Assembly (NCBI GenBank): GCA_035446285.1
Contig: DAOMSJ010000002.1
Coordinates: 182,592 to 246,591 of the forward strand
DNA: 64,000 nt
Reading direction: 5' to 3'
Source of the DNA: Anaerolineales bacterium
Lineage (GTDB): Bacteria > Chloroflexota > Anaerolineae > Anaerolineales > UBA11579
Part shown: one piece after another, positions 1-64,000 of the stretch
Position numbering within the stretch: position 1 is the stretch's first letter
How the letters are laid out: the number at the start of each line of letters is the position of its first letter
Notes under the pieces: model-generated
What the model saw: the letters and a program-made list of their open reading frames with translations, nothing else
What the model was told of the DNA's origin: nothing
Database searches by the model: none
Translations under genes and position numbers: made by a program

Positions 1-835
1 ACACCGCCGATCTCGCTGTTCATGAGAGTCTGCGCCAGCAGGTCGGCCAGCATGGGGCGCTCTTCAAACACGCGCAGGGCGCGCTGGGCGGCGTCCGCAT
101 CGCTGAACTCGGGTTGGGCCAAGACATTGGTCAGGCCGTCCTGTAGCACTTCACCGGTGAGCGGGCTCTGCGTATTCTGCAGCTCGGCCTGCACCAGCTT
201 GAAGATCTCGCCGGCCAGTTCGCCCATGGCGGGCGCGGGCGCCTGCATGGTATCCAGCGTCACGCCGCGCAGGTGCTGGTTGAGCTTATCCGCCGTGCTG
301 CTCAGACGCTCCTGGTCCATGGCATCTTTGAGCGCCAGCATTTGCTGGCGCACCAGGCCGTTCTCCAGCACCAGCACCATGAGCACCTGGCGGCCGGTGG
401 TGAGAATGAGCTCCAAGTGCTTGAAGCGCGCCGATTGTGTCTGCGGGGCGGTGATGAGCGAGGCGGCGCGCGATTGGTTGGCCAGCACCGAGGCGGCCAG
501 CTTCATCCACTGCTGCGTCTCGTGGCGCGCCTGGTAGAACTGGTGGCTGATGGTATGGCGCAGCGAAGCCGGCAGCTCCTGGCGCGCCATCAGCTCACCC
601 ACGAAGAAACGAAAGCCTTCCTCAGTGGGCACACGGCCGGCAGAGGTGTGCGGCTGACGCAGGTAGCCGGCTTCGGTAAGCTCGGCCATCTCGTTGCGAA
701 TGGTGGCCGAGCTAAAATCCAGCGCGTACTGATCCATTAGGCGCTTGGAGCCGACCGGCTGGGTGCTTTCAACGAAATCCTGAACGATGAGGCCCAGGAT
801 GAGCTTTTGGCGCTCGCTAAGTGGTTGAACGGTCA
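1..835 (-). CDS. hrcA: Heat-inducible transcription repressor HrcA (3' end runs off the window start)
   Basis: Absent from the ORF track because it is open to the window edge. My minus-strand translation from the ATG at 835-833 reads MTVQPLSERQKLILGLIVQDFVESTQPVGSKRLMDQYALDFSSATIRNEMAELTEAGYLRQPHTSAGRVPTEEGFRFFV..., a typical HrcA N-terminus. A perfect CIRCE lies just upstream. The plus-strand ORFs 22..537 and 273..740 are antisense artefacts. Confidence 0.9.
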
Positions 836-850
836 TGTTCTGGCATTTTT

Positions 851-877
851 TTAGCACTCTCACATCGAGAGTGCTAA
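851..877. promoter_or_regulatory. CIRCE operator (HrcA binding site), TTAGCACTC-N9-GAGTGCTAA
   Basis: The sequence ttagcactc tcacatcga gagtgctaa is an exact match to the CIRCE inverted-repeat consensus. It lies 16 nt upstream of the hrcA ATG. Confidence 0.95.
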
Positions 878-892
878 AGCACACTATTCCTC

Positions 893-921
893 ATTTTAAC
901 AAGCGTAAACAGGGCAGTCAA
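893..921 (-). promoter_or_regulatory. Sigma70-type promoter of hrcA (TTGACT-17 nt-TAAAAT on the minus strand)
   Basis: The minus strand reads TTGACT gccctgtttacgcttgt TAAAAT. CIRCE follows about 15 nt downstream of the -10 box. Confidence 0.7.
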
Positions 922-975
922 GAAAATGACTGTCCTGTGGGCGTTTCTTACAAAGGTCTAAGATGGACGAAAGGC

Positions 976-2175
976 TTACTGATTGACCGAGTCAAAGGCC
1001 TGCTGCACATAAATGGAGTTGGGGTTAGCCTCACGCGCCAGGTTGAACTGCTCCAACATGCCGGCGCGGTCACCCTGTTTCTGCAGCATCCAGCCCTTCC
1101 ACAGCAGCACATCTTCAGAGTTGGGCGTGATCACCAGCGCGTAGTCAACGAGCTGCTGCATATCGTCCAGCCGATTGGTGTGATAGTAGGCCCAGAAGGG
1201 GCCGAACTGGTAGCGCAGCATACGCATGGGCAGGCCGATCACGCGCGCCTGGTCAAAGGCCACAGCAGCGTTGCCGTAATCCGCCAGGTAGACCTGGTTC
1301 ATGCCCAGGTTGAACCAGGCGTAAGCATTGTCTGGTTGCTGCTCCACTTCCAGCTGTGAAGCCAGCAGGGCGTTCTGGCGATTGACACGCGCATCCCAAT
1401 CCTCACCCAGGATGGCCTCTACCGTAGCGGCCTGCTCCGGGCGGAAGACGAGGTTGTAGACGCGGTTGAAATGCTGCCACCACATATCAAATTCTTCGTA
1501 GCCCATGCGCTGGTCAGGCCCGTTGTAGCTGTCCTGAAAAATAAACTCACCGGCCGCATCGTCATAGCCAGTGACCAGGGCGTAGTGCCCATTCCAGTAA
1601 TCATCATTGAAGAGGTAATCGATCTCAATGACATGGCCCTTTTCCACCATCACGGGAATGCCGGCGGCCAGTAGTTGTTTGATCATTTCGAGGCTGCCGT
1701 TGACGCGGAACAGGGTGTTCAGCGCGCCCACGTTGACGCGCACGTAATAATCCAGCTCATCCACATTCACATTGCGGTCTGCTGAGACGGGCTTGATGAC
1801 ATCCGAGATGGTGTATTGATCGCCACCCCAGCCATAGAAGCGCAAGTACATCGCCAGCGTGGCCGGGCCGCAGTTGTTTGGCCCCTGAGTGATGTGCGCC
1901 GGGGGCGGCAGCACCATCAACGCAGGCAGCGGCGTGGGGCTGGCTTGCGGGGTGGCCGTGGGCGGCGCCGGCGTGTGCGTTGGCAAAACCTGCTGGCTGC
2001 TGATGGCCACTTGCGGCGGCGGCAGCTCACCAACAGGATTCAGGCGGCTGCGCACAAAGACCTGCGCCAGGTCCAGGCGCCACTCCAGCCGTTCTTTGAC
2101 GGCTGGGATCTGATACACAAGCACGGCCAGCAACACCAGGCCGAGCAAGACAAAAGCAATGTTACGAATACGCAT
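976..2175 (-). CDS. Membrane-anchored peptidase C39-like (BtrH-like) protein with C-terminal TPR-like repeats
   Basis: 399-aa ORF with an N-terminal TM helix (IAFVLLGLVLLAVLVY) and a Pro-rich linker. It carries a Cys motif NNCGPATLAMYLRFYGW and a His motif GHYALVTGYDD, as in C39-like peptidases. The tail is TPR-like (AYAWFNLGMNQVYLADYGNAAVAFDQA). Confidence 0.65.
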   Translation of the reverse strand: MRIRNIAFVLLGLVLLAVLVYQIPAVKERLEWRLDLAQVFVRSRLNPVGELPPPQVAISSQQVLPTHTPAPPTATPQASPTPLPALMVLPPPAHITQGPNNCGPATLAMYLRFYGWGGDQYTISDVIKPVSADRNVNVDELDYYVRVNVGALNTLFRVNGSLEMIKQLLAAGIPVMVEKGHVIEIDYLFNDDYWNGHYALVTGYDDAAGEFIFQDSYNGPDQRMGYEEFDMWWQHFNRVYNLVFRPEQAATVEAILGEDWDARVNRQNALLASQLEVEQQPDNAYAWFNLGMNQVYLADYGNAAVAFDQARVIGLPMRMLRYQFGPFWAYYHTNRLDDMQQLVDYALVITPNSEDVLLWKGWMLQKQGDRAGMLEQFNLAREANPNSIYVQQAFDSVNQ

Positions 2176-2474
2176 TGGATGATTGTATCCAGCCTTGCTG
2201 AGTACAAACTAAGTGTTCGCATGCACCAGCGGAGCTTTCGTTGGGCACGCGGAAGGGGATAGCACGCGTAAGGCGATGCTGACCCTCGGCGACATGACCA
2301 CCGGCGACACGAGTGTCACCACGGTGGGGAGTTCACCGTCACGCCGCTGGAGGTAAACCCGTACCCGCTAGCCTCAGCGCCGGTGGACTATGCCGATTAC
2401 ACCGTCACGCTGGAGTTATACGCAGACTGAGCCAAGCCAACACAGCAAACCAAAAGACGCCCCTCACATGTGCG

Positions 2475-2969
2475 CTAATCCAACCGGCTTGATTTCACAT
2501 CACGTTCAATCTCGTTGGAAATACGCACTAAACCCTCCTCAATCTGAAGAGAAAGTGCATCTAGATGACTAAAGTCGGGATTCTCGATCAACACAGTTTC
2601 GAGAATAGAGTATTTAGGCATCTCTGTTCTGCCTGCGTTCCACTCCTTATCTTTGAAGAAATTCCAGTACTTCTTTTGTACTGGAGCCGTCTGTCCTAGA
2701 AGCCAAATTTCAAAGTGAACTTTCTGGTGATTCAACACCAGCCCCATCTTTAGCTTCCTCTCCTTCAGGAAGGAATTTGAATAGTAAAAATAGGTATAGT
2801 CCATATACCCTTGCAAAAGGCTTCCAAAGGAATATTTATCGGAAAGATTTTTAGCAAGGGTGTTGCCCAGGCTCATTACATACTTGACCAACCCCGCGTA
2901 GGCTATCGGGATATCCCCCTTCTCCATCTCCTTTTTGTAGATCTCGACATAGTGATTTAGGTCTTTCAT
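2475..2969 (-). CDS. Hypothetical protein (low-GC gene, family not recognised)
   Basis: 164-aa ORF, Lys/Tyr/Asn-rich and visibly AT-richer than its neighbours. It has clean coding character and no competing ORF. Confidence 0.6.
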   Translation of the reverse strand: MKDLNHYVEIYKKEMEKGDIPIAYAGLVKYVMSLGNTLAKNLSDKYSFGSLLQGYMDYTYFYYSNSFLKERKLKMGLVLNHQKVHFEIWLLGQTAPVQKKYWNFFKDKEWNAGRTEMPKYSILETVLIENPDFSHLDALSLQIEEGLVRISNEIERDVKSSRLD

Positions 2970-3094
2970 TTAGGTAAGTCCTTGTTCAATTTGACTGGAT
3001 CACAGCCAGTTTAATGGTGAATTGCTTGTCTCAAGATGTGCCATGGACAGAGCTACGCGGCTGTCTCACCGAAAATAGCTATAATCTTTTCCAC

Positions 3095-4456
3095 ATGAAA
3101 TACCACATCTGGACCGAAGGCTGCCAAATGAACGTGGCCGATTCGCAGCGCGTGGCTTCTGCGCTGGAGCAGCTGGGTTACCAGGCCACGCCGGTGATCG
3201 AAGAGGCACAGGTCATCGTGCTCAACACCTGCGTGGTGCGCCAGAGCGCCGAAGACAAGGCCATGGGCCGCGTCACCTCGCTCAAGCCGCTCAAGCAAGC
3301 CCGTCCGGAGGTCACCATCAACCTGATGGGCTGCATGGTGGGGGTTAAGGGCCAGGACAAGCTGCGCGAGGCGCTGCCCTTTGTGGATGTGTTCTCGCCG
3401 CCCTCTGACCCCGGCCCGCTGGTGGCCCACCTCACGCAGGATGACAGCCGCTTCATTGAGCTGCATGACACGCAACAGCGCTTCGAGCTGATGGACGGCA
3501 ACCTGGTGCTGCCCGCCGAGGAGCGCGGCAGCCTGGTGAGCGCGCACGTGCCCGTGGTGTATGGCTGCTCGCACGCCTGCACTTTTTGCATCATCCCCTA
3601 CCGCCGCGGCGTAGAACGCAGCCGCCCACTGGGCGAGATTGTGGCCGAGATCCGTTCCCTTGCGGCGCAAGGCGTAAAAGAAGTGACCCTGCTGGGCCAG
3701 ATCGTGGACCGCTACGGCAAAGACGTGACGGATGGCCCCACCCTGCCCGCCCTGCTGCGCCAGGTCAGCGACGTGGAGGGCATCGAGCGCATCCGCTTCC
3801 TGACCTCGCACCCCAACTGGATGAGCGATGAGCTGCTGGAAACGGTGTCCAGCCTGCCCAAAGTAATGCCGCACATTGAAGTGCCGGTGCAAGCCGGGCA
3901 TGACGAAGTGCTGGCCAACATGAAGCGCGGCTACACCGTGGCTGAGTACCGCGCCCTGGTGCAGCGTATCCGCCGCATCATTCCGAATGTCTCTATCGCT
4001 ACTGACATCATCGTCGGCTTTCCCGGCGAGACCGAAGCGCAGTTCGAGGGCACGCGCCAGCTGCTGGCCGAGCTCAAGCTGGACGTAGCGCACCTGGCAC
4101 GCTACTCCACGCGCGAGGGCACCGTGGCCGCCCGCCGCATGCTGGATGACGTACCCGAGGATGAAAAGATGCGCCGCCTGAAGGTGCTCGACAGCCAGCA
4201 AGAGGCCATCCTCACGGAGATCAACGCCCGCTATATGGGCGAGACGGTACCTGTGCTATTCGAGGAAGACGTGCGCGGCCGCTGGAAGGGGCGCACGGAA
4301 ACCAACAAGCTGGTCTTTGTGCAGAGCGAGCGCAGCCTGCAAGGGCAGCTGCTGCCGGTGCAGATCACCTGGACCGGGCCGTGGTCCATGCAAGGCCGCC
4401 TGCTGCCAGACCCGGCAGCCCTGCCGATCCTTGTTGAGCAGATCTCGGTTTCGTAG
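3095..4456 (+). CDS. miaB: tRNA-2-methylthio-N6-dimethylallyladenosine synthase MiaB (radical SAM)
   Basis: Starts MKYHIWTEGCQMNVADS (UPF0004 domain) and contains the radical-SAM CxxxCxxC motif GCSHACTFCIIPYRRG plus a C-terminal TRAM region. I chose the ATG at 3095 rather than the ORF-track start at 3014. TATAAT lies at 3080-3085. Confidence 0.9.
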   Translation: MKYHIWTEGCQMNVADSQRVASALEQLGYQATPVIEEAQVIVLNTCVVRQSAEDKAMGRVTSLKPLKQARPEVTINLMGCMVGVKGQDKLREALPFVDVFSPPSDPGPLVAHLTQDDSRFIELHDTQQRFELMDGNLVLPAEERGSLVSAHVPVVYGCSHACTFCIIPYRRGVERSRPLGEIVAEIRSLAAQGVKEVTLLGQIVDRYGKDVTDGPTLPALLRQVSDVEGIERIRFLTSHPNWMSDELLETVSSLPKVMPHIEVPVQAGHDEVLANMKRGYTVAEYRALVQRIRRIIPNVSIATDIIVGFPGETEAQFEGTRQLLAELKLDVAHLARYSTREGTVAARRMLDDVPEDEKMRRLKVLDSQQEAILTEINARYMGETVPVLFEEDVRGRWKGRTETNKLVFVQSERSLQGQLLPVQITWTGPWSMQGRLLPDPAALPILVEQISVS

Positions 4457-4499
4457 TTAGCTAAAAATATCACCACAAAAACACAAAGTTTTAGTTCTC

Positions 4500-4616
4500 G
4501 TCATTCTGAGCGCAACAGCCGAAGGCTAGGAATCCTTTAGGCCACTTTAAAGGTATATATTTTTGAAATGATCTAAAGGATTCCTCCTCGCGGCTATGCC
4601 GCTCGTTCGGAATGAC
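4500..4616. repeat. Palindromic mini-repeat, type A (GTCATTCTGAGCG...GGAATCC / GGATTCC...CGCTCGTTCGGAATGAC)
   Basis: 117-bp element with terminal inverted repeats gtcattctgagcg / cgttcggaatgac and inner inverted repeats ggaatcctttag / ctaaaggattcc. A related copy lies at 16732-16856. Confidence 0.85.
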
Positions 4617-4652
4617 AAGAAAGTGCAGCGTCGGGGTTGGGGCGCGATTTTT

Positions 4653-4699
4653 GTCATTGCGAGGAGTATTGCCGCTTGCGGCAAACGGACGAAGCAATC
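4653..4699. repeat. Mini-repeat type D (GTCATTGCGAGG-hairpin-GAAGCAATC)
   Basis: The sequence is gtcattgcgaggagtattgccgcttgcggcaaacggacgaagcaatc. A related copy lies at 40992-41036. Confidence 0.8.
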
Positions 4700-4774
4700 T
4701 GGCTTTTTGCAACCATTAGGGGCGAAGCATGCTTCGCCGTGTTTTTGTGCTTTGGTGGTTTGGCTTTTTAACGC

Positions 4775-4804
4775 GCAAGCGGGCGCCTCGCCGCGCCCGC
4801 TTGC
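4775..4804. other. Perfect 12-bp-stem hairpin (GCAAGCGGGCGC ctcgcc GCGCCCGCTTGC) in a convergent intergenic region
   Basis: Read directly from the sequence. It lies between the 3' ends of miaB (+) and the MFS gene (-) and has no U-tract. A perfect 18-bp palindrome, ggcgaagcatgcttcgcc, sits nearby at 4721-4738. Confidence 0.6.
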
Positions 4805-4903
4805 CAACAAAGAGGAGGAGAGAAGTGGCAGAGTCCACTGGCTCCTACGCTCTAGGACGCACAGTGGGTGCAGCTTCTTACCTACCTATCCCAACGAATT
4901 TGG

Positions 4904-6172
4904 CTAGTTCGCCGTTACCGCCTTTCCTGACGGGTGGCCCTCTTCCACGCTCATCACCGCCGGCAGGAAAAAGCCTGCCACGCCGATGAGCACACACACC
5001 AGCCCACCTGCCATATACCAGGTTTGCACGCCAAACTGGTCCGATAACGGGCCAGCCAGCATCAAGCTAAAGGGAGATGCGGCCGTAGCCACGCTGCCGA
5101 TCAGCGTGAACACGCGCCCTTGCATCCCCGGCTCCACGGCGGTCTGGAAGATAGCTCCCAGCGAGCCGTTGGTGATCGGCACCGCCAACCCCACGCCAAA
5201 CATGCTGGCCACCGCCCACAGCAAGCCCGTGGGCGGCACAACGCCAACCAGGAATGAGAACAAGCCAATGCCCATAATGCCCACTAGCACAGTAGCCACC
5301 TGGCGCTTGAAGCCACCCCAGGCGCCCAGCAGCAAGCCGCCGGCGATCACGCCGACGCTGAACACCGCATCAAATAGCGCCAGGTCTTTCACCCCGCCAT
5401 TGAAATACTTGGTGATCAGCAAGGGGGTCAGTGCACCGGCTGGTGTGAGCATGAAGTTGATGGCAGTGGCCATCAGCAAGATGATCAGCAGGCCGCGCCA
5501 CAGGAAGACATAGCGCAAACCGGCGCGGAAGTCCTCCCAAAAACTGGTGGGCGCCGCATCGGGGGATGCCTTGGGCGGCTGGGGAACTTGGAAGAAGAAC
5601 AGCGGCAGCACCGCCAGCATGGCGGTGACCACATCCACCGCCAGCACGCCCTGCATGGGCAAGAGCTCCAACAGCAGCGCGCCCAGCGGAGCCGAGACCA
5701 CGTTCAGGCCACCACCCAGCATCTGGTTGATGCCCTGAATACGCCCCAGATGACGCTTAGGCACCATCAACGAGGTAGAGGCCGCCATGGCCGGGCCATG
5801 GAAGCTGCCGCCCAGCGAGCGCAGGAACATGAGCGCATAGATGTGCCAGATCTGCACAAGTTCAAAGGCGAACAAGGCGGCCAGAATCAGCGTGCACACG
5901 GCGATGCTCGTGTCAGCCAGCATCATGATGCGGCGACGGTTGCCACGGTCCACGAACGAGCCGGCCAACGGGCCGATGAGGATGCTGGGCAGCAGCGCCA
6001 CCAGGGTGGCGGTGGTCAGCACGGTGGCCGAGCCGGTCTGCTTGGTGAGATACCAAACCAGGGCGAACTGCACCAACTGGCTGCCCAGCAGCGAGAAGGC
6101 CTGCCCCGTCCAAATAGTGAAGAACCGGCGCTGCCAGTTTTGTTGCTCTAACGGATCAACTTCAGAGGTCAT
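4904..6172 (-). CDS. MFS transporter (paralog 1 of a tandem pair)
   Basis: About 12 TM segments and the motif GSQLVQFALVWYLTKQTGSATVL...GPLAGSFVDRGNRRRIM. I chose the start at MTSEV (6172), preceded by GGAG; the ORF track starts at 6202. Confidence 0.85.
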   Translation of the reverse strand: MTSEVDPLEQQNWQRRFFTIWTGQAFSLLGSQLVQFALVWYLTKQTGSATVLTTATLVALLPSILIGPLAGSFVDRGNRRRIMMLADTSIAVCTLILAALFAFELVQIWHIYALMFLRSLGGSFHGPAMAASTSLMVPKRHLGRIQGINQMLGGGLNVVSAPLGALLLELLPMQGVLAVDVVTAMLAVLPLFFFQVPQPPKASPDAAPTSFWEDFRAGLRYVFLWRGLLIILLMATAINFMLTPAGALTPLLITKYFNGGVKDLALFDAVFSVGVIAGGLLLGAWGGFKRQVATVLVGIMGIGLFSFLVGVVPPTGLLWAVASMFGVGLAVPITNGSLGAIFQTAVEPGMQGRVFTLIGSVATAASPFSLMLAGPLSDQFGVQTWYMAGGLVCVLIGVAGFFLPAVMSVEEGHPSGKAVTAN

Positions 6173-6201
6173 AGATCTCCTCAAAAAAATACAAAGACGC
6201 A

Positions 6202-7467
6202 TTACGCCTTAGTGGGTACTGCCGGCTGCGGGCGGCCTTTTTCCAGATCACGCACCGCGGGAATAAGAAAACCAAATAAACCCATCAGTGCAGACAGCAC
6301 GCCGGCCACTTGATACCACAATGGCACACCGTAGCTGTCCACCAGCGGGCCAGCCAACAACAGGCCCAGCGGAGCCATGGCGCTGGCCAGGCTGATCACC
6401 AGTGAGAACACGCGGCCCTGACGCGCTGGGTCGACCGTGGCCTGCATCACCGCCCAGAACGAGCCGTTGGAAAGCGGCAGCATCATGCCCGCCATCAGTA
6501 CGAACGCCACGCCGAGCGTGAAGCCACTGGGTGGCAGCAGGCCAAGCAGGGTAAGAGCAATGCCCAACCCCAGCAGGCCGAGCTGCGAAGTGTAAATACG
6601 GCGTTTGAAGCCGCCCCACACGCCCAGCAACGCACCGCCCAGGACAATGCCCAGGCCCCATGCGCCCTGCAGCCAGCCAAATTCGGCCGCCCCTTGCTGA
6701 AAGTGCTTGGTGACCAATAATGGGAATAATGAAATCGCCGGGCTGAACAAAAGATTGATGAGCATGGACATGACCAATAGCATCATCAGCCCTGGCCAGC
6801 TCCACACATAGGAGAAGCCCTCACGGAAAGCCGCCCAGAAGCCCTGCCTGCCCGTGGCGCCGTCTGCTGCCTTGGCCGGCTGCGGGATGGCCAGCGGCAG
6901 CACCAGCATAATGGCGATGGCCGCCGTCACCACATCGATGGCCAGCAGTCCCTGTGTTGGCAGGAACTCCAGCAACAGCGCCCCCAAGGGTGCGGCCACC
7001 ACGCTCAGGCCGCCATTCAATACTTGGTTCACGCCTTGAATGCGCGGCAGGTGTTCCTTGGGAACCATGAGCGAGGTTGAAGCGCTAAAGGCCGGGCTGT
7101 GGAAGCTGCCGCCCAAGGAGCGCACCGCCATCAGGACATAGATATGCCAGATCTGCACGGCACCGGTAGCGAACAAGAGCGCCAGCACCACCGTGGCCAG
7201 CGCAATCGCCCCGTCGGCCAGGATCATGATGCGCTTGCGCTCACCGCGGTCCACGATGGACCCAGCCAGCGGGCCCAGCAGGATGTTGGGCAACAGGGCC
7301 ACCAGTGTAGCGGTGGCCAGCACGGTAGCCGAGCCGGTTTCACGCGTCAGGTACCAGACCAGAGCGAACTGCACCAATTGGCTGCCGAGCAAAGAAAGGG
7401 CTTGCCCGATCCACATTTGGAAGAAGGGGCGCTGCCAGCGCGGGGACACTATTTGTGAGGGCTGCAT
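6202..7467 (-). CDS. MFS transporter (paralog 2 of a tandem pair)
   Basis: 421-aa ORF that aligns over its full length with the downstream paralog (GSQLVQFALVWYLTRETGSATVL...GPLAGSIVDRGERKRIM). Confidence 0.85.
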   Translation of the reverse strand: MQPSQIVSPRWQRPFFQMWIGQALSLLGSQLVQFALVWYLTRETGSATVLATATLVALLPNILLGPLAGSIVDRGERKRIMILADGAIALATVVLALLFATGAVQIWHIYVLMAVRSLGGSFHSPAFSASTSLMVPKEHLPRIQGVNQVLNGGLSVVAAPLGALLLEFLPTQGLLAIDVVTAAIAIMLVLPLAIPQPAKAADGATGRQGFWAAFREGFSYVWSWPGLMMLLVMSMLINLLFSPAISLFPLLVTKHFQQGAAEFGWLQGAWGLGIVLGGALLGVWGGFKRRIYTSQLGLLGLGIALTLLGLLPPSGFTLGVAFVLMAGMMLPLSNGSFWAVMQATVDPARQGRVFSLVISLASAMAPLGLLLAGPLVDSYGVPLWYQVAGVLSALMGLFGFLIPAVRDLEKGRPQPAVPTKA

Positions 7468-7643
7468 CAGGAAAATTGCACCTTAGAAAAGAAATCTGAA
7501 ACGAGAGAGGAAAGAAATGAACATTTTTTGCTCCTTATATACGAATAATAAACATGTATTTTGATTTTGTCAATAGGAATATCACAATTTCTAAGGTTTG
7601 GTGCAAATTTCTTGAATTTCTGGAAAATCGCTTACACTTTAGC

Positions 7644-8432
7644 ATGGAAACCACACAAATATCCCCTCTGCACGTAGAAATCAAGGGGTCTGGCACCCCG
7701 GTGTTACTCATCCATGGCTTTCCCTTCACCAGCCGCATGTGGAAACCGCAGCTCGATGGGCTCTCTCATGCCGGCCAGATCCTGGCGCCTGACCTGCCCG
7801 GCTTCGGCGCTTCCCCGGCGGCCGAGCCACCCTTCGGCGTAGACCAGCTAGCCCAAGCCTGCATGCATACGCTGGATACCCAAGGTATCACCGGCCCGGC
7901 CGTCATCGGCGGGCTCTCGATGGGAGGCTATATTGCCCTTGCGATCGCGCGCCTCTACCCCGAACGGCTGCGCGGCCTGATGCTGCTCTCTACCCGCGCC
8001 GGCGCCGACAGCGCCGAGGCTAAAGCCAACCGCGACAAGAGCATTGCCACCGCCCAGGAGCAAGGCCCTACCCCGGCCGGCGAAGGCATGTTCCCCAAGC
8101 TGCTGGCCCCCGCCAACTACGAAGCCCAGCCCGAAACCGCTGCGGAGCTCAAGACCATCATGGCCAGCGCTACCACGGCTGGCGTGGTGATGGCGCTGAG
8201 CGCTATGCGAGACCGCCCAGACTCCACCCCCACCCTGGGCCAGATCAGCGTGCCTACATTGATCGTGCACGGCGAGGACGACCAGGTGATCCCCAAGAGT
8301 GAGGCCGAGGCGATGGCCGCCGCCATCCCCAACAGCCAGCTGCACATCATCGCCAACGCGGGGCATGTGCCCAATTTGGAGCAGGCGGCTGAGTTCAACG
8401 CCGCGCTCGAGGGTTTCATCCGCAGCGTATAA
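7644..8432 (+). CDS. Alpha/beta-fold hydrolase
   Basis: Contains PVLLIHGFPFTSRMW, the nucleophile elbow GLSMGG and a C-terminal GHVPNLE motif. I chose the start at METTQ (7644). Confidence 0.85.
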   Translation: METTQISPLHVEIKGSGTPVLLIHGFPFTSRMWKPQLDGLSHAGQILAPDLPGFGASPAAEPPFGVDQLAQACMHTLDTQGITGPAVIGGLSMGGYIALAIARLYPERLRGLMLLSTRAGADSAEAKANRDKSIATAQEQGPTPAGEGMFPKLLAPANYEAQPETAAELKTIMASATTAGVVMALSAMRDRPDSTPTLGQISVPTLIVHGEDDQVIPKSEAEAMAAAIPNSQLHIIANAGHVPNLEQAAEFNAALEGFIRSV

Positions 8433-8459
8433 GCCGAGGCTAAACGATATAATCCCGCC

Positions 8460-9311
8460 ATGCTGCGCAGCAATCGCATGGAGCCGGTGGATTATGTTGC
8501 CATTGGCCACATCACCCTAGATGACACTCCGGAAGGGCCGCGCATCGGCGGCTCGGCCGCTTATGCCGCCTTGACCGCGCAGGCCTTTGGCCTGCGCGCC
8601 GGCATCGTCACCGCGTGGGGCGAGGAGCTGCCCGCCGACGCGCTGGCGGGTGTAGCCATCCACAACATCGGCGCTCAGCACAGCACGCGCTTCGAGAACA
8701 GCTATGTAGACGGGGCACGCACCCAGCGCATTTCGCAGTTGGCGCCAGAGCTGGACTACTACTACATTCCCGAAGCCTGGCGCAGCACGCCCATCGTGCA
8801 CCTGGCGCCGGTTGCGCAAGAAGTCTCCCCACGCATCCTGAGCTATTTCTCTGATTCCACGCGCTGCGCCACGCCGCAAGGCTGGCTGCGCGAGTGGGAT
8901 GCCGATGGCCGCATCCAGCCGGCCGATTGGCTTGAAGCCGAGCTGACCCTCAGCCGCCTGGATGCTTGTATTCTAGGACTAGAAGATGTGGGCGGCGACC
9001 TGACCCGTGTCGACAGCATGGCGGCGCTGTGCCCCGTGCTTGTGGTGACCGACGGCAAAGCCGGGGCTCATCTGTACTCGCAGGGCGAAATCACGCACAT
9101 TCCGGCCGTGCCAGCAGATGAAGTTGACCCGACGGGGGCTGGCGATGTGTTCGCTGCCACTTTCTTTTTGCAACTGCACCGCAGCGGAGATGCACACCTG
9201 GCCGGCCACCTGGCCGCCCGGGTAGCCGCCCACGCCGTTACGCGCGTGGGCCTGGCGGGTATCCCCACACGCGATGAACTCTTTGATCTCTTAGCGGAGG
9301 CTGCGGCTTAA
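8460..9311 (+). CDS. PfkB-family (ribokinase-like) carbohydrate/nucleoside kinase
   Basis: Carries the PfkB signature DPTGAGDVFAATFF near the C-terminus. Its stop overlaps the parA start (TAATG). TATAAT at 8448-8453 lies 6 nt upstream of the ATG. Confidence 0.8.
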   Translation: MLRSNRMEPVDYVAIGHITLDDTPEGPRIGGSAAYAALTAQAFGLRAGIVTAWGEELPADALAGVAIHNIGAQHSTRFENSYVDGARTQRISQLAPELDYYYIPEAWRSTPIVHLAPVAQEVSPRILSYFSDSTRCATPQGWLREWDADGRIQPADWLEAELTLSRLDACILGLEDVGGDLTRVDSMAALCPVLVVTDGKAGAHLYSQGEITHIPAVPADEVDPTGAGDVFAATFFLQLHRSGDAHLAGHLAARVAAHAVTRVGLAGIPTRDELFDLLAEAAA

Positions 9312-10099
9312 TGGCGCGTATCTACACACTGGTCAATCAAAAAGGTGGCGTGGGCAAAACCACCACCAGCATCAACCTCGGCGCGTATTTAGCACACTTT
9401 GGACAGCGCGTGCTGCTGGTGGACCTAGACCCGCAAGCCAACGCTACATCTTGCCTGGGTATTGACAAGACCACTGTGAAGAGCGGTACCTACGAAGCCA
9501 TCATGGGCTTGCGCAGCGCCGCCGAGAGCATCCTGGTAAGCCCGGAGCTCAAGCTCTCGCTGCTGCCCGCCTCGCCGGCGCTGGCCGGCGCCGAGGTCGA
9601 ACTGGTCAATGAGCTGGCCCGCGAGAACCGCTTGCGCGAAGCGCTGGCGCCCCTCAAAGACAAGTACGACTATATCTTGATTGACTGCCCGCCGTCCTTG
9701 GGCCTGCTAACCCTCAACGGAATGGTGGCGGCGCAAGACGGCATCATCATCCCCGTGCAATGCGAATACCTGGCCCTGGAAGGCTTGAGCATGCTGCTCA
9801 GCACCATCGAGCGCGTGCGCAAAGCCTTGTTCCCGGGGCTGAAGCTGCGCGGCGTATTGCTCACGATGTATGACAACCGCACGCGCCTCTCAGATGAAGT
9901 GGTCTCGCAAGTGCGCAGCCATTTCAAGAACGAGGCGTTCAAGGCCATCATCCCGCGCAACATTCGCCTGGCCGAGGCGCCCTCGCACGGCCTGCCCATC
10001 ATTGCCTATTTCCCCAACTCGCCGGGCGCCGAGGCGCACCGCGAGCTGGCGCTCGAAGTCTTGGAAGGAGACGGCGTGAACGTTGCCGTGACTGCGTGA
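9311..10099 (+). CDS. parA: Chromosome partitioning ATPase ParA/Soj
   Basis: Has the deviant Walker A NQKGGVGKTTTSINLGAYLA and full-length ParA-like sequence, with parB immediately downstream. Confidence 0.92.
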   Translation: MARIYTLVNQKGGVGKTTTSINLGAYLAHFGQRVLLVDLDPQANATSCLGIDKTTVKSGTYEAIMGLRSAAESILVSPELKLSLLPASPALAGAEVELVNELARENRLREALAPLKDKYDYILIDCPPSLGLLTLNGMVAAQDGIIIPVQCEYLALEGLSMLLSTIERVRKALFPGLKLRGVLLTMYDNRTRLSDEVVSQVRSHFKNEAFKAIIPRNIRLAEAPSHGLPIIAYFPNSPGAEAHRELALEVLEGDGVNVAVTA

Positions 10100-10100
10100 T

Positions 10101-10952
10101 ATGAAGAAATCTCGCTTGGGCCGCGGGCTCGACTCGCTCATTCCGTCTGAAAGCGCCATCAAGCCGAGCGATGTGCAGCAGGTGGCGGTGGACGCCATCA
10201 CGCCCAACCCGCACCAACCGCGCACGCACTTCGCCAAAGAGCAACTGGCCGAGCTGGCCGAATCGATTCGCACCTATGGCGTCATTCAGCCGCTGATCGT
10301 CAAAGAAGCCGGCGGCGGGCGCTACATCCTCATCGCCGGTGAGCGCCGCCTGCAAGCCTCCAAGCTGGCCGGGCTGGCCACCGTGCCGGTGGTCAGCCGT
10401 GAGGCCAGCGACCAGGATCTGGTAGAGCTGGCGCTGGTGGAGAACGTGCAGCGCGAGGACCTCAGCCCGCTGGAAACCGCCGAAGCCTACGAGCACATGC
10501 ACACCGCCTTCAAAATGTCGCATGAGGAGATTGCCCGCCGCGTGGGCAAGAGCCGCGTCGCCATCACCAACACGCTGGGCCTGCTGGAGCTCAGCGAGGC
10601 GGTGAAGAAAGCCCTGCTGAACGACGAGATCAGCGAAGGTCACGCCCGCGCCCTCAAGGCGCTGGAGAGCGCCCAGGCGCAGAGCGCGGCGCTGCGCACG
10701 GTGACCGAGCAGGGCCTGAGCGTGCGCCAGACCGAAGAGCTGGTGCGCAAGCTGCGCGGTGTGAAGCCCAAGAAGGCCAGCAAGGGCGGGCAGAGCGCAG
10801 AGATCCGTGATCTGCAAGACGAGCTGCGCAGCGCGCTGGGCACCAAAGTGAACTTACAACACAGCCGCAAAGGTGGTCGTATCACTGTGTTTTATTATTC
10901 TGACGAAGAGCTGGATAGCTTGGTCACGCGCTTGATGCGCAAGCGCGGGTAA
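10101..10952 (+). CDS. parB: Chromosome partitioning protein ParB/Spo0J
   Basis: Contains the ParB box motifs IQPLIV and GERRLQAS plus an HTH region SHEEIARRVGKSRVAITN. Confidence 0.92.
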   Translation: MKKSRLGRGLDSLIPSESAIKPSDVQQVAVDAITPNPHQPRTHFAKEQLAELAESIRTYGVIQPLIVKEAGGGRYILIAGERRLQASKLAGLATVPVVSREASDQDLVELALVENVQREDLSPLETAEAYEHMHTAFKMSHEEIARRVGKSRVAITNTLGLLELSEAVKKALLNDEISEGHARALKALESAQAQSAALRTVTEQGLSVRQTEELVRKLRGVKPKKASKGGQSAEIRDLQDELRSALGTKVNLQHSRKGGRITVFYYSDEELDSLVTRLMRKRG

Positions 10953-10966
10953 CGCGCACACTTATT

Positions 10967-11242
10967 GTCATTGCGAGCTTTGCAAAAAAAACAGGCTCAG
11001 GATTAGCGCACATAGCTAGCTCAAGAATCATGTAGAAGATGTGTGAGCAAGGATCCTTCGCTGTGGTTGCCTCGGCGTTCAGGTGCTGGCTTGCCTACCC
11101 GCTCACGATGACACGGGTTGATGGCATGGGGGGGGGGCGCGCAGGAATCCGAACACCACATACTTTGTCATTGCTTCGTCGGCCGCACATAGTGCGGCCT
11201 TACACAACAGCCGCATAACTGCGGCTGTTGTCTCGCAATGAC
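10967..11242. repeat. Cluster of mini-repeats (GTCATTGCGAG end, type B copy, GTCATTGC...GCAATGAC element)
   Basis: gtcattgcgag occurs at 10967-10977. A type B copy in reverse orientation lies at 11047-11112 (gcaaggatccttcgctg...cgctcacgatgac). A double-hairpin element flanked by gtcattgc / gcaatgac lies at 11167-11242. A G10 run occupies 11128-11137. Confidence 0.8.
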
Positions 11243-11340
11243 AGCACGCGAGCACCGCCACTCCTGCTTTTCTTCGTGCTCTTTGTGCCTTGGTGGTTTG
11301 CTTTGGCTTTAAGCTAAGCGCTAACAGCTAACCGCTGGTT

Positions 11341-12516
11341 CTAGCGCTGATTGCTCAGGAAGCGCTCGTGTTCAGCCAGCGAGTCACGCGCCATTTCCAA
11401 CACGGCTTGCAAATTGCGCTCAGACTGGTCACGCAAGTGCTGCAGAGTATCCTGTACCTCGCGCAATGAATCTTCTATTGTAGTAATTTGCTCCACTAGT
11501 TTCTCGCGCTGGCGAGTCTCCTCGCGTAGCTGCTCTTCATTGGTGAGGGTGAAGCTGGCCCAGCGCTTCTGCGCATCGGCCTGGAAGGTGGACCATTCCT
11601 GGCGGAAGCGCTGCTCGCCCAGGCGTTGAATCTCGCTTAGCTCATTCACGCGGCGGTTGATCTTCTCGACCAGCTCATCGAAGGAGCGTTGCGCACGCTT
11701 GACGGTCAGATCAGTCGTTTCAAGTTCCTTCAGATGACGCACCAGGGTGTTGGATTGCTGCTCCACCACCTCAAAGCGCTTGCCCCATTCCTTCATGGTG
11801 CGCTTGCGGTCTTCTTCCTGCATGGCGGCCTGCTCAAGGAAGCCTTGCTGCGCCTGCTTGCGCTCTTCCTCTGTCTCGAACATCTCATCGACGCGCTTGT
11901 CCACCTTGCGCTGCCCATCCAGAATGAGCTCGGTGCGCTTGGTTGCGGTATCCAGGCGGCTGATGAGCGCGGCCACCTCGGCGTGCATTTCCGTCAGACG
12001 TTTGATATCCTGTTGGCTGTTCTTCTCGATATTGGTAACGATCTTGGCGCGCTTTTCTTCGCCGCGCTCCACCTCAACCACCACTTCTTGCAGGCGGTCT
12101 ACGTTGCCGCCCAGTGTGAGCAGGGTCTGGCTGTGCTCATTGACGCTCTTGCGCACAGCTTGCAGATCGGCCATCTCCTTACGGAAATCATCCAGCACTT
12201 TGGAGATACCCTTTTGTTCCTGGGCCAGGGATTTGTCCTGGGACTTGCGCTGGCTGGAAAGCTCGTGCAGCTGGTCCTTGATTTCTTTATTGATGGCAGT
12301 CTGTGCATTGAGCCCCGTTTCCAGCTCGGCCACCTGATCGGCCAGGGATTTCACTTTGGCTTTGCTTTCGGCGCGCGAGGTGGTGGTCTTTTGGGAACGC
12401 ACCAGGCTGCGCTCAAGCGTATCCAGGCGCTTCTTAAGCTCTTCGTTCTCGGTTATGGCTTTGCGGCGCTCTGCATCCAGCCACGCCACCTTCTTTTCAA
12501 GCTGCTCTTTTTCCAT
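11341..12516 (-). CDS. Coiled-coil protein (391 aa, almost entirely heptad-like E/K/Q/L-rich)
   Basis: The composition and periodicity are typical of long coiled coils. There is no TM segment or enzymatic motif. It lies 24 nt downstream of the membrane operon. Confidence 0.75.
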   Translation of the reverse strand: MEKEQLEKKVAWLDAERRKAITENEELKKRLDTLERSLVRSQKTTTSRAESKAKVKSLADQVAELETGLNAQTAINKEIKDQLHELSSQRKSQDKSLAQEQKGISKVLDDFRKEMADLQAVRKSVNEHSQTLLTLGGNVDRLQEVVVEVERGEEKRAKIVTNIEKNSQQDIKRLTEMHAEVAALISRLDTATKRTELILDGQRKVDKRVDEMFETEEERKQAQQGFLEQAAMQEEDRKRTMKEWGKRFEVVEQQSNTLVRHLKELETTDLTVKRAQRSFDELVEKINRRVNELSEIQRLGEQRFRQEWSTFQADAQKRWASFTLTNEEQLREETRQREKLVEQITTIEDSLREVQDTLQHLRDQSERNLQAVLEMARDSLAEHERFLSNQR

Positions 12517-12540
12517 AGAGGTTGATTATAGCGAAAAGTG

Positions 12541-13977
12541 CTATTGGAATACTTGAGGGAACATGAGTACCAGGCGCTGTACTGGCGCCAGGAAGGAGGG
12601 CAGCAGCCCGTAGCCCAGCAGGGTGACCAGCCAGATGAGAGAAAACACCCACACATACGGGTTGGCCATATCCGGGCGCTGACTGAACGGCAGGCGTTCC
12701 ACGGGGCCAACCGGAGCGCGTGGCTCTGGCGCGGCCGTGAGCCAGGCGTGCAACAGGCGCAAGCCGCCGGCCAATAGCCCCAGGCTGCCCAAGAATGAAA
12801 GGATAAGTAGGCCCACAGATTGCTGCCCCACCCCATGCCAAATGGCGAGATGGGCGGCGAAGGGGCCGAGCAGCGGCAGGCCAGCCAGGGCTACCAAGGC
12901 GGCCACGGCAGTGAGCGCCAGCAAGGGGTGGCGGCGCAGGGCTGGGCCCAGCTCTTCCAACTGTAAGCTGGGCGTGTGGCGGTGCAACACGGCCAGGCTG
13001 GCGGCCAGCGCCCACAGCACCCAGGCCTGCGGCAGCAAAAGGGCAAAGAAGGTTTGCAAACCCACAGCGCCACCGAGGCCAATCGCCTGCAGCAGGCCAC
13101 CGGTAGCCAGCATACCGGCGAAGGCCATCATGCGGCCAAGATGGCGCTGCTGTGAGGCCCACACGCCGCCAAGGAATACACCCAGGCTGCCCATGGCGAG
13201 CAACAGCTGGAAAATGGCGGGATTATCGCGCAACCAAACGTAACGCTCCACAAAGCTGAGCAGGAAGATGAGCGCTACGGCGCGTAGGAAGAACGTGAGG
13301 AAGCCGAGCACATACGGCGCGGTTTCCTGCGCCAACATGGGCACCCAGGAATGGAAAGGAAACAACGCCAATAGGAAGCTAAAACCGAGCGCCATCAGCA
13401 AGCCGGCGCGCAACACCAGCTCAAAGTTGCCGGGGTTGCCCTCCACGCCAGTGAGCAGCCAACCGGTGAACAGGATACAGGGCACCGAGAACAGCAAAAA
13501 GATCAGGGCGCGTTGCATGCCGCGGCCGGGCTGTGTGCCAGGCGGTACGAGAAGTGGCACCCACACCAGGAAAGCGGCCGCCAGGAACAGGGCCGCATAC
13601 AAGAAGGGTTGCACGGCCAGCGCGGCCATGAACAGGCCCACGGCGATGAGCGACAAACCAGGAAACAGCTGGCCGGGCCGCGTGAGGAAAGCGCCGAGCA
13701 GCCAAAGGGTTTGGGCGAGATAAATGAAAGTGAGCAGCAAGCGCTGCGTCTCGGCCAGGGTGAAGTTGCGGCCCAGGAAGGTGAGCGTAGGCGCAATCTC
13801 AATAGAAATCGAGCCGAGTTGCAAGACCACATCAATGGGGAACTGCCAGGCGATCCAGGTGAGGATGAAGCTCAGGCCGATGGCGAGATACAGCGGCGTG
13901 TCATCCTTGCGGCGGTAGAGCAGCAAGGCAGCGCCCACGGCGATGGGCAGCAGGATCCACAGGAAGGCCGAGCTCAT
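12541..13977 (-). CDS. Divergent proton-conducting-membrane-transporter (NuoN/MrpD/HyfF-like) subunit
   Basis: 478 aa and polytopic. It carries PF00361-type signatures LFPFHSWVP and LAGLPLLGPFAAH. Its start overlaps the upstream stop (ATGA). Confidence 0.75.
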   Translation of the reverse strand: MSSAFLWILLPIAVGAALLLYRRKDDTPLYLAIGLSFILTWIAWQFPIDVVLQLGSISIEIAPTLTFLGRNFTLAETQRLLLTFIYLAQTLWLLGAFLTRPGQLFPGLSLIAVGLFMAALAVQPFLYAALFLAAAFLVWVPLLVPPGTQPGRGMQRALIFLLFSVPCILFTGWLLTGVEGNPGNFELVLRAGLLMALGFSFLLALFPFHSWVPMLAQETAPYVLGFLTFFLRAVALIFLLSFVERYVWLRDNPAIFQLLLAMGSLGVFLGGVWASQQRHLGRMMAFAGMLATGGLLQAIGLGGAVGLQTFFALLLPQAWVLWALAASLAVLHRHTPSLQLEELGPALRRHPLLALTAVAALVALAGLPLLGPFAAHLAIWHGVGQQSVGLLILSFLGSLGLLAGGLRLLHAWLTAAPEPRAPVGPVERLPFSQRPDMANPYVWVFSLIWLVTLLGYGLLPSFLAPVQRLVLMFPQVFQ

Positions 13978-14564
13978 TCTTCAGTCTCCAGCGTGGGCGC
14001 AGTGAGCAGATAGGCACACACCAGCGCAATGCCCAGGTTCACCGCGGTCAGCAAGCCAGTGACCAGCGTAGAGCCCTCCACCACGGCGTAAAGAATTTCA
14101 AATCCGCTAAAGAGCGTGAGCAGCCCCAGCGCGGTGCGGAAGAAACCGTTGCGCAAGGCCAACTGCATCAGGCCCATGCCCAGCAGCAGCAAACCACCCC
14201 AGGCTTGGTAGATACCAAAAGCACGCGACCATTCCGTGAGCCGCGGTGCAGCGCCCAGCACCATGAGGATGACCAGGCCCGCCGCCAACAAGCGGAAGAC
14301 ACGGCCGGATGGCACGTTGCCTTCTGGCGTAGTGAGCTGCGGCAGGTTGAGGCGTGTCAGGCCGAGCACCGAAGCGGCAATCCAGCCGGTGACCAACTTA
14401 ACCACGGCCAACTCAGCAGGCCAGGCCTGCAGCAAGAGCACGAAGGCCCACACGTACTGCAAGCCAAGCGCGGCCACCGCCCAACGCCAGTCTTGATTGA
14501 CAAGCACATATAGTGATGTGATGAGTAAGAGAAGCACAGCGAGCGTGCCGACAAAATCTGCCAT
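13974..14564 (-). CDS. Small polytopic membrane protein (about 6 TM, HyfE-like architecture)
   Basis: 196 aa from MADFVGTLAVLLLLITSLYV. The longer track ORF (to 14852) overlaps the upstream gene and is Arg/Ala-rich noise. The chosen ATG overlaps the upstream stop (TGATG). Confidence 0.7.
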   Translation of the reverse strand: MADFVGTLAVLLLLITSLYVLVNQDWRWAVAALGLQYVWAFVLLLQAWPAELAVVKLVTGWIAASVLGLTRLNLPQLTTPEGNVPSGRVFRLLAAGLVILMVLGAAPRLTEWSRAFGIYQAWGGLLLLGMGLMQLALRNGFFRTALGLLTLFSGFEILYAVVEGSTLVTGLLTAVNLGIALVCAYLLTAPTLETEE

Positions 14565-16090
14565 CAGCCCGCCAAGCCTCCTTGCGAGAAAATTGAAATC
14601 AGCAGCGCAATAAATAACAGTGCCCACAGCAAGCCCGCCTCGCCTTCCAGCAGGCTGCTGAGCAGGCGCAGCACGGCGGCCAGCGCGGCGGAGAGGCCAG
14701 CGGCGATCTGACGCGGTGCGGGCAGGCGCCACTGCGGCAAGCGCATACGCTGGCGGAAATGCGGGGGCAGCAATTGCCGCCCGCTGCGGCGCAGGTAGAT
14801 GCGCCCAGCCCAGGTCGCCGCCAGCAAAGCCAGCACGACGATCGCCGGCCACCAGGCGGCGCTGTTGCCGCCAAAGGGCAGCGGCAATATCAGGCCAGCG
14901 ATCACAAACATCGCCAGGGGCAGCACGGCGCCGATACTTTCGACGGCCAGGGTCCAGGGTTCATCCGGTGCGGGCGGTTCGCTGGGGGCGCCGGCGCGCT
15001 GCACAATGCCGAGCAGCAGCAAGGCGTGCAAGGGCAGCGCCGCAAACAGCAGCGGGCTGAGTGGTGCGCTATACAAAGCCGAGGTGCCCTGAGCGGCGGT
15101 GAACCACAATCCGCTGAACAGCAGCGCACCCACTAGCATGAACGGGCGGCGCAGCTGAGGGTAATGGCCGATGAGGCGCGCCAGCGTTTCCGCATACAGC
15201 AGCAGCAAACCAAAACCGAGAACGGCGTTGGTGGCCCCGGCGATGGCGGCGGCCAAGGCCAGTGCGACGGTACTGCGCTGCATGTGCTGCAGCGGTGCGT
15301 TGGGAGCCAAGGCGAGGACAGCCCAGCGTAAGGCCGCGGCGAGTAGGAGGACAAGACTGAGGTGCAACGCGATGCCGGAGAAAGGCTGGATAAAACGCAG
15401 CAAGACAAAGCCAGCCGCCAGGGGTGCATAGCGCAGCATTGTGGTGAAGGCTGGCATGGGTTGGCGCGTGCCCACACGCGGGCCAGCCGCCAAGGCCAGG
15501 CGCAGGCCGCCAGCCACGCTGAGCAACAGCGAAGCCAGGCTGGCATACGAAGCGGGTGTAGCCCAGGCGGCCAGCACCAGCAGCACGCTGCCCAAAGACA
15601 GCGCAAATTGCTCCAGCAGCACCGCGCGCCCCTCGTCTGGGGCAAAGGCGCTGTGCTGCGCAAAGATCATGATGTCCAGCAGCAGCAGCGTGAGCGCCAC
15701 GGCCAGCAGGTCAGCGGCGGCCACTGCCAGCAGGCCTGCGGCGGCCAGCGCCAGCGAGGGCATCCAGATCGGCCAGCTTACGTCAGAGGCGCGGCGCACG
15801 CTGCGCAGCAAGCTGGCCAACAGAAGGATGAGCAGAGTGAATGACAGCGACCAGGAGAATCCGTCGAGGCCGAAGCTCAGCGGGAATTGCAAACCATCGC
15901 TGAGCACCCAACCCGGAAAGTGAGCCGCCTGCGGCAAACTGAAACGCAAGCCGAGCGTGAGCAATGCCGCCAACAGGGCGCCGGCGGTGGCTACGAACCA
16001 GTACGATTTGAACGCCGGGCGCCAGCGCTGCAAGGCGACCAGGGCCAGCAGGGTGATGACCAGCAGCAGGCTGGGCAGCAAGACCCACAT
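14564..16090 (-). CDS. Large polytopic membrane protein, highly degenerate antiporter-like (NuoL/M/HyfD-like) subunit
   Basis: 508 aa with about 14 hydrophobic segments. The N-terminal stretch LSFGLDGFSWSLSFTLLILL resembles the first conserved block of NuoL/M/N-type subunits. Its start overlaps the upstream stop (TGATG). Confidence 0.65.
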   Translation of the reverse strand: MWVLLPSLLLVITLLALVALQRWRPAFKSYWFVATAGALLAALLTLGLRFSLPQAAHFPGWVLSDGLQFPLSFGLDGFSWSLSFTLLILLLASLLRSVRRASDVSWPIWMPSLALAAAGLLAVAAADLLAVALTLLLLDIMIFAQHSAFAPDEGRAVLLEQFALSLGSVLLVLAAWATPASYASLASLLLSVAGGLRLALAAGPRVGTRQPMPAFTTMLRYAPLAAGFVLLRFIQPFSGIALHLSLVLLLAAALRWAVLALAPNAPLQHMQRSTVALALAAAIAGATNAVLGFGLLLLYAETLARLIGHYPQLRRPFMLVGALLFSGLWFTAAQGTSALYSAPLSPLLFAALPLHALLLLGIVQRAGAPSEPPAPDEPWTLAVESIGAVLPLAMFVIAGLILPLPFGGNSAAWWPAIVVLALLAATWAGRIYLRRSGRQLLPPHFRQRMRLPQWRLPAPRQIAAGLSAALAAVLRLLSSLLEGEAGLLWALLFIALLISIFSQGGLAG

Positions 16091-16674
16091 CAGGCATCGC
16101 CTCCGCCGGAGCCGAAGAACATCTCGCCGCTCTCCCGGATGGCGAAGAGGGCCAACAGGTCAAGATCCACGGGCAGGGCTGGCGTGGTGCGTGTGTCGTA
16201 GCCCTGCTCGGTGACGGCCTTCTCGCGAATCGAGCGGTACAGCTCGCCGCGCTGCTCTGAGGGCACCTGCAAATCCGCAATGGTTTCGGCGCCCAGCAGC
16301 AAATCACCCGTGGTGTAAAAGAAGGTGATGCGCTTCCATTCGCCAGCGGGCAAAGGGCGCGGCAGGCTGTAGAGGCTGCCGATCTGTATTTTGAAGTATT
16401 CGTTCATCCCGCGCGGATGGTCGGGCTCGTCTTTGAACAAATCCTTACGCAGCACCATTTCGTAGCCGTTGAGCGGCGCGGTGTATTCGATGCACCATTT
16501 ACGGCTGCCAAAGCTGGCGGGCTGGTAGAAGGCCAGATGGTCGGCGGCGATGATCTGCGGGCCGCTGACGAGCGGGATGCGATACCAGCCGAGGGTGCGA
16601 GCGATGTCGAGATCGCGCGGGTTGGGCAGGATGCAGACGAGGATGAGATCGTTGGGTAATGGGCGTTGAGGCAT
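16090..16674 (-). CDS. Hypothetical cytosolic protein (194 aa), first gene of the membrane operon
   Basis: No TM segment and no family recognised. It has clean codon usage and an acidic C-terminal tail. Confidence 0.7.
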   Translation of the reverse strand: MPQRPLPNDLILVCILPNPRDLDIARTLGWYRIPLVSGPQIIAADHLAFYQPASFGSRKWCIEYTAPLNGYEMVLRKDLFKDEPDHPRGMNEYFKIQIGSLYSLPRPLPAGEWKRITFFYTTGDLLLGAETIADLQVPSEQRGELYRSIREKAVTEQGYDTRTTPALPVDLDLLALFAIRESGEMFFGSGGGDA

Positions 16675-16731
16675 ACGCGATTGGGTGGCTGTATTGTAGC
16701 CGCCTGTTGAGGGTGGTTTTGCCCCGCCTGT

Positions 16732-16856
16732 GTCATTCCGGGTGTTAGCCGAAGGCTAGGAATCCATAGGGCAATACAGGAGTAGCTGGTTTGTTGATGG
16801 CCTAAAGGATTCTTCCGCAGAAATGCACTGCGGCTGCACTGCTCGTTCGGAATGAC
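16732..16856. repeat. Palindromic mini-repeat type A
   Basis: Reads gtcattccgggtgttagccgaaggctaggaatcc ... ggattcttccgcag...ctcgttcggaatgac. It is related to the copy at 4500-4616. Confidence 0.85.
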
Positions 16857-16918
16857 AAGAGTTTATGGTGTGGCCGCAGGGATCCCTCGCTGCGCTCGGG
16901 ATACAAGTACTAAGCACA

Positions 16919-16958
16919 GATTGCTTCGTGCGCAGGCAAGCCTGCGCCTCGCAATGAC
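16919..16958. repeat. 40-bp mini-repeat type C (GATTGCTTCGTGCGCAGGCAAGCCTGCGCCTCGCAATGAC)
   Basis: Identical to the copy at 17207-17246. The copy at 37610-37650 has a 1-nt insertion and the copy at 41066-41105 has 1 mismatch. Confidence 0.95.
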
Positions 16959-16968
16959 AAAACTCCGT

Positions 16969-17034
16969 GTCATTCCGAGCGGTTAGGCAGTACTGCACCA
17001 GACCGCCGAACCCGCATCAGCGAGGAATCCTTGC
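16969..17034. repeat. Mini-repeat type B (GTCATYCYGAGCGG...ACCAGACCGCCGAA...CAGCGARGRATCCTTRC)
   Basis: Aligns with 60450-60515 and, in reverse orientation, with 11047-11112. Confidence 0.85.
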
Positions 17035-17095
17035 TGGCACTTCTTCCAGGTAGCTGCTGTTTTCAGATAAGCGGAACGTTGCACCAGAACTTAAC

Positions 17096-17155
17096 GGATT
17101 CTTCCGCAGGAATGCACTGCGACTCCTCGCGGCTACGCCGCTCGTTCGGAATGAC
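17096..17155. repeat. Mini-repeat type A, right half only
   Basis: The sequence is ggattcttccgcaggaatgcactgcgactcctcgcggctacgccgctcgttcggaatgac. Confidence 0.8.
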
Positions 17156-17206
17156 AGGAATTAAGCATGTGGCCGCAGGAATCCCTCGTTGCACTCGGGA
17201 TACACA

Positions 17207-17246
17207 GATTGCTTCGTGCGCAGGCAAGCCTGCGCCTCGCAATGAC
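17207..17246. repeat. 40-bp mini-repeat type C
   Basis: Identical to 16919-16958. The roughly 40 bp upstream (ggccgcaggaatccctcg...) is also shared with 16871-16918. Confidence 0.95.
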
Positions 17247-17291
17247 GGGTTGGCTTAGGCTTACAGCTAATCGCTAACAGCTATAAGCTAC

Positions 17292-18242
17292 TTAGCTTTT
17301 TTTGACCGGCTCGTCTGGGTTGTTGCGCAGAATATACAGCGGGCGGCCGCGCACTTCGTCGTACAGGCGGCCGATGTATTCGCCAACAATACCGAGCGAG
17401 ATGAGCTGTACGCCGCCGAAGAACAGGACGGCGATGAGGGCGGTGGCCTGGCCGGTGAAGGCCTGGCTGCCCATCAAGCGCGTGACAATGACAACAGGAA
17501 TGGCCAGCAAAGCCACAGCGGCGGAGAGGAAACCAAAATAGGTAGACACCTGTAGAGGGAAGAACGAAAAGCCGGTGATGGCAGTGAGCGCCAGCTTGAT
17601 CATGCGGCCAAGCGTGTAGTTGGTCTCGCCAGCAAAGCGGGCGGCACGGTCATACGAAACACCGATCTGGCGGAAGCCGACCCAGGCCGACATGCCGCGC
17701 AGGAAGCGATGGTGCTCGCGCATGCGGTTGAGCACATCTACCACTTTGCGATCCATGAGGCGGAAGTCGCCAGTGTCGAGCGGAATCTCGATATCGGTGA
17801 TGCGGTTGATAAGGCGATAGAAGGCAGAGGCAGTGAACTTCTTGAAGAAGCTCTCGCCGTCACGCTGGCGGCGCACGGCGTAGACCACCTCGAAGCCCTC
17901 GTGCCATTTTTCGATGAGCTGTGGGATGACCTCCGGCGGGTCTTGCAAATCCGCGTCAATCAAAATGATGGCCGTGCCGCGGGCATAGTCCATGCCAGCG
18001 GTGACAGCGATCTGGTGGCCGAAGTTGCGGGCGAACAGGATCGGGCGAATGTTCTCCGCTTTGGTGGCGTGCTCAAGCAGGATCTCAGCGGTGTTATCAC
18101 GCGAGCCATCATCCACCATGATGAGCTCCCAGGGCTGGCCGAGCGCGTCCATCACCGCGGTAGTGCGGGCAATGAACTCCGGTAGGCTCTCTGATTCGTT
18201 GAACAAGGGTACAACGACGGAATAGGTGGGAACCGTAGCCAT
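17292..18242 (-). CDS. Family 2 glycosyltransferase (polyprenol-phosphate sugar transferase-like, with C-terminal TM helices)
   Basis: Contains YSVVVPLFNE, VDDGSRDNT and IDADLQDPPE (DxD). Two C-terminal TM helices match the DPM1/ArnC-like architecture. I chose the start at MATVPT (18242); the alternative is 18269. Confidence 0.85.
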   Translation of the reverse strand: MATVPTYSVVVPLFNESESLPEFIARTTAVMDALGQPWELIMVDDGSRDNTAEILLEHATKAENIRPILFARNFGHQIAVTAGMDYARGTAIILIDADLQDPPEVIPQLIEKWHEGFEVVYAVRRQRDGESFFKKFTASAFYRLINRITDIEIPLDTGDFRLMDRKVVDVLNRMREHHRFLRGMSAWVGFRQIGVSYDRAARFAGETNYTLGRMIKLALTAITGFSFFPLQVSTYFGFLSAAVALLAIPVVIVTRLMGSQAFTGQATALIAVLFFGGVQLISLGIVGEYIGRLYDEVRGRPLYILRNNPDEPVKKS

Positions 18243-18255
18243 ATAATAGTTGTTT

Positions 18256-18522
18256 ATGGAGAAGGGCAATCAACCCTTAGTGATGGAGTTTATCATTAAT
18301 GGCAAGAGGCTAGCGCTTGCCTTAAGCTACTACGAATCTGAGACTATCATGATTGAAGCCACTAGCCTTAGTGACGGATGGAAAGGCTATCTTCCTGGCC
18401 ATAGTTTTATAACCTTAAAGGGACAAACCGAGGATGGGGAAACAATAGAAGGCAAATATCACTGCGTTGACATCTCGCCAGATAGAGTTGCAATATTAAG
18501 GAGCATTGAACTATGGGATTAA
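18256..18522 (+). CDS. Hypothetical small protein (88 aa), low-GC cassette gene 1
   Basis: An ATG ORF in an AT-rich island. TATAAT at 18242-18247 lies 8 nt upstream. Its 3' end overlaps the next gene by 10 nt. Confidence 0.55.
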   Translation: MEKGNQPLVMEFIINGKRLALALSYYESETIMIEATSLSDGWKGYLPGHSFITLKGQTEDGETIEGKYHCVDISPDRVAILRSIELWD

Positions 18523-19172
18523 ATCTGAAGAGATTCTCAATCTCGCTTAAAAATTCGATCAGTAGCCGACTCAGCCTAATTCTATCCATAATACTTTTCA
18601 GTATTCTGGCTCTTATAATTTATTGGAGTTCTAACAGCGTGGAAGTTGCAGCAACTTCCTTTGCCGCCCTCAGCAGCCTTTTCAGCCTGGTTCAGATAAC
18701 CGAAATACAGAAGCAAAGAGAGGCTTCAGAGCGCCCCTACATTCATGCCTACTTTGACGACGAGTACACCGGAATGCTCGTATTCAAGGTCGTGAATACT
18801 GGGAGTGCCCCAGCTTTGGATGTCAAAATCACCTTTGATCCATCCCCACGTGATTATGCTAATAGGAAGTTGTCGACCATCTCTATTTTCTCAAACCCCA
18901 TTAGCTTCATTCCCCCAGGGAAAGAATATAGACAGTTAGTTATCCAAGGTTTTAATTTTTTCAAAAAACAAAGACGGCGGAAGTTTGCAGTAAAGACTAC
19001 TTATTACTCTGTGAGCGGGAAGAAGTATCAGGAGAATACTGTCCACGATCTTTCATTCCTCAAGCACGCCAATCTTGCCCCCAAACAAACTGATGGCTAC
19101 TTGAAGGACTTAGCGGAAGAACATAAAAAAATAACCCGTGAACTCGCTAGCATTAAGAGCAAGCTAGGCTAA
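18513..19172 (+). CDS. Hypothetical membrane-anchored protein (219 aa), low-GC cassette gene 2
   Basis: Has an N-terminal TM helix (LSLILSIILFSILALIIYW) and a beta-rich central part (MLVFKVVNTGSAPALDVKITFDP). The C-terminus is a basic helix. Confidence 0.6.
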   Translation: MGLNLKRFSISLKNSISSRLSLILSIILFSILALIIYWSSNSVEVAATSFAALSSLFSLVQITEIQKQREASERPYIHAYFDDEYTGMLVFKVVNTGSAPALDVKITFDPSPRDYANRKLSTISIFSNPISFIPPGKEYRQLVIQGFNFFKKQRRRKFAVKTTYYSVSGKKYQENTVHDLSFLKHANLAPKQTDGYLKDLAEEHKKITRELASIKSKLG

Positions 19173-19178
19173 AACTCC

Positions 19179-20120
19179 CTAGTCAAGACTGATCCAAGTG
19201 CCAGTCTCGCCACGCAGGGCACGGGCAATATTGGCCGGGTCTGTGATGAGGGCGTGCTTGCCCCCCGCTTCCACAAAGCGCATGGCCGCCTGAATCTTGG
19301 GCAGCATGCTGCCGGGGGCGAAGTGGCCTTCTTCTATATATTGTTTGGCCTCGGCCACGGTCATACGTTCGAGGGCGCGCTGCTGTGGCGTGTTGTAGTG
19401 CAGCATCACCTGCTCCACGCCGGTGGAGATGAGCAGCAGCTCGGCGTCGATCTCGCCGGCCAGCAGGCTGGAGGCGAAGTCTTTGTCGATGACAGCGGCC
19501 ACGCCTTTGAGCTCCCCACCCTCTTTCACGACGGGGATGCCGCCGCCGCCGCAGGCCACCACCATGAAGCCGCTTTCGATGAGCTGCTGGATGGCGGGCG
19601 CCTCGACGATCTCCTGCGGTTGCGGTGAAGCGACGACCTCGCGCCAGCCGCGGCCAGAGTCTTCGACGACGTGTTTGCCCTGGGCGCGTAGTTGCTGCGC
19701 GGTTTGCTCGTCCACAAAGGAGCCGATGGGCTTGGTGGGGTTAGCGAAGGCCGGGTCGGCCGCATCCACCAAACATTGTGTGACCACTGTGGCAGCGTGC
19801 TTGGTAATGCCGCGTTGGGCGAAGACATTATTGAGCGCTTTCTGGAACATGTAGCCAATCCAGCCTTGCGTCTCGGCCCCGCAGTAATCCAGTGGCACGG
19901 GCGGCAGTTCGGCAGCGGCCAACTCCGAGCGGCGTAGGGCAAAGCCGACCTGTGGGCCGTTGCCGTGGGTGACGACGACATCCCAGCCAGCCTGGATCAT
20001 TTCGGCCACATAGCCCATCGTCTGGCTGGCGGCGGTGTATTGGTCAGCAATGCTTTCTTTGCCCTTTTGTTGAATAAGGGCGTTGCCGCCAACGGCGACG
20101 ACTGCGATTTTTTTGGTCAT
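19179..20120 (-). CDS. arcC: Carbamate kinase
   Basis: MTKKIAVVAVGGNALIQ..., THGNGPQVG and GGGGIPV are hallmark carbamate kinase motifs. Confidence 0.9.
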   Translation of the reverse strand: MTKKIAVVAVGGNALIQQKGKESIADQYTAASQTMGYVAEMIQAGWDVVVTHGNGPQVGFALRRSELAAAELPPVPLDYCGAETQGWIGYMFQKALNNVFAQRGITKHAATVVTQCLVDAADPAFANPTKPIGSFVDEQTAQQLRAQGKHVVEDSGRGWREVVASPQPQEIVEAPAIQQLIESGFMVVACGGGGIPVVKEGGELKGVAAVIDKDFASSLLAGEIDAELLLISTGVEQVMLHYNTPQQRALERMTVAEAKQYIEEGHFAPGSMLPKIQAAMRFVEAGGKHALITDPANIARALRGETGTWISLD

Positions 20121-20390
20121 AGTTGTCTTATCCCTAACGAATCATTTAATGCAAAAGACTTTTCTTTACTGATGTGACACATCTACAAAATGCTTTCATT
20201 TGATATTGTTTTCTTTGCAGGGGCAGCTGCCCCTGCACCCCGCTGGGGGAACCAAAGTTGGTTCCCCCAGTCCCCCTCCGCAAACGTTGAAGTAACGTTG
20301 CATGCAAACCTGACTCCTCTGCGACCCGCGTCGCTGAAGAAGCAACTATTTTCAAGAGGAAAGTTTGCAGAATACAAAGCCTGGCAAAAG

Positions 20391-21779
20391 CTATTCGCCG
20401 TTCACCAGGCGCGTGGCGGCCTGGTTGTGCTGCTCGACCAAGACGGGAAGGTCGGCCGTTTGCAGTTGGCCTTCCTTCACGATGAAGCGGCCGCCCACCA
20501 CGGTGTAATCGGCCTGCACGGGGGCGCAGAAGACGAGGGCGGCCAGCGGGTCATGCAGGCCGCCGGCAAAGCCGAGCTGGTGCAGATTCACGGCGAAGAA
20601 ATCGGCGCACTTGCCGACTTCGAGTGAGCCGATGTCATTGCGGCCGAGCACAGCGGCGCCGCCGCGCGTGGCCAGCTCCAGGGCAGTGCGGGCGGTCATC
20701 AGCGGCGGGGCATCCTCGCCGGAGAGCGAGGCGCCGCGCTGCCCGGCGTCGAGCCGCGCCAGCAGCATAGCCTGGCGCACCTCGGCCAGGAGGTGCGAGC
20801 TGTCGTTGCTGGCCGAGCCATCCACACCCAGGCCGACGCGCACGCCGGCGTTGAGCATCTTGAGCACCGGCGGGATACCGGAGGCCAGGCGCATGTTGGA
20901 GGATGGGCAGTGCGCTACGCCGCAGTTGTGCTGGGCGTACTGGGCAATCTCAGCATCGTTGACATGCACGGAATGGGCATACCAAACATCCGGCCCGAGC
21001 CAATCCATCGTTTCCATCCAGGCCACCGGGCGCATACCATAGTGCTGCTGCGTGTATTGCTCTTCATCCTGCGTCTCAGCCAAGTGCGTGTGCATGTGCA
21101 CGCCGTAGTGGCGCGCCAGCTTGGCCGTCTCGCGCATCAGGTCAGGCGAGACGTTGAACGGCGAACACGGCGCCAGCACCACTTGAATCAGCGCGCCGGG
21201 CTTGGCGTCGTGATAGGTCTCGACCAGGCGGCGGCTCTCGGCCAGCACCTGGGCGTCTGTTTCGACCACGCTGTCGGGCGGCAGGCCGCCCTGGCTCTCG
21301 CCGAGGGTCATCGAGCCGCGCGAGGCTTGCAGGCGCAGGCCCATTTGCAGGGCGGCCTCGATCTGGTCATCCAGGCGCGCACCGTTGGGATAGATGTAGA
21401 GATGGTCGGAGGCGGTGGTGCAACCCGAGAGCGCCAGCTCGGCCAGCGCGGTGCGCGTGGCGACTTTCACATCCTCAGGTGTGAGGCGTGCCCAAATGGG
21501 ATACAGTGTGGTGAGCCAGTTGAACAGATTGACGTTCTGGGCGGCGGGCACGGCGCGCGTGAGGATCTGCACGAAGTGATGGTGCGTATTGACCAGGCCG
21601 GGCAGCAGCACATGGCCGCGCAGATCCAGCACCTCGTCTGCGCTTTGGGGCAGCTCGGCGCTGGGCCCCACGTGTTCAATGAAGCCATCACGGATGAAGA
21701 GGCCACCGTCTTGAATTTCGCGGCGTTGCTCATCCATCGTGGCCATCAGGGTGGCATTGTGTACAAGGAGTGTGCTCAT
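20391..21779 (-). CDS. ATZ/TRZ-family amidohydrolase (8-oxoguanine deaminase / SsnA-like)
   Basis: Contains PGLVNTHHHFVQILTR (HxH), HTHLAET, AHSVH and GVDGSASND. I chose the start at MSTLLVHNATL (21779). Confidence 0.8.
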   Translation of the reverse strand: MSTLLVHNATLMATMDEQRREIQDGGLFIRDGFIEHVGPSAELPQSADEVLDLRGHVLLPGLVNTHHHFVQILTRAVPAAQNVNLFNWLTTLYPIWARLTPEDVKVATRTALAELALSGCTTASDHLYIYPNGARLDDQIEAALQMGLRLQASRGSMTLGESQGGLPPDSVVETDAQVLAESRRLVETYHDAKPGALIQVVLAPCSPFNVSPDLMRETAKLARHYGVHMHTHLAETQDEEQYTQQHYGMRPVAWMETMDWLGPDVWYAHSVHVNDAEIAQYAQHNCGVAHCPSSNMRLASGIPPVLKMLNAGVRVGLGVDGSASNDSSHLLAEVRQAMLLARLDAGQRGASLSGEDAPPLMTARTALELATRGGAAVLGRNDIGSLEVGKCADFFAVNLHQLGFAGGLHDPLAALVFCAPVQADYTVVGGRFIVKEGQLQTADLPVLVEQHNQAATRLVNGE

Positions 21780-22128
21780 AGGGAAGTAATGATACGCCAT
21801 CGTGCGCCAATGCCCAACGCGGCCATTGCTTGACAAAGCTATAGGGCGTTTGTTAGGATTGTGTATAAGTGATTGATTTCACTTGCTAGTCCCATCGTCA
21901 TCGTTTGGCAACAGGCCGCCACGACGTTCAAACTGACGTAATGTGCCCCCATGGGGCGCTTTCCGCCGAGTACGCCGAGCGGCCTTCGTTTTAATTTGCG
22001 CCTGTGCAAACCGGGCGTAAACCTCACATAGGGAATAGGATTTTGAAACCTTCCGGCTTATTTAGTTGTAGGCTAAATGGGACGGGCAACCCTGCGAGCT
22101 ACTCTGTGAGTTACTCTGCGAGTTATAT

Positions 22129-24483
22129 ATGCTGACACCTTTTCTTCTCTTACTTTTGTTGAGTGGCCCGGCGCTGTGGCTGCTGCGCCCGCAACGCTGG
22201 GCACACGGCGGCTGGCTGGCGGCGTTCAGCCCGGCGCTGGTCACCGGCTGGCTGCTGGCGCAACTGGGGCGCGTAGGGCAAGGCCAGATCCTGACCGAGC
22301 AACGTGTGTGGTCAGACGCGTTTGGCCTGGCGCTGGATCTGCGCCTGGATGGGCTGGGCTTGTTCTTTGGCCTCATCGTAGCGGGCATCGGCACGGCGAT
22401 TGCCGTGTATGCCGGCTACTACTTTGAGAAGAACTCACGCCTGGGCTATTTTTACGCACTGCTATTTACGTTCATGACCAGCATGCTGGGGCTGGTGTGG
22501 GCAGATAACCTGCTGGCCTTGTTCGTTTTTTGGGAAGGCACCAGCATCACCAGCTATTTGCTGATCTCCTTCAAGCTGACTGACAAGAATGCACTGGAAG
22601 GCGCGCGCCGCGCGTTCGTGGTGACCGGCATGGGCGCGCTGGCGATGCTGGGCGGCTTCGTGCTGCTGGGCCAGATGGCCGGCACCTATTCGATCAGCGG
22701 GCTGCTGGCGCTGCCCGCCGCCACGCTGACGCAGCACGCGCTGTTCACGCCGATGCTGATACTGGTGCTGTTGGGCGCATTTACAAAATCAGCCCAGTTC
22801 CCATTTCACTTCTGGCTGCCCGGCGCCATGGCTGCCCCTACGCCGGCCAGCGCCTATTTGCATTCAGCCACCATGGTGAAGGCGGGCGTGTATCTGCTGG
22901 CGCGGCTGCATCCGGCCTTCGCCGAGAGCCCGCTGTGGTTCTGGGCGCTGTTGGTGGTGGGCGGGCTGACCATGCTGGTGGGCGCGCTGGTCGCACTGCG
23001 CCACTATGACCTCAAAGCCATTCTGGCCTACGCCACGGTCAGCCAACTGGGCGTGCTGGTGCTGCTGCTGGCCTTCAATACGAAGGTGGCCGTCACCGCG
23101 GCAGTGGTGGGCATTTTGGCGCATGCGCTATACAAAGGCCCGTTGTTCATGGTGGCGGGCATCGTAGACCACGCCACGGGCACGCGCGATATTCGCAAGC
23201 TGGCCGGGCTGGCGCGCAGCCTGCCGCTGGTGGGCGCGGCAGCAATCCTGGCGGGCATCTCGATGGCCGGTATCATCCCTACCTTTGGCTTTGTGGCCAA
23301 AGAGTTGCTGCTGGAGAATTTCTTTACCCTTATCGAAGCCGGGCAGGGACAGTTGGGCTGGGCCGGCCTGGTGGCGGTGGTGATCACCGGGGCGCTGTTT
23401 GTGGCCTATAGCCTCATCCTGCTGTGGGAGGCGTTCCTGCGGCGCAGCTCGCCGCTGAAGCAGGCCACGGTGCACCACGCGCCCTCGGCGGCGTTTGTGC
23501 TGCCGGTGCTGGCGCTCACCCTAGTGGGCGCGCTGATCCCGTTCTTCTTCTCAGCCATCGAAGGCGCGCTGTTCGGCTCGGCGGGCAGCGCCATCCTGGG
23601 CGCGGCGCTGGAGCCGTACCTGGCGCTGTGGCACGGCTGGACGCCGATCTTCCTGACCAGCTTGCTGGCGATTGCCCTGGGTGTTGTGATCTTCACGCAG
23701 CGCGAGGGTATCCGCAAGCTGTTCGCAAAAGCGCCCGAGTTCAAAGGGCAAACGGTGTTTGACGGCACCGTGGACGCGCTGTACCGCCTGGCACGCTGGA
23801 CTACACGCACGGTGCAAGGCTCCAGCTTCCCGACACAGATCAGCATTCCCCTGCTGGCTTCGGCGGGCTTTGTGGCCTACGCCTTGAGCCGCGATTTTGT
23901 GGCTGACCTGCGCGTGGATTGGGCCACCATCCCCACGTTCTATGAAGTGGCCTTGCCGCTGCTGGTGGTAGTGGCCGCGCTAGCGATCGCGCGGGCGCAA
24001 AGCCGCCTGAGCGCCATCATCAGCCTCGGTCTGGTGGGCAGCGTGGTGATGCTCATCTATGTCTTCTTCTCGGCGCCCGACCTGGCGTTGACGCAGTTCC
24101 TGGTCGAAATACTTACCTTGGTGTTACTGCTATTCGTCTTTTATCGCATCCCCCATCATGCGTATCCCAAACAACCCAAACCGCGTTCGTTCAAGTACCT
24201 GCTGGTGAGCCTGGCGGTGGGCGCGTGGGGCTTCGGCATGGCGCTGTTGGCCGCCGGCAAACCGCTGGCACAGACGATCAGCAGCTACTTCTCGCTGAAC
24301 GCTACCGCGGCGCACGGCGGCAACATCGTGAATGTGATCCTGGTGGATTTCCGCGGCTTCGATACGCTGGGCGAGATCAGCGTGATGGTGGTGGCGGCGC
24401 TGGGCGGCTATGCCCTGCTGCGCTCCTCACGCATGCGGCCCATTCCGCCTGACAAAAAATACAAGGAGCGCGGCGATGCCTGA
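22129..24483 (+). CDS. mrpA: Na+/H+ antiporter subunit MrpA/MnhA (with C-terminal MnhB-like domain)
   Basis: 784 aa. Contains FVFWEGTSITSYLLI, KSAQFPFHFWLPGAM and a C-terminal VILVDFRGFDTLGEI. Confidence 0.9.
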   Translation: MLTPFLLLLLLSGPALWLLRPQRWAHGGWLAAFSPALVTGWLLAQLGRVGQGQILTEQRVWSDAFGLALDLRLDGLGLFFGLIVAGIGTAIAVYAGYYFEKNSRLGYFYALLFTFMTSMLGLVWADNLLALFVFWEGTSITSYLLISFKLTDKNALEGARRAFVVTGMGALAMLGGFVLLGQMAGTYSISGLLALPAATLTQHALFTPMLILVLLGAFTKSAQFPFHFWLPGAMAAPTPASAYLHSATMVKAGVYLLARLHPAFAESPLWFWALLVVGGLTMLVGALVALRHYDLKAILAYATVSQLGVLVLLLAFNTKVAVTAAVVGILAHALYKGPLFMVAGIVDHATGTRDIRKLAGLARSLPLVGAAAILAGISMAGIIPTFGFVAKELLLENFFTLIEAGQGQLGWAGLVAVVITGALFVAYSLILLWEAFLRRSSPLKQATVHHAPSAAFVLPVLALTLVGALIPFFFSAIEGALFGSAGSAILGAALEPYLALWHGWTPIFLTSLLAIALGVVIFTQREGIRKLFAKAPEFKGQTVFDGTVDALYRLARWTTRTVQGSSFPTQISIPLLASAGFVAYALSRDFVADLRVDWATIPTFYEVALPLLVVVAALAIARAQSRLSAIISLGLVGSVVMLIYVFFSAPDLALTQFLVEILTLVLLLFVFYRIPHHAYPKQPKPRSFKYLLVSLAVGAWGFGMALLAAGKPLAQTISSYFSLNATAAHGGNIVNVILVDFRGFDTLGEISVMVVAALGGYALLRSSRMRPIPPDKKYKERGDA

Positions 24484-24907
24484 GTTATATCTTGCCCTGC
24501 TTGACCGTATCCTGACCCCCGTGCTGCTGATGCTGGCCGTCATCTTTCTGCTGGCAGGGCACAACGCGCCCGGCGGCGGCTTCATTGCCGGCCTGGTGGT
24601 GGCCACGGCCTTCCTGATGCAAATCATGGCGCGCGGCGATGCGTTTGTGCGCCGCCTCATCGGCCCGTACTTGCAGCCGCTGATGGGCACCGGCTTGCTG
24701 ATCGCCGTGCTATCGGCGCTGGTGGGCATGGGCAACTATGCGCTGTTCTTTGAAGGCGTGTGGTGGAAGTGGAACCTGGGCGACTTTGTGCTGGAGTTTG
24801 GCACACCGACCCTGTTCGACATCGGCGTGTTCCTGGTGGTGAGCGCCTTCGTGACCTCGTATCTATTGGAGCTCAGCCGCCCGGTCAAAGAAGGAGGCCG
24901 TAAATGA
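24476..24907 (+). CDS. mrpB: Na+/H+ antiporter subunit MrpB/MnhB
   Basis: Begins MPELYLALLDR...LLAGHNAPGGGFIAGL. AAGGAG lies upstream and the gene overlaps the mrpA stop. Confidence 0.85.
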   Translation: MPELYLALLDRILTPVLLMLAVIFLLAGHNAPGGGFIAGLVVATAFLMQIMARGDAFVRRLIGPYLQPLMGTGLLIAVLSALVGMGNYALFFEGVWWKWNLGDFVLEFGTPTLFDIGVFLVVSAFVTSYLLELSRPVKEGGRK

Positions 24908-25368
24908 TCGCCTTAGTATTCGCCGGGTTGGTGGCGGTGCTGATGGCCAGCGCGACGTACCTGTTGCTGCAACGCAACCCGGTGCGCATGGTGATCGGTT
25001 TGGGCCTGTTCACGCACGCGGTCAATTTGCTCATTTTTGGCACCGGTGTGAGTGAGCGCGGCCTGCCGCCCATCATCGTGGATAAAGCGGCCTTCACTGG
25101 CGACATCAGCCAGTTTGTGGACCCGTTGCCGCAGGCGCTGATCCTGACGGCGATCGTAATCAGTTTCGGCATTGTGGCTTTCATGATCGCGCTGCTGCAC
25201 CGGCGCAATTCGCTGGAAGCGATCGACGAAAGCTGCACCGACCGCAGCGATGACCCCTTTGCGATGGAACCCGCCCACACGCTGGAGCATGTGGACGAAG
25301 ATTACGAGTGGCTGGAAGATGTCGTGCTGCTCAACGAGCTTAACCCACCCAAACGGAGCCGCCGATGA
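24904..25368 (+). CDS. mrpC: Na+/H+ antiporter subunit MrpC/MnhC (NuoK-like) with an acidic C-terminal extension
   Basis: Three TM helices including the QALILTAIVISF motif. There is an ATGA overlap on both sides. Confidence 0.85.
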   Translation: MIALVFAGLVAVLMASATYLLLQRNPVRMVIGLGLFTHAVNLLIFGTGVSERGLPPIIVDKAAFTGDISQFVDPLPQALILTAIVISFGIVAFMIALLHRRNSLEAIDESCTDRSDDPFAMEPAHTLEHVDEDYEWLEDVVLLNELNPPKRSRR

Positions 25369-26927
25369 ACCTGTTCGCTAATTGGCTGGCCGCCCCGGTG
25401 GTCCTCCCGCTGCTGTTTGCCGCCATCTCGCTGCTGGCAGCCACGCGGGTGAACCTGCGCCAGATACGCTTCCAGCGCACCATGGCGCTGGTGGCCAGCG
25501 TGCTCAACTTTGCGGTGGCGCTGTTGCTGCTGCGCACCACGGCCATCGAGGGACAGCGCATCGTACTGTACGCCGGTGCGTGGCAGGCGCCCTTCGGCAT
25601 CACGCTGGTGGCGGATGCACTGAGCGCCATCATGCTCACGCTGACCGGGCTGCTGATGCTGGCAATCGTGGTGTACTCCATCGGCACGCTGGACGAGCGT
25701 CAGGGCATGAATTTCTTCCCGCTGCTGCTCTTCCTGCTGATGGGCGTCAACGGCGCCTTCCTGGCCGGCGACCTGTTCAATCTCTACGTATTCTTTGAAG
25801 TCTTGCTGATGGCGAGCTTCGTATTGCTCAGCCTGGGCGGGCGCCCCAATCAAGTCAACGGCGGTTTGCGCTACGTGGTGCTCAACCTCATCGCCTCGAC
25901 CGTGTTCCTGACCACGGCGGGTGTGATGTACGGCACGCTGGGCACGCTGAACCTGGCGCACCTGGCCGAACGCATGGCGCTGGCGCCGGAGTCTTTGCGC
26001 ATTGTGCTGGCCGGCATGCTGTTGGTGGCGTATGGCAGCAAAGCGGGCTTGTTCCCGCTGTTCTTCTGGCTGCCGGCCAGTTATCACACACCCCACCCGG
26101 CGGTGACGGCCATCTTCGGCGGCTTGCTCACCAAAGTGGGCATCTACGCGCTGTTCCGCATCTTCCCACTGCTATTCCCTGACCTGCTGGCCCATTGGCA
26201 ACCGTTCATTCTGGCGGTTGCGGCGCTGACCATGCTGACGGGTGTGTTCGGGGCAATGGCAGTCAAGACCATCCGGCGCGTGTTGAGTTTTCACGTCATC
26301 AGCCAAGTCGGTTACATGGCGATGGGCCTCGGCCTGGCCGCCAGCGGCAACCAGCTGGCGATCGGCTTTGGCATGGCGGCAGGCATCTTCTACATCGTGC
26401 ATCACATGATCGTGAAGACGGCGCTGCTGCTGGCGGGTGGCGCAGCCGAACTGACCATGGGCACCGGCAAGCTGGAAGCCGGGCACCTGGGTGGCCTGGT
26501 CAAGCGCTGGCCATACCTGGCGGTAATCTTCTTCGTAGCCGCCTTTTCACTGGCTGGCATTCCGCCATCCAGCGGCTTTGTAAGCAAGCTGGGCCTGCTG
26601 CAAGCGGCCATGGATTCGGGGCAGTGGATGATCGCCGGGGTGAGCCTGGTGGTGAGCCTGCTGACGCTGATGAGCATGGTGCGCTTGTGGCAGCGCGGCT
26701 TCGCTGGGCCAGTGGAAGCCACCACGATGCCGTGGCGCAAGCCGCAGCGCTGGCTGACAGCGGCGCCGATCACGGTGCTGGTGCTGGTCAGTTTAGCTGT
26801 GGGCATCTTCAGTGCGCCGGTGTTTGGCTGGGCGCAAGTGGCCGCCGAGCAGGTGCTGGACCGTGCCGGCTACATCCAGGCGGTGGCGCCGACGGATGTC
26901 ATTGCCCCGCTGGGCGCGGAGCACTAG
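25365..26927 (+). CDS. mrpD: Na+/H+ antiporter subunit MrpD/MnhD
   Basis: 520 aa. Contains LYVFFEVLLMASF, GSKAGLFPLFFWLPASY and AGIPPSSGFVSK. Confidence 0.9.
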   Translation: MNLFANWLAAPVVLPLLFAAISLLAATRVNLRQIRFQRTMALVASVLNFAVALLLLRTTAIEGQRIVLYAGAWQAPFGITLVADALSAIMLTLTGLLMLAIVVYSIGTLDERQGMNFFPLLLFLLMGVNGAFLAGDLFNLYVFFEVLLMASFVLLSLGGRPNQVNGGLRYVVLNLIASTVFLTTAGVMYGTLGTLNLAHLAERMALAPESLRIVLAGMLLVAYGSKAGLFPLFFWLPASYHTPHPAVTAIFGGLLTKVGIYALFRIFPLLFPDLLAHWQPFILAVAALTMLTGVFGAMAVKTIRRVLSFHVISQVGYMAMGLGLAASGNQLAIGFGMAAGIFYIVHHMIVKTALLLAGGAAELTMGTGKLEAGHLGGLVKRWPYLAVIFFVAAFSLAGIPPSSGFVSKLGLLQAAMDSGQWMIAGVSLVVSLLTLMSMVRLWQRGFAGPVEATTMPWRKPQRWLTAAPITVLVLVSLAVGIFSAPVFGWAQVAAEQVLDRAGYIQAVAPTDVIAPLGAEH

Positions 26928-26938
26928 CAGGAGGACGT

Positions 26939-27460
26939 ATGCCAACGAAATATGAAAACGAACAAATCGTTACCCTGCTGATCGTCAATGTGGGGCTGGC
27001 CATCTTCTGGTATGTGTTCTTCCCGCTGTATGGCACGGCTGACCTGTTCATCGGTTTCGTTATAGGCACGCTGGCGCTGTCGGTTTTTCACCGTGGCTAT
27101 GGCAAACGCATCTGGTGGCTGTTGTCCTTCCTGTTGTTCATGGTCTGGGAGATTGTGTTAAGCAACGCCAAGCTAACGCGTTGGATCCTGAGCCCGCGGC
27201 TGGAGTTTCACCCGGGCATTGTGGCCGTGCCGCTGACGCTGGATACTGATTTTGAGATCACCGTGCTGGTGACGATGATCACGCTCACCCCAGGCACCAC
27301 GAGCATTGACCTGCGCAAAGACCATAAGGGCCGCTACGTGGTTTGCATCCATAGCTTCTTTGTGAAGGACGCCGATTCGTTCCGGCACGAGATCAAGGAT
27401 ATGTTTGAGCGTCGCCTGGCGCTGGTAACCCGCGGAGGCTGGGAACATGAACTGGTTTGA
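26939..27460 (+). CDS. mrpE: Na+/H+ antiporter subunit MrpE/MnhE
   Basis: Begins at MPTKYENEQ, preceded by AGGAGG. Size and position fit MrpE. The longer track ORF from 26195 overlaps mrpD out of frame and is rejected. Confidence 0.8.
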   Translation: MPTKYENEQIVTLLIVNVGLAIFWYVFFPLYGTADLFIGFVIGTLALSVFHRGYGKRIWWLLSFLLFMVWEIVLSNAKLTRWILSPRLEFHPGIVAVPLTLDTDFEITVLVTMITLTPGTTSIDLRKDHKGRYVVCIHSFFVKDADSFRHEIKDMFERRLALVTRGGWEHELV

Positions 27461-27722
27461 TGCTGGCATTGATATCCTGCTGGTGATGCTGACGCTGTCC
27501 TTTCTGTTGGGTTCGCTGCGCCTGATCAAAGGGCCGGACGTGCCCAACCGCGCCCTGGCGTTTGACCTCATCACCCTGCAGGCAGTGGGCATTGTGGCCC
27601 TGATCGCCATTCGCCATGATGCGCCGATGCTGCTGGATATTGCCATGGTGGCGGCGGTGCTGGGCTTTGTGGGCACGGTGCTGGTGGCGCGCTATCTTGA
27701 ACAAGCGCGTGACGGCGAATAA
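27447..27722 (+). CDS. mrpF: Na+/H+ antiporter subunit MrpF/MnhF
   Basis: 91 aa with 3 TM helices and the motif LRLIKGPDVPNRALAFD. Confidence 0.85.
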   Translation: MNWFDAGIDILLVMLTLSFLLGSLRLIKGPDVPNRALAFDLITLQAVGIVALIAIRHDAPMLLDIAMVAAVLGFVGTVLVARYLEQARDGE

Positions 27723-27731
27723 GGAGCACAC

Positions 27732-28103
27732 ATGGAAACACGTGAGATCATCGTATTGATCGTTGCCAGCATCGGAGCGCTGATCATGCTGATCAGCAGC
27801 ATTGGCGTGCTGACCCTGCCGGATGTGTTCATGCGCATGCACGCCTTTGGCAAGGCAGGCACGATGGGCATCAGCGGGTTGATCCTGGCGGCGGGTTTGT
27901 TCTACCCCAATTACCTGGCGCGCATGGTGGCCCTGGTGATCCTGTTCTTTGTCACCGGGCCGATCGCCGCCACAGCGCTCTCGCGGGCGGCCTACAAAGT
28001 GGCTACGCCAGCGGCCAAGGAAGCCATGCTGGAGTTCAACGAAATGGAAAACGGGAGGCAGCGCACCAAGCGCAAACCCGCCAAGAAAAAAGCCGCTGGA
28101 TAG
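27732..28103 (+). CDS. mrpG: Na+/H+ antiporter subunit MrpG/MnhG
   Basis: 123 aa. Contains GVLTLPDVFMRMHAFGKAGT, with AAGGAG upstream. Confidence 0.85.
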   Translation: METREIIVLIVASIGALIMLISSIGVLTLPDVFMRMHAFGKAGTMGISGLILAAGLFYPNYLARMVALVILFFVTGPIAATALSRAAYKVATPAAKEAMLEFNEMENGRQRTKRKPAKKKAAG

Positions 28104-28114
28104 CGGCTTTTTTT
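28086..28114. terminator. Bidirectional intrinsic terminator between mrpG and folD
   Basis: The sequence is aaaaa AGCCGCT ggat AGCGGCT ttttttt. It overlaps both stop codons. Confidence 0.8.
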
Positions 28115-28979
28115 ATTGGGCAGCGGTAAGTGTATTTTGCAGCAGCATGGCGATGGTCATCGGGCCAACGCCGCCGGGCACCGGCGTGATGGCGCGGGCG
28201 CGCTGAGCCAGCTCAGCGTAGGCCACATCGCCGACGATGCGGCTGCCGCTTTTGGCGGCCGGGTCGCTGATGCGATTGACGCCGACATCGATGACGGTGG
28301 CGCCGGGCTTGATCCAATCGCCGCGCACCAGCTCGGGCACGCCCACGGCGGCAACGAGGATATCGGCGCTGCGGCACACGGCAGGCAGATCACGCGTGCG
28401 CGAGTGGGCGATAGTGACGGTGGCATCGGCGCGCACCAGTTGCAGCGAGAGCGGCATGCCGACGATGTTGGAGCGCCCCAGCACCACCGCGTTGGCGCCG
28501 ACGACAGGCACATTGGCCACGCGCAGAATGTGCATCACACCGGCGGGTGTGCAGGGCAGGAAGCGCAGCTGGCGGCCCTTCTGCGCCAGCAAGCCGACAT
28601 TCTCAGGATGCAGGCAATCGACATCTTTATGCACCGAGATGGCGGCGATGACGGCGGCAGAATCGATATGCGGCGGCAGCGGCATCTGCACCAGGATGCC
28701 GTGCACATCGGCACGCTGGTTGAGCTCGGCCACAAGAGCAAGCAGCTCGGCCTGGCTGGTGCTGGCAGGCAGCTCAAAGCCGAAGGAGCGCATGCCCACC
28801 TCCTGGCAGGCCTTGTGCTTGTTGCGCACGTAGATGGCCGAGGCGGGGTCATCGCCCACCAAGACGGTGGCGAGCCCGGGCTGCGGCCCGCCGGTGGCGA
28901 TGAGCGCCTCCACCTGGGCGGCAATTTCGGCACGAGCCTCTGCGGCGATGGCTTTGCCATCGAGTCTGATTGCGGTCAT
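28113..28979 (-). CDS. folD: Bifunctional methylenetetrahydrofolate dehydrogenase/cyclohydrolase FolD
   Basis: Contains [51 protein letters not shown] and [11 protein letters not shown]. Confidence 0.93.
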
Positions 28980-29178
28980 GCCGAGATTATACGAGGCATG
29001 AGCGCTGGCCCGGCGACAGTGCTGTAGGTCAAGTCGCTTGTGTCGCTTAGGTCAGTCAGGTCGATCAGGTCACTTAGGTCACTGTTGTCGGTTGCTGGCT
29101 GCCGCCAAAGTCATACGCAGAAAGATGCCATAGTTTTGACGCTAGGCGCGGATTTGGCGGGCGGTGTCAAGGGGGTGG

Positions 29179-29210
29179 ATAAAAAAGAGCACCGCAATTG
29201 CGGCGCTCTT
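29179..29210 (-). terminator. Intrinsic terminator downstream of the gyrB and VOC genes
   Basis: The minus strand reads AAGAGCGCCGCAATTGCGGTGCTCTT followed by TTTTTAT. Confidence 0.8.
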
Positions 29211-29216
29211 TGTCTT

Positions 29217-29597
29217 TTAGCCAATCTTGGTACTGAGTGACCAGAGGTTTCCGAAGGGGTCTGTAAAAGTGCCGCGGCGGTCCGCCTCGCCCTCGTTCTG
29301 CAGGGGCGGGTGAACCTCCACGCCGCCGGCGGCCAGGCTGCTGGCGAAGGCAGCATCCACATCGGCCAGGTAGAGGTGCAAGATGCTCTTGACGGCCGGG
29401 TACTGCTCGTTGGCATCGCAGAGCATGAGTACACTGTCGCCTACCTGCATCTCAGCGTGCCTGACGCGGCCTTCGTGCTCAAAGGACTGGATGCGGGTGG
29501 CGCCCAGCGCCTTCTCGAGGAATTCCATCAGCCCATTGGCGCTGGACACGATGAGATAGGGCGAGAGGTCGTTGTAGTTGGCGGGCTTGTAGCTCAC
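29217..29597 (-). CDS. VOC/glyoxalase-bleomycin resistance family protein (PhnB-like)
   Basis: 126 aa. Contains ...HAEMQVGDSVLMLCD...GTFTDPFGNLWSL, typical of the VOC fold. Confidence 0.75.
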   Translation of the reverse strand: MSYKPANYNDLSPYLIVSSANGLMEFLEKALGATRIQSFEHEGRVRHAEMQVGDSVLMLCDANEQYPAVKSILHLYLADVDAAFASSLAAGGVEVHPPLQNEGEADRRGTFTDPFGNLWSLSTKIG

Positions 29598-29608
29598 GGC
29601 AATCCCCT

Positions 29609-31531
<1,923 letters not shown>

Positions 31532-31766
31532 TCACGCCTCCACAAAAAAGGTGTCTTAGGATAAATGCCCTGCGGATTTCGTGCTTTTAATTTGTATCGT
31601 CAATCGGCAGGGTAGACCCGTCCAAGCCCCCTAACGGGTGAATGAGCCAGTTACGACAGGCCAGTATGACCTGTATGTTCTATTTTACCATGTTGGGCAA
31701 CGGGTTGCCGGGCGGCGCGGTGGGGCCGCCAGTTAGTTTTTCATTAGTTGAGCAATTTATTGCAAC

Positions 31767-31795
31767 TTGACCCGAATTTGCGGGATATGTACAAT
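31767..31795 (+). promoter_or_regulatory. Sigma70-type promoter upstream of the liv operon (TTGACC-17 nt-TACAAT)
   Basis: ttgacc cgaatttgcgggatatg tacaat, read directly. It lies about 207 nt upstream of the ATG at 32003. Confidence 0.6.
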
Positions 31796-32002
31796 GAGTA
31801 TCCGCAATCTCTTTTTTATTCTTTGCTAATGAAGAATATGAGAAAGCTATGTCCTAGAGGTGCGCAAGAGTTTTGGTGCGCACCTCTATACATAAGAATA
31901 CAAAGATGGAGGTGTAACCCAGATAACGACATTGAAACCCACCCTGTTTTGCTTTCCTAGGAAAACAAAGTACTTCACAACCACTCTATTGGAGGAGTAA
32001 GA

Positions 32003-33220
32003 ATGTCGAAGCGTTTCTTGGCTTTGATCGCCATCCTGGTAGCTGGCCTGGTGCTGGTTGCCTGCGGCGGCGGTGGAGCCTCCACTGCTTTTGAATGTAC
32101 GGACGAAATCGGTTGTGTGGAAGTAGCCGCGGGTGCCCCCATCCGCATTGCTTCCGCCCTGGTGATCTCCGGTGCTAACGCCGACCTGGGTCTGGACTCC
32201 CAGCACGGTGTCGAAATCGCCATTGAGTTCAAGGGCGATGTGCTCGGCCACGCGGTTGAGCTGCAGGCTGAAGATGACGGCTGCTCCGCTGAAGGCGGTC
32301 AGACCGCTGGTCAGAAGATTGTGTCTGACCCCAGCATTGTCGCCATCATCGGTACCAGCTGCTCCGGCGCTGGTGTACCCCTGGCCCAGATTGCCTCTGA
32401 CGCCGGTTACGCCGTTGTTTCCCCGTCCAACACGTCCCCGGCTCTGACCGACCCGGACGGCGCCTGGAAGCCTGGTTACCTGCGCACTGCCCACAACGAC
32501 AACGTTCAGGGCGCTGCCATGGCTGACTATGTGTACAACACCCTGGAGCTGACCACGGCCGCCGCCATTCATGACGGTGACCCGTACACCGAGGGTCTGG
32601 CCAACGCGTTCCGCGTGGCCTTCGAGGAAATGGGCGGCACGATGGTTGCCTTCACCGCTGTGAACGTGGGTGACACGGACATGCGCCCGGTGCTGACCTC
32701 CATCGCTGCTAGCGCTGGTGGTGCTCCTGAGTTCCTGTTCTTCCCGGTCTTCACCGCTGAGTGCGCCCACCTGGCCACCCAGTCCCTGGAAGTGGCTGGC
32801 CTGGAGAACACGGCCCGTGGCGCTGCTGACGGCTGCTTCTCCGCCGCCGCTGCTGAGGCCATTGGTTCCTCCACCGCCAACCTGTACATCTCCGGCCCGG
32901 ATCTGGCCTTCTCTGGCGACACTTACACTCGCTTCGCTGAGGCCTACCAGACCAACTACGGTTCCGCCCCGATCTCCGTCTTCCATGCTCACGCTTTCGA
33001 CGCCACCAACATGGTGTTCGCCTGCATCGAGCAGGTTGCCAAGGAGAGCGACGGCTCCCTGTTGATCGGCCGCCAGGACATACGTGACTGCTTGTATGCC
33101 ACCGAGAACTTCACTGGCATCACCGGCAACCTCACCTGCAATGAGTACGGTGACTGTGCTGACGCCAAGATCGCTGTGTACGAGATCCAGGATGGCGACT
33201 ATGTTGCCATCTGGCCGTAA
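32003..33220 (+). CDS. Branched-chain amino acid ABC transporter substrate-binding lipoprotein (LivK/J-like)
   Basis: Has a lipoprotein signal LVLVACGGGG and a type I periplasmic binding fold pattern. GGAGG lies upstream. Confidence 0.85.
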   Translation: MSKRFLALIAILVAGLVLVACGGGGASTAFECTDEIGCVEVAAGAPIRIASALVISGANADLGLDSQHGVEIAIEFKGDVLGHAVELQAEDDGCSAEGGQTAGQKIVSDPSIVAIIGTSCSGAGVPLAQIASDAGYAVVSPSNTSPALTDPDGAWKPGYLRTAHNDNVQGAAMADYVYNTLELTTAAAIHDGDPYTEGLANAFRVAFEEMGGTMVAFTAVNVGDTDMRPVLTSIAASAGGAPEFLFFPVFTAECAHLATQSLEVAGLENTARGAADGCFSAAAAEAIGSSTANLYISGPDLAFSGDTYTRFAEAYQTNYGSAPISVFHAHAFDATNMVFACIEQVAKESDGSLLIGRQDIRDCLYATENFTGITGNLTCNEYGDCADAKIAVYEIQDGDYVAIWP

Positions 33221-33305
33221 GCTGCAACGTTCTTAGCAGAACATTGCTTTACAAAAGGCCCAGGGCGCAAGCCCTGGGCCTCTAGCACTACGCCGGAGCA
33301 TACGC

Positions 33306-34367
33306 ATGAGAGACCGCCTTGCAAAACTCAACTTGATCGACCTGTTCTTATGGGTTGCGCGCGCTGCCATTCTGGCCGTGATTTTGGTGGGCACGATCAA
33401 GACCATCATCAGCAACCCTTACTCCCTTCGTAACTGGGAAGACTTCATTATCTTTGGCATTGCGCAAGGCAGCATGTATGCGCTGATCGCCATTGGTTAC
33501 ACGCTGGTATACGGCGTGCTGCAAATGATCAACTTTGCGCACGGCGAATTTTTTATGTCAGGCATCTTCGCTTCCACCTCGGCGGTGGCCATTCCCCTGG
33601 CCAACGCAGGCTACCTGGCCTCCCACCCCATTCCGAGCCTGTTGCTGATTGCACTGACCTCTATTCTTATCTCGGTGGGAATTTCGCTGCTGACGGAACG
33701 CATTGCGTACCGCCCGCTGCGGTATGCACCGCGCCTGATGCCGCTGATCACAGCGATCGGTGCTTCCTTCTTTTGGCAATACTACTTCCGCGGCCTGTTT
33801 GGCTCACAAGTTATTCCCTTCCCTGACATTCCGCAGTTGCAGGGCAGTCTGCCCTTTCTGCATACCCAAGTGCTGAAAACGCACGTCCTGGTGATCTTTG
33901 TGACCATGGTGGTATTGGTGGCGCTGAACTTCTTCATTAGCAGCACCCGCCCGGGCAAGGCGATCCGCGCCGTGGCCGAGAACAAAGATGTGGCGGCGCT
34001 GATGGGCATCAACGTAGACCGCACAATCAGCCTGACCTTTGCCACTGGCGCCGCAATGGCGGGTGTGGCAGGCATGCTGTATGCGCTGGTGTTCCAGCAA
34101 GTGCACTTCTTCATGGGCTTCATTCCCGGCATCAAGGCCTTTACGGCAGCGGTGCTGGGCGGTATTGGCAGCATCCCCGGCGCGGCCGTGGGCGGCTTGT
34201 TCCTGGGCCTGTTTGAATCGCTTGGCCCCAGCCTGTTCCTGCAAAGCCTGGGCATTCCGGCCTTCAACCAGCTCAAGGATGTGATCGCCTTCACCATGCT
34301 GGTGCTGGTGCTCATCTTCCGCCCGCAAGGTATTGTGGGTGAGCGTCTGAAAGAAAAGAAAGCGTAG
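33306..34367 (+). CDS. livH: Branched-chain amino acid ABC transporter permease (LivH-like)
   Basis: Contains GYTLVYGVLQMINFAHGE and GGIGSIPGAAVGG. Confidence 0.88.
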   Translation: MRDRLAKLNLIDLFLWVARAAILAVILVGTIKTIISNPYSLRNWEDFIIFGIAQGSMYALIAIGYTLVYGVLQMINFAHGEFFMSGIFASTSAVAIPLANAGYLASHPIPSLLLIALTSILISVGISLLTERIAYRPLRYAPRLMPLITAIGASFFWQYYFRGLFGSQVIPFPDIPQLQGSLPFLHTQVLKTHVLVIFVTMVVLVALNFFISSTRPGKAIRAVAENKDVAALMGINVDRTISLTFATGAAMAGVAGMLYALVFQQVHFFMGFIPGIKAFTAAVLGGIGSIPGAAVGGLFLGLFESLGPSLFLQSLGIPAFNQLKDVIAFTMLVLVLIFRPQGIVGERLKEKKA

Positions 34368-34375
34368 AGGTTGCG

Positions 34376-36022
<1,647 letters not shown>

Positions 36023-36049
36023 CCAGTTGGCGAGGAACGGACGACAACC

Positions 36050-36847
36050 ATGACAAACATCCTGTCTGCAAAAAACGTATCCAAGGTCTTTGGCGGCCTG
36101 GTGGCGGTGAATGACCTGAGCCTTGAGGTGAAAGAGCAGAGCATCAGCTCTGTGATCGGCCCCAACGGCGCGGGCAAGACCACCTTCTTCAACTGCGTGA
36201 CCGGCTTCTACAAGATCAACAAAGGCGAAATCCTGTTTGAGGGCCAGCCGACACACAACCTGCGCCCTGACCAGGTGACCCATGCGGGTATGGCGCGCAC
36301 GTACCAGAACATCCGCCTGTTTGCTAACATGACCTCGCTGGAGAACATCCTGGTGGGCCAGGACCTGCATCTGTATGCCACCATCTTTGATGCGATTGCG
36401 CACACGCCGCGCTTCAAGAAGCAAGAGCAGGAAGTGCTGGAAGAAGCGCAACGCCTGCTGAACTTTGTGGGCCTGAAAGGCCTGGGCGACACGCTGGCAC
36501 GCAACCTGCCTTACGGCGCACAACGCCGCCTGGAGATTGCGCGTGCGCTGGCCACCAAGCCGAAGATGCTGCTGCTGGACGAGCCGACGGCGGGCATGAA
36601 CCCGAACGAGACGGCGGACCTGACCAAGTTCATCCGCGATCTGCGTGACACGCTGGGCATCACCGTACTGATGATCGAGCACGACATGCGCGTGGTGATG
36701 GGCATCAGTGAGCAGATCACGGTGCTGGACTACGGCGCCAAGATCGCCGAAGGGAAGCCCAAAGACATCCAAAGCGACCCGCGCGTGATCGAGGCGTACC
36801 TTGGCAGCGGTGCGGCCTCTGGCCTGAAGACCGCCAAGGCGAAATAA
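36050..36847 (+). CDS. livG: Branched-chain amino acid ABC transporter ATP-binding protein (LivG-like)
   Basis: Has Walker A GPNGAGKTT, the signature YGAQRRLEIARAL and Walker B LLLDEP. Confidence 0.92.
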   Translation: MTNILSAKNVSKVFGGLVAVNDLSLEVKEQSISSVIGPNGAGKTTFFNCVTGFYKINKGEILFEGQPTHNLRPDQVTHAGMARTYQNIRLFANMTSLENILVGQDLHLYATIFDAIAHTPRFKKQEQEVLEEAQRLLNFVGLKGLGDTLARNLPYGAQRRLEIARALATKPKMLLLDEPTAGMNPNETADLTKFIRDLRDTLGITVLMIEHDMRVVMGISEQITVLDYGAKIAEGKPKDIQSDPRVIEAYLGSGAASGLKTAKAK

Positions 36848-36859
36848 GGAGCAGCCCCT

Positions 36860-37573
36860 ATGGCCATGCTTGAAGTTAACAACATTCACACTTTCTACGG
36901 CAACATTGAAGCCTTGAAGGGCATCTCGCTGCATGTGGATCAGGGCGAGATTGTGACCCTGATCGGCGGCAATGGCGCCGGCAAGACCACCACCCTGCGC
37001 ACGATCAGCGGCTTGCTGAAACCGCGCCAGGGCACGGTCACGCTGAACGGCGAAGACCTGAGCAAATACCCCGCGCACCAACTGGTGTACAAGGGTATCT
37101 CGATGGTGCCGGAAGGCCGCGGCGTGTTCGCCAAGCTGACGGTGGAAGAGAACATTGAAATGGGCGCCTACATCGACAAAGATAAGGCGCGCATTGAGCG
37201 CAACAAAGAAGGCGCCTTCACTCGCTTTCCGCGCCTGAAAGAGCGCCGCAAGCAGGTGGCCGGCACGCTCTCCGGCGGGGAGCAGCAAATGCTGGCCATC
37301 GCACGCGCGCTGATGGCGCAGCCCAAGCTGCTGCTGCTGGACGAGCCTTCGATGGGTCTGGCGCCGATCCTGGTGGACGGCATCTTCGACACCATCAAGG
37401 AGATCAACAAGGAAGGCACCACGGTGCTGCTGGTGGAGCAGAACGCCAGCATGGCGCTGGCGATCGCCCACCGCGGCTACGTGCTGCAGACCGGCGAGAT
37501 CGTGCTGAGCGACAAGGCCGACAAGTTGGCCAAGAACGAGACGGTGCAGAAGGCTTACCTGGGTATTGACTAA
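36860..37573 (+). CDS. livF: Branched-chain amino acid ABC transporter ATP-binding protein (LivF-like)
   Basis: Has Walker A GGNGAGKTT, the signature LSGGEQQMLAIARAL and Walker B LLLDEP. Confidence 0.92.
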   Translation: MAMLEVNNIHTFYGNIEALKGISLHVDQGEIVTLIGGNGAGKTTTLRTISGLLKPRQGTVTLNGEDLSKYPAHQLVYKGISMVPEGRGVFAKLTVEENIEMGAYIDKDKARIERNKEGAFTRFPRLKERRKQVAGTLSGGEQQMLAIARALMAQPKLLLLDEPSMGLAPILVDGIFDTIKEINKEGTTVLLVEQNASMALAIAHRGYVLQTGEIVLSDKADKLAKNETVQKAYLGID

Positions 37574-37609
37574 GTACGCAGCCTGCGGCTGCGTTTAAGC
37601 GAGATGGGG

Positions 37610-37650
37610 GATTGCTTCGTGCGCCAGGCAAGCCTGCGCCTCGCAATGAC
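37610..37650. repeat. Mini-repeat type C (1-nt insertion variant)
   Basis: The sequence is gattgcttcgtgcgccaggcaagcctgcgcctcgcaatgac. Confidence 0.9.
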
Positions 37651-37695
37651 AAATCAGTATTGCTTGGCCGCGAAGGCGGCTGGCATTGACGATGT

Positions 37696-37731
37696 AAAAA
37701 AGAGCGCAGCCATATGGCTGCGCTCTTTTTA
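37696..37731. terminator. Bidirectional intrinsic terminator between livF and the deaminase-CYTH gene
   Basis: The sequence is aaaaa AGAGCGCAGCC at at GGCTGCGCTCT ttttt. Confidence 0.8.
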
Positions 37732-37746
37732 TACGCGCTTGGAATG

Positions 37747-39723
37747 TTAGGACGTGGCTATCTTGAGATAGTCACGCGGCTCGGCGGCCTGGGTGGACAG
37801 GCCGAGCAGGGTGGCAAGCTCAATGATGAGCTTGGCCTTGGCATCCGCATCTCGCTGGCTCCAGGTGCGGCTCTTGATCTCAACGAAACTGCCCAGGGCG
37901 GGCTTGTCCATGCGGTCTACGTTGACGTAGAAATCGGTGTCGCGGAAACGCACCAGCCAGCGGCGGCGATCCTTCTCGACCTCGATTTCACGCTCCGGCT
38001 GGAAGTATTCACGGTAGAAGCGCAGGCTTTGGTCTGCGGGCGCCAAGTAGCGGCTGCGCGAGAGCACCACCTCGCTGGGCAAATCACGCTCGTGCGAGTC
38101 ACCGATGAGGGTCAGGCGGTAACGGGAGTTATCCGGCTGGCCACTATCCTCGAGGAAGACATCTTCACGGTAGCGCAGGATGTACTTCTCATGCGAGGGG
38201 AAGATGAAGTAGCTGTCGTACTCGTGATAGTGGCGCTTGTAGACGATCGTGATCTCAGGATGTTGCAGGGCGGCCACCACGGCTTCGGGGTCTTCCACCG
38301 GGACTTTGAGTTGGGCCTCGAAGCTCTCTTCCTGTGTGGCGCCACCGATGGCGATGAGCTTGGTGAGCACCGACTTCTCACGAGCAATGAGGAACTTATC
38401 GATCTTCTTGGCCAGCTCGCCAGCCTGCTCGAGCAGCGCAGTCTCATCCAGCGTGGTGAGCTGCTTGCTCTGCATGAGCCACTTGCCGTTGACCATCACA
38501 TCGGTCACATCTGTGGACTTGGCGGCGTAGACGATCTGCGAATAGGTGCTATTGGGGTCTCGGCTGAAGTGCGGCGAGGCATGCAGGGTGTCAATATCCA
38601 CCAGGATGAGGTCAGCACGCTTACCCGGCTCCAGCGAGCCGGTGATGTCGCCGATGTGCATGGCCTGCGCCCCGAGGCGGGTAGCCATGAGCAGCGCGGT
38701 CTGGGCGGGCAGCACGGTGGGATCACTCTCGCGCAGCTTGGCGAGGAAAGCGGCCAGGCGCACTTCCTCGAACATGTCGAGGTCGTTGTTGGAGGCTGGG
38801 CCATCCGTGCCGATGCCGACGTTGAGGCCGGCACGCAGCATCTCGTTGACTGGCGCAGCGCCGGAGGCGAGCTTCATGTTGGACGAAGGGTTGTGCGAGA
38901 CGCCCACGTTGTAGTGGGCAAAGGTGTTGATCTCACCCTGATCGAGGTGTACACAGTGGGCGGCGAGCACCTTGGCATCAAAGAGATTCTGCTTCTTCAC
39001 GTAAGGCACCACCGGCATGCCCCATTCTTTGCGGGCATTCTCAACCTCGAAGGAGGTCTCAGCGATGTGGGTGTGCAGCGGCACGTCAAACTCCACCGCC
39101 AGGGCGGCAGAGGCCCGCAAAAGCTCCTCGGTGCTGCTGTAGGGTGCGTGCGGTGAAACGGCGGGCACGATGAGCGGGTGGCCCTTCCACTTTTGGATGA
39201 ACTCACGCGTGTAGGCCAGCGATTCTTCGTAGAACTTGGCATCCGGCGTGGGGAACTTCATGATGGTCTGCCCGCACACCGCACGCATACCGGCCGCGGC
39301 GGCCGCCTCGGCCACGGTGGACTCGTAGTAGTACATGTCTGCGAAGCTGGTGATGCCAGAGCGGATGTATTCGGCGCAACCGATGGAGGTGCCGAGGTGC
39401 ACAAAATCTGGTGTGACGAATTCGCGCTCGACGGGGATCATGTAGCCCATCAGCCACACATCCAGGCGCAGGTCATCGGCCAGGCCGCGCAGCAGGGTCA
39501 TGGGCACATGCGTATGTGCGTTGACCAGGCCGGGCATCACCACTTTGCCGCGGCAATCCAGTTTGTCTGCGGATTCGTATCTTTTCAGGATCTCATCTTC
39601 CGGCCCGGCGGCCAGAATGCTGTCACCGAGGATGGCGACGGCGCCCTTGGGGAATTGGTGCATCTCCTCATTCATGGTGAGGACGTGGGCGTTGGTAAGA
39701 ATTAAGTCTGCTTTAGTAGCCAA
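37747..39723 (-). CDS. MtaD-like (ATZ/TRZ family) nucleoside deaminase fused to a C-terminal CYTH-like domain
   Basis: 658 aa. The N-terminal 445 aa contain PGLVNAHTHVPM, HTHIAET and GIGTDGPASNN. The C-terminal 190 aa contain FEAQLKV, ILRYRED, RLTLIG and LGSFVEIKS, a pattern like CyaB/ThTPase CYTH domains. Confidence 0.8.
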   Translation of the reverse strand: MATKADLILTNAHVLTMNEEMHQFPKGAVAILGDSILAAGPEDEILKRYESADKLDCRGKVVMPGLVNAHTHVPMTLLRGLADDLRLDVWLMGYMIPVEREFVTPDFVHLGTSIGCAEYIRSGITSFADMYYYESTVAEAAAAAGMRAVCGQTIMKFPTPDAKFYEESLAYTREFIQKWKGHPLIVPAVSPHAPYSSTEELLRASAALAVEFDVPLHTHIAETSFEVENARKEWGMPVVPYVKKQNLFDAKVLAAHCVHLDQGEINTFAHYNVGVSHNPSSNMKLASGAAPVNEMLRAGLNVGIGTDGPASNNDLDMFEEVRLAAFLAKLRESDPTVLPAQTALLMATRLGAQAMHIGDITGSLEPGKRADLILVDIDTLHASPHFSRDPNSTYSQIVYAAKSTDVTDVMVNGKWLMQSKQLTTLDETALLEQAGELAKKIDKFLIAREKSVLTKLIAIGGATQEESFEAQLKVPVEDPEAVVAALQHPEITIVYKRHYHEYDSYFIFPSHEKYILRYREDVFLEDSGQPDNSRYRLTLIGDSHERDLPSEVVLSRSRYLAPADQSLRFYREYFQPEREIEVEKDRRRWLVRFRDTDFYVNVDRMDKPALGSFVEIKSRTWSQRDADAKAKLIIELATLLGLSTQAAEPRDYLKIATS

Positions 39724-39787
39724 TCATTTCCCTTTCGATAGTCTTGCCAAGCAAGGCAAGCAAATAAGTGCTTGAAATTAAATTGGC

Positions 39788-40951
39788 CTAGTTTACCTCA
39801 TCCAGCAGCTTGCGCCGCAGGAAAGACAGCGCCAGGCTGGTGGCCCAGCCAGCGGCCTGGGTGGTGTGGCCGCCGTAGGGGAAGGCGACATGATGTGGAA
39901 TTTTGAGGCCGGTGATAAAGATCTCCAGCTCGTGGCCGCCGTCTTTGGCGGCGCGCAGCTCGACCGCCAGCACCAGGTCGGCGCGCACTTTGGAGGCGTA
40001 TTCGGTGGCAGCCAGCTTGAGCGGCTCGGTACGCAGGGTGGCGTGCAGCACCTCGCCACCGACGAAGGCATTGCCCTCGCCAGTGAAGGCTTTGACGAGG
40101 GCGCCGTTGAGCCCCTTCTCCAGCACGGCGATGGTTTGCTTGCGGTGGGCCACTTCACGCAACACGGCGCGGGCGAGCGTCTCTTCGTCTATACCGTGCA
40201 CCCAGTCGCCGAGGCGCTCGCGCACCTCGGCCTCGAGCGCATCCAGCATCTCGGCGGCCTGCTCGGGACTCTCGGCTTTGGCGGTCAGGCGCACGTCTAC
40301 ACTGCCGGCATGGGCGGCCAGGCCCACGGTGGGATTGGTCTGGCGCTCCAGGTCAGCCAGGTGCTGGTCAATTTGCGATTCGGGCACGCCAGCGGTGTGC
40401 AGCACGCGGGCACGGATGACCCCAGTGAGGCCAAAGTGCTCTTTGAAGTAGGGCAGGATACCGTGCTCATAGAGATAGCGCATTTCGCTGGGCACGCCGG
40501 GTACGGCGATGACGACTTTGCCGTTGTGTTCCACCAGCACGCCGGGGGCGCTGCCCACGGCGTTCTCCAGGCTGCGGCCACCCACGGGCAGCTCCGCCTG
40601 GCGCTTGTTGTTCTCGCTGGGGGTGCGCTTCATGCGCGCAAAGCGTGCTTCGATCTGCTGCCACAGCTCAGGGCGGAATTCGAGGCCAACGCCGAGGGCG
40701 CGGGCAATGCCCTCACGGGTGACATCGTCCACCGTGGGGCCGAGGCCGCCGGTGCACAGCAGGATGTCAGAGCGGCCGAGGCCGAGGGTCACGGCATCGG
40801 CGATGCGCTGCTCGTTGTCGCCCACGGTGGATGTGTAATACAGGTCAATGCCCGCGTCACGCAGTTGGCGCGCCAGGTATTGGGTGTTGGTGTCGGTGAT
40901 CTCACCGAGCAGCAGCTCGGTGCCGATGGTAAGGATCTCTGCGGATGGCAT
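39788..40951 (-). CDS. cinA: CinA-like competence/damage-inducible protein (MoCF-type N-domain, divergent C-domain)
   Basis: Begins MPSAEILTIGTELLLGEITDTNTQYLARQL and contains TGGLGPTVDD. The C-terminal domain lacks the AESCTGG-type motif (it has LEKGLNG). Confidence 0.8.
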   Translation of the reverse strand: MPSAEILTIGTELLLGEITDTNTQYLARQLRDAGIDLYYTSTVGDNEQRIADAVTLGLGRSDILLCTGGLGPTVDDVTREGIARALGVGLEFRPELWQQIEARFARMKRTPSENNKRQAELPVGGRSLENAVGSAPGVLVEHNGKVVIAVPGVPSEMRYLYEHGILPYFKEHFGLTGVIRARVLHTAGVPESQIDQHLADLERQTNPTVGLAAHAGSVDVRLTAKAESPEQAAEMLDALEAEVRERLGDWVHGIDEETLARAVLREVAHRKQTIAVLEKGLNGALVKAFTGEGNAFVGGEVLHATLRTEPLKLAATEYASKVRADLVLAVELRAAKDGGHELEIFITGLKIPHHVAFPYGGHTTQAAGWATSLALSFLRRKLLDEVN

Positions 40952-40991
40952 GATTAGTGTTGTGTCCCAAGTCGAAAGTTAGCCCAACCGC

Positions 40992-41036
40992 CATTGCGAA
41001 GGAAGCCGCATGTCAATGCGGCTGACTGAAGCAATC
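40992..41036. repeat. Mini-repeat type D
   Basis: The sequence is cattgcgaaggaagccgcatgtcaatgcggctgactgaagcaatc. Confidence 0.8.
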
Positions 41037-41065
41037 CCCAGGTTGGAATTGCAAACACGCTCGGA

Positions 41066-41105
41066 GATTGCTTCGTGCGCAGGCAAGCCTGCGCCTCGCA
41101 AAGAC
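41066..41105. repeat. Mini-repeat type C (1 mismatch)
   Basis: The sequence is gattgcttcgtgcgcaggcaagcctgcgcctcgcaaagac. Confidence 0.9.
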
Positions 41106-41137
41106 GACGCGAACGTGATTGTCGCGCCCAGGAGGGG

Positions 41138-42289
41138 CTAGATGACATTGTATTCCTTCAACGATTCACTGCTGAAGCGGTCTAAGCCGAGCATAGACAC
41201 ATCTACCGAAGCAGCCGCCCCATCCAGCATGATCTCGGCCATCAGCTTGCCGGCAATTGGGCCGTGCATGAAGCCGTGGCCGGAGAAGCCCGCCACGAGG
41301 TAGAAGCCTTCTACAGGCGTTGCGCCAAAGATGGGGTGCGCATCCGGCGTGACCTCGTACAGCCCCGCCCAGTGGCTGGCCAGGCCGGCCTGCTCCAGCA
41401 GCGGCAGGCGTGCTACGCCATTCTCCATGTGCACCAGCTCCCACTCGGGGTCCACGTTCTGGTCAAAGCCGGGGGCCTGGTCAGGATTGGACATGCCGGT
41501 AAGCAAGCCTTCGCCCTCACGATGGAAATACAGTGACTTGGCAAAATCGATCACAAAGGGGAAATCGGCCGGGATGCCGGGTAGCGGTGTAGTGGTGACG
41601 ATCTGGCGGCGCACCGGAATGATGGGAATGTGTACCCCGGCCATCCTGCCGATGGGTGCGGCCCACGGGCCAGCGGCGTTGAGCACCAACGGGGCGGCAA
41701 TGCTGCCCTGGTTGGTGTGCACGCCAGTGATGGCGCCGCCTTCCACTTGCAGGCCGGTGACCTCGATATTGCCGAGGCAGGTAGCGCCCAGCTTGGTGGC
41801 GGCGTTGATGTAGCCCATCACCACGCTGTTAGGGTCGCACAGGCCATCGGCGGCGTTGTAGGTGCCCTTGAGCACATCATCCAGGTTCATTTGCGGCAAG
41901 CGGGCACGGATCTCATCGCCGGAGAGCCATTGGGTGTCTACACCCAGGCTGTTTTGCAGAGCCACGTTTTTTTCGAAAACGGCGATATCGGCGTCGTTGG
42001 TGAGCAGGAATAGGTAGCCACACTTGCGGTAATCCACCTCCTGGCCGATCTCCTCCGGAAAGCGCTCCAGCATGGGCAGGCTGGCGAGGCTGAGGCGAAT
42101 GTTGACCTCAGTGCCGAACTGGTAGCGCACGCCGCCGGCGCAGCGCCCGGTAGCGCCCTGCCCGAAGAATTCATCTTTCTCGAGCAGCACCACATCTTTG
42201 ACGCCGCGCTGGGCGAGGTGATAGGCCGCCGAGGCGCCCATGACGCCGCCGCCGATGATGACCACTGAAGCTGTTTTGGGAAGGCTCAA
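41138..42289 (-). CDS. FAD-dependent oxidoreductase (sarcosine oxidase beta / D-amino-acid oxidase-like, DAO family)
   Basis: Contains the Rossmann motif VVIIGGGVMGASAAYHLAQRG. Its length and C-terminal GFSGHGFMHGP are typical of the DAO family. Confidence 0.85.
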   Translation of the reverse strand: MSLPKTASVVIIGGGVMGASAAYHLAQRGVKDVVLLEKDEFFGQGATGRCAGGVRYQFGTEVNIRLSLASLPMLERFPEEIGQEVDYRKCGYLFLLTNDADIAVFEKNVALQNSLGVDTQWLSGDEIRARLPQMNLDDVLKGTYNAADGLCDPNSVVMGYINAATKLGATCLGNIEVTGLQVEGGAITGVHTNQGSIAAPLVLNAAGPWAAPIGRMAGVHIPIIPVRRQIVTTTPLPGIPADFPFVIDFAKSLYFHREGEGLLTGMSNPDQAPGFDQNVDPEWELVHMENGVARLPLLEQAGLASHWAGLYEVTPDAHPIFGATPVEGFYLVAGFSGHGFMHGPIAGKLMAEIMLDGAAASVDVSMLGLDRFSSESLKEYNVI

Positions 42290-42302
42290 CGATATCTCCT
42301 TG

Positions 42303-43295
42303 TTACCAGGCTACTTGGGTGCCAATGCCCAGTTTGTGGGCATTGGCAACGGCGACGCGGGCAGCCATGGCATCTTGCACAGCCACGCCCACGGATTTAA
42401 AGAAGGTGATCTGCTCGGCGGAGCTACGCCCAGGCGCCTGGCCGTTGAGCACCGCGCCGATCTCATGAATATTGTCAGCGGCGAGCAGCCCCTGTTGCAG
42501 GGTCATGGCGATCTCGCCGCTCTCGGCTTGCGTGGCCGAGCGGCTGTCTACGGTGACGTGAGCACGCGCCACCAGCTCGCTGGGCACCTCGATGGCATCG
42601 GCCGTGTAAGAGCCCGCCGCGTTGATGTGCGTGCCGGGGCGCACATCGGCAGCGGCGAAGACGGGTGTAGGGCTGGTGGTGGCGGTACTGATAATGTCGG
42701 CGTTGGCGGCCGCCTCTTGCGGGCTGGCGGCGGCACGCAGGTCTTTGGGAATGCGCCCCACCCCGGCCATCTCAGTGATGAAAGCAGCGGCCTGCTCGGC
42801 GTTGGGTGAGTAGACCCACGCGGTTTCAATGTCACGCACTTCGCAGGCAGCGGCCAGCTGGGTGCGGGCTTGAACGCCAGCGCCAAAGACCGCCACCGTG
42901 CGCGCATCGGGGCGGGCAAGCACATCGGTGGCGGCGCCGCAGCCGGCGCCGGTGCGGATGGCGGTGACGGCGGCGCCCTCCAGGATGGCTTGCAGTGCGC
43001 CGGTTTCGGGGTCGAAGGCGAGCACCACGGCGTTGATGAGCGGCAGGCCGCGCGCCGGATTCTTGTTGAACAGCGAAACCAGCTTGACGGCCAAGGCCTG
43101 CTCCTGGGCCGAGGCGCCATCCACGAAGGCGGGCATGAGGATGCTCAGGCCCTCGTGCGGGGCTACGGTCAAGCGTGAGCGCAGCGGCACCTCGGCGGCG
43201 CCGCCAGACAGCGCGGCGTAGGCCTGCTTCATGGCGGCGATGCACTCGTGCATTGGCAGCGCCTGGCGGACTTCGTTAGCGGTAAGGATCAGCAT
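42303..43295 (-). CDS. Ornithine cyclodeaminase / mu-crystallin family protein
   Basis: 330 aa. Contains TAIRTGAG, the NAD motif VAVFGAGVQA and FKSVGVAVQD. Confidence 0.85.
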   Translation of the reverse strand: MLILTANEVRQALPMHECIAAMKQAYAALSGGAAEVPLRSRLTVAPHEGLSILMPAFVDGASAQEQALAVKLVSLFNKNPARGLPLINAVVLAFDPETGALQAILEGAAVTAIRTGAGCGAATDVLARPDARTVAVFGAGVQARTQLAAACEVRDIETAWVYSPNAEQAAAFITEMAGVGRIPKDLRAAASPQEAAANADIISTATTSPTPVFAAADVRPGTHINAAGSYTADAIEVPSELVARAHVTVDSRSATQAESGEIAMTLQQGLLAADNIHEIGAVLNGQAPGRSSAEQITFFKSVGVAVQDAMAARVAVANAHKLGIGTQVAW

Positions 43296-43475
43296 GGAGC
43301 AATTCTAAACCAGTCATGTATGACACCTCACCCCACTGAGTTAAATATTGGCGCACCCTTACCTTCCCTCCTCCCAAAGGAGAGGGAGACGAATGCAACA
43401 CTACAACCAAAATTCAACAGGCGAGGGAAACGGGCGCAGAACAAGCCTCAGAGCTATAATCGCTCACCAGGCCCG

Positions 43476-45386
43476 ATGGGCCGAGGAGTCACGCTGAGCG
43501 AGGAACAACCCACCCACAAATTGGATACGCCGCAGGACAGCAGCCACAGCCAACTGCAGCAGGGAGAAGTGCTGCAGGAGCGCTACGAGATCCAAGAGAT
43601 CGTAGGCATTGGCGGCATGGGGTCAGTGTATCGCGCCCGTGATAAGAACTTCAAAGCCATCCGCCTGGTAGCCATCAAGGAGATGATCAGCCAGGTGACC
43701 GACCCCCTGGTACGCAAGAACATCTTCCAGATCTTTGAGCGCGAAGCCAATATCCTCGCCACGCTGCGCCACCCCTCCATTCCACGCATTTACGATTACT
43801 TCACCATTGGCGAGCGCGCCTACCTGGTGCTGGAGTTCATTCACGGCAAGAACCTGGAGCAATTGCTGGCCGAGAGCAACAACTTCTTCCCTGAGGAGCA
43901 AGTGCTGGCCTGGGCGGTGGAGCTGTGTGATGTGCTGGATTATCTGCACAGCCACAAGCCAGAACCGATCATCTTCCGTGACATTAAGCCCTCCAACATC
44001 ATGAGTACGCTGCAGAACCACATCGCCCTGGTGGATTTTGGCATCGCCAAGGTATTTGAATCTGGCCAGAAGAATACGATGGTGGGAACGCAGGGCTACT
44101 CCCCGCCCGATCAGTACCGCGGCGAGGCGACGCCCAAGGTGGATATTTACGCGCTGGGCGCTACGTTGCACCACCTGCTGACGCTGCGCGATCCGCAGAT
44201 GGAGGCGCCCTTCTCATTTGGCGAGCGCCAGATCAGCGAGATCAACCCCAACGTCAGCCGCGAGATGGCGGCGGTGGTGGAGCGCGCCCTGGAGTACAAG
44301 CCAGAGGACCGCTACGACAGCGCCATTGAAATGAAAGAAGCGCTGATCAACGTGGCGCGCAAGACCGGCACGCTGCTCAACCTGAGCATCCCCACCGCGG
44401 TGAGCGGCAGCATGCCCAGCCGCGGCGTGGGCGTAAAGCCACTGTGGAGCTTTGAAGCTGAAGACGAGCTGCGCAGCTCGGCAGCGTATCATGATGGCAC
44501 GCTGTACATCGGCTGCTACGACAACAACCTGTATGCGCTGGACGCCTCCAACGGTGAGTTCAAGTGGAAGTACCCCACCGACGGCGGCATCACCAGCAAG
44601 CCAGCCATCTTTGACAACAACATTTACTTCGGCTCAGAAGACCGCCGTTTGCACGTCATCTCGACCCGCTCCGGCAAGGTGGTGTGGACGCACTACACTG
44701 AGGGCGCGGTGCGCTCCTCGCCGCGCATTGCTGAAGGGCACGTCTTCATCGGCTCAGATGATGGCAGCCTGCATGCGGTGAGCCTGAGCAGCGGGCGGCT
44801 GGCCTGGCGCTCAGAGGTGGGCTCGCCGGTGCGCTCCACCCCGTGGGTGGGCAACGAGCATGTGTACTTTGGCTCCGAAGCGGGCGATTTTACCGCCACC
44901 GATTTCCGCGGCGACCCGCGCTGGCGCTTCAAGGCCAAGCGCGCCATCACCTCTTCGCCGGTGCTGCAGGACGGCGTGGTGTATTTCAACTCCATGGACG
45001 GCACGCTCTACGCGCTGGACGCCAACTCCGGCTGGGCTGTGTGGCGCTTCCGCCTCGGCAAGGGCAGCATCTGCACCCCGGCCATCGCCGGCAATGTGCT
45101 CTACACCGGCGCCGCCGACCATATCATCTACGCCATTGACACGCGCTCGGCCAAGGAGTTGTGGCGCTATACCACCGAGCACCAGGTCAACGGCTCGCCC
45201 ATCGTGCATCGTGATGCAGTATATTGCGGCTCCGTGGATGGCAGCCTGTATTGCCTGGATGCGGCCAGCGGGCGTTTGCGCTGGCGCTACCAGACGGAGG
45301 CGCCCATCACCGGCACCCCGGTGGCGTATGACGATATGATCTTCATCGGCTCTACCGACAAGAAAGTGTATGCCTTCCTGGCATAG
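43476..45386 (+). CDS. Ser/Thr protein kinase with C-terminal PQQ-type beta-propeller, no TM segment
   Basis: The kinase motifs are GIGGMGSVYRA, VAIKE, IIFRDIKPSN, DFGIA and GTQGYSPPD. They are followed by about 8 repeats of the ...LYALDASNGEFKW type. The start is uncertain; alternative ATGs lie at 43320 and 43248. Confidence 0.85.
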   Translation: MGRGVTLSEEQPTHKLDTPQDSSHSQLQQGEVLQERYEIQEIVGIGGMGSVYRARDKNFKAIRLVAIKEMISQVTDPLVRKNIFQIFEREANILATLRHPSIPRIYDYFTIGERAYLVLEFIHGKNLEQLLAESNNFFPEEQVLAWAVELCDVLDYLHSHKPEPIIFRDIKPSNIMSTLQNHIALVDFGIAKVFESGQKNTMVGTQGYSPPDQYRGEATPKVDIYALGATLHHLLTLRDPQMEAPFSFGERQISEINPNVSREMAAVVERALEYKPEDRYDSAIEMKEALINVARKTGTLLNLSIPTAVSGSMPSRGVGVKPLWSFEAEDELRSSAAYHDGTLYIGCYDNNLYALDASNGEFKWKYPTDGGITSKPAIFDNNIYFGSEDRRLHVISTRSGKVVWTHYTEGAVRSSPRIAEGHVFIGSDDGSLHAVSLSSGRLAWRSEVGSPVRSTPWVGNEHVYFGSEAGDFTATDFRGDPRWRFKAKRAITSSPVLQDGVVYFNSMDGTLYALDANSGWAVWRFRLGKGSICTPAIAGNVLYTGAADHIIYAIDTRSAKELWRYTTEHQVNGSPIVHRDAVYCGSVDGSLYCLDAASGRLRWRYQTEAPITGTPVAYDDMIFIGSTDKKVYAFLA

Positions 45387-45409
45387 CGCTACGCAGAAAG
45401 AGCAGCCCC

Positions 45410-46309
45410 ATGAATTTCTTCAAGAAACTTTTCGGCAAGAAAAAGGCATCCGGCCCGCTGCCGAGCAACGCCGCCACGGCCCCGCTGAGCGAAGCCCAGG
45501 TGTGGGAACTGGCCAATGGCGAGCGCTCGGGCAAGTACATACACCTGATCTCGGGCAGCGCACTGGACCTGGGGCAGCGCCGTGAGAACAACGAAGACAG
45601 CCTGCTGTGCCTTAACGGCACACTGGGCAGCGCTAACTCTGGCCTGCCGCTGGGGCTGTATGTCATCGCCGATGGCATGGGCGGCCACCGCAACGGTGAA
45701 GTGGCCAGCGAAGTGGCCGTGCGCTCGTTGGGCAATTATCTGGTGCAGCGCTTGTACAAGCCGCTGTTTGGGCCAGACCCGCAGCCGACCGAAGAATCCT
45801 TGCGCGAGATGATGGAAGACGCCGTGAACGAAGCGCACCGCGCCGTGCGACGTGCCGCGCCGGGCGGCGGCTGCACGCTGACGGCCGCCTTGGTGCTGGG
45901 CAACCAGCTGGTGATCGCCCATATGGGTGACAGCCGCGCCTACCTGGTGCACCGAGACGGGCGCATGGAGCAGCTCACCAAGGACCACACGCTGGTCAAG
46001 CGTCTGCAGGAGATGGGCCAGCTGAGCGACGAAGAGGCGGCCGATCACCCGCAGAAATCCATGCTGTACCGCGCTCTGGGCCAGGGCGATGTAGTGCAAG
46101 CCGATTTTTACACCGGCACGCTTTCCACGAACGCATTCCTGCTGGTGTGCTCGGATGGTTTGTGGGGCTTTGTAGACGAAGATGACATCCAGACCATCGT
46201 GAATGCCACCGCCAGCCCATACCTGGCCTGCATGCACATGGTGGAAGCCGCCAACGCGGCTGGCGGGCCAGACAACATCTCGGTAGTGCTGGCGCGGCTG
46301 GTGCACTAA
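45410..46309 (+). CDS. PP2C-family Ser/Thr phosphatase
   Basis: Contains NEDS, ADGMGGH, GDSRAYL, CSDGLW and DNISVV. Confidence 0.9.
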   Translation: MNFFKKLFGKKKASGPLPSNAATAPLSEAQVWELANGERSGKYIHLISGSALDLGQRRENNEDSLLCLNGTLGSANSGLPLGLYVIADGMGGHRNGEVASEVAVRSLGNYLVQRLYKPLFGPDPQPTEESLREMMEDAVNEAHRAVRRAAPGGGCTLTAALVLGNQLVIAHMGDSRAYLVHRDGRMEQLTKDHTLVKRLQEMGQLSDEEAADHPQKSMLYRALGQGDVVQADFYTGTLSTNAFLLVCSDGLWGFVDEDDIQTIVNATASPYLACMHMVEAANAAGGPDNISVVLARLVH

Positions 46310-46311
46310 AG

Positions 46312-46352
46312 GAACAGATATCGATAGTGCTTGGCGCTATCGATATCTGTTC
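46312..46352. other. Perfect 16-bp inverted repeat (GAACAGATATCGATAG n9 CTATCGATATCTGTTC)
   Basis: Read directly. It lies between the PP2C stop and the J-vWA start. Confidence 0.9.
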
Positions 46353-46405
46353 TAATACCTATGACCATCGTAGGGGTTGAAGGCTACACTAAGATAAGAC
46401 CACGC

Positions 46406-47902
46406 ATGGCTACCAGCTATCTTGATAATTACTACGCCCGCCTGGGTATTGCGCGTGACGCCAGCCAGGATGAGATTCAGCGGGCCTACCGCCGCGCCGC
46501 TCGCCAGTTCCATCCGGATACCAACAAGCACACCGGCGCCAATGAGCTGTTCCTGCTGGTGCAGGAAGCCTTCGATACGCTGCAAGACCCGCAGAAGCGG
46601 CGTGAGTATGACGCCACCTTGCCGGAAGACATTGATGCGCCGCCCGCGTTGATGGTGAACGCTCTGTACAGCCGCCCGCAGATCACGCCCAATGAACCCG
46701 GCCAGGTCATCTACGTCTTGCTGGACCTCAAGCCCAGCGCCAGCGAAGAAGAGCGCCGGCGCAAGCCGCCGCTCAACGTGGCGCTGGTGCTGGACACCTC
46801 CACCTCGATGGCGGGCACGCGCCTGGGCCAGGTGATCCGCGCCGCCAGCCAGTTTGTCTCGCAACTCTCCGAGCACGATGTGCTCTCGCTGGTCACCTTC
46901 AACGACCGCGCCCAGGTAGTGATCCCGGCCCAGCCTGGCATGGACATCCAGCGGCTCATCTCGCGCATCAGCACCCTGCAGACGAGTGGCGGCACCGAGA
47001 TCTATCAGGGGCTCAAAGCCGGGCTGCACGAAGTGCTGCGCCACCAGCGCCCCAGCGCCATCAACCATATTGTGCTGATCACTGACGGGCGCACCTATGG
47101 CGACGAAGAGGACTGCCTGCGCCTGGCCAGTGATGCCGCCAAGCTGGGCATCCCCATCAGCGCCATTGGCATTGGCCATGAGTGGAACGAAGAGTTTATA
47201 GACCAGTTGGTTTCCAAGGCGGGCGGCAGCAGCCTGTATGCTGACAAGAGCACCGAGATCCACACGCTGCTGGAGAACCGCCTGCAAACCCTGAGCCTGA
47301 GCTATGCCAACAATGTCAAGCTCAATTACGAGAATGGCTTTGGCAGCAAGCTCAACTATGTATTCCGCCTTTCACCGGATGTGGGGCCGGTGGCCGTGGA
47401 GCCGCCCGTCTTTTTGGGCAACGTACCGCAAAACGACAGCCTGAGCCTGCTGTTGGAGTTTGAGCTGGATACACGCGGCACGCATGCGGGCAACTTTATG
47501 CTGGCCGAAGGACGCCTGAGCCTGGATGTGCCCACGCGCCCCACGCCGTCAAACTCAGCGCGCTTCCGCCTGATGCGCCCGGTGGCCGAGAACACCCAAC
47601 CGGAGGCGCCGCCCTCCAGCCTCATCGGGGCGATCGGCAAGCTCTCGCTGTACCGCATGCAGGAGCGCGCCCGCGAGGACATGGAGCACGGCGACCCGCA
47701 GGGCGCGGCCAAGCGCATGCGCATGCTGGCTACGCGGCTGCTCTCGCAAGGCCAGCGCAGCCTGGCGCGCACCGTGCTGCTGGCCGCCGATGATATTAAG
47801 GATGGCGCGGCCATGGGTGCGAAGGAAGGAAAACAGATAAAATACGGCACACGCGCCCTGATTGACGATACCGAAGGGCGCGAGAAACGAGGCGCACGGT
47901 GA
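46406..47902 (+). CDS. J-domain (DnaJ N-terminal) protein fused to a von Willebrand factor A domain
   Basis: The J domain reads YYARLGIARDASQDEIQRAYRRAARQFHPDTN (HPD present). The vWA domain has an intact MIDAS motif, VALVLDTSTSMAG. I chose the start at MATSYL (46406). Confidence 0.85.
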   Translation: MATSYLDNYYARLGIARDASQDEIQRAYRRAARQFHPDTNKHTGANELFLLVQEAFDTLQDPQKRREYDATLPEDIDAPPALMVNALYSRPQITPNEPGQVIYVLLDLKPSASEEERRRKPPLNVALVLDTSTSMAGTRLGQVIRAASQFVSQLSEHDVLSLVTFNDRAQVVIPAQPGMDIQRLISRISTLQTSGGTEIYQGLKAGLHEVLRHQRPSAINHIVLITDGRTYGDEEDCLRLASDAAKLGIPISAIGIGHEWNEEFIDQLVSKAGGSSLYADKSTEIHTLLENRLQTLSLSYANNVKLNYENGFGSKLNYVFRLSPDVGPVAVEPPVFLGNVPQNDSLSLLLEFELDTRGTHAGNFMLAEGRLSLDVPTRPTPSNSARFRLMRPVAENTQPEAPPSSLIGAIGKLSLYRMQERAREDMEHGDPQGAAKRMRMLATRLLSQGQRSLARTVLLAADDIKDGAAMGAKEGKQIKYGTRALIDDTEGREKRGAR

Positions 47903-48408
47903 TCGTCGTTTGCAAAGGTTGTGGCAAAAATCAGGAGCAGGATGATCTGTTCTGCCCGGATTGTGGCGCCAAGCTCATCTCGGATGAAGGCTTGCGCACC
48001 ATGCCCATGGATGGCCCGCTCGGCGGGCTGACCACCACGCGCCTGCAAACCAGCGAGGCGCTGATGCGCCCCAGCGGCCCGGCACGCCTGAATCTGCACA
48101 TCATCCGCAGCGGCCAGATTTTGCCGCTGGAGGGCCCCGGAGAATTCGTTGTCGGCCGTGTTAGCTCCGGCCAATCCATCCTGCCGGATGTTGACCTGGA
48201 GCCGTATGCGGCCTACGAATCGGGCGTTTCTCGCCTGCATGCACGCATCCGCATCCAGAACGACGAGATCTCCATCATGGACCTGGGCTCGGCCAACGGC
48301 ACACGCCTGAACAACGAGAAGCTCTCGCCGCACCAGCCCTATTCGATTCATCACAAAGATGTGCTGCGCTTTGGGCGCATGAGCATCCAAGCCCTCACTG
48401 GTGACTAA
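47899..48408 (+). CDS. Zinc-ribbon + FHA domain protein
   Basis: The N-terminus has CKGCG...CPDCG. The FHA region reads FVVGRV...VSRLHARI...IMDLGSANGTRLNNEKL. A GTG start overlaps the upstream stop (GTGA). Confidence 0.85.
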   Translation: MIVVCKGCGKNQEQDDLFCPDCGAKLISDEGLRTMPMDGPLGGLTTTRLQTSEALMRPSGPARLNLHIIRSGQILPLEGPGEFVVGRVSSGQSILPDVDLEPYAAYESGVSRLHARIRIQNDEISIMDLGSANGTRLNNEKLSPHQPYSIHHKDVLRFGRMSIQALTGD

Positions 48409-48417
48409 GGAGCCTGC

Positions 48418-48660
48418 ATGCCGCACACGGTATTGATCCACCTACATAATGAAGACCCCGTGGTGGGCGAGATCGAAGACATGCCCAACCCGGCTGATAC
48501 GGTTTTGCGTGTGCAAAACCCGCGCAGGCGTGATGGCAAGGATCTGCACTACCTGCAGAGTGATGTGACCACTGTATTTTGGTCGTGGGGCCGCATCAAC
48601 TTTTTGGAAGTTCTGCCGACTGGCGGAGAAGACGAGATCATTGGTTTCGTGAGGGAATAA
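48418..48660 (+). CDS. Hypothetical small protein (80 aa)
   Basis: Lies 9 nt downstream of the FHA gene on the same strand. It has clean coding character but no family was recognised. Confidence 0.6.
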   Translation: MPHTVLIHLHNEDPVVGEIEDMPNPADTVLRVQNPRRRDGKDLHYLQSDVTTVFWSWGRINFLEVLPTGGEDEIIGFVRE

Positions 48661-48756
48661 CCTAAATCCACGGATAAACACAGATGCAAAAACAGATGTA
48701 TCAGATTTATCGGTTTGAATATCTGCGTTCATCTGTGGATAATGCAATTTCTGACT

Positions 48757-49530
48757 ATGACTGAATCTCAATTTACCAACAAACGTATTCTGGTGGTGGA
48801 TGATGAGGAGCGCATTGTGCGCTTCATTCGCCTCAACCTGGAGCAGGATGGCTTTCAAGTGGAAGAAGCTTTTTCCGGCAAGAAGGCAATGGATAAGCTA
48901 CGCCAAAGCCTGCCCGACATGGTGCTGCTGGATGTGATGCTGCCAGATATTGACGGCTTTGAGGTACTGCGCCTGATCCGCGAGAACAATGATGTGCCCG
49001 TGATCATGCTGACCGCCAAGTCTGAGGAAGATGACCGCGTGCGCGGCCTGGAGCTGGGCGCGGATGATTACGTGACCAAGCCGTTCAGCCCGCGCGAGCT
49101 GGTGAGCCGCGTGCGCGCCGTACTGCGCCGCACCGAGGCGCAGCGCGGCAGCGAGGGCATCATCCAGGTGGATGAGCGCCTCAAGCTGGATTTTGACCGC
49201 CGCGAGGTGTGGGTGGATGGCAAGCTGGTCAAGCTGCGCCCCACCGAGTATCGCCTGCTCTATCACCTGGTGCAGAACGCTGGCTGGGTGGTGACGCACG
49301 ACCAGATCCTGGCCAAGGTGTGGGGCTATGAATACCGCGATGAGCCGCATTATGTGCGCTTATATGTGAATTACCTGCGTGAAAAGATCGAAAAGGACCC
49401 GGCGCAGCCCAAGTACATTCTCACCGAGCGCGGTGTGGGCTACCGCTTTGTGGACTTTAAGCGTGAGCAGCAAGACGCCGCCAAAGAATCCAGCAAAGAA
49501 CCGAAAGACAGCAAAAAGAGCAAGAAGTAA
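48757..49530 (+). CDS. OmpR/PhoB-family response regulator (no adjacent histidine kinase)
   Basis: The receiver domain reads RILVVDDEE...[14 protein letters not shown]...LTAK. The winged helix reads [12 protein letters not shown]...GVGYRF. It ends in a Lys/Glu-rich tail. I chose the start at MTESQF. Confidence 0.88.
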
Positions 49531-49588
49531 ATTCTGCCGGCTGCTCAGTTTTCAACGTAGCGCCGAGTTTCGTTACTCAACCGAGTAG

Positions 49589-49616
49589 AAAGCCCGCTGA
49601 CAGCGGGCTTTTTTTG
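49589..49616. terminator. Intrinsic terminator (bidirectional context) after the response regulator gene
   Basis: The sequence is AAAGCCCGC tgaca GCGGGCTTT followed by tttttg. Confidence 0.8.
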
Positions 49617-49620
49617 ATGC

Positions 49621-49977
49621 CTAGTTGTTCTTGGCGATGTGCTTATCCATCTCGTCGGCCAGGGCCACGAGATAGTGCCAGTTGTAGATACCGTACTTGT
49701 GGCCGTCTTCCCATTCAATGTTGATAGCGTAGTTGCCCACCGCTTCGATACCCACCAGGCGGGTGGTGCTGGCGTTCATCAACGGAATGATGAATACGCC
49801 GGGATCTGGCTCCGGCTTCATGTTCTCATGGCCGCCGCGGCACTGGGCGCACGGGCAGGCATTGCGCAGCAGATCGAAGGGATAGCTGACCACGCGGCCG
49901 TTGCTCCATTCGATGGTGAGGCGCGCATTGGCGCGGTTGGCAGTAATGGACTTGGGAGTGGGTTCAATTTCAGGCAT
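49621..49977 (-). CDS. DUF971 (gamma-butyrobetaine hydroxylase-like N-terminal) domain protein
   Basis: Contains LTIEWSNGRVVSYPFDLLRNACPCAQCRG and IEWEDGHKYGIYNWHYL. Confidence 0.8.
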   Translation of the reverse strand: MPEIEPTPKSITANRANARLTIEWSNGRVVSYPFDLLRNACPCAQCRGGHENMKPEPDPGVFIIPLMNASTTRLVGIEAVGNYAINIEWEDGHKYGIYNWHYLVALADEMDKHIAKNN

Positions 49978-50063
49978 GGTTCTGTAATAGTAATTGGTAA
50001 GTTGTAAATACAGATTGGAGATTCGAGATTTAATCTCTACTCTCCAATCTCTGTTTCCTCTAT

Positions 50064-50561
50064 TTAGTCGCTAACCACCACTTCAAGATACGTTCCCGCC
50101 GCCCAACCCGCTCGGGCTGCGTCCACCGGGGTGACGATGTACCACCAGATCAGGCCGTCCACCTCGCGCGGGCCATCACGCACCACGAAGACTTCAGCGT
50201 CATAGGCCAGGAACTGGATGGTGGTGGCCAGGCCGGGTGCGTTGCGGATGTTGAGGCCGCGCCCCTCGGTGCCGATGATCTGCACAAAGGCGCCCACGCC
50301 CATCTGGCCACTGGCTGGCGGCTCAAAGGACGGCGTGGGGGTGGAGGTGGGTACCAGCGTGGCGGTGGGGGCTGGGGTGTTGGTGGGGCCAGGAATCCAA
50401 GTCAGCGCGGCAGCACGGTCTTCGACCGTGCTGGCCGGCAGGTACGCCAACATAGCGAACACTGCCGCGCCACCCAACAGCACCGCCAAACCTAATGCGG
50501 CCAGCAGCACATGAGGTGTGGCATAGCGCTTAATGCGCTGAAGGAAACCCTGTGATTCCAC
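50064..50561 (-). CDS. Membrane-anchored SH3b-like domain protein
   Basis: Has an N-terminal TM helix and a Thr/Pro linker. The C-terminal part, GAFVQIIGTEGRGLNIRNAPG...GWAAGTYLEVV, resembles bacterial SH3. Confidence 0.6.
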   Translation of the reverse strand: MESQGFLQRIKRYATPHVLLAALGLAVLLGGAAVFAMLAYLPASTVEDRAAALTWIPGPTNTPAPTATLVPTSTPTPSFEPPASGQMGVGAFVQIIGTEGRGLNIRNAPGLATTIQFLAYDAEVFVVRDGPREVDGLIWWYIVTPVDAARAGWAAGTYLEVVVSD

Positions 50562-50645
50562 GGGGTTAAGGATACTACGCGAAGGGCGTAGTTGCAGGAG
50601 TGCTGCTGAGGTAGCCGTCTGATGCCGCGGGCTTAAGCTCGCTGG

Positions 50646-51419
50646 CTACTGCCCCCAGATCAAAGGAATGCTGTATTCGAAGACACAGCGGAAGCCGCGG
50701 TTGAAACCCGCCGAACCGGGTTCGTGCCCCAGCCGTGAATAGGCCAGGCTGTACACCGGCGGGTCAAACCAGGCGGCGCCACGCAACACCACGCGGGCTT
50801 CATCAAACCAGTCATCCACCCATTCGCGCACATTGCCGCCCATATCCATCACCCCGTAGGGGCTGCTACCGCCGGTGAAGCTGCCTACGGCAGCGGTAGT
50901 GGCCGTAGCAGCATAGCGGCCCACCTGGGCACGCACATCAAAATCATCGGTTTCGCCCCAGGCAAAGCTGTTGCCATAGGGGCCGCGGGCGGCCTTCTCC
51001 CATTCCAGCTCGTGCGGCAAACGGCCGCCAGCCCACTCGCAGAACTCTTGTGCTTCGTACCAGGTGACATACACCACCGGGTGGTCAGCATATTCCTTGA
51101 GATAGAAAAAGGGATTGCGCTCTGGGCCAACGGGGTAAACACAGGCGCCCACATTGACGCATTTGCGGTACTGGGCATTGGTGACCTGCGTGCGTGAGAT
51201 CCAGTAGCCCGGCAGGCTGGTGTGCATGGTGGTTTGGGCGCTAATACTGGTGGGGGTGTTGTTGGGGTGCTGCCCGGCAGTGAATTCGCCACCAGGAACA
51301 AACACCTCCAACTGTTCGCTACGCGGATTTAAGCGAATATACGACCTGCACGAAGGCAGCAGGCCAATCAAGGCGCAAGCGATGGCAATTGTTGCCCATT
51401 TTTTAACCCACACGAACAA
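50646..51419 (-). CDS. Formylglycine-generating-enzyme (SUMF1/FGE-sulfatase) domain lipoprotein
   Basis: Has the lipobox LLPSC. Contains HPVVYVTWYEAQEFCEW, GRLPHELEWEKAARG, GNVREWV, RGAAW and GFRCV. Confidence 0.85.
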   Translation of the reverse strand: MFVWVKKWATIAIACALIGLLPSCRSYIRLNPRSEQLEVFVPGGEFTAGQHPNNTPTSISAQTTMHTSLPGYWISRTQVTNAQYRKCVNVGACVYPVGPERNPFFYLKEYADHPVVYVTWYEAQEFCEWAGGRLPHELEWEKAARGPYGNSFAWGETDDFDVRAQVGRYAATATTAAVGSFTGGSSPYGVMDMGGNVREWVDDWFDEARVVLRGAAWFDPPVYSLAYSRLGHEPGSAGFNRGFRCVFEYSIPLIWGQ

Positions 51420-51524
51420 ACTTGCTCCTGGCTGATTTGCAGTCTATGCGGATTGGCACGGCTTGTCAATCATCTGAAATTCCTAGCCAGAATCATTGAG
51501 GGCGTACGATAGAATCAGGCAGCT

Positions 51525-52538
51525 ATGGCAGAAAAAGCATTGCTCAATAAACGCTACCAGCTGCAGGATTTTCTGGAAAAAGGCGGCATGGCCAGCGTGT
51601 ACCGCGGCCGTGACCTGATGCTGGAGCGCGATGTGGCCATCAAGGTGCTGCGCGAAGAGTATTCCAAGGATGCCGGCTTCCGTGAGCGCTTCCGCCAGGA
51701 GGCCAAGGCAGCCGCCAACCTGAGCCACAGCAATATCGTCACCGTGTACGACTTTGGTTACGATGAGGAGCATCTCTTCATTGTGATGGAGTACGTGCCC
51801 GGCACCGACCTGAACACGCTCATCAAGCAGAAACGTATCTATTCGCTGGAGGAGGGCATTCCTCTGGTGATTCAGGCCTGCAAGGGCTTGGGCTATGCCC
51901 ACCGGGCCGGGCTGGTGCACTGTGACATTAAGCCGCACAATTTTCTGGTGACGCCAGATGGCCGCGTCAAAGTGACCGATTTTGGTATCGCCCGGGCGCT
52001 GGCCTCGATCAATCCGCGTGAAGAGCAGGAAGTAGTGTGGGGTTCGCCACAATACTTCTCGCCCGAGCAGGCAGCCGGCAGTGCCCCCTCCCCGGCCTCC
52101 GACGTGTACAGCATGGGCGTGATCATGTACCTGATGTTCACCGGCCAGCTGCCCTTCACCAGCAAGACCCCGGCCGAACTGGGCCAGCAACACCGTTATG
52201 AGCAGCCTGTGCCGCCCAACCAGCTCAACCCCAACATTCCGCCAGCACTAAACGAGATCATGATGAAAGTGCTCTCCAAGGAGCCCTCGGCGCGCTACCG
52301 CGCCGCAGACCAACTCGGCCGCGTGCTGCTGACCTTCGCCGCGCCGCAAGTGGCGGCCGACCGCGCCCAGGATGCCCCCACCATCAGCCTGCCCGCCGCT
52401 GAGCTGGAGAACGCCGCACCCGAAGGCAAAACCGACTGGGTGGCGGTGCTGCTGGGCTTGCTGGCGGCTGTGGCCGTGGGCGGCCTGCTGCCCTTCTGGA
52501 TGTGGGTGTATTTGGTCTATAACCCACCGTTGCAGTAA
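51525..52538 (+). CDS. Ser/Thr protein kinase with a C-terminal TM anchor
   Basis: Contains GGMASVYRG, VAIKVL, HCDIKPHN, DFGIA and SPEQA. The C-terminal TM helix is WVAVLLGLLAAVAVGGLLPFWMWVYLV. Confidence 0.9.
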   Translation: MAEKALLNKRYQLQDFLEKGGMASVYRGRDLMLERDVAIKVLREEYSKDAGFRERFRQEAKAAANLSHSNIVTVYDFGYDEEHLFIVMEYVPGTDLNTLIKQKRIYSLEEGIPLVIQACKGLGYAHRAGLVHCDIKPHNFLVTPDGRVKVTDFGIARALASINPREEQEVVWGSPQYFSPEQAAGSAPSPASDVYSMGVIMYLMFTGQLPFTSKTPAELGQQHRYEQPVPPNQLNPNIPPALNEIMMKVLSKEPSARYRAADQLGRVLLTFAAPQVAADRAQDAPTISLPAAELENAAPEGKTDWVAVLLGLLAAVAVGGLLPFWMWVYLVYNPPLQ

Positions 52539-52578
52539 GGGGCGTTAGGCAGCCGCGCCAAACCAACGCAGCCACACT

Positions 52579-53424
52579 ATGCACTCTTTAAAGGGCAGTA
52601 TTGCCAAACCCATCGCGTTGATCTTTGCTATTGCGGCAATTGCGATTGTATGCATGGTCTATCCATTCCTGACGGGTGGATACGACCGCCTGGCGGTCCC
52701 CCTCTCGACAATGGTGCAGGTCTTTGGGGTCGTCGGGCTGGCGCTCGTGCCGGGCGGCCTGCTGTGGTTGGCTAAGCCGAAGTTTGGGTTCGCACTCTCC
52801 GTATGGAGTAGCGCAGTAGCTACCTGTATCGCGCTCGTTTTAGCTTTGTTCGCCACCCTCAGCGTGGGCAACGCGTTTGGGATCCTGACGCTTGCCGCTT
52901 GGGCCTATACGCTCATTCAGTTGATACCGGAATTGAAGCGTCTGAAACACGCCGAGAACAGCGGGTTTCGTCCCGTGCCGCTGTACCTTGTGTGTCTTCC
53001 CGTGCTGGTGCTGGCTGCTCAGCTGGTTCTGGCAGGGCCGATGACGCAGGCGAGCAGAGACCGCGCCATTGCAAACGCCAGCCTGTTCATCGAAGACATC
53101 GAGCAGTATTACGCCAGCCATGGCCGGTATCCGCTCTCGCTCCAGGCGCAGAACAGGGATTACTATCCAAATATCGTGGGGGTCGAACGGTATATCTATG
53201 TGCCGCAGGGCGATTCGTACAATCTCTCGTTCGAACAGCCAAGATTCCTGCTCGACCGCTTCGGCACACGCGAATGGGTCGTCTACAATCCGCGTGACGA
53301 GCATCGCGTTTTTAGCCACACAGCGTGGCTGCTTGCACCGCCCGAGGTGGTGGAGCCGAGCCAAGGCTGGTACGCCGTCCACGATAGCGCCCAGCCGCAC
53401 TGGAGGTACTTCTGGTTTGATTGA
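52579..53424 (+). CDS. Hypothetical membrane protein (about 5 TM + 130-aa C-terminal soluble domain)
   Basis: 281-aa ORF with a hydrophobic N-terminal half. No family was recognised. Confidence 0.65.
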   Translation: MHSLKGSIAKPIALIFAIAAIAIVCMVYPFLTGGYDRLAVPLSTMVQVFGVVGLALVPGGLLWLAKPKFGFALSVWSSAVATCIALVLALFATLSVGNAFGILTLAAWAYTLIQLIPELKRLKHAENSGFRPVPLYLVCLPVLVLAAQLVLAGPMTQASRDRAIANASLFIEDIEQYYASHGRYPLSLQAQNRDYYPNIVGVERYIYVPQGDSYNLSFEQPRFLLDRFGTREWVVYNPRDEHRVFSHTAWLLAPPEVVEPSQGWYAVHDSAQPHWRYFWFD

Positions 53425-53518
53425 TCAACAAAACCAAGCCCAAGAGTACTTTTCGGGTGGGCTTAGGCTGGGTCAGCCTCAAAAAAGTGCAGGGCTTTAC
53501 CTCAGTTATAATTTTCCA

Positions 53519-54196
53519 ATGGCTTTGAAGCCACTGATTGCTCCATCCATCCTAAGCGCAGATTTCGGCCACCTGGCCGAGCAGATCAGCCAAGCCGAGC
53601 AGGCTGGGGCTGATTGGCTGCATATTGACGTAATGGACGGGCATTTTGTGCCGCCCATTACCATGGGCCAGATCGTCACCCAGGTGTGCCGCACGCACAG
53701 CCAGCTGCCGCTGGATGTGCACCTGATGGTCGAAGCGCCGGACGGTATGCTGGCCTCCTTCGCACAAGCCGGCGCCGACCATCTTCACATTCATGTGGAA
53801 GCCAGCCCAGACCCGGCGGCCAGTCTGCGCGCCATCCGTGCGCTGGGCTGCAAAGCCGGTCTGGCGCTCAACCCGTCCACCCCCGTAGAGAAGGTGCTGC
53901 CCTACTTGGCGGAGGCTGACATCGTGCTGGTGATGAGCGTCAACCCGGGCCGCAGCGGCCAGGCCTTCATTCCCGAGAGCCTCTCGAAAATTCGCACTCT
54001 GCGCCAGGCGATTGAAAACGCCGGGCTGGACACCCTCATTGAGCTGGACGGCGGCATTGACGCCAACACCCTGCCGGGTTGTTTTGCCGCCGGCGGCTCA
54101 GCCTTTGTGGCCGGCAGTGCAGTCTTCTCCCACCCCGATGGGATTGCGGCGGGCCTGCGTGCCCTGCGCAATGCCCAGCTCGTATCCCAGAACTAG
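53519..54196 (+). CDS. rpe: Ribulose-phosphate 3-epimerase
   Basis: Contains IAPSILSADFGHLAEQI, HIDVMDGHFVP, MSVNPG and DGGI. I chose the ATG at 53519. TATAAT lies 6 nt upstream. The track ORF from 53069 is an N-terminal over-extension. Confidence 0.92.
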   Translation: MALKPLIAPSILSADFGHLAEQISQAEQAGADWLHIDVMDGHFVPPITMGQIVTQVCRTHSQLPLDVHLMVEAPDGMLASFAQAGADHLHIHVEASPDPAASLRAIRALGCKAGLALNPSTPVEKVLPYLAEADIVLVMSVNPGRSGQAFIPESLSKIRTLRQAIENAGLDTLIELDGGIDANTLPGCFAAGGSAFVAGSAVFSHPDGIAAGLRALRNAQLVSQN

Positions 54197-54204
54197 GACA
54201 ACCT

Positions 54205-54555
54205 ATGACGGCAAATGACCCCCACGGCAGCATTCATGTCTCCCCACGAGCCATTGCCACGATTGCCTACCAGGCGGCCGTACAGTCGTACGGCGTGGTG
54301 GGCCTGGCCGCCAAGAATTTCCTGGATGGGGTGAGCCACTTCATCGTCAAGGACCCCACGCACGGCATCGAGGTCAGCTACGAAGACGATGCCATCCACA
54401 TCGATGTTTACATCGTGGTGGAATACGGCACCAACATCAAGACCATCGCCTCCAGCGTGGCGCAGACCGTGCGCTTCAGTGTGGAGAAGGCGCTGGGCTT
54501 GCCCATTCAACACGTCAACGTGCACATTCAGGGTCTGCGCATCAGCGCCGGCTAA
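54205..54555 (+). CDS. Asp23/Gls24 family envelope stress protein (YloU-like)
   Basis: Contains IHVSPRAIATIAYQAAVQSYGVVGL and VNVHIQGL. It occupies the position upstream of the DAK2 gene, as in the Firmicute yloU-yloV pair. Confidence 0.85.
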   Translation: MTANDPHGSIHVSPRAIATIAYQAAVQSYGVVGLAAKNFLDGVSHFIVKDPTHGIEVSYEDDAIHIDVYIVVEYGTNIKTIASSVAQTVRFSVEKALGLPIQHVNVHIQGLRISAG

Positions 54556-54583
54556 AAAATCCAGCAGAGAAGCAGGTCTTATC

Positions 54584-56272
54584 ATGTCAGAAACCATGCA
54601 AGAACGCGCCCACCGCGCCAACATCCTCCAGCAGCGCCCTGTTGACGGCAATGGCGTGCGCAGCCTGGCCCTGGCGGGCTTTGGCTGGCTGGAGGCTAAC
54701 AAGCAGTCAGTCAACGCGCTCAATGTCTTCCCTGTACCGGATGGCGATACGGGCACCAACATGGTGCTGACGATGAAATCGGCCATCGAAGAAATGCAGA
54801 AGAACACCGACCCGAAGGCCGGCAAGGTACTGGAAGCGATTGCGCGCGGCGCTCTGCTGGGCGCACGCGGCAACTCCGGCGTGATCCTTTCGCAACTATG
54901 GCGTGGCTTTGCGCGCGCCGCCGAAGGCAAAGACCTGCTGACCGCCGAGGACTTGGCACGCGGCTTCAGCGAATCGCGCGACACGGCCTACAAGGGCGTG
55001 GTGCGCCCGGTGGAAGGCACTATCCTCACAGTATCCAAAGACATGGCCACCGCGGCCGAAGAAACGATTGCCAGCGGTGTAAAAGACCCCATTGCCCTGT
55101 TGGAAGCGGTGCTCAAAGCGGCGGATGCCTCCGTGCGGCGCACGCCGGAGCTGCTGCCGATCTTGAAGGAAGCCGGCGTGGTCGACTCGGGCGGCAAGGG
55201 TCTGTACTTCCTCATTGAAGGCATGCTGCGCTGGGTGCGCGGCCAGCAGGTGCGCAACGCCGAGAGCATCATCGCCCCGATTGCGGCGCTCAACCTGGAG
55301 AATTCACTGGAGGCCGTTGAAGAAGGCCAGGACTACGAAGTGGTGGTGGACTTCCGCCCCAATGGCCAGCTGGCGCTGCAAGAGTTTTACGCCGAGCTGG
55401 AGAAGATGGGCACCTCCATTCAAGTGGGCGAAGGTGAAGGCATGTACCGTATGCACATTCACGTACCTACCGAGAAGCGTTACGAACCGATCGACTACAT
55501 CATGGGCATTGGCACTGTTACCAACGTAGCCATTGAGAATCTCATGGCGCAGATGGATGACATCAGCGCCCAAGCCAAGGGCCGCGGCCAATACACCGTG
55601 CGCCCGATTGCGGCGGGCCAGATCGCCGTGGTGGCGGTTGCCCCCGGCGCCGGGATTGCGCGCCACTTTGCCGACCTGGGCGTGGCGGCCATCATTGAAG
55701 GCGGCCAGACCATGAACCCCAGCACGGCAGACATTCTCAAATCCTTCGAGAACCTGCCAACCGATAAGGTCATCATTCTGCCCAACAACAAGAACATCGC
55801 CCTGGCGGCGCAATCGGCCGCCGAGCTGACCGTGAAGGAAGCCATCGTGCTGCCCACCAGCACCGTACCGCAGGGCATCGCCGCCATGCTGGTGTGGGAT
55901 CCCTCCGGCGAGCTGAGCGCGGTGGCGGAAGCCATGGGCAAGGCCAGCAATGGCGTGCAAACCGGCGAGGTGACCACGGCCACGCGCAGTGTGGAGATCG
56001 ATGGTGTGAAAGTGAAAGACGGCCAGATCATTGGCCTGCACAATGGCAAGCTCAAGGTCGCCGCGGGCGATGTGGAGCAGGCCAGCCTGGAATTGCTGAA
56101 AGAGATGCAGTTCGACACCATGGAAGTGCTATCCATCTACTACGGAGAAGAAGTAGAGGAACAGGTGGCCGAATCGGTGGCCAACACCATCCGCCAGACC
56201 TACCCTGACCAGGAAATTGAAGTGCAGCACGGCGGGCAACCGCACTACCAGTTCATTTTTGCAGCGGAATAA
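54584..56272 (+). CDS. yloV: DAK2 domain fusion protein YloV
   Basis: Contains VFPVPDGDTGTNM and GARGNSGVILSQ (DAK2), plus a C-terminal DegV/DhaL-like half. I chose the start at MSETMQ. Confidence 0.88.
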   Translation: MSETMQERAHRANILQQRPVDGNGVRSLALAGFGWLEANKQSVNALNVFPVPDGDTGTNMVLTMKSAIEEMQKNTDPKAGKVLEAIARGALLGARGNSGVILSQLWRGFARAAEGKDLLTAEDLARGFSESRDTAYKGVVRPVEGTILTVSKDMATAAEETIASGVKDPIALLEAVLKAADASVRRTPELLPILKEAGVVDSGGKGLYFLIEGMLRWVRGQQVRNAESIIAPIAALNLENSLEAVEEGQDYEVVVDFRPNGQLALQEFYAELEKMGTSIQVGEGEGMYRMHIHVPTEKRYEPIDYIMGIGTVTNVAIENLMAQMDDISAQAKGRGQYTVRPIAAGQIAVVAVAPGAGIARHFADLGVAAIIEGGQTMNPSTADILKSFENLPTDKVIILPNNKNIALAAQSAAELTVKEAIVLPTSTVPQGIAAMLVWDPSGELSAVAEAMGKASNGVQTGEVTTATRSVEIDGVKVKDGQIIGLHNGKLKVAAGDVEQASLELLKEMQFDTMEVLSIYYGEEVEEQVAESVANTIRQTYPDQEIEVQHGGQPHYQFIFAAE

Positions 56273-56286
56273 CACACACACCTGGC

Positions 56287-57132
56287 ATGTCCGTCGCCAT
56301 TATTACTGACAGCACCGTCTCGTTCCCCAGCCCGGTCTTCGCCGGGCGGGAGCTTGTGCATATCCTTTCGCCGCGCTGGCAGCCTGAGCTGCCCGCGGGC
56401 GTGGAGCGCCTGAAGGCTAGCGACCTGCCCGCCACCCTGCGCGGCACTTCGCCTGCCCCGCAGTTAAAGGCGCCACGCGCCGCTGACTTTGAAGCCCTCT
56501 ACCGCCAATTGGGTCAAAGCCATGAGGGGGTATTGGTAATCCTGCACTCCAATCACTTCAGCCCCATTGAGGAAGAAGCCCAGGCAGCCTCTGGCAGCGT
56601 CCACGGCAAGGTGGCCGTGCGCGTGGTGGACAGCCTCAACGTATCGTTGGGGCTGGGCCTGCTGGTGCAGGCGGCGGCGCAAGCCAGCGCCAACGGCATG
56701 GCGCTGGCCGAGCTGGAGCTGTATGTGCGCGGGCTGCTGCCACGCGTGTTTGGCATGCTGTGCGTACCCGGCTTGAGCTACCTGGAGCGCGGCGGCCACC
56801 TGAACCACAGCCAGGCGGTGGTGGGTGAGTATCTGGAGATCCTGCAAGTCTTCACGCTGGACAATGGGCAACTGGTGCCCACCCAGAAAGCACGCAACAC
56901 GCGCCAACTTGTGGACGTGATGTACGAGTTCTTGAGCGAATTCACCGATTTGCAGCACATCGCTTTACTGCAGGGTGCCCCCGCTTTTGAGGCGGAGACG
57001 CGTGCATTGCGTGAGCGCCTGGCTGAAGAAGGCGTCACCACCCCGATCAGTGAGCAGATCATCAATGCGCCGCTGGCCAGCCATATTGGGCCACGTTCGC
57101 TGGGGCTTTTTGCGATTAGGGTTAGAGATTAG
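56287..57132 (+). CDS. DegV family (fatty-acid binding) protein
   Basis: Begins MSVAIITDSTVSFP... with a size and pattern typical of DegV. Confidence 0.75.
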   Translation: MSVAIITDSTVSFPSPVFAGRELVHILSPRWQPELPAGVERLKASDLPATLRGTSPAPQLKAPRAADFEALYRQLGQSHEGVLVILHSNHFSPIEEEAQAASGSVHGKVAVRVVDSLNVSLGLGLLVQAAAQASANGMALAELELYVRGLLPRVFGMLCVPGLSYLERGGHLNHSQAVVGEYLEILQVFTLDNGQLVPTQKARNTRQLVDVMYEFLSEFTDLQHIALLQGAPAFEAETRALRERLAEEGVTTPISEQIINAPLASHIGPRSLGLFAIRVRD

Positions 57133-57265
57133 AGATTGGTAATTAGCAATCTCCAATCTATAGCTAAAGACGCTAACTGATCAGCAACTGAATCTCCCGT
57201 CTCCAATCTCTATTTACCATTTACTACTTACCAGTACAACATCTTCTGCAGTTAGAATCTCATTC

Positions 57266-59848
57266 ATGCACCCTGCTCTCAGCACCCTGAGGAAGTATTT
57301 TCGTCTCGAAGCTGAGCGCGGCTACGACAACCGCGCCGTGCTGGGTGGGCTGGAAAAGATGCTGCCTCTGTGGGGCAGCAATGCACGCGCCGAAGGGCTG
57401 GACGAGGCCCTGGTTTTGGCGTTGACCCAGCAGCTCAAGAACTATGATGTGCTGGAACCGGCGCAGCGCGCTGCGGCGCTCAAGGCGGCCTGGGCGATAG
57501 CCCAGGGCAAGCCTGCGCCGCGCGCAGCAGTTGCTAAAAAGACAAGCCAACAGCCAACAGCAACCACAAAGACACAAAGCACACAAAGAAAGACTGCCTC
57601 AGATACTCAGGCAGACAAACCCGCTACACAATCCACCCCGGCCAAGCGTGCTGTGCGCAATACCGCCAAGGCCGCTGCCAGCGATGAGGCAGCTAAACCT
57701 GTGGCGCGCAGCGCCACGCGGCGTAGCAAGCCGACGGCACGCCGCGCCAAGATCGAAGGCGAGCCGGCCGCCCTGGAGGCCAGCACCACCGTGCTGACCG
57801 GCGTGGGGCCGGTGAATGCCGAGCGACTGGAGAAGCTGGGTATTTACACCCTGGGCGACATGCTGTATCACTTTCCGCGGCGCTACGACGATTACAGCCA
57901 ATTGCTGCCGATACGTGAGCTGCGCTACGGCCAGGTGGTCACGGTGATTGGCACGGTGAAGAGCAAAAGCCGCCACGGGCGGCCCTATGGCGGCAAGCAA
58001 GTCTTCGAGATCGTGGTGGATGATGGCACGGCGGCATTACGGGCGATCTGGTTTAACCAGCCGTGGATGTACAAGAATTTCCGTGAGGGCGACGACGTGG
58101 TGCTCTCCGGCAAGATAGACCAATACCTCGGCCGCCTGACTCTCAGCAGCCCCGAATGGGAGCTGGTGGAGGATGAAGACGCCGCTGCGGATACGCAACA
58201 CACCAACCGCATCGTACCGGTGTATCCGCTCACCGCAGATATCCGCCAGCGTTGGTTGCGCGGCCTGATGAAGAAAGTGGTGAGCTACTGGGCGCCGCGC
58301 CTGCCCGACATGCTGCCCGCCGACCTGCTAGCCAGCGCTGACTTGCTGCCCTATGCGGAGGCACTGCAGCAAGTGCATTTTCCCGATTCGCAAGAGCAAC
58401 TGGAGGCCGCCAAGCTGCGCCTGGCCTTCAACGAGCTATTCCTGCTGCAACTGGCCGTGCTGATCCAAAAACGCATTTGGCAGGGCGAGCGTGCCACGGC
58501 TTTTATGCCGGCGGCGGGTTGGCTGGAGGCGCAGACGGCGCGCTTACCCTTTGCGCTCACTGCAGCGCAGCACAGCGCCCTGGCCGACCTGCTGGCCGAT
58601 ATGGCCAGCGGCCGCCCGATGAACCGCTTGCTGCAAGGTGACGTGGGCTCCGGCAAGACGGTGGTGGCGGCGCTGTGCGCGGCGCTGGTGGCGGCGCACG
58701 GGGCGCAGGCGGCCATCATGGCGCCCACCAGCATCCTGGCCGAGCAGCACTACGCCAGCCTGAGCAAGCTGCTGGCCAGCGAAGGTGGGCCGCTGGCGCC
58801 CGGTGAAATGCGCCTGATGATCGGCGCCACCAGCAAGGCCGAGAAGGACGAGATCAAAGCCGGGCTGGCCGATGGGCGCATCAAGCTCATCATCGGTACG
58901 CACACGCTCATCGAAGACCCGGTGGTGTTCGATGCGCTGGAGCTCATCGTCATCGATGAGCAGCACCGCTTCGGCGTGGGCCAGCGCGCCGCCCTGCGCA
59001 ACAAGGGCGCCAATCCGCACCTGCTGGTGATGAGCGCCACGCCCATTCCGCGCTCACTGGCGCTGACGCTGTACGGCGACCTCGACGTGAGTGTGATCGG
59101 CGAGCTGCCGCCGGGCCGCCAACAGGTCAGCACGTATATAGTGCCGCCGCGCCAGATCGAACGGGCGCATAGCCTGGTGCGCAAAGAAGTGGCTGCCGGG
59201 CGGCAGGCGTTTATCATCTACCCGCTCATCGAAGAGAACGAGAATTCGCAGGCCAAGGCGGCGGTAGCTGAGCACGCCCGCCTGAGCAAAGACGTCTTTC
59301 CGCAACTAAAATTAGGCTTGCTGCATGGCCGCATGAGCGCCGAAGACAAGGATGCGGTGATGAGCGCCTTCCGTGACCGCCAGTTGGATGCACTGGTCTC
59401 CACCACCGTAATTGAGGTAGGCGTAGACGTGCCCAACGCCACGGTGATGCTCATCGAAGGCGCCAACCGCTTCGGCCTGGCGCAGCTGCACCAACTGCGC
59501 GGCCGTGTGGGCCGCGGCAGCGAGCAGGCCTACTGCATCCTGGTGCCGGACAGCGAAGATGCCCTGGAGAACGAGCGCCTGACGGCGCTGGCAGGCACGC
59601 ATGATGGCTTCAAGCTGGCCGAGATCGACCTGCAGCAGCGCGGCCCCGGGCAGTTCATGGGCATGGCGCAGGCCGGCTTCGGCGACCTGCAGCTCACACT
59701 GCTGACGGATACACGACTGATCGACAAGGCCCGCCGCCAGGCGCAGGCCCTGCTGGAGGCTGACCCCGAGCTCAGCCAGCCAGACCACAAACCAATCGCC
59801 GCCGCGCTGATCCATTACACGCGTGACGGCAAGGGAGATTTGAGCTGA
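57266..59848 (+). CDS. recG: ATP-dependent DNA helicase RecG with a 190-aa N-terminal extension
   Basis: Has a wedge domain and helicase motifs: GDVGSGKT, VIDEQHRFGV, MSATPIPR and QLHQLRGRVGRG. The N-terminal extension includes a K/A/T/Q-rich low-complexity segment. Confidence 0.93.
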   Translation: MHPALSTLRKYFRLEAERGYDNRAVLGGLEKMLPLWGSNARAEGLDEALVLALTQQLKNYDVLEPAQRAAALKAAWAIAQGKPAPRAAVAKKTSQQPTATTKTQSTQRKTASDTQADKPATQSTPAKRAVRNTAKAAASDEAAKPVARSATRRSKPTARRAKIEGEPAALEASTTVLTGVGPVNAERLEKLGIYTLGDMLYHFPRRYDDYSQLLPIRELRYGQVVTVIGTVKSKSRHGRPYGGKQVFEIVVDDGTAALRAIWFNQPWMYKNFREGDDVVLSGKIDQYLGRLTLSSPEWELVEDEDAAADTQHTNRIVPVYPLTADIRQRWLRGLMKKVVSYWAPRLPDMLPADLLASADLLPYAEALQQVHFPDSQEQLEAAKLRLAFNELFLLQLAVLIQKRIWQGERATAFMPAAGWLEAQTARLPFALTAAQHSALADLLADMASGRPMNRLLQGDVGSGKTVVAALCAALVAAHGAQAAIMAPTSILAEQHYASLSKLLASEGGPLAPGEMRLMIGATSKAEKDEIKAGLADGRIKLIIGTHTLIEDPVVFDALELIVIDEQHRFGVGQRAALRNKGANPHLLVMSATPIPRSLALTLYGDLDVSVIGELPPGRQQVSTYIVPPRQIERAHSLVRKEVAAGRQAFIIYPLIEENENSQAKAAVAEHARLSKDVFPQLKLGLLHGRMSAEDKDAVMSAFRDRQLDALVSTTVIEVGVDVPNATVMLIEGANRFGLAQLHQLRGRVGRGSEQAYCILVPDSEDALENERLTALAGTHDGFKLAEIDLQQRGPGQFMGMAQAGFGDLQLTLLTDTRLIDKARRQAQALLEADPELSQPDHKPIAAALIHYTRDGKGDLS

Positions 59849-60375
59849 TGATTCGTGCATTGTTCCCCGCTACGTTTGACCCCATCCACAACGGGCATAT
59901 TGATATTGCCTTGCGCGCTAGCAAGCTGTTTGATGAGATCGTGGTGGCGGTGTACGAGCTGCCGCAGAAGAATCTGCTGCTCTCCACTGATACGCGCGTG
60001 GAGCTGGTGAAGGAAACCTTCAAGGACGAAAAGAAGATCGTCGTCACCACCTACTCCGGCCTGACGGTGGACTACTGCCACCAGATCGGAGCGCAAGTGA
60101 TCGTGCGTGGGCTGCGTGTGTTCTCAGACTTTGAGTACGAGTTCCGCATGGCCCTGGCTAACCGCCAACTGGCGCCGGACCTGGAGACAATCTCGCTGAT
60201 CACTAGCAAGGAGCACAGCTTCCTGTCCTCCACCACGGTGCGCGAAGTCGCCTCGCTGGGCGGCGATGTAGCCAGCATGGTGCCGCCGCATGTGAAGCAG
60301 GCGCTGGCCGAGCGCATCGAGGAGATGGCGGCCAACGGCGAGCCCAAGTATCCGGCGACGCCGCTGCGGGACTGA
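59848..60375 (+). CDS. coaD: Phosphopantetheine adenylyltransferase
   Basis: Contains FPATFDPIHNGHIDI, VRGLRVFSDFEYE and SSTTVREV. There is an ATGA overlap with recG. Confidence 0.92.
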   Translation: MIRALFPATFDPIHNGHIDIALRASKLFDEIVVAVYELPQKNLLLSTDTRVELVKETFKDEKKIVVTTYSGLTVDYCHQIGAQVIVRGLRVFSDFEYEFRMALANRQLAPDLETISLITSKEHSFLSSTTVREVASLGGDVASMVPPHVKQALAERIEEMAANGEPKYPATPLRD

Positions 60376-60449
60376 TGCGCTGCTTTCGCAGCGCGAGCAC
60401 GGCGAAGCTGAGGCAGCGTTCGTTCGGAATGTCACGCTAGACGTGATGT

Positions 60450-60609
60450 GTCATCCTGAGCGGGTGGCTACAGGTACACCAGACCGCCGAAGTCGGCTCA
60501 GCGAAGGATCCTTACTGACGTATTTCTTCAGTGCGCGAATTTTTGAAACACAACCAACAAGGATACTTCGCAGGCGCAAGCGGCAAGCCGCTTGCTGGCT
60601 CAGAATGAC
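60450..60609. repeat. Composite mini-repeat (type B copy 60450-60515 plus an inverted GTCATTCTGAGCC end at 60597-60609)
   Basis: The left end is gtcatcctgagcgg... and the right end is ...ggctcagaatgac, which form terminal inverted repeats. There is an internal hairpin gcaagcggcaagccgcttgc. Fragments flank it: cgttcggaatgtcac at 60421-60435 and cctcgcaatgagc at 60637-60649. Confidence 0.75.
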
Positions 60610-60750
60610 ACACCGAAATTCAGGCATACCCATTACCTCGCAATGAGCAAGATTACTTTTTGGCACTCCCTGCAAGTTGCCTAAATGGAGATTTACAGAT
60701 AAGCTAGGCTCAGATCTTGCATCTGCACGCTAGAAGGCAAGAACCAACCT

Positions 60751-61254
60751 ATGGATATTCTTCAACTCGTAGACAAGCTGGAAGAGCTCTTTAATGAGAG
60801 CCGCCCCCTGCCGCTGACCAATAACGTCATTGTGGATGAAGACCGCATGCTGGATCTGATCGACCAGATGCGTGTGGCCATCCCGGATGAGGTCAAGAAG
60901 GCCCAGAAGCTGATCGCCGAGCGCGACCGCACCATGGCCCAGGCGCAAGAGGAGGCCCAGCGCACCCTGCAACTGGCGCGTGAGAAGAGCGACGGCCTGG
61001 TGGAGCGTGACGCGGTGGTCAGCGCCGCTGAAAGCCGCGCCGAGCAGATCCTGCAGCAGGCGCACCTGGACGCCGAGGCCACCCGCCAGGAAGCCGATGA
61101 CTATGTCATCGAGACGCTCACCAGCCTGGAGATGGAGCTGGAGCGCGTGCTCAACCAGGTGCGCAACGGCATTCGCGCGGTGATGCAGCAGCAGGAAGAG
61201 AAGCGCGCCGAGATGCAGGCGCGCCAAGGCGGCGGCCAGGCCCCGCTCGGCTAG
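60751..61254 (+). CDS. Coiled-coil protein (167 aa, ATP synthase b / DivIVA-like composition)
   Basis: Contains MDILQLVDKLEELFNES and a long E/Q/A/R-rich helix. No specific family was recognised. Confidence 0.65.
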   Translation: MDILQLVDKLEELFNESRPLPLTNNVIVDEDRMLDLIDQMRVAIPDEVKKAQKLIAERDRTMAQAQEEAQRTLQLAREKSDGLVERDAVVSAAESRAEQILQQAHLDAEATRQEADDYVIETLTSLEMELERVLNQVRNGIRAVMQQQEEKRAEMQARQGGGQAPLG

Positions 61255-61273
61255 ACAAGCACATTTGAGAATC

Positions 61274-61304
61274 AAAACGCCCGTGAACTCACGGGCGTTT
61301 TTTA
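61274..61304 (+). terminator. Intrinsic terminator
   Basis: The sequence is AAAACGCCCGTG aact CACGGGCGTTTT followed by ttat. Confidence 0.85.
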
Positions 61305-61439
61305 TTGGTAGGTCAGCTGCATTTGGAAGATGAGCCAATACGGATTCTTCCCTAAGCTGGGGTCGGCGATTCTGATGTGAAAGTAAAGACCCGGTCAGAA
61401 TGACACGGATACTACTTCCGCAGATGTATTCGATAATAC

Positions 61440-63347
61440 CTAACTCTCGGCCAGCACGATGATTTTGTCGCCATCACCGAAGATGACGGATTCAGATTTG
61501 GGCGGGTTGGTGCGCACGCCATAGGCCTTGGCTGGGTAATTGGCATCGGCACGCATGCGGTAACCGATGGCGGTTTCGCCGCGGCGGCGGGCGGCCTCCA
61601 CCACGGTGTAGAAGTTCACCGGGCGGCCCTTCTCCACATACAGCTCCACCGGCTTGAGGTAGATCTCAGCACCCTCAGGGTCAAAGATATCCTCAAAGAC
61701 TGCGTAGAGGTCTGCATTCTCGGCAAACTGCGCCATCATCAGGCTGATGAGCTGCTCGCTGACGATGAAATCATCCACGCGGGTGACCTGGGCCAGCTCA
61801 CGGTTACGCAGGTCCAGCATCTCGCTCACGATGGAGAAGGGCGTCTGGTCGTGATGGAAAATATCGCGCAGGTGCAACAGGGTCACCAGGGTCATGGCAT
61901 CCGCCTGCTGCACGCCGCGCTCCACATAGGCCAGCACGATGACGTGGTCGTAGTCATCCACACGCAGCGCGTCCAGCAAGCCGCGGTCCGTGGCATCGCC
62001 TTGCATCACCACCAGCTGCAAGTTCTGCAGGCCGGCAGCCTGCACGCGGATGCCCTCGGCAGCCGCCTCGCTGATGTCGGCCACCACGCGCAACTCGGAG
62101 CCGCGCGTGACATAGTGATCAAGCTCGCGCATCATGGTGAAACCATTCTGGTTCCAGCCCAGGATCAGGATGCGCACGGGTTGCGCCGGCGGCGGCTGCA
62201 CATCCGTGCGGATAAGCTGAGAGTGAATTTCGATGTCGCTGGTGTCGGTGAGGCGCAGGGTGTCATCATCTGAAGACAGGGCAAAGAAGTGGTCACCCGC
62301 CTCGATCACCGTATCCATTGCTGGATTCAATAAAATCTCGCCCTGCGCTTTACGCAGGCCCATCACAGCGGAGTGCTCGTAGGCCAGCACAGCTTCGCCA
62401 TAGGTTCTGCCTACCAACTTGGGCTCTTCTTTAAAGTAGATTTCGTCACCGTCAAAGTTCATCAGCTCGGTGTACACCACGGAGAGACCGGATTGGTGAT
62501 TGGCTTGCGCCACCAGGCGTGAGATCAGGTCACCGATCAGCACCACTTGCAATTTGTCTTGCGCGCTAACCAGGGTGAGTACGTTCAGATTGCGCGCATT
62601 ACGGACTTGGGTGCTGATGGAGTACGGCTCCTCACGGCGGTCTGCGGCGTTGGTGATGGCCAATACGGATTTGATGACCTCCGCATCCGGGTCAGCCGTG
62701 TCGGGCGGCAAAATGATGATGGCCTTGCTGGTTTGCGGGTTGGCAATGTTGATATCCGTGGGGTCACTGGGGCGGCCCGTGCGGCAGATGATACGCGTTT
62801 TGCTGCCGCGCAGATCTACGCGCTCACGGATCTCGTCTTCCATTTCCACTTTGTCATGGTCGGCCAGCACCACGATGCAAGCGCGCTTTTGATTTTGGTT
62901 GGCGATGACCAGCTCATTGAGAATAGTGAATATCTGTGGCGACCAGCCCAGGATGAGCGTGTGCCCAAATTCGAGCACGCGTGAGCGGCCTTTGCGCATC
63001 TCTTCGATGCGGCGCTCGATGCCATTGTTGAGCACGCCGATCAGCGCGCTGACGATGAACAGGCCGCCCAGGGTCACCATGAGCATCACGGCGCGGAAGC
63101 CCAGCCCGGTATCGCCACCCAGCGTGCCGGAATCGAGGGCGCGCATCATGCTCTGCCAGGCCGCCTCGGCAAAGCTGAAGGGCTCCATGGCCTCATCGGG
63201 CGATAGGCCGGCAATGGTCAGGATGGCTGCGGCCAGCAGCACAACCAATAAGGAAGCAGCAAACAGCACGCCCACCAGTGCGGGCGTGCCCAGAGACATC
63301 AGGTTATCAAAGCGGTACCGCAGACGGTCGCCAAAAGATGGCTTCAT
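61440..63347 (-). CDS. CASTOR/POLLUX-related putative ion channel with tandem RCK (TrkA-N-like) domains
   Basis: 635 aa. It has an N-terminal 2-TM pore region (MMRALDSGTLGGDTG) followed by two RCK-like units (HTLILGWSPQ..., VRILILGWNQNG...). Confidence 0.7.
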   Translation of the reverse strand: MKPSFGDRLRYRFDNLMSLGTPALVGVLFAASLLVVLLAAAILTIAGLSPDEAMEPFSFAEAAWQSMMRALDSGTLGGDTGLGFRAVMLMVTLGGLFIVSALIGVLNNGIERRIEEMRKGRSRVLEFGHTLILGWSPQIFTILNELVIANQNQKRACIVVLADHDKVEMEDEIRERVDLRGSKTRIICRTGRPSDPTDINIANPQTSKAIIILPPDTADPDAEVIKSVLAITNAADRREEPYSISTQVRNARNLNVLTLVSAQDKLQVVLIGDLISRLVAQANHQSGLSVVYTELMNFDGDEIYFKEEPKLVGRTYGEAVLAYEHSAVMGLRKAQGEILLNPAMDTVIEAGDHFFALSSDDDTLRLTDTSDIEIHSQLIRTDVQPPPAQPVRILILGWNQNGFTMMRELDHYVTRGSELRVVADISEAAAEGIRVQAAGLQNLQLVVMQGDATDRGLLDALRVDDYDHVIVLAYVERGVQQADAMTLVTLLHLRDIFHHDQTPFSIVSEMLDLRNRELAQVTRVDDFIVSEQLISLMMAQFAENADLYAVFEDIFDPEGAEIYLKPVELYVEKGRPVNFYTVVEAARRRGETAIGYRMRADANYPAKAYGVRTNPPKSESVIFGDGDKIIVLAES

Positions 63348-63394
63348 AGCACTCCTCGGGTGCCGGTAAGTTCAGGGGATTATATAGGCAGCGC

Positions 63395-64000
63395 CTACTT
63401 CGCTCCACGCTCTGGGCGGGTAAAAATCAGGTCTTGCACCCAGTCGTTGAGCCAGGGGAACAGCTCAGAGAACAGCACCACCAGGTGATAGACCCACGGC
63501 TGCACCACGCTGCGCCGCGGGCAGCGCACCAGGCTGCGCACGGTCTGCGCCACCTGCTGGGGCGTGAGCACCAGCAGGCTGGGCGTGCTCAGGCGCGATT
63601 TGCGCTGCATGCCCGTGTGGCTGCCGAACTCGGTGGAGACGCCGCCCGGGTACATCACCGAGACTTTGATACCGAAGATGCCCACCTCGCGGCGCAACGC
63701 ATCGCTGAAACCGCGCAGGCCATACTTGGTGGCGGCGTACACGCTGTAGGTGGGCGTGGCCATCAGGCCGGCCAGCGAGCTCATGTTAATGATGTGGCCA
63801 CGGCGCCGGGCGATCATGTGGGGCAGCACGGCGCGGGAAGCCAGGATGGCGCCAGTCAGGTTGACCTGCACCTGCGGCACGATGTCCTCTTGCGGGTCAA
63901 GCTCATCCAGCCACTTGGTGCGGCCAAAGCCCGCATTGTTGAAGAGCACATCGATCTGGCCGTAGGCGGCCAGGGATTGCGTGACCATGCTCTCGATCTC
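63395..64000 (-). CDS. Short-chain dehydrogenase/reductase (5' end beyond the window)
   Basis: Contains NNAG, the SS...YAATK active-site pattern (YxxxK) and PGGVSTEF. The N-terminal Rossmann part lies outside the window. Confidence 0.8.
   Translation of the reverse strand, partial: EIESMVTQSLAAYGQIDVLFNNAGFGRTKWLDELDPQEDIVPQVQVNLTGAILASRAVLPHMIARRRGHIINMSSLAGLMATPTYSVYAATKYGLRGFSDALRREVGIFGIKVSVMYPGGVSTEFGSHTGMQRKSRLSTPSLLVLTPQQVAQTVRSLVRCPRRSVVQPWVYHLVVLFSELFPWLNDWVQDLIFTRPERGAK

Follow-up and report, generated by a model that had tools for sequence, protein, structure and literature searches.

An antiporter-like membrane gene block lacking relay lysines and linked to a coiled-coil gene in Anaerolineales/Chloroflexota

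What might a set of antiporter-like membrane genes be doing in a genome that encodes a canonical Mrp antiporter about 6 kb away? The question arose from a 64,000-nucleotide stretch of an Anaerolineales genome (contig DAOMSJ010000002.1; hereafter the window), in which the canonical mrpABCDEFG operon occupies positions 22129-28103, as an earlier note on this DNA had stated and as Pfam matches to MnhB, Oxidored_q2, MNHE, MrpF and MrpG bore out. The same note described a coupled unit of four minus-strand genes, and direct reading of the sequence returned the gene sizes, the overlaps of 1-4 nt and the motifs that it had quoted. These genes are sol194 (16090-16674), encoding a soluble 194-aa protein of unknown family; tm508 (14564-16090), encoding a degenerate antiporter-like subunit of 508 aa with a predicted NuoL/MrpD fold; tm196 (13974-14564, with its ATG at 14564), encoding a family-specific membrane subunit of 196 aa and seven predicted helices; and ant478 (12541-13977), encoding a 478-aa antiporter-like subunit. 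Downstream on the same strand lies cc391 (11341-12516), which encodes a cytoplasmic coiled-coil protein of 391 aa.

Sol194 and tm508 overlap by 1 nt at 16090 (...GCCTGATGTGG...), tm508 and tm196 by 1 nt at 14564 (...GGCTGATGGCA...), and tm196 and ant478 by the 4 nt of a start/stop ATGA at 13974-13977 (...GAAGAATGAGCT..., minus strand); the 292-aa GTG ORF placed at 13974-14852 by the ORF finder is the 196-aa gene extended too far. Since almost every one of 83 related loci repeats the overlap where tm196 meets ant478 (as a -4, or -1, junction), the start/stop overlaps are real operon architecture.

Across these 83 Anaerolineales/Chloroflexota loci the constant block consisted of 508-196-478 followed by the 391-aa coiled-coil gene, with variable flanks. 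Tm196 was found in all 83 loci, and cc391 was downstream and co-directional in 78, with four of the five exceptions being truncated contigs. Sol194 was linked in 22 of the 83 and directly adjoined the block only in the closest relatives (L001, L004-L007 and L040), outside which a linked copy lay 2-3.5 kb upstream, usually at about 2 kb, behind an amidohydrolase gene; sol194 is outside the conserved block. The tight coupling that had been proposed stands, and the 508-196-478 order is conserved, but the fourth gene is cc391, which had been missed, and not sol194. No match to sol194 was found in Pfam, NCBIfam or the PDB, and cc391 matched generic coiled-coil families only (Pfam, NCBIfam). The latter protein contains an invariant Arg/Trp-rich motif at residues 288-328 (11533-11655, minus strand), with invariant columns R288, R289, E292, E295, Q297, R298, R303, R305, Q306, F311, Q316, K317, R318 and W319. 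Synteny suggests that cc391 is tied to the membrane genes.

The loss of canonical residues described below, the fast divergence of tm508 (dN/dS up to 0.28) and the further losses in the window's clade could be read as signs of a decaying, functionless relic of a duplicated antiporter operon. However, the reading frames of the block are unbroken and keep the same length across 83 species-level genomes, many columns of its proteins are invariant, and dN/dS values of 0.03-0.28 for all genes indicate purifying selection. The constancy of the frames together with these ratios effectively refutes a functionless relic, to which we assign a negligible probability.

The 478-aa protein, previously described as PF00361-type, matched Pfam PF00361 (Proton_antipo_M) with an E-value of 2.7e-14 and 53.5 bits, above the gathering score of 21.5, over residues 186-395 only (model positions 79-287 only); judged by its sequence, it is a divergent member of that family. 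It scored below every NCBIfam Nuo, Mrp and Hyf equivalog cut-off, with the best match, TIGR01770 NuoN, reaching 57.6 bits vs. a cut-off of 332.6 and the HyfF equivalogs reaching 26-29 bits vs. cut-offs of 533-951. The best PDB sequence matches were MbsH', mycobacterial NuoN and NdhB, while the closest E. coli paralogue was HyfF (hhalign E 1.5e-10; NuoN 2.7e-9). Relatives of ant478 were present in 340 species genomes.

The residues expected of a proton relay are absent from this protein. It carries the TM7 motif LLALFPFHSWVP (13339-13374, minus strand), FFLRAVAL and AGLPLLGPFAAH, with the TM12 motif GLPLLGPFAAH at 12850-12882 (minus strand); the corresponding strings are KSAQFPFHFWLP, MVKAGVY and GFVAK in the in-window MrpA and SKAGLFPLFFWLP, LTKVGIY and GFVSK in the in-window MrpD. 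Mapping by HMM/HH alignments to the solved NuoN/MbsH' chains, the in-window MrpA/MrpD and E. coli NuoM placed L202 at the TM7 Lys, R232 at the TM8 Lys and H376 at the TM12 Lys/Glu, and the three lysine substitutions that had been noticed in the window proved to be real. All three lysines are replaced family-wide, by Leu at TM7, by Pro at TM8 (Arg in the window) and by Arg or His at TM12. The TM5 Glu behaves differently: it has been lost in the window (A133; 13579-13581, minus strand) but is retained in 61 of the 64 loci outside the window's clade. In place of a functional charged relay (TM5 Glu, TM7 Lys, TM8 Lys/His, TM12 Lys/Glu), ant478 of the window thus presents A133, L202, R232 and H376. 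Expressed in NuoM numbering, E144 is retained in most of the family and is Ala in the window, K234 has become Leu, K265 Pro (again Arg in the window) and E407 Arg or His, and at His322 most members carry Glu and the window carries Ala. The broken-helix residues F206, P207, W211, P213, G366, P368 and F373 are invariant.

For the 508-aa protein, which had been judged more degenerate still, no Pfam, NCBIfam or PDB-sequence/profile match was obtained, and hhalign against the ant478 family, MrpA/D, NuoL/M/N and HyfB/D/F gave probabilities of ~1% or less. Its AF2 model (pLDDT 84.3, pTM 0.83) nevertheless resembled known structures, with Foldseek against the PDB returning NuoL, ND5, NdhF, MrpD and MbsH' (E 1e-9 to 1e-7, prob 1.0, TM 0.5-0.67), of which NuoL, ND5 and NdhF were the best matches. 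The model predicts ~16-17 helices, so the earlier count of about 14 holds for the core and leaves out a C-terminal extension, and it places a beta-hairpin after TM2 (residues 54-75). As modeled, tm508 is an antiporter-like subunit of NuoL/MrpD fold, more degenerate than ant478. Three of its residues do not vary within the family, D139 (15674-15676), R197 (15500-15502) and E482, the first two being predicted to lie within membrane helices. In a collinear hhalign alignment with the in-window MrpD, R197 falls on the TM7 Lys, which is thus replaced by an invariant Arg, and D139 one turn past the TM5 Glu position.

The AF2 model of tm196 (pLDDT 89.7) has seven helices rather than the approximately six counted previously. 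Residues K56 (14397-14399), E156 (14097-14099) and E163 (14076-14078) are invariant and are predicted within membrane helices. Foldseek, PDB, Pfam and NCBIfam searches with tm196 gave no significant match, and neither did hhalign against the in-window Mrp B/C/E/F/G, NuoJ/K and HyfE. The family itself comprises 847 clusters at 50% identity. The invariant D139/R197 of tm508 and K56/E156/E163 of tm196, with the strong constraint on the broken helices, would suit an active transporter no less than a scaffold.

The succession of a large, a small (7-TM class) and a large subunit recalls HyfD-HyfE-HyfF of E. coli hydrogenase-4 (formate hydrogenlyase-2), and the sizes, 508-196-478 vs. 479-216-526, are similar. 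The block could accordingly be a detached module of this or another accessory type, attaching to a complex encoded elsewhere, whether a hydrogenase, complex I or Mrp. The best E. coli paralogue score of ant478 is that of HyfF; HyfE has extra N-terminal helices before its 3-TM NuoK-like domain; and tm196 and HyfE give a weak collinear alignment with the common string Y-x3-E-(N)G-S-x-LV-x2-LL. Yet the tm196 family compared with a 9-member HyfE profile gave a non-significant profile-profile P of 0.14, and PF00420, which E. coli HyfE matches at 8e-18, was not detected in the 39 tm196 members tested, leaving the HyfE analogy unsubstantiated where the order and sizes agree. Additionally, tm508 does not resemble HyfD in sequence, the HyfF equivalog scores of ant478 fall far below their cut-offs, the relay lysines required for coupling are gone, and the block has a conserved coiled-coil partner of its own. 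No hydrogenase large or small subunit, HycD/NuoH-type gene or Nuo gene was linked in the window flanks or the 83 loci. Taken together, these observations make a detached module improbable.

Comparison with other systems built on the PF00361 fold gave a similar mixture. Like MrpA/MrpD of the Mrp (CPA3) Na+/H+ antiporter, the block sets two subunits of this fold (one of them by prediction) beside a small membrane subunit, and it has the broken-helix TM7 (FPxHxWxP) and TM12 (GxPxxxxF) motifs in common with Mrp; tm508, like MrpA and NuoL, extends C-terminally beyond a 14-TM core. Unlike Mrp, the block has its TM7, TM8 and TM12 lysines replaced, adds a cytoplasmic coiled-coil partner, co-exists with a genuine mrpABCDEFG operon in the window and lacks the MrpB, C, E, F and G domains, with MnhB, Oxidored_q2, MNHE, MrpF and MrpG giving no match in tm196, sol194 or cc391. 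The kinship with NuoN/NuoM/NuoL of complex I (and with NdhB and MbsH') is seen by sequence for ant478 and by structure for tm508, whereas ant478 scores far under all equivalog cut-offs and no NuoA, H, J, K or peripheral-arm genes are linked. The reported lack of an adjacent redox module or Mrp small subunit extends from the window flanks to all 83 related loci (17-kb loci). A PF00361 subunit outside a respiratory complex or antiporter has precedent in DAB (DabB-DabA) and the cyanobacterial CUP systems, where, as in the block, it is paired with a non-homologous cytoplasmic partner. The block departs from these systems in combining a coiled-coil protein with two antiporter-like subunits; neither a DabA/DUF2309 nor a CupA-type partner was found among sol194, cc391 and the genes on either side, and the neighbors of the block lack a carbonic-anhydrase-like domain.

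Could the block still move ions? An active transporter of unusual chemistry, a cation/H+ exchanger or uniporter regulated by the coiled-coil protein, would use Asp/Arg of tm508, Lys/Glu/Glu of tm196 and Glu/Glu/Arg of ant478 in place of the Lys relay. The invariant charged residues placed within TM helices of tm508 and tm196, the retention of the TM5 Glu, E291 and R/H376 in the majority clade, the invariant Pro/Gly of the broken helices, the strong purifying selection and the size and age of the family are all in its favor. Set against this are the Leu and Pro that replace the TM7 and TM8 lysines of ant478 family-wide, the poor capacity of Arg as a proton carrier and the canonical Mrp antiporter encoded nearby. 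Furthermore, three membrane Glu and one His, namely E133 and E291 of ant478 and E142 and H204 of tm508, have disappeared from the two large subunits in the window's clade, whose genes are still under selection. These losses are stepwise and correlated across ant478 and tm508, with L018 being an intermediate. We consider an active transporter possible but doubtful.

The reading that we favor, tentatively and at somewhat short of even odds, is that the products of the block make up a membrane complex that stands alone, descends from the Mrp/complex I membrane-arm lineage, is associated with a coiled-coil protein and is unlikely to be a classical antiporter. The arrangement, with tm508 (by fold) and ant478 (by sequence) flanking tm196 in a tightly coupled operon, suggests assembly of the four proteins into one predicted complex, which is characteristic of Anaerolineales/Chloroflexota. 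The three membrane proteins would be arrayed next to one another, in the manner of Mrp or of the membrane arm of complex I; tm196 would form the interface expected of a small subunit, and tm508 would serve as a clamp through its short C-terminal helix and anchor. Since protons cannot be passed on by Arg, Leu or Pro, their presence at the relay positions makes classical Na+/H+ antiport or proton pumping unlikely. More likely, the conformationally flexible antiporter fold, with its broken-helix Pro/Gly motifs retained, would provide a platform, either responsive to ions or potential or purely structural, by which the coiled-coil protein is positioned or regulated at the membrane. With E133, E291, E142 and H204 lost stepwise, the window's lineage has probably given up whatever ion path remained, which would leave a scaffold or anchor role. 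As a counterpoint, the TM5 Glu of the majority clade, the Glu at NuoM-His322 and the TM12 Arg/His could support ion transport. The earlier suggestion that an antiporter scaffold may have been repurposed is, on these grounds, a reasonable one.

Searches of Pfam, NCBIfam, the PDB and the literature found no family or description corresponding to the block, and a familiar pump scaffold has seemingly been put to another job in a four-gene unit undescribed before. Anaerolineae are typically filamentous, and SepJ of filamentous cyanobacteria, a transporter fold reused as a septal/cytoskeletal anchor, offers a loose parallel. It is conceivable, though we hold it to be less probable than the stand-alone complex itself, that the block represents an unrecognised class of membrane machine, in which an Mrp/complex I-type antiporter scaffold of two subunits, without the relay lysines, is hard-wired to a cytoplasmic, cytoskeleton-like coiled-coil protein and would link a filamentous or structural element of Anaerolineae to membrane potential, to ion binding or just to position at the membrane.

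Direct reading of the sequence bore out the four minus-strand ORFs of the earlier note, with sizes and start/stop overlaps exactly as claimed: sol194 (16090-16674), tm508 (14564-16090), tm196 (13974-14564) and ant478 (12541-13977), each named by product length in amino acids, with TGATG junctions at 16090 and 14564 and an ATGA junction at 13977-13974. Homologues set the start of tm196 at the ATG at 14564, a 292-aa ORF with a GTG start being an over-extension. The next gene downstream of ant478, also on the minus strand, is cc391 (11341-12516). Promoter and terminator scans gave signals at background level.

Scanning a single genome from each species gave 340 stretches that encode an ant478 relative, and the best 80 of these, all from Anaerolineales/Chloroflexota MAGs, were compared together with L001-L003, resulting in 83 loci. 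Every locus carries tm196, all except those on cut contigs carry tm508, and 78 carry cc391, with four of the five exceptions being cut contigs. The ATGA overlap of tm196 and ant478 is nearly universal, the end of tm508 lies 0-10 nt before tm196, and cc391 lies 24-400 nt downstream of ant478. Flanking genes differ from clade to clade, with amidohydrolase, DUF3048 and DAG kinase genes among the upstream neighbours and ParB/ParA/PfkB downstream in the window's clade (the loci grouping with the window). Outside the window's clade (L002, L019-L083), a gene for a SelB-type elongation factor follows cc391 in the same direction in 51 of the 83 loci, for example at L060:10731-12626, an adjacency which may be plain synteny or co-transcription. 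Since cc391 is constant and the flanks are variable, the constant block is tm508-tm196-ant478-cc391, a stand-alone, vertically inherited four-gene block. The 508-196-478 core proposed in the earlier note is thus conserved, but its fourth gene is cc391 and not sol194, which was put forward as the cytosolic partner and is a recent neighbour within reach in only 22 of the 83 loci; except in the closest relatives, its position is 2-3.5 kb upstream, with an amidohydrolase gene in between. A mobile-element or defence-system origin was rejected, as the block shows synteny and vertical conservation beside housekeeping genes. One MAG (CAIQQN01) carries tm196-ant478-cc391 on two different contigs (L022 and L030), so that it has a second, paralogous copy or its bin is contaminated.

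The companions of sol194 (window 16090-16674 and its equivalents in L001-L077) are a cluster of GT2, PLP-enzyme and amidohydrolase genes rather than the membrane block, and its product belongs to a conserved orphan family, in which ~40 columns are invariant, among them those of GWYRIP, AFYQP and FxYTTG. Between the GT2 gene and sol194, at 16760-17290, two direct copies lie ~290 nt apart, with segments 84-100% identical; they are composed of palindromic GTCATTGCGAGG...CAATGAC and GTCATTCCGAACGAGC units, which look like a REP/MITE-like repeat.

The one block protein with a match to a curated family is ant478 (PF00361, 53.5 bits, E 2.7e-14), and the match spans just the TM7-TM12 core. It misses all Mrp, Hyf, Nuo and Ehb equivalog cut-offs of NCBIfam by an order of magnitude; its best score is 57.6 bits with the NuoN model, which has a cut-off of 332.6. 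For tm508, tm196, sol194 and cc391, searches of Pfam, NCBIfam and PDB sequences (17-39 members scanned singly, and family profiles against all PDB sequences) returned nothing but generic coiled-coil noise for cc391. No redox module, NuoH/B/C/D, hydrogenase, DabA or Mrp small subunit occurs among the flanking genes in the window or related loci. As the earlier note had stated, a canonical mrpABCDEFG operon is present at 22129-28103, with Pfam matches for MnhB, Oxidored_q2, MNHE, MrpF and MrpG, a 784-aa MrpA and a 520-aa MrpD in which the TM5 Glu and the Lys motifs of TM7, TM8 and TM12 are intact. The canonical Mrp antiporter is encoded apart from the block.

Residues of ant478 were mapped onto the solved MbsH', NuoN and NdhB chains, the window's MrpA and MrpD, and E. 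coli NuoM, all of which agree. The three Lys substitutions noted previously held up in these alignments. The position of NuoM K234 (TM7) is L202 (Leu in 78 of 82 family members), that of K265 (TM8) is residue 232, Arg in the window and Pro in 76 of 82, and that of E407, the TM12 Lys position, is residue 376, His in the window and Arg (48) or His (28) across the 82. The broken-helix residues are invariant (F206, P207, W211, P213; G366, P368, F373). Two carboxylates are conserved outside the window's clade: residue 133, equivalent to the TM5 Glu (NuoM E144), is Glu in 61 of 64 of these loci, and residue 291, equivalent to NuoM His322, is Glu in 58 of 64. Both are Ala in the window; residue 133 is Ala, Val, Cys or Gly in 18 of 18 loci of its clade, within which the Glu at 291 is lost as well. 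The main rival reading of the block, in which it still transports ions by an unusual chemistry, is possible although rather unlikely; it fits best in the majority clade (the loci outside the window's clade). The residues at the relay positions, Leu, Pro and Arg, would allow no proton passage.

Sequence profiles (hhalign) revealed no link between tm508 and ant478 or between tm508 and canonical subunits; paralogy visible in the sequences was rejected, and structure prediction was therefore applied. A confident AlphaFold2 model of tm508 from 21 sequences (pLDDT 84.3, pTM 0.83) has two helices at its N terminus, a beta-hairpin at 54-75, a core of multiple helices and an extension at the C terminus, and resulted in 153 Foldseek matches to the PDB at E <=0.001, led by MrpD, NuoL, ND5, NdhF and MbsH' (E 1e-9 to 1e-7, probability 1.0, TM 0.5-0.67). 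The description of the 508-aa protein as a more degenerate antiporter-like subunit is thus right on structural grounds, and both tm508 and ant478 have an antiporter-like fold without the lysine relay. The hhalign alignment of tm508 with the window's MrpD is statistically insignificant, collinear and consistent with the fold; in it, invariant R197 (family motif AAGLRLGVLPLH) falls on the TM7 Lys of GSKAGLFPLF, and invariant D139 falls one turn past the TM5 Glu position. A GT-C glycosyltransferase reading of tm508, prompted by the upstream GT2 gene, was rejected, as the fold is antiporter-like and GT2 is linked in only 23 of the 83 loci. At residues 459-503 (window 14582-14716), the C-terminal extension ends with a low-confidence helix, a hinge with an invariant LEGE(G/A)GxLW motif (E482, G483, G486, W489) and, last, a TM helix; this arrangement resembles the lateral helix plus anchor of NuoL/MrpA, but is far shorter.

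The third membrane protein, tm196, is a new seven-helix subunit with invariant K/E/E; its confident model (pLDDT 89.7, pTM 0.86) has very short loops, and helix order and the positive-inside rule would place K56, E156 and E163 near the same membrane face, probably the outer one. The best Foldseek match to the PDB was not significant (E 0.33), nor were hhalign comparisons with tm508 and ant478 or with single sequences of MrpB, C, E, F, G, the MrpA C-terminus, NuoJ and NuoK. At 90% identity this large family falls into 1563 clusters, at 50% identity into 847; its named members are all "hypothetical protein" in a cluster look-up, and the best 150 representative matches, all strong family members, included no bridge to a known family. 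One representative-library match (P0409, 393 aa) has the tm196 domain at 1-185 followed by ~200 residues without a Pfam match and may be a fusion variant. The proposed analogy with HyfE was not substantiated. E. coli HyfE is of the same seven-helix class, its last 90 residues being PF00420, and its alignment with tm196 is collinear with a common string, Y-x3-E-(N)G-S-x-LV-x2-LL; it was not significant with HyfE as a single sequence or as a profile of nine members from plasmid-borne hyf operons (P 0.14). For tm196, this apparent likeness is a lead, not a result. We consider it improbable that the block is a HyfDEF-like or accessory module separated from the rest of its complex, whose genes would lie elsewhere.

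The clade that lost E133 and E291 of ant478 also lost E142 of tm508 (Glu in 54 of 55 other loci), H204 and R212/R213, while D139, R197 and E482 of tm508 and R27, K56, E156 and E163 of tm196 are invariant in both clades. An intermediate locus, L018, has lost E133 and E142 and kept E291 and R317. The losses are confined to one lineage and therefore count as few evolutionary events; because they hit both proteins in step, they argue that ant478 and tm508 share one function. Relative to L004, L005 and L006, dN/dS was 0.03-0.15 for ant478, tm196, cc391 and sol194 and 0.08-0.28 for tm508. A relic was excluded by these values (0.03-0.28) together with reading-frame lengths that are constant in 83 genomes.

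The fourth component, cc391, is a cytoplasmic coiled-coil protein, soluble and with generic, non-specific coiled-coil matches along its length. Its N-terminal residues are conserved, and residues 288-328 hold a strikingly invariant Arg/Trp-rich motif, RRxNExxExQRLxExRFRQEWxTFxADxQKRW, which is unaltered in the clade without the membrane glutamates.

We infer that the three membrane proteins would assemble side by side in an Mrp-like manner and that cc391 would work together with this complex; the window's clade has shed most of the remaining membrane carboxylates and is still under selection. Because the relay positions hold Leu, Pro or Arg and carboxylates were lost under continued selection, we tentatively favour a non-pumping role, in which the complex could serve the coiled-coil protein as a membrane platform, either structural or conformationally responsive.

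Ion translocation in complex I, Mrp and membrane-bound hydrogenases is the work of antiporter-like subunits of PF00361, and the lysine relay is essential in current coupling models; the few examples known from other settings, DAB and CUP, altered understanding of the fold. Full-text literature on PF00361 and on antiporter-like subunits in Anaerolineae yielded no description of the block, and three of the four core proteins are covered by no Pfam or NCBIfam family. The fold is already known; the assembly, residue pattern and partners are new. The block is a widely conserved natural assembly (340 species genomes; hundreds of small-subunit clusters) in which purifying selection maintains a fold that lacks the lysine relay and has new partners, a seven-helix subunit and a coiled-coil protein. 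With the relay absent and the remaining membrane glutamates lost stepwise in one clade, it therefore provides a means of telling residues that serve stability from those that serve transport. For the Anaerolineales, an abundant and poorly studied bacterial order, tm508, tm196 and cc391 add three unannotated families to the core genome.

Follow-up and report, generated by a model that had tools for sequence, protein, structure and literature searches.

What a nucleoside deaminase gains from a triphosphate-tunnel-like domain joined to it in one frame is the question raised by a gene in the analysed window, a 64,000-nucleotide stretch of an Anaerolineales genome. The gene (37747..39723 (-)) encodes 658 aa from a TTG start at 39723-39721 to a stop codon at 37749-37747, and reading of the window's frames shows no internal stop, so the single uninterrupted frame described in an earlier note on this DNA holds. 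The motifs quoted there are all present, each exactly once in the 658-aa protein. A ribosome-binding site of the AAGGGA type lies ∼7-12 nt 5' of the TTG, and a scan for promoters and terminators returned nothing over background. We propose that the gene product would be a housekeeping enzyme of two domains that Anaerolineae share with related Chloroflexota. SAM-dependent reactions leave behind 5'-methylthioadenosine (MTA), S-adenosylhomocysteine (SAH), and 5'-deoxyadenosine, by-products that are inhibitory, and to our knowledge the deaminase route for their removal has been described only for stand-alone enzymes. The fusion suggests that a salvage enzyme with a housekeeping role carries a module, so far undescribed, for ligand sensing or for a second function.

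The Deaminase Domain

Residues 1-445 (38389..39723 (-)) are an amidohydrolase domain of the MtaD/TRZ-ATZ type, as the earlier note had recognized. The profile PF01979, which the note had put forward as a check, matches at 243.6 bits (cut-off 25, E=4e-72) over residues 61-416 and is covered whole. Among solved structures, the nearest is that of the MTA/SAH deaminase Cv1032 (4f0r; E=2e-95, 323 bits, residues 8-440), which outranks 8-oxoguanine, guanine, and atrazine enzymes as a match. The motifs VNAHTHVPM, HTHIAET, and GTDGPASNN occupy residues 67-75, 217-223, and 305-313, and H70, H72, E99, H219, E222, H256, and D307 do not vary across the 37 full-length homologs of alignment A2. We take H70/H72, H219, H256, and D307 to be the metal ligands (HxH, His, His, Asp) and E222 to be the catalytic Glu of HxxE; E99 is presumed to be a ribose-binding residue. 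These ligands and the HxxE Glu, as well as fold and length over residues 1-445, are shared with the MTA/SAH deaminases Cv1032 (4f0r/4f0s), PA3170-type (4dyk), and Tm0936 (1p1m/2plm). These known deaminases have a single domain and ∼405-470 aa, whereas the fusion adds a linker and CYTH domain of ∼215 aa. Moreover, the fused deaminases form their own orthologous clade and were never seen unfused, in contrast to the stand-alone MTA/SAH deaminases.

The N-terminal domain is predicted to be an active MtaD-group deaminase that depends on metal and most likely would turn MTA, SAH, and/or 5'-deoxyadenosine into their inosine forms. We infer this substrate range, because none of the NCBIfam equivalog cut-offs for MTA/SAH or 5'-deoxyadenosine deaminases is passed by the deaminase half (PRK09045, 448 vs. 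540 bits; PRK07228, 358 vs. 522; PRK15493, 295 vs. 779). The substrate could accordingly be other than these three. The idea that the fused deaminase is a paralog that diverged toward a new substrate was considered but found no support, as it outscores the standalone Chloroflexota paralogs against Cv1032 (323 bits vs. 241 and 288). The amidohydrolase paralog within the window is an 8-oxoguanine deaminase; the fused gene is therefore the only MtaD-type gene of the genome. Elsewhere, the genome carries a homolog of MTA phosphorylase and a gene of the AdoHcyase family, and the phosphorylase and hydrolase might process the inosine-form products.

A Divergent CYTH Fold

As modeled, residues ∼463-658 (37750..38337 (-)) are a CYTH/TTM tunnel, a divergent beta-barrel followed by C-terminal helices. 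The AF2 model of this half has a pLDDT of 87.1 and a pTM of 0.83, and its best Foldseek matches are 3n0z, 7ns9, and 2een (E∼1e-8, TM 0.70-0.74). All 46 PDB matches at E<=1e-3 belong to the TTM/CYTH fold group, and Med18/20 are among the fold matches. Profile-profile alignment (hhalign) of the family with canonical CYTH gives a probability of 93% and E=2.8e-7. Searches from sequence fell short. The second profile proposed as a check, PF01928, reaches 14.4 bits against the isolated C-terminus, under its cut-off of 23.2 (E=0.034; profile positions 22-177 of 179), and Pfam applied to the whole 658-aa protein yields no CYTH match. A 28-sequence family profile has zero matches among PDB sequences. 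When 1.84 billion representatives were searched exhaustively by profile, only the family itself was recovered (335 members or fragments), with no canonical CYTH protein among them. The assignment consequently rests on the fold, hhalign, and orthologs; two orthologous fusions from other families with the same signature, L032 and L029, score 35.9 and 33.5 bits with PF01928 and exceed the cut-off. Thus, the earlier note's claim of a CYTH domain is upheld by these three lines, and a CYTH fold is found by AF2 and Foldseek, but significance in the PF01928 search does not extend to the window's own protein. A ∼660-aa protein at locus L031 that matches PF01928 was set aside as an unrelated CYTH-CHAD protein. 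The Pfam CYTH model misses most members of the fused subfamily, which are consequently annotated merely as "amidohydrolase."

The two domains are joined by a pair of conserved helices, IDKFLIAREKSVLTKLIAIGG (38338..38445 (-), residues 427-462), which the AF2 model places at residues 427-449 and 452-458, with moderate confidence (pLDDT of ∼62-64 over residues 441-470). Mean pairwise identity of the linker is 64.5%, and F444, R448, E449, S451, K455, L456, and I459 are invariant in the family alignments. The pTM of 0.82 for the full-length AF2 model suggests that the deaminase and CYTH domains are packed in a defined arrangement.

A Remodeled Tunnel Signature

The acidic motifs of the tunnel are changed in the same way across the family. 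Positions were mapped by hhalign profile-profile alignment to canonical CYTH, and column counts come from ∼400 distinct family sequences. In FEAQLKV (38302..38322 (-), residues 468-474), the altered ExExK strand, E469 and K473 are kept and Q471 stands in for the second Glu; ExExK is absent from the CYTH half, and ExQxK replaces it (E in 396/397, Q in 401/404, and K in 403/404 sequences, the listed exceptions to Q being Arg and His). On the last barrel strand, LGSFVEIKS (37870..37896 (-), residues 610-618), E615 is kept and K617 takes the position of a site-2 Glu. The last-strand ExE is likewise absent from the CYTH half, where the motif reads ExK (E in 386/387, K in 384/386), and a conserved SRTWS directly follows. 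Both replacements, Gln for the second Glu of ExExK and Lys for the last Glu of GxFxEIE, had been called by the earlier note, and alignment to canonical CYTH bears them out.

The basic residues of the tunnel are retained and extended. ILRYRED (38161..38181 (-), residues 515-521) carries the beta-3 RxR phosphate-binding pair R517/R519 (Arg in 404/406 and 404/407 sequences), of which R519 aligns to an invariant canonical Arg. EIEVEKDRRRW (37957..37989 (-), residues 579-589) carries the KxR pair K584/R586 and an extra basic residue, R588. Both pairs align to canonical residues and are >=99% conserved. DSYF and RLTLIG correspond to residues 503-506 and 536-541. Across the ∼400 distinct sequences, ∼13 tunnel Arg/Lys are conserved, signature and tunnel positions are mostly >=94% conserved (R497 is at ∼83%), and E469, D503, D603, and E615 are near-invariant. 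R558 aligns to the fourth acidic-patch Glu, on beta-5, in a low-confidence stretch of the hhalign alignment. Mean identity is 63% in the barrel versus 73% in the deaminase, and the two domains co-vary (r=0.72). The metal site of the tunnel has been rebuilt in a fixed way, and the tunnel residues predicted to bind ligand show roughly the constancy of an active site.

In TTM proteins, metal site 1 is formed by the first Glu of the last strand, which is invariant, and metal site 2 consists of both Glu of ExExK and the second Glu of the last strand, mutation of which strongly lowers hydrolysis (PMC4641920). The fused domain retains the site-1 Glu (E615), and two of the three Glu ligands of catalytic site 2 are replaced (Q471, K617). 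The persistence of the site-2 Glu E469 and of DxY runs against a purely non-hydrolytic tunnel.

Relative to canonical CYTH/TTM proteins (YpAC-IV 3n0z, SaTTM 7ns9, PH1819 2een, AtTTM3 5a5y, ygiF, and ThTPase), the eight-stranded tunnel fold is shared. Conserved as well are DxY, the beta-3 RxR and KxR pairs, the site-1 Glu, the Asp that precedes the last strand, and, within ExExK, the first Glu together with the Lys. The fused domain differs in having Gln and Lys at site-2 Glu positions, an Arg aligned to the beta-5 Glu, Ile/Leu/Val in place of the canonical beta-4 Lys, and extra Arg at residues 534, 536, 558, 588, and 619. It also departs from two named classes. The hallmark of class IV adenylyl cyclase (CyaB) is HFxxxxExExK and that of thiamine triphosphatase is W/YxRxR (PMC8233210); here there is no His-Phe, as the matching positions read T-Q (GGATQEESFEAQLK), and the position two before R517 is an Ile that is variable across the family.

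Possible Roles of the Tunnel

The two options raised by the earlier note, a bifunctional enzyme and a sensor domain, remain the two leading readings. We tentatively propose, with somewhat less than even confidence, a tunnel that takes up a phosphate-rich ligand, does not hydrolyze it in the canonical way, and controls the deaminase. Binding without canonical hydrolysis is proposed because the phosphate clamps and the site-1 Glu are kept while site-2 ligands are replaced, a pattern that, as far as residues can tell, would favor a sensor over a bifunctional enzyme. E615 would anchor a triphosphate-metal complex at site 1, with the RxR and KxR clamps kept and several Arg added, and the tunnel would hold a tri- or polyphosphate ligand without two-metal hydrolysis of the canonical kind. 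The ligand might be inorganic triphosphate, polyphosphate, ATP/GTP, or an alarmone, and the conserved linker helices could relay its binding to the deaminase for allosteric or assembly control. Both domains with their folds, the conserved residues, the universality of the fusion, and the linkage to CinA are observed; substrate, ligand binding, loss of hydrolysis, and inter-domain coupling are all properties that we infer. In its residues, the fused domain resembles Vtc4p, whose TTM tunnel has basic residues in place of acidic-patch Glu and keeps the site-1 Glu and triphosphate binding (PMC4641920). As in Vtc4p, acidic-patch Glu are replaced and the site-1 Glu is kept in the fused domain. Vtc4p differs in being a eukaryotic polymerase bound in a membrane complex and is absent from the best 50 Foldseek matches of the CYTH half. 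If correct, the sensor reading would provide a bacterial example of the TTM fold in ligand sensing and would link phosphate or energy status to clearance of SAM by-products.

Alternatively, the remodeled tunnel may still be catalytic, by a mechanism that is not canonical and uses one metal or the assistance of a Lys. The tunnel of such a bifunctional enzyme would clear a phosphate by-product, such as inorganic triphosphate from adenosyl transfer or else pyrophosphate, and the deaminase would clear the nucleoside by-product. A non-canonical hydrolase is possible because E469 and DxY persist and because AtTTM1/2, which lack ExExK and ExE, have pyrophosphatase activity (PMC8233210). In addition, the site-1 Glu and all phosphate clamps are conserved, the conservation is of the strictness typical of active sites, and Vtc4p works with basic residues at acidic-patch positions (PMC4641920). 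Nevertheless, we consider this reading unlikely, if still a serious candidate: ExExK Glu-equivalent mutants of AtTTM3 and ygiF have strongly lowered hydrolysis (PMC4641920) and two site-2 ligands are replaced here, the genome already holds a separate canonical CYTH protein with ExExK and ExE, and the proposed tie to a by-product triphosphate is a conceptual one. A catalytic tunnel, if demonstrated, would mean TTM chemistry without the canonical two-Glu site.

CYTH folds that are non-catalytic or lack the motifs have precedents in Med18/20, Jhc1, and AtTTM1/2, and the fused domain resembles Med18/Med20, Jhc1, and plant TTM1/2 in having lost hallmark acidic motifs. With catalytic site 2 lost, the barrel might serve oligomerization, stability, or partner docking and bind no small ligand, as the non-catalytic scaffolds Med18/20 and Jhc1 illustrate. 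However, those proteins lost the motifs wholesale or have open structures, whereas the fused domain keeps the site-1 Glu and a tunnel that is strongly basic and highly conserved. The ∼13 inward-facing Arg/Lys and the near-invariance of E469, D503, D603, and E615 are a better fit to a ligand-lined tunnel than to a protein interface, and a pure scaffold would give the site-1 Glu no reason to persist, making a purely structural role improbable.

Gene neighborhood bears on a further reading. Directly upstream and co-directional is a CinA-family gene (39788..40951 (-); COG1058/MoCF_biosynth plus CinA_KH), in which no PncC domain was detected. Linkage was counted in the 80 nearest loci, 77 of them informative; CinA lies directly upstream of the fusion gene in 54 of the 77, with a median gap of 21 nt, and within ∼3 kb in seven more. 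The CinA-family gene is a conserved operon partner of the fusion gene. CinA/COG1058 is a pyrophosphatase that acts on ADP-ribose (PMC3680494, PMC4246079), which lends some support to a composite nucleotide deaminase, where the tunnel would grip the polyphosphate tail and the N-terminal domain would deaminate the adenine of the same substrate. ATP, adenosine polyphosphates, and dinucleotides related to CinA substrates are candidates. The fusion is obligate, the inter-domain arrangement is confidently predicted, and a non-hydrolyzing tunnel would suit substrate holding. Yet the closest enzymes (Cv1032) take uncharged or amino-acid 5'-substituents and gene order is weak evidence, leaving this reading a slim chance. 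If true, it would define a new class of nucleotide, rather than nucleoside, deaminase, which would act in adenine-nucleotide clean-up together with the pyrophosphatase CinA/COG1058 of its operon.

Distribution and Integrity of the Fusion

The fusion is widespread. Its C-terminal domain is present in 62 of 301 sampled Chloroflexota genomes, nearly all of which have ∼660-aa open frames, and in at least 590 species-level genomes, including that of the cultured Longilinea arvoryzae, so the survey suggested by the earlier note speaks against an artefact. At least 6909 clusters of ∼660-aa homologs were matched through the C-terminal region, and the C-terminal domain probably also occurs in Chloroflexus, Roseiflexus, and Herpetosiphon. 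Deaminase orthologs with >=46% identity are all in ∼660-aa frames except for two, whose deaminase match spans more than one contig. No description of a deaminase-CYTH fusion was found in the searchable literature. Fusion partners of CYTH named by reviews are HD, exopolyphosphatase, nucleotidyl kinase, and CHAD; in the present family, the CYTH domain is always C-terminal to a deaminase.

In the gene studied here, no frameshift or stop parts two genes. Of 87 related loci, 86 have the deaminase and CYTH halves adjoining in one frame, and no natural split was found. Because of this contiguity and the ∼660-aa frames across the phylum, the single-ORF state is no accident of assembly. A merger of two adjacent genes by a sequencing or assembly frameshift, or a chance CYTH match, which the sub-threshold Pfam score of the window protein alone and the failure of the family profile to match a PDB sequence might invite, is refuted by the phylum survey, fold, hhalign, locus contiguity, and ortholog frames, and we give it virtually no credence. 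The sole "split" cases come from visibly frameshifted assemblies: the standalone C-terminal domains P0219 and P0181, on long contigs, each have an amidohydrolase ORF directly upstream and other genes that are also fragmented, and both were rejected as frameshift artefacts. Several genomes outside the window's class were flagged as having one TGA inside the frame, for which selenocysteine or a split gene was considered; at L008, the one such locus examined, the ORF is intact, and the stop that was counted is apparently the one that ends it.

Domain Architecture of the Fusion Protein

The deaminase-CYTH fusion represents a new domain architecture. It is obligate, and its tunnel bears a fixed, distinctive signature, ExQxK...ExK. 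The fusion is encoded, as the earlier note claimed, by one uninterrupted ORF of 658 aa (37747-39723, minus strand), in which all nine motifs quoted there occur once each and in the relative positions described. Its TTG start is credible because the N-terminus MATKADLILTNA agrees with the consensus start among homologs. A purine-rich AAGGGA lies ∼7-12 nt 5' of the TTG. Antisense to real genes, the window, at 60% GC, also has "shadow" ORFs that are very long, reaching 660 aa (33782-35764, minus strand, among them); these are compositional artefacts, not genes.

The N-terminal half is a deaminase-type amidohydrolase, as had been proposed. Pfam Amidohydro_1 covers residues 61-416 over the whole profile (E=4.4e-72), and the closest solved structure is Cv1032 (4f0r; E=2e-95), deposited as a 5-methylthioadenosine/S-adenosylhomocysteine (MTA/SAH) deaminase. 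Related amidohydrolases follow, 4dyk and Tm0936 among them, and in this search the scores of 8-oxoguanine, guanine, and atrazine enzymes are much lower. The best NCBIfam models all score under their equivalog cut-offs, with TRZ/ATZ hydrolase PRK09045 (448 bits) and N-ethylammeline chlorohydrolase PRK06038 (420 bits) ahead of 5'-deoxyadenosine deaminase (358 bits) and MTA/SAH deaminase (295 bits). H70, H72, H219, E222, H256, and D307 are invariant across 37 full-length homologs. Residues 82-91 (DDLRLDVWL) and 309-313 (PASNN, after the metal-binding Asp) are invariant in sequence yet have pLDDT <50 in the full-length model, and are probably mobile active-site loops.

The fusion is the only MtaD-type gene of the genome because the other family member, a standalone amidohydrolase paralog (20391-21836, minus strand), is clearly an 8-oxoguanine deaminase (NF006055, 669 bits; cut-off 532). 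Elsewhere, the genome has an MTA-phosphorylase homolog and a gene of the AdoHcyase family, which fits a deaminate-then-cleave route (reviewed in PMC10978960) that the source genome presumably uses. The phosphorylase homolog is 55% identical to a gene adjoining the fusion in locus L029, from a more distant family of the class. There, the MTA-phosphorylase-like gene (1-978, plus strand) is convergent with the fusion gene, ∼100 nt apart, and is the only neighborhood link to MTA metabolism among the contexts seen.

Assignment of the C-terminal half to CYTH, also made in the earlier note, stands, but the sequence of this protein alone is insufficient to show it. Residues 465-658 searched by themselves score 14.4 bits against PF01928, under the cut-off of 23.2, with profile positions 22-177 of 179 aligned, and phmmer gives marginal matches to two Pyrococcus CYTH structures (1yem, E=0.015; 2dc4, E=0.07). 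The family profile has no matches among PDB sequences, and only 335 proteins, each a family member or fragment, matched when 1.84 billion representatives were searched exhaustively. Modeling, profile comparison, and orthologs argue for a CYTH/TTM tunnel. An AlphaFold2 model of residues 441-658 (28-sequence alignment; pLDDT 87.1, pTM 0.83) has 46 Foldseek matches in the PDB at E<=1e-3, all of the TTM/CYTH fold group, including class IV adenylyl cyclase 3n0z (E=1.2e-8), SaTTM 7ns9, PH1819 2een (TM 0.74), AtTTM3, ThTPase, Cet1, and Med18/20. The C-domain family aligns by hhalign to six canonical CYTH proteins of the same class, the genome's own included, with 93% probability (E=2.8e-7, 159 columns). 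In other families of the class, orthologous fusions (loci L032 and L029) exceed the PF01928 cut-off, at 35.9 and 33.5 bits, and share the same altered motifs. The fusion tunnel is not the organism's sole CYTH, since the genome also encodes a 206-aa CYTH protein of the canonical type, in which the ELEVK and FVEIE motifs are intact (contig C7:44853-45275; ORF 1480-2100 of locus L001).

Tunnel Signature and Predicted Function

In the hhalign correspondence, E469-x-Q471-x-K473 aligns with the canonical ExExK, R519 with the invariant beta-3 Arg, K584/R586 with the KxR pair, D603 and G611 with the conserved Asp and Gly, and E615 and K617 with the first and second Glu of the last strand. Ile, Leu, or Val at 540 replaces the beta-4 Lys and, at lower confidence, R558 the Glu of the R-x-E-x-E strand. 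TTMs have two metal sites: at site 1, the invariant first Glu of the last strand completes the triphosphate-metal complex, and site 2 is liganded by both ExExK Glu residues and the last strand's second Glu, mutation of which strongly reduces hydrolysis (Martinez et al., PMC4641920). With these site assignments, the residue mapping indicates that the fusion tunnel retains site 1 and loses most of site 2. Basic residues occupy the acidic-patch positions of Vtc4p (PMC4641920). The fusion tunnel lacks both HFxxxxExExK, which marks AC-IV, and W/YxRxR, which marks ThTPase (PMC8233210).

Both substitutions hold across 472 distinct family sequences aligned to the family HMM (∼385-410 with a residue per column): Gln at 471 in 401/404 and Lys at 617 in 384/386, with Glu not among the residues listed at either column. 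E469 (Glu in 396/397), K473 (Lys in 403/404), and E615 (Glu in 386/387) are near-invariant too, and R517, R519, R534, R536, R556, R558, K584, R586, R588, and R619 all reach at least 94% conservation; from strand periodicity, the conserved tunnel residues would share one face. Sequence pairs are on average 73% identical in the deaminase, 64.5% in the linker helices, and 63% in the barrel, and deaminase and barrel identities correlate across pairs (r=0.72). Judged from these alignments, the altered pattern is fixed rather than decaying.

We tentatively favor an active MtaD-type deaminase modulated by its C-terminal TTM tunnel, with the tunnel binding a ligand that carries a tri- or polyphosphate and not hydrolyzing it in the canonical way. 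Given a tunnel with site 1 kept and site 2 mostly lost, a non-canonical phosphohydrolase, making the fusion truly bifunctional, is conceivable but rather unlikely. A purely structural role is improbable for a tunnel with residues this conserved. In the full-length model (658 residues; pLDDT 85.9, ∼62 in linker 441-470), the pTM of 0.82 is higher than expected for a randomly placed smaller domain, which suggests a defined inter-domain arrangement; a composite nucleotide deaminase, in which both domains share a single phosphorylated substrate, is nonetheless quite improbable.

Distribution and Gene Neighborhood

That the fusion is an artefact is excluded: the halves are contiguous in 86 of 87 loci, the lone exception starting at a contig edge, which also disposes of a frameshift or assembly merger. 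The C-terminal region has matches in at least 6909 protein clusters, nearly all ∼660 aa. The C-domain occurs in 28 of 28 genomes sampled from the same order and in 62 of 301 from the phylum, always as a single copy and nearly always in a ∼660-aa frame. A scan of species-representative genomes confirmed at least 590 loci; the best 80 are nearly all labeled Anaerolineae or Chloroflexota (Longilinea arvoryzae KOME-1 among them), and one, on an 8-kb contig, is from a Calditrichia-labeled MAG that may be mis-binned. Deaminase-half matches of at least 46% identity are all in ∼660-aa frames, except in two genomes (G031 and G271) where the match is spread across more than one contig. Standalone homologs of ∼445-470 aa are at most 41% identical to the fusion's deaminase half, and certain genomes hold both kinds.

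Two apparent standalone C-domain proteins on long contigs were rejected as artefacts of frameshifted assemblies. In the long metagenome contigs L121 and L122, the amidohydrolase is fragmented, as are CinA and a glycosyltransferase in L121; such fragmentation is typical of indel-rich assemblies and leads to protein-database entries that are falsely "standalone" domain proteins.

A full-text literature search for amidohydrolase-CYTH fusions, Chloroflexi included, found no relevant description. The fusion partners given in a recent CYTH survey are limited to HD, exopolyphosphatase, nucleotidyl kinase, and CHAD (PMC8233210), and public annotations call fusion homologs "amidohydrolase family protein" or "MTA/SAH deaminase".

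In the operon of the fusion gene, the CinA-family gene (39788-40951, minus strand) is the conserved partner. Of all neighbors, it alone is broadly kept: where upstream sequence sufficed (77 loci), it immediately precedes the fusion gene in 54 (median gap 21 nt; identity 31-97%), and in seven more it is on the same strand no farther than ∼3 kb away. The linkage is shown only for Anaerolineales-like genomes, since the loci compared are those of the nearest 80 relatives. The protein has COG1058 (MoCF_biosynth) and CinA_KH domains, and a PncC domain (PF02464) was not detected in it. Its C-terminal ∼130 aa resemble a degenerate PncC region, with LEKGLNG where PncC has AESCTGG. COG1058 is an ADP-ribose pyrophosphatase family (PMC3680494, PMC4246079).

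Close relatives have the co-directional order OCD/mu-crystallin, DAO-type oxidase, CinA, fusion. In the window, the ornithine-cyclodeaminase/mu-crystallin-family (OCD) gene and a DAO-type FAD oxidase (sarcosine-oxidase-beta-like) occupy 41138-43295 (minus strand), next to a Liv-type ABC transporter for branched-chain amino acids, encoded by five genes (32003-37573, plus strand). Together they are probably an imino/amino-acid catabolic unit, syntenic in close relatives only. DAO, OCD, and Liv genes occur in 17-28 of 87 loci. The gene at 43248-45386 (plus strand) encodes a 712-aa protein in which a Ser/Thr protein kinase is joined to PQQ-like beta-propeller repeats. PP2C phosphatase, DnaJ-VWA, and FHA genes come after this gene in two relatives (L035 and L036), an order that suggests a conserved signaling cluster.

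Follow-up and report, generated by a model that had tools for sequence, protein, structure and literature searches.

The window (the whole stretch of DNA analysed, 64,000 nucleotides from an Anaerolineales bacterium) carries on its + strand six ORFs which encode, in this order, a kinase with a beta-propeller, a PP2C phosphatase, a protein combining a J domain with a vWA domain (J-vWA), a zinc-ribbon and FHA protein (ZnR-FHA), a protein of 80 residues (p80) and an OmpR-type response regulator (Table 1). A preliminary description of this DNA had reported six same-strand genes with tight junctions, among them a GTGA overlap (47899-47902) and a 9-nt gap (48409-48417); both junctions are as claimed, and every domain that it had called was recovered with Pfam. 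Order and strand are the same in 69 of the 69 related loci with all six genes, at J-vWA identities down to 40%, and the median intergenic gaps in related loci are, following the gene order, 27, 9, -4, 14 and 4 nt. An adjacency specific to the genome of the window, which would have refuted the preliminary description, is therefore rejected. A J-vWA relative is encoded in at least 565 species genomes; the operon is intact in hundreds of Anaerolineales (Chloroflexota) species, and the arrangement is far above chance expectation. The active-site residues of the kinase, PP2C, FHA, MIDAS, J-domain (HPD) and receiver are all conserved, and TM-like segments are missing from all six proteins (maximum KD19 ≤1.37), so that the soluble kinase described earlier is borne out.

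Table 1 Coordinates of the features of the six-gene locus, in positions of the window
Feature	Position	Strand	Basis or remark
Extended -10 promoter element CTATAAT	43454..43460	+	k-mer and anchored alignment of upstream regions
Shine-Dalgarno AGGAG of the kinase gene	43484..43488	+	5 nt 5' of CTG 43494
Hanks-type Ser/Thr kinase with C-terminal PQQ-type beta-propeller, AfsK-like architecture	43494..45386	+	Pfam
Kinase domain	about 43584-44318	+	
Propeller	about 44442-45380	+	
PP2C (PPM) Ser/Thr phosphatase, Stp1/PrpC type	45410..46309	+	Pfam PP2C_2 and PP2C
Perfect 19-bp stem-loop directly 3' of the PP2C stop codon	46312..46352	+	inverted repeat I1
J-vWA protein, 498 aa	46406..47902	+	Pfam DnaJ 1.9e-21 and VWA 1.1e-23
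J domain with HPD	about 46427-46615	+	followed by two conserved beta segments
vWA domain with MIDAS DxSxS..T..D	about 46775-47272	+	
J-vWA beta-sandwich	about 47318-47590	+	
J-vWA helical C-terminal region	about 47615-47863	+	
Near-invariant C-terminal motif KQIKYGTRAL (T482; L485 = pT+3)	47831..47860	+	
Zinc-ribbon and FHA protein, 169 aa, ArnA-like architecture	47899..48408	+	Pfam
p80, stand-alone 80-aa protein, conserved	48418..48660	+	
Long imperfect hairpin, p80-regulator gap	48666..48740	+	RNA fold
Orphan OmpR/PhoB-family response regulator (receiver and winged helix)	48757..49530	+	Pfam
Intrinsic terminator at the operon end, GC-rich 11-bp stem and T7	49589..49618	+	inverted repeat I3

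Judging from the nucleotide sequence, the six tightly packed genes are bracketed by one conserved, predicted sigma-70-type promoter and one terminator. The k-mer CTATAAT occurs in 59 of the 72 upstream regions (about 1.8 expected), and their anchored alignment gives the consensus tTTGCaat-N-tG..GgCTATAAT, in which the -35 element is TTGCAA in most relatives and degenerate in the clade of the window. The kinase start proposed earlier (ATG 43320) was discarded, as it sits 5' of this conserved -10 box; the start is most likely the conserved CTG (CUG in the mRNA) at 43494, the arrangement of Shine-Dalgarno sequence and CTG being found at 49 of the 61 loci. The terminator, AAAGCCCGCTGaCAGCGGGCTTTTTTT, folds with -18.2 kcal/mol (z -4.3). 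Two further structures are clade-specific. The stem-loop behind the PP2C gene (-31.8 kcal/mol, z -10.2) has no U-tract and is possibly a processing or stability element; at other loci the gap between the PP2C and J-vWA genes has a median of 9 nt. The hairpin in front of the regulator gene (-29.1 kcal/mol, z -5.1) is kept in loci L002 and L003, and matches no Rfam family, the sole hit being sub-threshold and miRNA-like.

The kinase protein matches Pkinase (1.4e-42), Beta-prop_ACSF4 (4.2e-69) and PQQ_2 (2.6e-54) in Pfam, and its VAIK, RD and DFG motifs are conserved in relatives together with Thr202 and Thr206 of the activation loop. Its best NCBIfam match is AfsK of Streptomyces, which is likewise soluble and joins a Hanks kinase to a C-terminal PQQ-type beta-propeller. 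Since the match scores 213 bits where the equivalog cutoff lies at 1300, AfsK is an architectural analogue of the window kinase only. The AfsK partners are AfsR, DivIVA and KbpA, all of which are absent at the window locus. The phosphatase, in which the motifs DGMGGH, GDSR, DG and DN are conserved (73 orthologues), falls just under the cutoff of the NCBIfam model Stp1_PP2C_phos (214.8 bits vs 230).

J-vWA starts at ATG 46406, has homologues of about 498 aa throughout and is conserved over its full length (at least 120 clusters, 77 loci). The HPD and MIDAS motifs, earlier said to be intact, were found as FHPD and DTSTS and are invariant in relatives. Its best solved-structure match outside the J domain is ArnB (8S05_A, E 5.6e-17 with a profile and 2.5e-11 with the single sequence); in the vWA region ArnB (64.9 bits) is the best PDB match, ahead of CLCA (54), ITIH4 (51) and ArnE (41). 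The AF2 model of residues 305-498 consists of six strands and four helices (pLDDT 77), and this modelled beta-sandwich and helical part gave no significant match by Foldseek, PDB-HMM or Pfam (ArnB_C). Within KQIKYGTRAL, a segment of low pLDDT, positions K476, Q477, Y480, T482, R483 and L485 are invariant; T482 is a Thr in 99% of the 77 orthologues, and no other Thr outside the vWA core is near-invariant. The motif is a candidate phospho-acceptor and FHA docking site. The fusion of J and vWA domains and the 80-aa protein, the latter already an unknown in the preliminary description, are uncharacterised: the sources give them no other names than 'VWA domain-containing' or 'hypothetical', and a literature search returned no paper joining J-domain, VWA and DnaK in bacteria.

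The GTG start of the ZnR-FHA gene overlaps the J-vWA stop codon, and the same 4-nt overlap is present at 48 of the 70 loci; the two genes are, as far as such an arrangement indicates, translationally coupled. ZnR-FHA has a clear FHA match in Pfam (2.7e-15) and weak zinc-ribbon ones, and both the cysteines of the ribbon (CxxC..CxxCG) and the pThr-binding residues (GR / SR.H / NGT) are invariant. Its top solved-structure matches are ArnA, 5A8I (1e-13) and 8S05_C (3.3e-13), with the zinc-finger and FHA segments both aligned.

The sequences of p80 form 991 clusters, almost all of 80 aa (261 representatives at 50% identity), with the invariant motifs NEDP and NPRRRDGKD and the invariant C-terminal tail IIGFVRE; p80 has no match in Pfam, NCBIfam or PADLOC. 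Its AF2 model has a pLDDT of 86.8, the tail (residues 71-80) being flexible with a pLDDT of 63. The top 50 Foldseek hits are all Sm/LSm proteins at weak E-values (about 7e-3 to 1e-2, TM 0.5-0.6), which points to a putative Sm/LSm-like small beta-barrel.

The regulator starts at ATG 48757, matches Response_reg (1.7e-33) and Trans_reg_C (6.8e-25), and conserves the DD, D, T and K residues. No histidine kinase was found within 10 kb of it; it may be controlled by a distant one, because the Asp pocket of the receiver is intact. Directly 3' of the regulator gene, 21 loci from several subclades carry an HSP20 gene on the same strand at a distance of 16-250 nt (Pfam HSP20 match in loci L083-L085). 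This position, together with the invariant HPD, would suit a dedicated proteostasis or heat-shock module in which J-vWA is a specialised Hsp70 co-chaperone with phospho-tuned client binding and the regulator controls chaperone genes, the neighbouring hsp20 among them. However, HSP20 is missing in the clade of the window and in about two thirds of the loci, dnaK, grpE and clpB are not linked to the cluster in related neighbourhoods, and the upstream-region alignment gave no shared operator motif beyond the promoter. We therefore regard such a module as quite unlikely.

The regulator also shows the highest conservation within the operon (73-89% identity across the order, where J-vWA has 40-68%), and its nearest NCBIfam models, all below cutoff, are MtrA, RpaB and YycF. 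Downstream lies another kinase, anchored in the membrane, and behind it rpe, Asp23, DAK2/FakA, DegV and RecG, a stretch which we take to resemble the Bacillus prpC-prkC-...-rpe-...-recG region. Together with the near-cutoff score of the phosphatase for Stp1/PrpC, this would suit a general housekeeping eSTK/PP2C locus, like PrkC-PrpC of Firmicutes or FhaA/FhaB-PstP-PknA/B of Actinobacteria, serving growth, division or envelope homeostasis via a WalR/MtrA/RpaB-like essential regulator, with J-vWA, FHA and p80 as substrates or scaffolds and not as a dedicated ArnAB-type switch. FtsW/RodA, PBP and PASTA components are lacking at the locus, however, and the tight coupling of J-vWA and ZnR-FHA, with ArnB and ArnA as best matches, argues for a dedicated pair. 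We consider this explanation rather unlikely; it concerns the physiological role more than the mechanism, and is largely compatible with an ArnA/ArnB-type switch.

The preliminary description compared the cluster with the TerY-P triad (Anantharaman et al. 2012, summarised in PMC11090510), whose genes for a kinase, a PP2C and a vWA protein lie side by side and whose products presumably act as a phosphorylation switch; a metal-sensing triad of this kind, extended by FHA and J and acting in tellurite-type stress or antiphage defence, would share this parts list, and the kinase domain does match defence-associated kinase models of PADLOC, though these are generic Pkinase matches. The same source, however, requires a TerY-like vWA protein and a kinase with a C-terminal zinc-ribbon or OB-fold fusion, and the window kinase carries a beta-propeller instead. 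The vWA relatives are of the ArnB, CLCA and YfbK type, and a tblastn search of the vWA against 72,556 plasmids yielded only 79 records (Deinococcus MerR-vWA pairs, cyanobacteria and Salmonella YfbK), none of them TerY. PADLOC has no match for the vWA, FHA or p80 proteins. The cluster has the GC content of its flanks, no ter, nuclease or restriction genes as neighbours and no mobile context, and it sits, in distant genomes too, inside a fixed housekeeping synteny (CinA, DAO, OCD ... rpe, Asp23, DAK2, DegV, RecG). The cluster further adds FHA, the J domain, p80 and the regulator to the triad. The kinship is thus thematic only, limited to the kinase, PP2C and vWA parts, and a conflict role is not supported by synteny and GC content; we find the TerY-P-like module highly improbable.

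The preliminary description is supported in so far as kinase, PP2C, vWA and FHA reader make up a Thr-phosphorylation module that is operon-like, co-conserved and self-contained. By sequence comparison, the closest characterised relative of the J-vWA/ZnR-FHA pair is the ArnA/ArnB switch of Sulfolobus acidocaldarius (PDB 8S05, 5A8I, 5A8J; PMC12852372, PMC6509490), in which ArnA is a ZnF-FHA protein and ArnB consists of a vWA domain, a beta-sandwich and a helical bundle, with ArnA docked on ArnB via its zinc ribbon (PMC12852372). We propose, with a probability of roughly 0.55, that the operon encodes a cytoplasmic Ser/Thr phospho-switch which is inherited vertically and has a bacterial counterpart of this archaeal module at its core. 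In both systems the two genes are adjacent, the pair is accompanied by a Hanks kinase and a Ser/Thr phosphatase, and the effect on transcription would be indirect. ArnB and ArnA are the top solved-structure sequence matches of J-vWA and ZnR-FHA, and the modelled beta-sandwich and four helices behind the vWA domain would also give J-vWA the domain order of ArnB. Sequence homology with ArnB is, however, detectable over the vWA domain only, with none to ArnB_C in the C-terminal region. The window system, being from Chloroflexota, differs further by the N-terminal J domain, by a PP2C in place of the archaeal PP2A, by a kinase with a beta-propeller in place of OB/TPR, by the additional Sm-like protein and OmpR-type regulator, and by one dominant conserved Thr site (T482) where ArnB has many. 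The ArnA/ArnB analogue had been missed in the preliminary description.

Under the ArnA/ArnB-type reading, the AfsK-like kinase would be made in small amounts from its CUG start and activated via the beta-propeller and the activation-loop Thr residues, and would phosphorylate the flexible C-terminal region of J-vWA, with T482 in KQIKYGTRAL as the prime candidate. ZnR-FHA, possibly pre-docked by its zinc ribbon in the manner of ArnA on ArnB, would clamp the pThr with its FHA domain and convert a loose complex into a tight one, and the Stp1-like PP2C would reset the switch. The J domain, acting in cis, could recruit DnaK-ATP to take apart or reshape the complex, or else a client bound at the MIDAS site. 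As output we infer the orphan regulator, predicted to be co-transcribed, which might be gated by sequestration and release or by direct Thr phosphorylation; its conservation, the lack of a kinase next to it and the HSP20 gene behind it in 21 loci speak for this output. An adaptor role is conceivable for p80, whose invariant acidic tail (..IIGFVRE-COOH) might be a MIDAS ligand. Physiologically, the operon probably serves a core decision in growth, stress or proteostasis, not defence.

Comparable sets of domains occur in other bacteria. In PpkA-PppA-Fha1, the Thr-phosphorylation pathway of the Pseudomonas H1-T6SS, assembly is switched by a Hanks kinase and a PP2C together with an FHA reader and a vWA domain; this vWA is a periplasmic domain of the kinase and the output is T6SS assembly, whereas secretion genes are absent at the window locus. 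The DRA0331-DRA0334 operon of Deinococcus radiodurans encodes a vWA protein, an STPK, a FraH-like FHA protein and a KI-FHA-PP2C, and thus shares vWA, Hanks kinase, FHA and PP2C with the window; a push-pull of FHA against phosphatase on kinase signalling has been demonstrated experimentally for it (bioRxiv 10.64898/2026.01.23.701218). In contrast to the window, its kinase is membrane-bound, its PP2C has its own KI-FHA domain, the gene order is different, and the J domain, p80 and response regulator are lacking. On Deinococcus plasmids, the nearest relatives of the window vWA belong to the MerR-vWA pairs and not to an operon of this type.

The six same-strand genes at about 43.4–49.6 kb form a real and robust operon, encoding in order a kinase, a PP2C phosphatase, a fusion of a J domain to a vWA domain (J-vWA, 498 aa), a zinc ribbon and FHA protein (ZnR-FHA, 169 aa), an 80-aa protein (p80) and an orphan OmpR/PhoB-type response regulator. 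The plus-strand reading frames and their junctions are as given in the preliminary description, whose domain calls are all backed by Pfam and NCBIfam; no TM-like segment is present in any of the six, in agreement with the kinase having been called soluble. The window proteins were compared by tblastn with the best 80 related loci, and gene order was scored where a locus was long enough for six genes. Order and strand are identical in all 69 of the loci able to hold six genes, while the identity of J-vWA falls from 98% to 40%, so that an adjacency specific to this genome can be rejected. The nearest relative of the window is an uncultured Anaerolineaceae MAG (L001), which is approximately 98% identical. 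With the window's own clade left out, identity to the window protein is highest for the regulator (73–89%, median 79%), followed by the kinase (56–83%, median 60%), p80 (45–79%, median 58%), PP2C (42–76%, median 49%), J-vWA (40–68%, median 43%) and the FHA protein (34–67%, median 41%). The median intergenic distances along the operon are 27, 9, -4, 14 and 4 nt, and in 48 of 70 loci the last 4 nt of J-vWA are also the first 4 of the FHA gene (GTGA in the window). The operon structure, the conservation of catalytic and binding residues and the predicted translational coupling of J-vWA to ZnR-FHA are all read from the sequences themselves. At least 565 of the 185,579 species genomes covered by a pattern scan have a J-vWA relative, nearly all of them Anaerolineales or Chloroflexota. 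A Bacteroidales label on one locus (L025, JAWOIF010000031.1), where the downstream half of the operon is complete, probably reflects a binning error; a second locus (L031, DYIZ01000009.1) is labelled Candidatus Aquidulcis (class Limnocylindria) and could indicate that the operon reaches beyond Anaerolineae. The Anaerolineales are abundant filamentous bacteria of sludge, sediments and the subsurface, and to our knowledge almost nothing is known of their signalling; the operon is among their most stable multi-gene units, with a regulator that is about 80% identical order-wide.

Upstream of the operon lies a conserved sigma-70-type promoter (consensus tTTGCAat, about 17 nt, tG..GgCTATAAT), as seen from k-mers and from an anchored alignment of 71–72 upstream regions. 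Conservation in this region is limited to the -35 and -10 elements, with no conserved operator for the regulator, and no U-tract terminator was found between the promoter and the intrinsic terminator past the regulator gene (coordinates of these and other features are listed in the table below). The kinase start is almost certainly CTG 43494. In 49 of 61 loci, an in-frame CTG stands at the homologous position behind the -10 box and is preceded by a Shine-Dalgarno sequence, with ATG, GTG or TTG at that position in the others. From the in-frame stop upstream up to the kinase domain, 20 loci offer no ATG, GTG or TTG at all. Two other starts were rejected: that at 43320 in the preliminary description, because the conserved -10 box lies downstream of it, and ATG 43476, which is not in frame in L002 and does not exist in L003 (with L001, the loci closest to the window). 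CUG starts are rare among bacteria, and this one is conserved across an order, with a strongly conserved promoter directly upstream. A weak, conserved CUG at the head of a strongly promoted operon suggests that the cell deliberately holds the kinase at sub-stoichiometric levels, and would be an unusual additional case of built-in stoichiometry control. Two further gene boundaries were corrected: the predicted start of J-vWA is moved to ATG 46406, because the homologues are all about 498 aa long, and that of the regulator to ATG 48757.

Transcription signals, hairpins and downstream neighbours of the operon
Feature	Position	Strand	Remarks
-10 element	43454-43460	+	conserved in k-mer survey and alignment
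Kinase Shine-Dalgarno sequence, AGGAG	43484-43488	+	precedes CTG 43494
Hairpin	46312-46352		perfect 19-bp stem, -31.8 kcal/mol, z -10; directly 3' of PP2C stop
Second long hairpin	48666-48740		-29.1 kcal/mol, z -5; in expanded p80-regulator gap
Intrinsic terminator	49589-49618	+	11-bp GC stem and T7, 59 nt past regulator stop
DUF971/GBBH-like_N protein	49621-49977	-	semi-conserved neighbour
Single-TM protein	50064-50561	-	semi-conserved neighbour
FGE-sulfatase-domain protein, lipoprotein-like N-terminus	50646-51419	-	between single-TM protein and second kinase
Second kinase, C-terminal TM anchor	51525-52538	+	semi-conserved neighbour

J-vWA is conserved over its whole length and is composed of a J domain, two conserved beta-like segments, the vWA domain, a sandwich/helix region and a tail. 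The J domain covers the full Pfam DnaJ model (1.9e-21) and, with an intact HPD motif and a basic helix II, places J-vWA among the J-domain proteins (Hsp40 class III). Both the HPD motif (H36, P37, D38) and the MIDAS (DTSTS; residues D, S, S, T and D), which had been reported as intact, are invariant among the relatives. The literature searched has no description of a J domain fused to a vWA scaffold with a MIDAS. In ZnR-FHA, Pfam detects an FHA domain and, weakly, a zinc ribbon; the CxxC..CxxCG ribbon and the pThr-binding residues (GR, S..H and NG) are invariant.

The closest characterised counterpart of this pair is archaeal. In Sulfolobus, ArnA consists of a zinc finger (ZnF) and an FHA domain, and ArnB of a vWA domain splitting a beta-sandwich, with a C-terminal regulatory helical bundle; the ZnF of ArnA docks onto ArnB before phosphorylation; once the Hanks kinase ArnC phosphorylates Thr residues of the ArnB bundle, one after another, the FHA domain is recruited and the complex becomes tighter, an effect that PP2A reverses (PMC12852372). 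When the J-vWA profile was searched against the PDB, the best match outside the J domain was ArnB (8S05_A, E 5.6e-17), ahead of CLCA, ITIH4, 4FX5 and ArnE, and a single J-vWA sequence stripped of its J domain again gave ArnB as the top match (2.5e-11). The two best PDB matches of the ZnR-FHA profile are ArnA chains (5A8I, 1e-13; 8S05_C, 3.3e-13), in alignments that cover the zinc-finger segment as well as the FHA segment. Since ZnR-FHA finds ArnA first and J-vWA finds ArnB first, the nearest characterised relatives of the coupled pair are themselves a pair. Judged by sequence, this kinship extends to the features that define the archaeal partners: ZnR-FHA has the zinc finger and a predicted pThr-binding FHA domain, J-vWA has a putative MIDAS-bearing vWA of the ArnB subfamily, and the two genes are adjacent and linked by the GTGA overlap of 4 nt.

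Homology to ArnB is detectable over the vWA domain only. In the AlphaFold2 model of residues 305–498 (pLDDT 77), six strands make up a sandwich and four helices come after it; these elements and the two beta-like segments before the vWA are candidate counterparts of the split sandwich and four-helix bundle of ArnB. This model had no Foldseek match in the PDB with an E value below 0.6, and the C-terminal profile found nothing among PDB sequences or Pfam at E up to 10, ArnB_C included. As neither Foldseek nor the PDB HMM and Pfam searches matched the C-terminal half to ArnB, ArnE or ArnB_C, its homology to ArnB is unproven. The tail, KQIKYGTRAL, is nearly invariant and of low model confidence. 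It contains T482, the sole near-invariant Thr of J-vWA outside the vWA core, which is a Thr in 99% of 77 orthologues and has a Leu at +3. A Leu at this position relative to pThr is a common FHA preference, and T482 is a candidate phosphosite on the basis of its sequence context. A GarA/OdhI-like phospho-Thr motif in the linker of ZnR-FHA was considered and rejected, the linker being unconserved save for T34. This residue (47998–48000) is nearly invariant and opens the linker, just past the zinc ribbon; by analogy with GarA/OdhI, it could be a second phosphosite.

The kinase, PP2C and regulator keep the residues expected of their families. The kinase has a Pkinase domain and a C-terminal PQQ-type beta-propeller (Pfam), with the VAIK, RD and DFG motifs and two activation-loop Thr conserved; it scores 213 bits against the NCBIfam equivalog AfsK (cutoff 1300), with which it shares the kinase-plus-propeller architecture alone. 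The phosphatase carries PP2C and PP2C_2 domains (Pfam) and all of the catalytic motifs, and its nearest NCBIfam model is Stp1/PrpC (214.8 bits, cutoff 230). The regulator is composed of a receiver (Response_reg) and a winged-helix output domain (Trans_reg_C), with a complete DD/D/T/K pocket conserved in 60 orthologues. For p80 there is no family match in Pfam or NCBIfam. A profile search of 1.84 billion representatives yielded 261 at 50% identity, all of them fragments or stand-alone proteins about 80 aa long, with no informative fusion; the family comprises 991 clusters, in nearly every one of which the length is exactly 80 aa. The AF2 model of p80 (pLDDT 86.8) is a five-stranded barrel without the N-terminal Sm helix, and its top 50 Foldseek matches in the PDB are all Sm/LSm but weak (E 7e-3 or worse, TM 0.5–0.6). 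Its last residues, IIGFVRE, are invariant though flexible.

The reading that we favour, at slightly better than even odds (roughly 55%), is that the core of the operon is an ArnAB-type phospho-switch. The low-abundance, propeller-regulated kinase would phosphorylate the C-terminus of J-vWA, T482 being the first candidate; ZnR-FHA, pre-docked through its ribbon, would then clamp the pThr, and PP2C would reset the switch. With considerably less confidence, we propose that the J domain would recruit DnaK-ATP for remodelling of the complex or of a MIDAS-bound client, that the co-transcribed orphan regulator would be the output, and that p80 would serve as an adaptor, possibly with its acidic C-terminus as the MIDAS ligand. 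The device as a whole, in which Thr phosphorylation of an ArnB-like vWA scaffold by the Hanks-type kinase would license a J-recruited Hsp70 to remodel a complex of an Sm-like adaptor and the orphan regulator, is speculative and we consider it rather unlikely. Were it true, eukaryote-like Ser/Thr signalling, ATP hydrolysis by a chaperone and the transcriptional output of a two-component regulator would be wired into a single switch, the ArnA/ArnB module would be older than, or have crossed, the archaeal/bacterial divide, and a mechanism would be suggested for the downstream step of ArnAB-type switches. A switch made of FHA, vWA, kinase and phosphatase components is of a kind already known, and DRA0331–0334 of Deinococcus is a bacterial vWA-kinase-FHA-PP2C operon on the same theme; the six-gene version, with a J domain joined to an ArnB-like vWA, an Sm-like protein and an orphan regulator, is undescribed in the literature searched. 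The operon gives the archaeal switch a bacterial relative with candidate downstream components in cis. Since a candidate output (the DNA-binding regulator) and a candidate remodelling engine (the J domain, which would recruit DnaK) are encoded together in one predicted transcript, the question of how FHA-vWA switches of ArnAB type transmit their state becomes directly testable.

The preliminary description had likened the cluster to TerY-P and raised the possibility of a stress or conflict role. TerY-P consists of a TerY-like vWA, a PP2C and a kinase with a C-terminal zinc ribbon, with an OB fold in the defence variant, and is linked to tellurite resistance and DNA-restriction systems (PMC11090510). 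The part of the comparison that stands is the PP2C in the cluster. The TerY-P kinase carries a zinc ribbon/OB fold, whereas that of the operon carries a propeller and the zinc ribbon is found on the FHA protein; the best relatives found for the vWA are of the ArnB, CLCA, ITIH and YfbK types; and while TerY-P is associated with ter, restriction, DNA-processing and mobile-island genes, the operon lies between conserved housekeeping flanks, from which its GC content is indistinguishable. A tblastn search of the vWA against 72,556 plasmids returned 79 records with no TerY among them, the matches being Deinococcus MerR-vWA pairs, cyanobacterial vWAs and enterobacterial YfbK (the Salmonella match is YfbK). 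PADLOC gave no match for the vWA, FHA or p80 proteins, and a defence identity was discarded as its matches were limited to generic kinase and PP2C ones. Because of the propeller, the absence of a TerY match, the PADLOC result, the synteny and the GC content, the resemblance to TerY-P is thematic and does not amount to membership, a judgement that, for the vWA, draws on the indirect evidence of PDB relatives, plasmid tblastn and PADLOC. That the operon is a TerY-P or defence module is thus very improbable, and the conflict role is not borne out by its context. The closest plasmid-borne relatives of the window's vWA domain are the two-gene pairs of a MerR regulator and a vWA in Deinococcus (L086, 5282–7134; L088, 6270–8134), which overlap by 4 nt and represent another coupling of this vWA subfamily to a transcription factor.

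The housekeeping synteny is stable even at 46% J-vWA identity, with ABC transporter, amidohydrolase, CinA, DAO and OCD genes upstream and a DUF971-like gene, a membrane protein, a second kinase, rpe, Asp23, DAK2/FakA, DegV and RecG downstream, a flank that we take to resemble the Bacillus prpC-prkC-...-rpe-...-recG region. The nearest NCBIfam models of the regulator are MtrA, RpaB and WalR, all under cutoff, and no histidine-kinase-type Pfam family was found within 10 kb of it in L081 or L083–L085, or among the 25 commonest flank families. A general housekeeping locus of the PrkC/PrpC kind, acting via a WalR/MtrA-like regulator, is an alternative to which we give some weight, and which is clearly less probable than the ArnAB-type switch. 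Less probable again is a proteostasis module, in favour of which an hsp20 gene lies directly past the regulator in 21 loci. Both alternatives are about the physiological role more than about the mechanism.

The HSP20 gene is on the same strand as the regulator, some 16–250 nt downstream of it (L005, L007, L009, L012, L013, L023–L027, L032, L033, L038, L045, L052, L054, L057, L064, L078 and L080; in L083–L085 at 13166–13609). In 37 loci, a second response regulator, of NarL type, follows the first either directly or past HSP20; both genes are absent from the window's clade. The hairpin behind the PP2C gene is without a U-tract and fills a gap of 96 nt, where most relatives have about 9 nt. It may represent either a processing/stability element or a small inserted palindrome. 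The one before the regulator gene is overlapped by a promoter-like match (48715–48743) and is kept in the two closest relatives L002 and L003. An Rfam scan of the operon region gave no match at threshold. Further downstream, the DUF971-like, single-TM and second-kinase neighbours are semi-conserved in 30–36 loci, and the FGE-sulfatase-domain protein was matched in L001–L003 only, at identities from 96% down to 53%.
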